DNA of 14,582 nucleotides from Candidatus Rokuibacteriota bacterium (lineage in GTDB: Bacteria; Methylomirabilota; Methylomirabilia; Rokubacteriales; CSP1-6). The position numbers and the translations under genes were made by a program. Positions 1 through 14,582 of this stretch are shown here, one piece after another. Each line of letters opens with the position of its first letter. Within the stretch, counting starts at the first letter, position 1. Below the pieces are notes generated by a model. That model saw only the letters and a program-made list of their open reading frames with translations. It had not been told where the DNA came from and did not search any database. The stretch covers positions 1-14,582 of the forward strand of contig JACPCX010000147.1 of assembly GCA_016184305.1 (NCBI GenBank). The letters run 5' to 3'.

Positions 1-2
1 CG

Positions 3-65
3 GTCACGCATCCGGCCGTGGTCGCCATCTGCGAGGGTGCCCGCGACCGGCTCTTCGCCGAATAG
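3..65 (+). CDS. nhaR: 3' end of a probable NhaR-like LysR-family regulator (partial, enters from the left edge)
   Basis: My translation from position 3: VTHPAVVAICEGARDRLFAE*, TAG at 63-65. HPAVxxIC...LF resembles the NhaR C-terminus (E. coli ...HPAVQRIC...LF). Only 20 codons are visible. Confidence 0.55.
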   Translation, partial: VTHPAVVAICEGARDRLFAE

Positions 66-182
66 ACGGCACGCCTCCATGCGGACCACCAGGGCCCCAC
101 GCCCAGCCCGGTCCGGCGGTCGAGGGACTCGCCTCCTGATAGTCGCGCCCGCGCTGGTTGTTGCGACCGCTGCGATCTCAGC

Positions 183-248
183 CACGGCTTTTTCGAACAA
201 TCCATTCCGCCTTTTCTAATATCCCGAACGCTCGTCCGCCCGTAGAGT
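183..248 (+). promoter_or_regulatory. LysR-type operator (three 15-bp quasi-palindromes) and -10 box upstream of icd
   Basis: AT-rich patch with CACG-N7-CGAA (183-197), TTCC-N7-CTAA (205-219) and TTCT-N7-CGAA (214-228), all variants of TTCG-N7-CGAA; the last two contain T-N11-A. TAGAGT at 243-248 is a candidate -10. Confidence 0.5.
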
Positions 249-292
249 CACTCAGTCGCGATCCCATGAGCGCTCGCGCGCTGGAGGACCCA

Positions 293-1753
293 ATGACGCA
301 GAGTCCGGTGTCCGGAAAACGACTGGTGACGCTCATCGCGGGCGACGGCATCGGCCCGGAGGTCGTACGAGCCGCCCAGCGGGTCGTCGAGGCCGCGGGG
401 GCGCCGGTCGCGTGGCAGGGGTGCGCGGCCGGCGCCGAAGTCTTCAGGCGCGGGCTGTCCTCGGGTGTCCCCCACGAGACGATCGAATCGATCCGGCAGA
501 CGCGCGTCGTGCTGAAGGGGCCGCTGGAGACGCCGGTCGGCTTCGGCGAGAAGAGCGCGAACGTCACCCTCCGCAAGCTCTTCGAGACCTACGCGAACGT
601 GCGCCCGGTGCGCGAGTTCCCGGGGGTGCCGACGCCCTACAGCGGTCGAGGCGTCGACCTGGTCGTCGTGCGCGAGAACGTGGAGGATCTCTACGCGGGG
701 ATCGAGCACATGCAAACCCCAGGGGTCGCCCAGTGTCTCAAGCTGATCTCGCGGAAGGGCTGCGAGAAGATCGTGCGCCTGGCGTTTGAGCTGGCGGTCG
801 CCGAAGGCCGCGGCCGGGTCCACTGCGCGACCAAGGCGAACATCATGAAGCTCACCGAGGGCCTGCTGAAGCGGACCTTCGAGGACGTCGCTCCGGAGTA
901 CCCCGGGATCGCGGCGGAGCACATCATCGTCGACAACTGCGCCCATCAGCTCGTCAAGCGGCCCGAGCAGTTCGAGGTCATCGTGACGTCCAACATGAAC
1001 GGCGATATCCTCAGCGACCTCACCTCGGGGCTCATCGGCGGGCTCGGGTTCGCGGCGTCGGCCAACCTCGGGAGCGAGGTGGCCATCTTCGAGGCGGTGC
1101 ACGGGTCGGCGCCGAAGTACGCGGGCAAGGATGTCATCAACCCGACGGCGATGATCCTCAGCGCGGCGATGATGCTACGCCATCTCGGGGAGTCGGACGC
1201 GGCGGAGGCGATGGAGTACGCCGTGGTGGTCACGCTGGAAGATGGCGTCCACACGCGCGATGTCCCCGGTGACCGGGCGCCCGTGTCGACGACGACCTTC
1301 ACGGACGCGGTCATCACCAACCTCGGCCGGCGCCCGGCGGGCTGGCGGGCGCGCGACTCCAAGCCATTGAAGCTCCCGCAGATCTCTTCCGCGCCGGACT
1401 TCGTGAAGGCCTCCTCGCGCCGGGTCGTTGGCGTGGACGTGTTCGTCGAGTCGGCTCGCACCGCGGAGAGCCTGGGGAAGAGCCTCGAGCGGCTCACGGC
1501 GCACGCGCCGCTGCAGCTCGCGATGGTGTCGAATCGCGGCACGAAGGTGTACCGGGCGAGCGGGGCGATGACCGACCCGATCGACCACTGGCGCTGCCGC
1601 TTCGTGGTTCGAAGCCCGGGCGCGAACCTCGAGGACCGCGTGCTCCTCGCGCTGGTGGATCGGATCGGCGAGCGCCACCGATGGATGCACATCGAGAAGC
1701 TCAACGAGTTCGACGGGGAGCGCGGGTTCACACGGGCGCAGGGCGAGGACTGA
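293..1753 (+). CDS. icd: NADP-dependent isocitrate dehydrogenase with extra C-terminal domain (Thermus/alphaproteobacterial type), 486 aa
   Basis: Motifs GDGIGPEV, LKGPLETP, VRENVEDLY, KANIMK, NMNGDILSD, EAVHGSAPKYAG, NPTA, plus a C-terminal domain ending ...IEKLNEFDGERGFTRAQGED. ATG 293 follows GGAGGA and is preferred over the TTG at 158. Confidence 0.95.
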   Translation: MTQSPVSGKRLVTLIAGDGIGPEVVRAAQRVVEAAGAPVAWQGCAAGAEVFRRGLSSGVPHETIESIRQTRVVLKGPLETPVGFGEKSANVTLRKLFETYANVRPVREFPGVPTPYSGRGVDLVVVRENVEDLYAGIEHMQTPGVAQCLKLISRKGCEKIVRLAFELAVAEGRGRVHCATKANIMKLTEGLLKRTFEDVAPEYPGIAAEHIIVDNCAHQLVKRPEQFEVIVTSNMNGDILSDLTSGLIGGLGFAASANLGSEVAIFEAVHGSAPKYAGKDVINPTAMILSAAMMLRHLGESDAAEAMEYAVVVTLEDGVHTRDVPGDRAPVSTTTFTDAVITNLGRRPAGWRARDSKPLKLPQISSAPDFVKASSRRVVGVDVFVESARTAESLGKSLERLTAHAPLQLAMVSNRGTKVYRASGAMTDPIDHWRCRFVVRSPGANLEDRVLLALVDRIGERHRWMHIEKLNEFDGERGFTRAQGED

Positions 1754-1771
1754 GCGTATGGGAGGTGGCAC

Positions 1772-1954
1772 ATGACAACCTGGTCTCCGCGCGAGGGGCT
1801 CCCGGATTTCCTGGAACAGCTGGAACCGGCACGGCGGGTGCTGCAGCGGCTGGAAAGCTACGAGCGCGTGTTCTCCGACGGGACGACGACGATCGTGCTG
1901 AAGCCGGACTCGGACCTTCTGCGCTACCTCGACTCGCCCCGTGATCGGCGGTGA
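1772..1954 (+). pseudogene. hflC: 60-aa ORF: HflC C-terminal tail, possibly fused to an HflK N-terminus (collapsed hflKC)
   Basis: GGAGG RBS before ATG 1772. RLESYERVFSDGTTTIVLKPDSDLLRYLDSP matches the HflC C-terminal pattern (E. coli RSLRAYENSF...MVMSPDSDFFRYMKTP). MTTWSPREGLPDF weakly recalls HflK M-x-W...GPPDL. No TM anchor or SPFH domain. Confidence 0.7.
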
Positions 1955-2057
1955 TGCGGCGCCTCGCGATCGGGGCAGCGGGAGCGAGGGCAGCCCGAGC
2001 CGGGCAAATGTCGCGACGAGCTGACGCTGACGGTGAGCGTCTTCGAGGAGAAGGGGC

Positions 2058-2609
2058 ATGTGGAAATACTGGGTGGGCGTGGGGCTCGTGATCGCCGTGG
2101 TTGCCGTGATGACCCTCGGCTGCTCCCAGCAGCCGTCGGCGCCGGCGAGCCTGATCGAGGACAAGGCCTATCCGGTGACGCCGCCGTCGGTGACGGTGAC
2201 AGTGGGAATCATGACCGGGGAGATCACCGACCTGAAGGTCACCGAACGGGTCGAGCAGGGCTCGGGCCGCGTCGTCTCTCCCGCGAAGCTGACCGGGACG
2301 CTGAAGCTGAAGAACACCTCCGTGGATCAGTCCGTGCGCCTCATCTCCGGGAGAATCCGGTACATCGACGCCCAGGGGCGGCAATTCGCCATGGCCGATG
2401 GGCAACAGGAGCCGACGATCAAGTTCGGCGGGTACACTGCCGACCGGCTCGATCCCGGGCACGATGCCACGCAGTCGCTCGAGGCGGATGTTCCAGCTGA
2501 GGCGCTGAAGCCGGGGAAGTTGAGGGGGATCCGGCTGGAACTCGCCTACCTCCCGTCCCCGTACAAGGAAGAGAAGCTCAGCTTCCCGGTCTCGATCGGC
2601 AGCCAATAG
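2058..2609 (+). CDS. Uncharacterised lipoprotein, 183 aa
   Basis: GAGGAG RBS; N-terminal Lys, hydrophobic stretch and lipobox-like TLG-C; beta-strand-rich mature region; typical high-GC3 codon usage. Confidence 0.8.
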   Translation: MWKYWVGVGLVIAVVAVMTLGCSQQPSAPASLIEDKAYPVTPPSVTVTVGIMTGEITDLKVTERVEQGSGRVVSPAKLTGTLKLKNTSVDQSVRLISGRIRYIDAQGRQFAMADGQQEPTIKFGGYTADRLDPGHDATQSLEADVPAEALKPGKLRGIRLELAYLPSPYKEEKLSFPVSIGSQ

Positions 2610-2793
2610 GCGCGGGCAGGAGTCAGAGGGTGTCCGAGTGGAGGAGCATGACCGTGCTGACGAGGGCGCGGATCGAGCCGGAGTGGGTAGGGCCGTCGGT
2701 GCGCGCGTAAAGGGCGGGCGCAGTGGCCGGAGGAAGCCCCGCGCGACCCGGCATTGCCTGGAGGGAACCGACGAAGCCTCAGCGGAGGATGGA

Positions 2794-2934
2794 ATGACTC
2801 GACTCGAGGAAGTTCGAGAAACGGGCCGCATGGCGTGGGCGGACCAGCACCGCGGATGGCTGGCGTCTCCGGAGGACATCGTAGACGCCCTCATCAGCGA
2901 GGGCTTCGAGGAATACAAGCGTCGGACCGGCTGA
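2794..2934 (+). pseudogene. Hypothetical protein, 46 aa, probably 3'-truncated
   Basis: GGAGG before ATG 2794; protein-like sequence MTRLEEVRETGRMAWADQHRGWLASPEDIVDALISEGFEEYKR; runs out of frame into the HtpX-like piece at ~2921 and stops four codons later. Confidence 0.45.
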
Positions 2935-2990
2935 TCCTGCGCATGTTCGGTGCCCAAGAGGTGACCGAGCGGAAGGCGCCCGCGCTGCAC
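2922..2990 (+). pseudogene. htpX: 23-codon internal fragment of an HtpX (M48 peptidase) gene
   Basis: SDRLILRMFGAQEVTERKAPALH matches the HtpX-family segment after TM2 (SDKxVLxMYGAxEVxxxEAPELY/H). No start, TM helices or HEXXH motif on either side. Confidence 0.6.
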
Positions 2991-2993
2991 CAC

Positions 2994-3009
2994 TGGCCCC
3001 GGGCTTGCA
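2994..3009 (+). promoter_or_regulatory. Sigma-54 (-24/-12) promoter
   Basis: TGGCCCCGGGCTTGCA: GG at 2995-2996, exactly 10 nt, GC at 3007-3008; fits consensus TGGCACG-N4-TTGC(A/T). Confidence 0.6.
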
Positions 3010-3138
3010 CTCTATGACGCAAACCAGCCGCCATGGCGCGTGGCCGGGGGTGGTTCGCGCGGGGCGCCCGGGCCCCGCGAGCAGGAGGGAGTCGGAAAGC
3101 GACACCAGCGCTCGACGAATGGATCGGACAGGACGTGC

Positions 3139-5037
3139 GAGGCGATCGCTATCGGCCCCGAGGACGTCGCGGTGAGCTGGCTGCCCCTCTACCACGACAT
3201 GGGGCTGATCGGGACCTGGCTCGCTTGCCTCTACTTCGGGATCCCCGTCGTGATCCTCTCGCCGCTCGCCTTCCTCTCCCGCCCCGCGCGCTGGCTCCGG
3301 GCGATCCACGCGCACCGGGCGACGCTCTCGCCCGCGCCGAACTTCGCCTTCGACCTCTGCGTGCGCAAGGTGACGGACGCGGAGATCGAGGGCCTCGACC
3401 TGGGCTCCTGGCGGCTCGCCTGCAACGGCTCGGAGCCCGTGAGCCCCGAGACCATCGAGTGCTTCACTCGCCGCTTCGCGCCCTACGGGTTCAAGCTGGA
3501 GGCGATGTGCCCGGTCTACGGCCTGGCCGAGTCCTCGGTGGCCCTGACCGTGCCGCCCCTCGGGCGTGGTCCCTGGGTCGACCACGTCGCCCGCGCGGGC
3601 TTCGAGCGGCTACGCGAGGCGCGGCCGGCGGCTGCCGACGACGACACCCCCCTGCGCTTCGTCTCGTGCGGCCGCCCCCTGCCGGGCCACGAGGTCCGCA
3701 TCGTCGACGCCACGGGGCAGCCGGTCGCTGAACGGGTCGAAGGGAGGATCGAGTTCCGTGGCCCCTCGGTGACGAGCGGCTACTTCCGGAACCCCGAGGC
3801 CACGCGAGCGGTGCTCCATGGCGAGTGGATGGACTCCGGCGACCTGGGGTACGAGGCCCAGGGAGAGCTGTTCATCACCGGCCGCCAGAAGGACATCATC
3901 ATCAAGGCCGGGAGGAACCTCTACCCCCAGGAGGTCGAGGAGATCGTCGGCGACATCCCTGGCATCCGCAAGGGGTGCGTGGCTGCCTTCGGCGTCGCCG
4001 ACCCCGAGACGGGCACGGAGCGGCTCGTTGTCGTCGCCGAGAGCCGAGAGACCGCGCCGGAGCGCATCGAGACCCTGCGTGCGGGAGTGCTGGAGCGGGT
4101 CGTTACGGTGCTCGGGATTCCACCCGACGTGGTGGTGATCGCCCGGCCCGGCGCGGTGCTCAAGACGTCGAGCGGCAAGATCCGACGGAGCGCGACGCGC
4201 GACGGCTACCTGCGGGGCGAGGTATTCCGCGGGCGCGCGTCGGCCAGTGCGCAGTGGGCGAGGCTCCTGCTCCGAGACGCCGCGGCGCGGGTCGGCCGGC
4301 TCTGCCGCCGGGCCGACGCCCTCGTCTACGCCGCGTACGTCGGCGTGCTGCTGGCGGTGACGGTTCCCCCGCTGTGGGCGCTCCTGCTCGTCATGCCTCG
4401 GCGCCGGGCCGCCGACCGGCTCGTGCGGTTCTGGTGTCGGAGCATCCTCGCCCTGTCCGGCTGTCCGGTACACGTCGAGGGGCTCGATCACCTCCGCGCC
4501 GCCGTTCCAGCGATCCTGGCCGCCAACCATGCCAGCTATCTCGACGCCGTCGTCCTGCTCGCGGCGCTGCCCGTGGAGTTCGCCTTCGTCGCCAAGCGCG
4601 AGCTGGCCGGCTCCCCGGTCGTTGGCACGGTGATCCGCAAGGTCGGCCACCTCACCGTCGAGCGCGTGGAGCCTGCGCAGCGCGCGGCCGACGCCGCCCG
4701 CGCCACCGCGCGCCTTCGTGGCGGCGTCTCACTCTTCTTCTTCCCCGAGGGCACCTTCGTCCGGGCGCCGGGGCTGCTCCCGTTCAGGCTCGGCGCCTTC
4801 AAGGCCGCCGTTGAGGCCGGGCGCCCGGTGGTGCCGATCGGGCTCCGCGGGACCCGCGAGATCCTGGCGGCCGACACGTGGTTGCCGAAGCCGGCGCCCA
4901 TCAGGGTCGCAATCGGCCCCCCGATCACGCCGCAGGCGGGCGGGTGGCAGGAGATGGTGAGGCTGCGTGGTCTCACGCGGGTCGAGATCGCGCGTCTGGC
5001 TGACGAGCACCCCGTGGGAAGCCGGGCCGCGGCATGA
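3139..5037 (+). pseudogene. 5'-truncated fatty acyl-AMP ligase-like adenylation domain fused to a PlsC-type acyltransferase (frame open from 3040)
   Basis: SWLPLYHDMGLIG, APNFAF, NGSEPV, YGLAE, DSGDLG, GRQKD and KTSSGKIRR motifs, then a TM helix, NHASYLD and FFPEGT. The ATP-binding YTSGSTG loop and everything N-terminal to it are absent; 3040-3138 is not homologous and has no convincing RBS/start. Confidence 0.85.
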
Positions 5038-5076
5038 CCACGGCGCTGTCGTCAGACACGGCCGTCGGGGTCACGA

Positions 5077-5469
5077 TTCGTGCTGACGACCGGGCGCGTG
5101 CTTGAGCACTACCACGGTGGTACGATGAGCCGCCGGGTGGCGACCCTGGACTGGCTCGTGCCCGAGGCGGTGGTGGAGCTCCATCCCGCCGGCGCGGCGC
5201 GGGCGGGAGTGGCGGATGCCGGGCGCGTGCGGTTGTGCTCGCGCCGGGGGGCCGTGACGGCCGTGGCGCGGGTGACCGGCGGCATCGCGCCGGGCACCGT
5301 GTTCATGGTCTTCCACTTCGCCGAGGCGGCGGCGAACCTCCTGACCCATGCCGCGCTCGACCCGGTCGCGAAGATCCCCGAGTACAAGGCGTGCGCGGTC
5401 GCCGTCGAGCCGGCAGAGGCCCTGAGCGCCGCCTGCGAGGAGCCACGATGCTGTTCGAGGAGTCGCTGA
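5077..5469 (+). pseudogene. Isolated C-terminal molybdopterin-dinucleotide-binding domain of a formate dehydrogenase alpha subunit
   Basis: FVLTTGRVLEHYHGGTMSRR, ELHP, SRRG, FHFAEAAANLLT, LDPVAKIPEYK. The Fe-S and catalytic domains are absent and there is no RBS before GTG 5080. Confidence 0.85.
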
Positions 5470-5564
5470 AGGACGAGCCGCATACTCGCCGCGTCACGCT
5501 GCTGCACGTCCAGGCCCTCGCCGAGTACCTCCACACGCTCCAGGCCTCGCCCGCTCCGCGGTGA
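5448..5564 (+). CDS. 38-aa ORF, probable chimeric remnant
   Basis: GAGGAG RBS before ATG 5448, overlapping the FDH-domain 3' end. MLFEESLKDEPHTRRVTLLHVQALAEYLHTLQASPAPR has normal codon usage; the second half resembles a cytochrome c C-terminal helix (ALAxYL). Confidence 0.45.
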   Translation: MLFEESLKDEPHTRRVTLLHVQALAEYLHTLQASPAPR

Positions 5565-5592
5565 TGCCACATTACGAGAGCGAGGCCGGCTA

Positions 5593-6984
5593 ATGACACG
5601 CCTCGACGTGTGGCGGCGCCCGCCCGTCGTGGTGCTCCTCGCGGGTCTCGGGCTGCTCGGCTTGCTGACCGTGGCGGCCGCCACCGAGGCGCCACGGCCC
5701 GCCACGCGGCCGGTGGTCTTCGTGGCGCGCATCGAGGGCGTCATCGACCTGGGGCTCGCGCCTTTCGTCGAGCGCGTCCTAATGGAGGCGACGACGGCGG
5801 GCGCCGCCGCCGTGATCCTCGAGATCAACACCTTCGGCGGGCGTGTGGATGCGGCCGTGCTCATCCGGGACGCGCTGCTCCGCGCCCGCGTCCGGACCGT
5901 GGCCTTCGTCAACAAGCGGGCGATCTCCGCCGGCGCCCTCATCAGCCTGGCAGCCGAGACGATCGTGATGGCCGACGGCGGGACGATCGGCGCGGCCACG
6001 CCGGTGGAGAGCGGGTTGCCGGGCGCGCCGGCCCAGCCCGTGGCGGAGAAGACCGTGTCGTACATGCGCAAGGAGTTCCGTGCCACGGCCGAGAGCCGGA
6101 AGCGGCCGCCGCTGCTCGCCGAGGCGATGGTGGACGCTGACGTGGAGATTCCCGGCGTCATCGACAAGGGGAAGCTCCTGACGCTCACCACGGAGGAAGC
6201 CCTGAAGCACGGGCTCGCGGATTTCCGCGCCGACAGCCTCCCCGCCGTCCTGACATCCCTCGCCCTTGCCGGCGCGGAGGTGCGCGAGGCGACGCAGACG
6301 TGGGCCGAGACGCTCGTGCGCTTCCTGACCCACCCGGTGGTCAGCTCGCTCCTGATGGCGGTCGGCATCCTCGGGATCATCGTGGAGATCCGCACGCCCG
6401 GCTTCGGCGTGCCCGGCGCGCTCGGCATCCTGAGCCTCGGACTCTTCTTCTGGGGCCACTGGCTGGTGCGGCTGGCGGGCTGGGAGGAGCTGCTCCTCGT
6501 CGGCGCCGGCCTCATCCTCCTGGCGATCGAGCTCTTCGTCACGCCAGGCTTCGGGGTCACCGGGGTCCTCGGGCTCGCCGCCCTCCTCGGAGGCCTGGGG
6601 TTGAGCCTCGTCGGCGCCGGGGCGACGTGGGAGGTCGTGATCACCGCCGTGACGCGGGTCGCGGTGTCGCTGCTGCTGGCGATCGCGGTCTCCCTGGCCC
6701 TGCTGCGTTTCCTCCCGCGCTTGCCGTTCGGCCGCCGGCTGGTCCTCGAGACCGAGCTGACGGCGCGCGAGGGATTCGCCTCGGCGCCCGAGACCGACCG
6801 CGCCTGGCTCGGCAAGCGCGGCACGGCCGCGTCCACCTTGCGCCCGGCCGGCATCGCCGACTTCGAAGGGGAGCGGGTGGACGTCGTCTCCGACGGGGAC
6901 TTCATCGAGGCCGGGGAACGGATCACGGTAGTCCGTGTGGATGGCAACCGGATCGTCGTGCGGGCACTTCAGAGAAAGGACTGA
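5593..6984 (+). CDS. nfeD: Long-form NfeD (YqeZ-like) membrane-bound ClpP-class serine protease, 463 aa
   Basis: Signal peptide; INTFGG, AISAGALI (Ser), KLLTLT (Lys); multi-TM region with IRTPGFG/FVTPGFG; C-terminal OB fold LRPAG...DVVSDGDFI...VRVDGNRIVVR; directly upstream of floA. Confidence 0.95.
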   Translation: MTRLDVWRRPPVVVLLAGLGLLGLLTVAAATEAPRPATRPVVFVARIEGVIDLGLAPFVERVLMEATTAGAAAVILEINTFGGRVDAAVLIRDALLRARVRTVAFVNKRAISAGALISLAAETIVMADGGTIGAATPVESGLPGAPAQPVAEKTVSYMRKEFRATAESRKRPPLLAEAMVDADVEIPGVIDKGKLLTLTTEEALKHGLADFRADSLPAVLTSLALAGAEVREATQTWAETLVRFLTHPVVSSLLMAVGILGIIVEIRTPGFGVPGALGILSLGLFFWGHWLVRLAGWEELLLVGAGLILLAIELFVTPGFGVTGVLGLAALLGGLGLSLVGAGATWEVVITAVTRVAVSLLLAIAVSLALLRFLPRLPFGRRLVLETELTAREGFASAPETDRAWLGKRGTAASTLRPAGIADFEGERVDVVSDGDFIEAGERITVVRVDGNRIVVRALQRKD

Positions 6985-6987
6985 GCC

Positions 6988-7968
6988 ATGGTTGGAATCG
7001 AAACCGGCGCGTTCGGAGCCGTCGTGCTCCTCGTCCTGGTGGTTGCGGCGCTCGGCGTGCTCCTCTATCTGATCCCCGTCCGGCTCTGGATCGCCGCCTT
7101 CGCCTCAGGCGCGTATGTGGGCCTCTTCACGCTCGTGGGGATGCGCTTGCGGCGGGTGCCCCCGGGCACGATCGTCACCGCCCGCATCAGCGCGGTGAAG
7201 GCCGGGCTGGACATCTCCGTCAACGATCTGGAGGCGCACTTCCTGGCCGGCGGGAACGTCGTCAACGTCGTCAACGCCATGATCTCGGCGGACAAGGCGA
7301 ACATCGTGATGCCCTTCAAGCGGGCCGCGGCCATCGACCTGGCCGGGCGTGACGTGCTGGCGGCGGTGAAGATGTCGGTGATCCCCAAGGTGATCGAGAC
7401 CCCGCGCATCGCAGCCGTGGCCAAGGACGGCATCCAGCTCATCGCGGTCTCGCGGGTGACCGTGCGCACCAACATCGACCGGCTGGTGGGGGGCGCCGGT
7501 GAGGAGACCATCATCGCGCGCGTCGGGGAGGGCATGGTCAGCACGATCGGCTCGGCGGCCAGCCACAAGGACGTTCTGGAAAACCCGGATCACATTTCCA
7601 AGCACGTCCTCTCCAAGGGGCTGGACGCCGGGACGGCCTACGAGATCCTGTCCATCGACATCGCCGATGTGGACGTCGGGGAGAACATCGGCGCCAAGCT
7701 CCAGATCGACCAGGCCAACGCCGACAAGCAGATTGCCCAGGCCAAAGCGGAGGAGCGGCGGGCCATGGCCGTCGCCCTGGAACAGGAGATGCGCGCGCGG
7801 GTGGTCGAGGCCGAGGCCGAGGTGCCGCGGGCCATGGCCGAGGCCTTCCGTCAGGGCAACCTCGGGATCATGGACTACTACCGGATGAAGAACGTCCAGG
7901 CCGACACGGAGATGCGCGAGTCGATCGCGGGCGCCCCCGAGGAGCCGCCCGCACCCCCGAAGAAATAG
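6988..7968 (+). CDS. floA: Flotillin-like protein FloA (YqfA), 326 aa
   Basis: [99 protein letters not shown]; follows nfeD. Confidence 0.97.
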
Positions 7969-7996
7969 CGCATGGCACCGGGAGAACACACACCGC

Positions 7997-8200
7997 ATGT
8001 TCGACTTTCCGGGTCATGGCCGGGGCATCACCGAGTTCGTCGAGCAAGTCGACGGCGACCTCGTTGTCCTCGGGACCCGGGGCAGGACGAATCTGCGCGA
8101 CATCTTGCTTGGCAGCACTGCGGAGCGTGTTGTCCGGGATGCGCGTTGCTCGATCCTGACGGTCACGCCAGAGGGGGTCGAGCCCCCGCTCGGACGGTAG
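7997..8200 (+). pseudogene. C-terminal half of a universal stress protein domain, 67 aa
   Basis: DLVVLGTRGRTNLRDILLGSTAERVVRDARCSILTV is the USP G-x2-G-x9-G-S/T signature; the N-terminal half of the ~140-aa domain is missing. Confidence 0.8.
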
Positions 8201-8273
8201 TCGGCCGCATGGATCCCTGGCGGCTGAGGGACGTGCAAGCAGGGACGGCCAGAGTAGGGGGCCGACAGTGACC

Positions 8274-8639
8274 ATGGAGCCCATCCTCGTCCTCGCGGTC
8301 TTGCTGTTGGTGCTCTTGCTCAACGTCCTCGTGCGCTCGCTGAGGAAGCGTCTCGAAGGCCCGACGCCCCAGGCGCCCGGTCCGGAAGTGGAGAATGGAC
8401 CCTCTCCCGAGCGAACGCGACCGGCGGCCCCCGTCGCACAGCGGCGTGAAGCCCGCGGCATCCTGCCGGACGCTCCGGCGACGTCGCCGCGATCGGCAGC
8501 GCCCCGCCACCGACCTCGCGTGCGCGTCGGGAGCATGCGGGAGGCACGCCGGGCGATTGCGCTCATCGCCGTGCTGGGGGAATGCCGCGGCCTGGAACCA
8601 CCGAGCCGAGTTCGACGGGGAGGAGAGCGGAATGCCTGA
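8274..8639 (+). CDS. YqfB-like membrane protein (third gene of nfeD-floA operons); alternative start GTG 8268
   Basis: N-terminal TM helix, Pro/Arg-rich linker, C-terminal ARRAIALIAVLGECRGLE resembling the YqfB-type xRxAIIxxEILGxPxxL motif; positioned downstream of floA. Confidence 0.65.
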   Translation: MEPILVLAVLLLVLLLNVLVRSLRKRLEGPTPQAPGPEVENGPSPERTRPAAPVAQRREARGILPDAPATSPRSAAPRHRPRVRVGSMREARRAIALIAVLGECRGLEPPSRVRRGGERNA

Positions 8640-8820
8640 TCCACTCCGGGCGGCCACCGGCACTCTCGAGCCGCCCCCTCGGCTCGACGCGCTTCTCCCG
8701 CCGGAGATGGCGAAGCGCGCCGAGGACATTGGCGTGAAGAAGGCCTCGATGGTTGGCGGCACCCTCCTCGTCGGCGGCGTCTACTGGTTCGTCTACCTCC
8801 GCCCGCGGCGGGAACCGTGA
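8632..8820 (+). pseudogene. focA: Formate/nitrite transporter with a large in-frame internal deletion, 62 aa
   Basis: GGAGAG RBS; ATG overlaps the upstream stop. DALLPPEMAKRAEDIGVKKA matches the FocA N-terminus (E. coli DLLLPAAMAKVAEEAGVYKA) and is joined at ~8751 to VGGTLLVGGVYWFVYLR, the FocA C-terminus (E. coli IGGGLLVGLTYWVIYLR). Confidence 0.88.
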
Positions 8821-8848
8821 CGCCGCGTGGGAACCTGGGCCTTCTGCC

Positions 8849-9383
8849 ATGAAAGCCCTTCTGTTCGAACTTCTGACGGGTCGGGGCCCCCTGATCCCGC
8901 TGCTTACCGTGCTGCTGGCGGGGGGGTGGTCTTCATGATTCCCGCCCGCCTGGCGCGCCATGCCCACGCGATCTCGGAAGCGACCGGGCTCGGGGGGTTA
9001 TGGATCGGCTCCGTGCTGCTTGCCGCAGCCACCTCGCTCCCGGAAATCCTGACCGATGTCACCGCGGCGCTGCTCGAGGCACCAGACATCGGGGTCGGTG
9101 ATCTCTTCGGGTCGACGCAGTGGGAAACATCTTCGGCAGCAACGCGTTCAACATGGCGGTCCTGCTGGTCATGGACATCGTCTACGTGCGGGGGCCGATT
9201 CTCGCCATCGTCTCCCGCGACCATCTCCTGACCGTCCTGGTCGCCGTCGCGTGCCTCGGGCTCGGCGTCATGGCCATAGCGTCGCGGGACGAGCGCCGGC
9301 CTCCGATTCTCCGGGTGGAGAGCCTCCTCATCGTCGCCGCATACCTCGGCGCCGCGTGGATGCTCCATAGCCTGGGGAGTTGA
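8849..9383 (+). pseudogene. Na+/Ca2+ (CaCA family) antiporter with a frameshift and an internal deletion
   Basis: Three pieces: MKALLFELL...LLAGG (8849-8926, ends in G7); VVFM...TGLGGLWIGSVLLAAATSLPE...GVGDLFGS (alpha-1 repeat, to ~9114); AVGNIFGSNAFN...HSLGS* (end of alpha-2 repeat, 9117-9383). The second TSLPE motif and the central helices are missing. Confidence 0.88.
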
Positions 9384-9522
9384 GATGTTCGAGCCCGGCT
9401 GAAGGATGACGAAGTCGCCTGAGAACACGATCGAGCGGGCGACCTCCAAGGATGCGTAGCGGATCGCTCAGCCTCGCCATGCGGTCAGTCTCCCTCGCGC
9501 GCGTGTCGCCCGCCGAGCCGCC

Positions 9523-10341
9523 TCAGTCGCCCGCGCGGGCGCCGCTGACGCGGTGGAGCGCGATGCCTGCCGCCACCGCCACATTCAGCGAGTCGATGCC
9601 CGGCGCCATGGGGATCCTCACCTCGAGGTCGGCCGCCGCCAGCGCGCTCGCGCTGAGTCCCTGGCCCTCGGCGCCCAGCAGCAGCACCACGCGCTCCGGC
9701 GCGGGACGCCTGCCGCCGAGCCCGGCGATGTCGGCGGCGCGCGCCGCCGGCGTGAGGGCGACCACCGTGTAGCCCGCCTCGCGCAGCCGACCGAGCCCCG
9801 CCGGCCAGTCGCCGAGGCGGGCGAAGGGCATCGCCAGCGAGCCGCCCATGGAGACGCGGATCGCCTTCCGGTAGAGCGGGTCGGCGCAGCCCGGGGAGAG
9901 CAGCACCGCGTGGGCGCCGAAGGCCCGCGCGTTCCGGAAGATGCCGCCCACGTTGTCGGGGTCGGCCAGGTTCTCGAGCGCGAGGAGGAGCCGCGGGCCC
10001 GGCGCCTCGATCAGCGCCCCCGCGGCGGGCTCGACGCCGCGCTCGCCGACGGCGAGGCAGCCGCGGTGGAACGTGTATCCGACGATGCCGCGGACGATCG
10101 CCTCCGTGGCCAGCAAGAGACGAGGGCCGCCGGCGCGGGAGTCCAGCAGGTCGCGCAGCCCCTCGAGCGCGGGCCCCGTCACCAGCAGCGAGCGCACACG
10201 AAAGCGGCCTGATTCCAGGAGCCGCCTGACGAGGATCCTGCCCTCGACGACGAAGAGCCCCTGCCGGAGGCAGCGCTCGGCGTCCTTGAGATCCCGGTAG
10301 TCGGCGACGCGGGGATCGGACAGGTCCTCGATGGTGTCCAT
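9523..10341 (-). CDS. TrmH/SpoU-family RNA 2'-O-methyltransferase, 272 aa
   Basis: FVVEG, LENLADPDNVGGIFRNA, DPLYRKAIRVSMG, LLGAEGQGL, IPMAPGIDSLNVAVAAGI SPOUT motifs. Confidence 0.93.
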   Translation of the reverse strand: MDTIEDLSDPRVADYRDLKDAERCLRQGLFVVEGRILVRRLLESGRFRVRSLLVTGPALEGLRDLLDSRAGGPRLLLATEAIVRGIVGYTFHRGCLAVGERGVEPAAGALIEAPGPRLLLALENLADPDNVGGIFRNARAFGAHAVLLSPGCADPLYRKAIRVSMGGSLAMPFARLGDWPAGLGRLREAGYTVVALTPAARAADIAGLGGRRPAPERVVLLLGAEGQGLSASALAAADLEVRIPMAPGIDSLNVAVAAGIALHRVSGARAGD

Positions 10342-10351
10342 GCCTGCGGCG

Positions 10352-10393
10352 AGTATACCGCCCCTCGACAGGGGCTCCGCGGCCCGCTACCAT
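10352..10393. promoter_or_regulatory. Divergent sigma-70-type promoters
   Basis: + strand TCGACA (10365-10370)-N17-TACCAT (10388-10393); - strand TATACT (10357-10352) with no clear -35. Neither downstream ATG (10403, 10341) has a Shine-Dalgarno sequence. Confidence 0.6.
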
Positions 10394-10402
10394 GCCTCCG
10401 TC

Positions 10403-10645
10403 ATGGCCGAGCCTCAGCCCGAGCCCATCGAGCCCGCTGCCACCGAGCCTGCGCGAAGCGAGATCGACGCGCTGTTCGCGCTGGTGCGCCGGCGCTACGG
10501 GGACCGGCTGACCGCCGAGCAGCTCGCCGCCGTGCGCGTGGGCATCGAGGGGATCGTGGAGAGCTCGCGCGCGCTGCGCGCCGTGAGGCTCCGCAACTCC
10601 GAGGAGCCATTCCAGCCGTTCGCTCCGTTCCGGGCCGAGCCGTGA
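10403..10645 (+). CDS. Small GatC/AtzG-like amidase partner protein, 80 aa
   Basis: Helical small protein ending LRAVRLRNSEEPFQPFAP (EP-x3-F-x-P tail); stop overlaps the amidase start (GTGA); ATG 10403 lies just after the predicted promoter. Confidence 0.7.
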   Translation: MAEPQPEPIEPAATEPARSEIDALFALVRRRYGDRLTAEQLAAVRVGIEGIVESSRALRAVRLRNSEEPFQPFAPFRAEP

Positions 10646-12039
10646 AGGAGGAGATCGTGTTCCTGCCGGTGCGGCGCCTCGCGGCGCTCGTGAGGACGCG
10701 CGAGCTCTCTCCGGTGGCGCTGGCGGAGACATTCCTCGAGCGCCTCGAGACCCTCGGCCCCAGGTACAACGCGGTGGTCACGGTCACGCGCGATCGGGCG
10801 CTCACCCAGGCGCGGAGTGCCGAGCGGGAAATCGGCGCGGGCCGCTACCGCGGCCTCCTCCACGGCATTCCCTACGGCGCCAAGGACCTCCTCGCGACGT
10901 CTGACGGCATCCCGACCACGTGGGGCGCCGCGCCCCTCAGAGGACAGACCTTCGACGAGGACGCCACCGTCATCCGCCGGCTCGAGGAGGCGGGCGCCGT
11001 GCTCTGCGCCAAGCTCGCCATGATCGAGCTGGCCGGAGGCATGGGCTACCGGCAGCCGAATGCCTCGTTCACGGGCCCCTGCATCAATCCGTGGAGCACG
11101 GACTCGTGGAGCGGCGGCTCCTCCAGCGGCTCGGGCGTGGCCGTGGCGGCGGGGCTCTTGCCCTTTGCCATCGGCTCCGAGACCTGGGGCTCGATCCTCT
11201 CTCCCGCGGGGAGCTGCGGCGTCGCCGGGCTCAGGCCCACCTACGGACGCGTGAGCCGCCACGGCGCCATGGCGCTGTCCTGGACCCTCGACAAGCTGGG
11301 GCCGCTCGGCCTCACGGCCGACGACTGCGGCCTCGTGCTCGACGCCGTCGCGGGGGCGGACCCGGCCGACCCCACCACGAGCGCCCGCCCGTTCAGCTAT
11401 GACCACGCGGATCCCGAGGCGCGCCGCTTCAGGTTCGGCGTGGTCAGGGGCGTGACGGAGCCGTGCGACGGGGACGTGCGCGAGACCTTCGAGCGCTCGC
11501 TGGAGGTGCTGCGCCGGATCGGCAGCGTGGAGGAGGTGGTGCTTGCCGATCTGCCCTGGGAGGAGATCACGCGGACGATCCTCCAGGCCGAGGCCGCGAG
11601 CGCCTTCGAGGACCTCATCGAGAGTGGGAGGATCGCGGAGCTCACGGCGCCCGAGGACCGCTACTCGGCCTATGCCCGGGATGCCATCCTCGCCAAGGAC
11701 TACATCAAGGCGCTGCGGCTGCGCGGGGTGATGGCGCGGGAGGCCGACCGGACGCTGTCGCGACTGGACGCCCTCGTCGCGCCGGGCCGGGCCGCGGTGG
11801 CCCCGGCGCTCGGTCAGGAGATCCGGGGCGGGATGCGCGGCGGCCGGGACCTCATGGGCGCCATCGGCAACGGCGCGGGGCTGCCGGCTATCATCGTGCC
11901 CAACGGGATCGGCGCCCGCGGGCTGCCGACGAGCCTGCAATTCATGGGGCGCGCCTGGGAGGAGAACACGCTCCTCGCGGCGGCGCGCGCCTACCAGTCG
12001 CTTACCGACTGGCACCGGCGCCACCCGCCTGTCGGTTGA
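10642..12039 (+). CDS. Amidase-signature family enzyme (GatA-like), 465 aa
   Basis: GLLHGIPYGAKDL (Lys), GGSSSGS (cis-Ser), GSETWGSI (nucleophile Ser), GLRPTYGRVSR, SWTLDKLGP; no gatB in the window. Confidence 0.93.
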   Translation: MKEEIVFLPVRRLAALVRTRELSPVALAETFLERLETLGPRYNAVVTVTRDRALTQARSAEREIGAGRYRGLLHGIPYGAKDLLATSDGIPTTWGAAPLRGQTFDEDATVIRRLEEAGAVLCAKLAMIELAGGMGYRQPNASFTGPCINPWSTDSWSGGSSSGSGVAVAAGLLPFAIGSETWGSILSPAGSCGVAGLRPTYGRVSRHGAMALSWTLDKLGPLGLTADDCGLVLDAVAGADPADPTTSARPFSYDHADPEARRFRFGVVRGVTEPCDGDVRETFERSLEVLRRIGSVEEVVLADLPWEEITRTILQAEAASAFEDLIESGRIAELTAPEDRYSAYARDAILAKDYIKALRLRGVMAREADRTLSRLDALVAPGRAAVAPALGQEIRGGMRGGRDLMGAIGNGAGLPAIIVPNGIGARGLPTSLQFMGRAWEENTLLAAARAYQSLTDWHRRHPPVG

Positions 12040-12080
12040 TCAGATTGGTTCCCGGGGAACGGGAACGGGAGGAAACTGCC

Positions 12081-12293
12081 ATGCCAATACTCTTCACGGT
12101 CGGGGAGGAGATCAACCATCACGCCGGCGACCCTCGATGCCCCGAGTGCCTGGAGGCCTATCCCGAGCCCTGCCGCTGCGGCGGGCTGATCCACGCCGCC
12201 GGGGGAGAGGAAGAGGACACCGACGACACCCTCCTGCTCACCACCAGGTGCGACAAATGCGGGCGCTCCGAGGAGGAGCTCGGCGAGGAATGA
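12081..12293 (+). CDS. 70-aa acidic Cys/His-rich putative metal-binding protein
   Basis: GGGAGGA RBS, ATG 12081; HH-x5-CPEC-x7-CRC-x4-H-x18-CDKC; stop overlaps the next start (ATGA 12290-12293). It appears only as the tail of ORF 11463..12293 in the track. Confidence 0.8.
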   Translation: MPILFTVGEEINHHAGDPRCPECLEAYPEPCRCGGLIHAAGGEEEDTDDTLLLTTRCDKCGRSEEELGEE

Positions 12294-13234
12294 CGGTCGA
12301 GGCGTGGCCGGTGTACCTGGCCCTCTCCCTCCCCGAGCTGCGCAGGCGCGCCGCCCGGGCCGTCGAGGCGCTCGCCGCCTGTGCCGTCTGTCCGCGTGAC
12401 TGCAAGGTGGATCGGCTGGCGGAGCGGACGGCCGTGTGCAAGACGGGGCGCCGCGCGCGCGTCGCGAGCCACTTCTCGCACCTGGGCGAGGAGGACTGCC
12501 TGCGCGGCTGGCGGGGGTCGGGGACGATCTTCTTCTCGTGGTGCAACCTGCGCTGCGTGTTCTGCCAGAACTTCGACGTGAGCCAGGAGGGCGCCGGCCG
12601 CGAGGTGAGTCCGGGCGAGCTGGCGGGGATGATGCTCGATCTGCAGGCTCGCGGCTGCCACAACATCAACCTCGTGACGCCGGAGCATGTGGTGCCGCAG
12701 ATCCTGGAGGCGCTGCCGGTGGCGGTCGAGCGAGGGCTCAGGCTGCCGCTCGTGTACAACACGAGCGCCTACGACGGGCTGGACAGTCTCCGGCTGATGG
12801 ACGGGCTCGTGGACATCTACATGCCCGACTTCAAGTGCTGGGACCCGGAGGCCTCGCTCCGCTACCTGCGGGCGCGCGAGTACCCGGAGGTGGCCCGCGC
12901 GGCCATCCGCGAGATGCACCGCCAGGTGGGCGATCTCGTCGTGGACGAGCGGGGCCTCGCGCGGCGGGGGCTCCTGGTGCGGCACCTGGTGATGCCGGGC
13001 GGCCTGGCGGGCACGCCGGAGATCGCGCGCTTCCTCGCCGAGGAGATCTCGCCTCACACCTACGTCAATGTCATGGATCAGTACCGCCCGGCGGGCCGCG
13101 TCTTTGGCGACGACTTCGAGGAGATCGCCCGCCCCATCAGCCACGGCGAGTACACGGATGCCGTCCGGGCCGTGCTGGGAGCGGGGCTCCATCGGCTGGA
13201 CCACCGGCGGGGACTGGCCTCGGCCGAGGCCTGA
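12290..13234 (+). CDS. pflX: PflX-type radical SAM protein (putative PFL-activase family), 314 aa
   Basis: CAVCPRDC, HLGEEDCL, GSGTIFFSWCNLRCVFCQN (CxxxCxxC), HNINLVTP, DIYMPDFK, RGLLVRHLVMPG, NVMDQYRP. Confidence 0.9.
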   Translation: MTVEAWPVYLALSLPELRRRAARAVEALAACAVCPRDCKVDRLAERTAVCKTGRRARVASHFSHLGEEDCLRGWRGSGTIFFSWCNLRCVFCQNFDVSQEGAGREVSPGELAGMMLDLQARGCHNINLVTPEHVVPQILEALPVAVERGLRLPLVYNTSAYDGLDSLRLMDGLVDIYMPDFKCWDPEASLRYLRAREYPEVARAAIREMHRQVGDLVVDERGLARRGLLVRHLVMPGGLAGTPEIARFLAEEISPHTYVNVMDQYRPAGRVFGDDFEEIARPISHGEYTDAVRAVLGAGLHRLDHRRGLASAEA

Positions 13235-13298
13235 CCGCCCGCCGCAGCGTTCCGGGCCGCGGGCATGGGCTCGCGCGCCACGGGGAAGGAGGACTGGC

Positions 13299-13979
13299 TT
13301 GCACTCCCATCACGAGCCGGCGCAGCACGGCCACGGCGGCGACGGTCATGGCCACCAGGGTCACCGTGACCACGGACACGGCGGCAGTCACGGCAATCCC
13401 GAGGACCTCGACGCCTACATCGCCAGGCTCGAGGACCCGGCGCGCGACGAGTGGCAGCGGCCCGACGCGGTGGTCGCTGCGCTCGGGCTCAGGCGCGGGC
13501 AGACGGTGGGAGAGATCGGGGGCGGGCCGGGGTACTGGTCCCTGCGGCTCGCCCGGAAGGTCGGCCCGGCCGGCCGCGTCTACGCCGTGGACGTCGAGCC
13601 GCGCCTCCTCGAGGTGCTGCGCCAGCGGCTCGAGGAGCGGAAGGTCGGCAACGTGACGCCCGTGCTCGGGCTGCCCGAGGACCCGCTGCTCCCAGTGGCC
13701 AGCTGCGACCTCGTGCTCCTGGTCAACGCCTATCACCATCTCCCCGACGGGCCCGCCTATCTCCGGCGCCTGGCCCGGGCCCTCCGGCGAGGGGGACGGA
13801 TCGTCAACGTGGATTTCCACAAGCGGGAGACACCGGTGGGACCGCCTGTGGAGGAGCGGGTGTCGCGGGAGGAGTTCCTGGCCGGGGCGCGGCGCGCGGG
13901 GCTCGTCCCCGTCGCCGAGCACGGTTTCCTGCCGCATCAGTACTGCGTGGCGCTCAGACCGCGGCGCGCGCCGAGGTGA
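13299..13979 (+). CDS. Class I SAM-dependent methyltransferase with His-rich N-terminus, 226 aa
   Basis: AAGGAGG RBS then TTG 13299; LEDPARDEWQRPD, VGEIGGGPGY (motif I), VYAVDVE, NAYHHL, LRRGGRIVNVDF, FLPHQY. Confidence 0.88.
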   Translation: MHSHHEPAQHGHGGDGHGHQGHRDHGHGGSHGNPEDLDAYIARLEDPARDEWQRPDAVVAALGLRRGQTVGEIGGGPGYWSLRLARKVGPAGRVYAVDVEPRLLEVLRQRLEERKVGNVTPVLGLPEDPLLPVASCDLVLLVNAYHHLPDGPAYLRRLARALRRGGRIVNVDFHKRETPVGPPVEERVSREEFLAGARRAGLVPVAEHGFLPHQYCVALRPRRAPR

Positions 13980-14015
13980 GGCTGGGGCAGGCGCCAGCAC
14001 CGGCCCGACGAGCGC

Positions 14016-14462
14016 TTACCCGAGGGCGGCGAGGTCGAAGGCGGCGGTGAAGGGGTTGCGGAATCTCACGCCGTCGATCAAGCGGCCGTCCGCGAAGTCT
14101 TCGCTCAGGACGATCTCGATCTGGTTGAGGCGCGCCGTGGCCCAGAGCTGCGCGTCCCAGTAGCTCAGGCGGTGCGCCTGGACGCCGCGCCCGGCCTCGA
14201 GGACGATGAAGGCGGTGATCGGCACGACCGGCCACGAGGCCGACAGGTTCCCCGCCTGCTCGACCGCCTCGCCCGGCGTGAGGGGGGGATCCAGCTTCTG
14301 GGTCGCCACCCGCAGGAACTCCCCGAGCACCTGGGCGGACAGCCTGCCGCGGCCGTCGGCGACGAGACGGCGCAGGACCTCCAGGGCGCGCTGCTGCTTG
14401 TCGCGGTCGCGGACGTCGTAGGCGTATACGACGACGTTGGTATCGATCAGGACGTCAGACAT
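14016..14462 (-). CDS. vapC: PIN-domain (VapC) toxin, 148 aa
   Basis: LIDTNVVVYAYD, SAQVLGEF, SYWDA, LSEDF, NPF; acidic catalytic residues present. Confidence 0.92.
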   Translation of the reverse strand: MSDVLIDTNVVVYAYDVRDRDKQQRALEVLRRLVADGRGRLSAQVLGEFLRVATQKLDPPLTPGEAVEQAGNLSASWPVVPITAFIVLEAGRGVQAHRLSYWDAQLWATARLNQIEIVLSEDFADGRLIDGVRFRNPFTAAFDLAALG

Positions 14463-14580
14463 CGTACAGCGCGTCGCGCGTCCACGCCCGCTGGCGCTGC
14501 GCGACCCGCTGGTTGCGGTGGCGGGCGATGAAGGCCTCCACCCTCTTCCAGGCGTCCGGATCTGGAGCCCGCGAAGCCGT
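14455..14580 (-). CDS. 3' end of the cognate VapB-type antitoxin (partial, enters from the right edge)
   Basis: My translation: TASRAPDPDAWKRVEAFIARHRNQRVAQRQRAWTRDALYDV*. WTRxxLYD tail is typical of antitoxins upstream of this PIN subfamily; 8-nt overlap (ATGTCTGA) with vapC. Confidence 0.8.
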   Translation of the reverse strand, partial: TASRAPDPDAWKRVEAFIARHRNQRVAQRQRAWTRDALYDV

Positions 14581-14582
14581 GC

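Follow-up and report, generated by a model that had tools for sequence, protein, structure and literature searches.

Probable loss by repeated clean deletion of a membrane-stress and ion-homeostasis gene cluster in a groundwater Rokubacterium

Deletions promoted by insertion sequences (IS) in adjacent DNA have one fixed and one variable endpoint, and yqfB is the third gene of the yqeZ-yqfA(-yqfB) operon. Bacterial pseudogenes are purged by deletion faster than expected under neutrality, according to the consulted part of Kuo and Ochman (2010, PMC2916853), and 171 of the 396 pseudogene deletions reported in the consulted part of PMC6054270 carried 1-12 nt of microhomology, Ku and LigD being mostly absent; by the same parts, both studies left out multi-gene deletions by design. 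Literature searches for a cluster of NhaR, HflKC, HtpX, NfeD-FloA, FocA, CaCA and NhaA did not find one described, and a search on pseudogene deletion in Rokubacteria returned nothing.

The window is a stretch of 14,582 nt from the assembly G000, obtained from an uncultured groundwater bacterium; positions 1772-9383 (about 7.6 kb, plus strand) were analysed. These 7.6 kb hold ten deletion junctions. All gene remnants named in an earlier note on this DNA were found and mapped onto homologues intact in relatives, in which the DNA missing from the remnants is present; the list had overlooked a manC remnant and misread one piece, a 38-aa "chimera" (see below). The locus is probably a patchily distributed Rokubacterial membrane-stress/ion-homeostasis cluster, from which ten deletions removed most of ten genes, likely unneeded, and in which nfeD-floA was kept by purifying selection.

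The junctions exist in the DNA: unitigs with 0-1 differences span nine of the ten, with at least 31 nt on each side. These unitigs come from run X1 plus X2 or X4, two samples of one study; runs X1, X2 and X4 all belong to that study, and the assembly may itself derive from X1. No spanning piece was found for the hflK/hflC junction among the unitig matches listed; this junction recurs in the metagenome contig L177 and in a nine-member cluster on 25 contigs, all of which have the fusion in common. Four window junctions were reproduced by other assemblies, and the FDH and cytochrome c joins are also present in contig L174. As noted before, transposases are missing: no such family was detected among the 26 window ORFs and fragments scanned. 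Positions 1-9800 contain no multi-copy repeats except paralogue matches, Rfam gave no match, and a promoter and terminator scan stayed at chance level.

All features lie on the plus strand. The contig starts inside an nhaR-type LysR regulator gene, the 3' end of which (3-62) matches residues 281-300 of NhaR of genome G056 at 95%. The intact NADP isocitrate dehydrogenase gene icd (293-1753, 486 aa; NF006673 above cut-off) occupies the same position in G002, G062 and G075. It is followed by an in-frame fusion (1772-1954) of hflK residues 1-27 of 352 with hflC residues 249-285 of 285; at the junction (1841-1853) a 13-nt overlap contains one mismatch and 8 exact nt, and 1,738 bp were lost. The predicted lipoprotein gene (2058-2609, 183 aa) is intact and has no Pfam family; an atlas search gave unnamed clusters only, plus DUF4352/DUF5067 leads scoring under 0.9. 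The remnant overlooked before consists of the 20 codons at the 3' end of a manC-like sugar nucleotidyltransferase gene (2647-2710; junction 2646/2647). The N-terminal 43 of 95 residues of a conserved hypothetical protein (2794-2921) end at junction 2921, with 1 nt shared and 1,050 bp lost compared with G056. An out-of-frame middle fragment of htpX (2922-2993), mapped to an intact homologue, corresponds to residues 54-80 of 297; its second junction, at 2993, shares 1 nt.

The C-terminal two thirds of an ACP/AMP-ligase/PlsC fusion (3137-5037) are without about the first 320 of 950 aa: the junction (3137-3145) has 9 nt shared, and 1,102 bp were lost compared with the intact 950-aa gene of sister strain G001. 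The FDH alpha remnant (5034-5450) joins 15 N-terminal codons out of frame, at about 5078-5082, to residues 789-901 of 903 (the molybdopterin-dinucleotide-binding domain); L174 has the same junction and G001 has others. The supposed chimera is a cytochrome c remnant (5448-5564; junction 5450/5451), which keeps the ATG and the 37 C-terminal residues of a 147-aa cytochrome c and has lost its CxxCH motif. Its identity comes from the DNA match to L208/L211, and a protein search of 159 genomes matched it in G000 and G001 only. A junction proposed at 5505 was rejected: the sequence there is continuous with G001 and L208/L211, the true junction being 5450/5451.

Two intact genes follow, nfeD1b (yqeZ-like, 5593-6984, 463 aa) and floA (yqfA, 6988-7968, 326 aa), with PF25145, PF24961, PF01957, PF12127 and NF010186 above cut-off; NfeD1b has its N-terminal, membrane and OB-fold domains. 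Next are the C-terminal half of a USP gene (7997-8200), the junction of which (about 7990-8020) is common to G001 and L174, and an intact gene for a membrane-anchored protein (8268-8639, 123 aa), called yqfB-like by position only, with no Pfam/NCBIfam match. In agreement with the earlier note, the lipoprotein, nfeD1b, floA and yqfB-like genes are full length compared with relatives. The focA remnant (8632-8820, 62 aa) joins codon 40 in frame to the last 22 codons or so, about 690 bp being lost at junction 8750-8755. The last remnant is that of a CaCA (Na+/Ca2+ exchanger) gene (8850-9383, residues 8-76 and 242-328 of 328), which carries an out-of-frame deletion of about 496 bp at 9117/9118 and, in a run of G around 8919, the single frameshift seen before; the extra G is also present in run X5.

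The lesions are lineage-specific and arose independently among strains. In strains only 2-3% apart, FDH, cytochrome c, lipoprotein/manC, focA and CaCA are deleted at different places, with differing FDH, cytochrome c, lipoprotein and focA junctions across G001, L176, L177, G074, G092 and X8, and other genera carry deletions of their own. For FDH and cytochrome c, G001 retains pieces absent from the window, and the reverse. Cytochrome c has further deletions in L176 and G092 and is intact in L208 and L211, the lipoprotein gene breaks off at 2333 in L177, a sister contig, and at 2314 in G074, and both G074 and G133 hold remnants of their own. The G074-type lipoprotein join was also seen in runs X1, X2 and X4. 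A second decayed copy within G000, suggested by joints 2314-2440 and 5444-5548 at equal depth, was not supported: G000 has no second copy, and the first joint is the G074 allele. The near-absence of point damage in the remnants is to be expected after so short a time (about 2-3% divergence between strains), and their clean look is explained by large deletions erasing the very DNA that would bear such damage.

The earlier proposal that a larger cluster decayed through a series of clean deletions was supported. About 5.1 kb of lost DNA was measured over five junctions, from which a total loss of roughly 9-10 kb is estimated; no left donor was found for the FDH or the USP junction. Two window joins have microhomology of 8-9 nt (chance 0.00065 each) and the other measurable joins 0-3 nt, values uncertain by 1-3 nt at several junctions that rest on donors 75-90% identical. 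Genome-wide, the mean number of shared nt was 1.04 (n=28) and 0.92 (n=39) versus 0.82 expected by chance. The joins of 8-9 nt could result from replication slippage, and the blunt ones from homology-independent illegitimate recombination or Ku-independent end joining. Ku (PF02735) was not found in G000, G001 and G002 (87-94% complete), three members of the genus, which speaks against NHEJ as the cause; it was found in G062 and G074. Loss of mismatch repair was also rejected, MutS and MutL being present in five of five genomes; NucS was found in none of the five. A GAT/CGAT breakpoint motif, suggested by GAT at the left end of three window junctions, was not enriched in an independent set of 39 deletions, where it was seen once against an expectation of 0.98.

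The nfeD-floA pair is under purifying selection (pN/pS 0.17-0.25 for nfeD1b and 0.08-0.09 for floA), and the remnants look to be under relaxed selection. Nonsynonymous to synonymous changes were 11:6 in the remnants versus 14:29 in nfeD plus floA (Fisher p 0.04; small numbers, pooled after looking), and 6:3 versus 14:39 in the comparison with L174 (p 0.025; small post hoc pools); the USP and yqfB pieces have one difference each. The pN/pS values of trmH, outside the locus (0.78), and of the AMP part of the ligase (0.26) were counted against the relaxed-selection signal. Relaxed selection would let deletions become fixed, probably aided by selection against costly truncated membrane proteins. 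Redundancy explains the gene loss only in part: G000 has paralogues of htpX (60%) and manC (42-46%), and close intact hflK, hflC, FDH, focA and CaCA genes were not found in this 89%-complete assembly.

A more far-reaching reading, which we regard as unlikely, is that in groundwater Rokubacteria a stress island spread by horizontal transfer is lost faster than point mutations accrue, that several deletion alleles co-exist in one population, that breaks at a fixed site in focA are joined without Ku to distal ends that vary, and that the same blunt-deletion process erodes the whole genome, core genes included. Compared with G001, G000 has blunt deletions genome-wide; in a second sample, G000 was the shorter in 35 of 39 clean, unique indels relative to G001. 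The G000-short deletions strike gltX (a frameshift in the only copy found), dnaJ and nuoA. This wider set may include assembly errors, although 16 of 24 intragenic deletions are in frame (p 0.0009), an excess arguing that many are real. Five G000 proteins that carry such deletions (nuoA, a 2Fe-2S protein, a PLP enzyme, degP and pdhA) were each found on one contig by exact match, but this did not discriminate, since intact floA and the lipoprotein are on one contig too. In G062, two 67-nt deletions, in icd and floA, could be assembly errors and were left out of the support.

It is unlikely that a fixed break site (a nuclease target, a gyrase hotspot or an excising element) after focA codon 40, at 8750, with the cut end joined to variable downstream points, drives at least part of the erosion. 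The left breakpoint at 8750-8752 is used by two solid and two weak alleles, a sharing not expected under random deletion. The left end of the window allele is compatible with 8750-8752; a run-X8 unitig follows 8619-8750 with five differences, continues into the middle of focA and matches the assembled proteins P0019/P0177; a loose end at 8750 in run X2 continues in a third part of focA; two X6 unitigs end at 8750, and P0013 breaks there also. Read depth in X2 (58 and 52 in the flanks, 30 in the middle of the window) and the two X8 alleles, at a depth of about 4, suggest that alleles co-exist in one population. However, only two alleles are solid, the X2 end being one unitig of unseen match length and P0013 a single record without contig, and two breakpoints would fall within 3 nt by chance in an estimated 0.5% of cases per gene, or about 5% over ten genes. 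The lack of enrichment of the GAT left-end motif also counts against a hotspot, and the site shows no element and no convincing hairpin.

Quite unlikely, too, is that one conserved ancestral operon is preserved as a fossil in the window order, from nhaR to CaCA. The ancestral order proposed earlier held for two modules, left and right, each syntenic in relatives, but not for the links in the middle, and the order varies; about half of the 16 adjacencies in the window were found in other genomes or contigs. On the left, icd-hflK-hflC-lipoprotein-manC occurs in G002, G062 and G075 (without manC in G062, with manC cut in the other two), the adjacency of manC and the hypothetical gene in G074, and the hypothetical gene, a zinc ribbon gene and htpX in G056. 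On the right, nfeD-floA-yqfB-cytochrome c-focA-SNF-CaCA are all intact in L211. Two further finds would also fit one operon: G133 has a ligase remnant upstream of nfeD, and L176 has part of FDH upstream of its cytochrome c remnant. The htpX-ligase, ligase-FDH, floA-USP and USP-yqfB adjacencies were found only in near-identical sister strains or nowhere, and the whole order occurs in no relative (58 loci mapped, most on short contigs, which makes absence weak evidence). Cytochrome c, FDH-focA, USP and hflKC lie elsewhere in relatives: FDH adjoins focA in G002 and G142, cytochrome c follows yqfB in L211, and hflKC adjoins nfeD in L205, L236 and L259. Because relatives arrange these genes otherwise, the window is better read as one arrangement of mobile modules.

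The proposed theme of membrane stress and ion homeostasis was borne out, and judging from the sequences compared the cluster likely moves horizontally among Rokubacteria, in which case it may have arrived as shuffled modules. Its distribution is patchy: floA is present in 10 of 41 genomes and was not found in G003 (98% complete). Between two genera, HflC is 96.5% and HflK 90% identical, versus 65% for GltX, the sole core gene compared. No integrase, att sites or flanking mobile elements were found in the window, of which the left edge is missing, the contig starting within nhaR.

The in-frame fusions (60-aa HflK/HflC, 62-aa FocA and 38-aa cytochrome c) are very improbable as selected mini-proteins or as a means of keeping translational coupling downstream. 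The HflK/HflC fusion does persist as nine sequence variants on the 25 contigs, in a length-matched cluster that cannot reveal broken copies, and it is older than the split from the G001-type strain; yet three of six testable gene-to-gene joins keep the reading frame, near the one third expected, the fusions are without the SPFH domain, channel helices and haem motif, and sister alleles differ in frame and content.

Finally, assembly misjoins (gap closing or a chimeric contig) are a most improbable source of the window junctions and largely refuted there, since the public-run unitigs from two samples have flank-like depth and other assemblies reproduce four junctions, even though the MAG is fragmented (239 contigs, N50 25 kb), the gltX, dnaJ and nuoA lesions are hard to square with a viable clone and scaffolding errors are acknowledged for such assemblies in the consulted part of PMC5880246; the rival stays for the genome-wide set.

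The locus offers what is rare for a free-living, uncultured phylum, a natural time series of genes being lost. Strains that differ by 2-3% have independent cuts in the same genes, and intact donors are known, so that deletion rate, size and join type become measurable against synonymous change. For annotators, MAG fragments labelled "formate dehydrogenase", "focA" or "hflC" at this locus would, by their sequence, be dead remnants. Should the hotspot in focA and the lesions in core genes be real, they would indicate an unusual mode of DNA breakage and repair.

Compared with described systems, the focA breakpoint at 8750 resembles IS-promoted adjacent deletions in having one endpoint fixed and one variable, but no IS end lies at any window junction and the window has no transposase. 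The cluster, probably spread by horizontal transfer, would resemble the tLST, or locus of heat resistance, as a modular stress island that includes HtpX, cation/proton antiporters and truncated variants; an htpX remnant is present in the window, and KefC-type genes, absent from it, lie near CaCA in the G107 and G015 loci. The tLST core dna-shsp20-clpG was not detected among the 26 window sequences or among selected ORFs of the relatives. As in the yqeZ-yqfA, or nfeD1b-floA, operon (SPFH5) described in the consulted part of PMC2636767, NfeD1b and FloA are intact, adjacent and co-oriented; unlike in that operon, the pair is clustered with hflKC, htpX and transporters, and where relatives have a small membrane gene directly after nfeD1b-floA, the window has the USP remnant between floA and the yqfB-like gene. 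The closest likeness is to deletional pseudogene decay as given in the consulted parts of PMC2916853 and PMC6054270, in which unneeded genes are likewise deleted, in many cases with little or no microhomology at the join and with Ku/LigD absent, an in-frame (3n) excess being reported there too. The pseudogenes of those parts mostly carry one small lesion, whereas here ten neighbouring genes were cut by deletions of 0.3-2 kb, repeatedly and independently, in co-existing free-living strains. Overall, the locus is likely a vivid case of this known decay, in which genes no longer needed are seen midway through being lost in the ordinary way.

Pfam analysis of 26 window sequences identified icd, nfeD1b and floA as whole genes. 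Partial profiles only were found for the AMP-binding enzyme (199-384 of 384), USP (92-140 of 141) and Na_Ca_ex, the latter split over two frames, and only the molybdopterin-dinucleotide domain was recognized for FDH. Every remnant could be positioned on an intact homologue from relatives, which confirms the gene remnants described in the earlier note, with two corrections: the 38-aa ORF, previously taken for a chimera, is what remains of a 147-aa CxxCH cytochrome c (start codon and final 37 residues), the gene of which is intact in the related loci L208 and L211; and a manC junction at 2646 had been overlooked. Ten junctions were located in total: hflK/hflC at 1841-1853, manC at 2646, and the others at 2921, 2993, 3137-3145, about 5080, 5450, about 7990-8020, 8750-8755 and 9117. 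The DNA lost at five measured junctions amounts to 5,076 bp; judging from homologue lengths, the total loss would be roughly 9-10 kb once FDH, htpX, manC, cytochrome c and USP are added.

Sequence spanning the junctions was found for nine of the ten: unitigs of run X1 bridged them with no differences, and a second run, X2 or X4, spanned each of the same nine with at most one difference, all three runs being from one study and X1 possibly the source. Outside that study, the hflK/hflC join recurred in contig L177, the FDH and cytochrome c joins in L174 (98% identity), and the USP join in L174 and the sister-strain genome G001. Nine variants of the HflK/HflC fusion were found on 25 contigs, and one further member of the FocA fusion besides that of the window.

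The genome under study, G000, is a 3.2-Mb MAG (239 contigs, 89% complete, 70% GC) in which contig C95 is the entire window. In titled genome records, the HflC homologues closest to the query (94-100%) were from Ca. Rokubacteria, Rokuibacteriota or Methylomirabilota, and the runs that best contain the window sequence were groundwater metagenomes. The right flank (9523-14582) encodes a SpoU/TrmH methylase, an amidase, a radical SAM protein, a methyltransferase and a PIN-domain protein; it has the same order in G001 and G003 and therefore lies outside the island. An AT-rich tract 5' of icd (180-281), kept in G074 despite icd loss there, may be the site of a NhaR-type regulator, or a promoter.

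Related strains had decayed independently. G001 is about 3% divergent from G000 genome-wide; its 950-aa ligase is whole, whereas deletions in FDH and cytochrome c fall at other places than in the window, each allele retaining DNA absent from the other. The FDH deletions of the window and G001, though independent, end within about 10 nt of each other (window 5078-5091, the start of the last domain). The lipoprotein, intact in the window, is half lost in L177; additional cytochrome c deletions were found in L176 and G092, fragments of nhaR, purE, lipoprotein and manC in G074, a ligase stub ahead of nfeD in G133, and further alleles of the focA-CaCA region in X2 and X8. Over 1,401 nt of nfeD, the window, G001 and L174 differ at 31-33 nt, and L176 shows 40-46 differences. 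Contig L199 carries two nfeD-floA pairs adjoining focA, the first nfeD being interrupted. The G062 MAG contains two deletions of equal size, 67 nt, in icd (L070 447-448) and floA (L117 16522-16525), possibly an assembly signature.

The window allele leaves focA at 8750-8752, as does an X8 unitig matched by proteins P0019 and P0177; weaker X2 and P0013 records exit at the same point. This common exit point is unexplained, and is the one oddity of the locus. Among the 120 matches listed, and with P0013 and P0019 not counted, four other FocA homologues (P0003, P0008, P0018 and P0053) either lack an internal stretch of 28-163 aa or run into the CaCA end.

Gene order was analyzed by placing reference proteins on 58 loci, one of which is the window. 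Of the single ancestral order proposed previously, two modules were recovered in relatives: icd-hflK-hflC-lipoprotein-manC-hyp-htpX, as overlapping parts (G002, G062, G075, G074, G056), and nfeD-floA-yqfB-cytochrome c-focA-SNF-CaCA beside nhaA (L211, G092). Across the 58 loci the middle links were confined to near-identical strains or missing, and relatives showed other orders. FloA is patchy (10 of 41 genomes), and two genera with 65% identity in GltX share 96.5% in HflC. We read this pattern as horizontal sharing of the modules.

As wider context, 1.31 Mb of the roughly 4.7-Mb G001 genome were compared with G000. The first batch (260 kb aligned) yielded 79 indels of at least 30 bp away from Ns; excluding replaced and repeat-containing events, 28 outside the locus were clean and unique (16 G000-short, 12 G001-short). 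The second (495 kb aligned) yielded 110 events, 39 of them clean and unique by the same exclusions (35 G000-short); 22 had zero shared nucleotides. Join density was about 1.3 per retained kb in the locus, using ten joins of which some are older than the G000/G001 split; the figure for unique G000-short events in the first batch was about 0.08 per kb. Thirty of 42 clean G000-short events affected long G001 ORFs, and of the 24 that were internal 16 were in frame. Some of the blunt deletions relative to G001 fall in core genes: gltX, the only copy found in G000 (98 nt, C85 about 25124; a frameshift directly after the first catalytic motif), dnaJ (68 nt, C61 about 3500) and nuoA (75 nt, C126 about 12073). 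These lesions could stem from assembly errors or minority alleles, or the genome could be unusual; erosion across the whole of G000 is unproven, since such core-gene lesions speak against all events being real. A second telescoped patch, on G000 contig C12 versus L361, has three deletions (1,229, 900 and 423 bp) crossing a FAD/methyltransferase gene, an ftsH paralogue and a membrane gene; C12 also carries an hflC-like fragment. An abundant non-coding repeat, about 200 bp long and with its inverted ends delimited by CTAG, gave 85 BLAST hits in G000, varies in presence between G000 and G001 (for example L155, G001:C109 about 32060-32290) and looks like a MITE; it is absent from the window.

Two joins had 8 and 9 exact shared nucleotides (chance 0.00065 each), the remaining measurable ones 0-3; of the six joins at which frame could be tested, three kept it. 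A GAT motif had been noticed at the ends of three joins, and an independent set of deletions did not bear it out. No Ku gene was found in G000, G001 or G002; both MutS and MutL are present. The best fit would be a mixture of two processes, slippage between short repeats and joining that needs no homology. pN/pS was 0.17-0.25 for nfeD and 0.08-0.09 for floA (background 0.25, 106 ORFs). Remnants, in small counts pooled after the fact, gave 11 N : 6 S versus 14 : 29 for nfeD plus floA (p 0.04), and 6 : 3 versus 14 : 39 against L174 (p 0.025). The trmH gene, beyond the locus, likewise had a pN/pS of 0.78.

Literature searches, in which few subscription papers were covered, yielded no description of this gene cluster or its decay. 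The tLST is defined by dna-hsp20-clpG (PMC8290217), genes that were not found here. NfeD-YqfA operons are already known (PMC2636767). Two further papers describe Salmonella pseudogenes purged by deletions faster than neutral (PMC2916853) and 171 of 396 deletions flanked by microhomology where Ku is mostly absent (PMC6054270). The earlier interpretation is supported for decay by deletions and only in part for one single ancestral order. With the shared focA exit point as its one oddity, the decay of the locus adds a new, well-documented case to a process that is already known.
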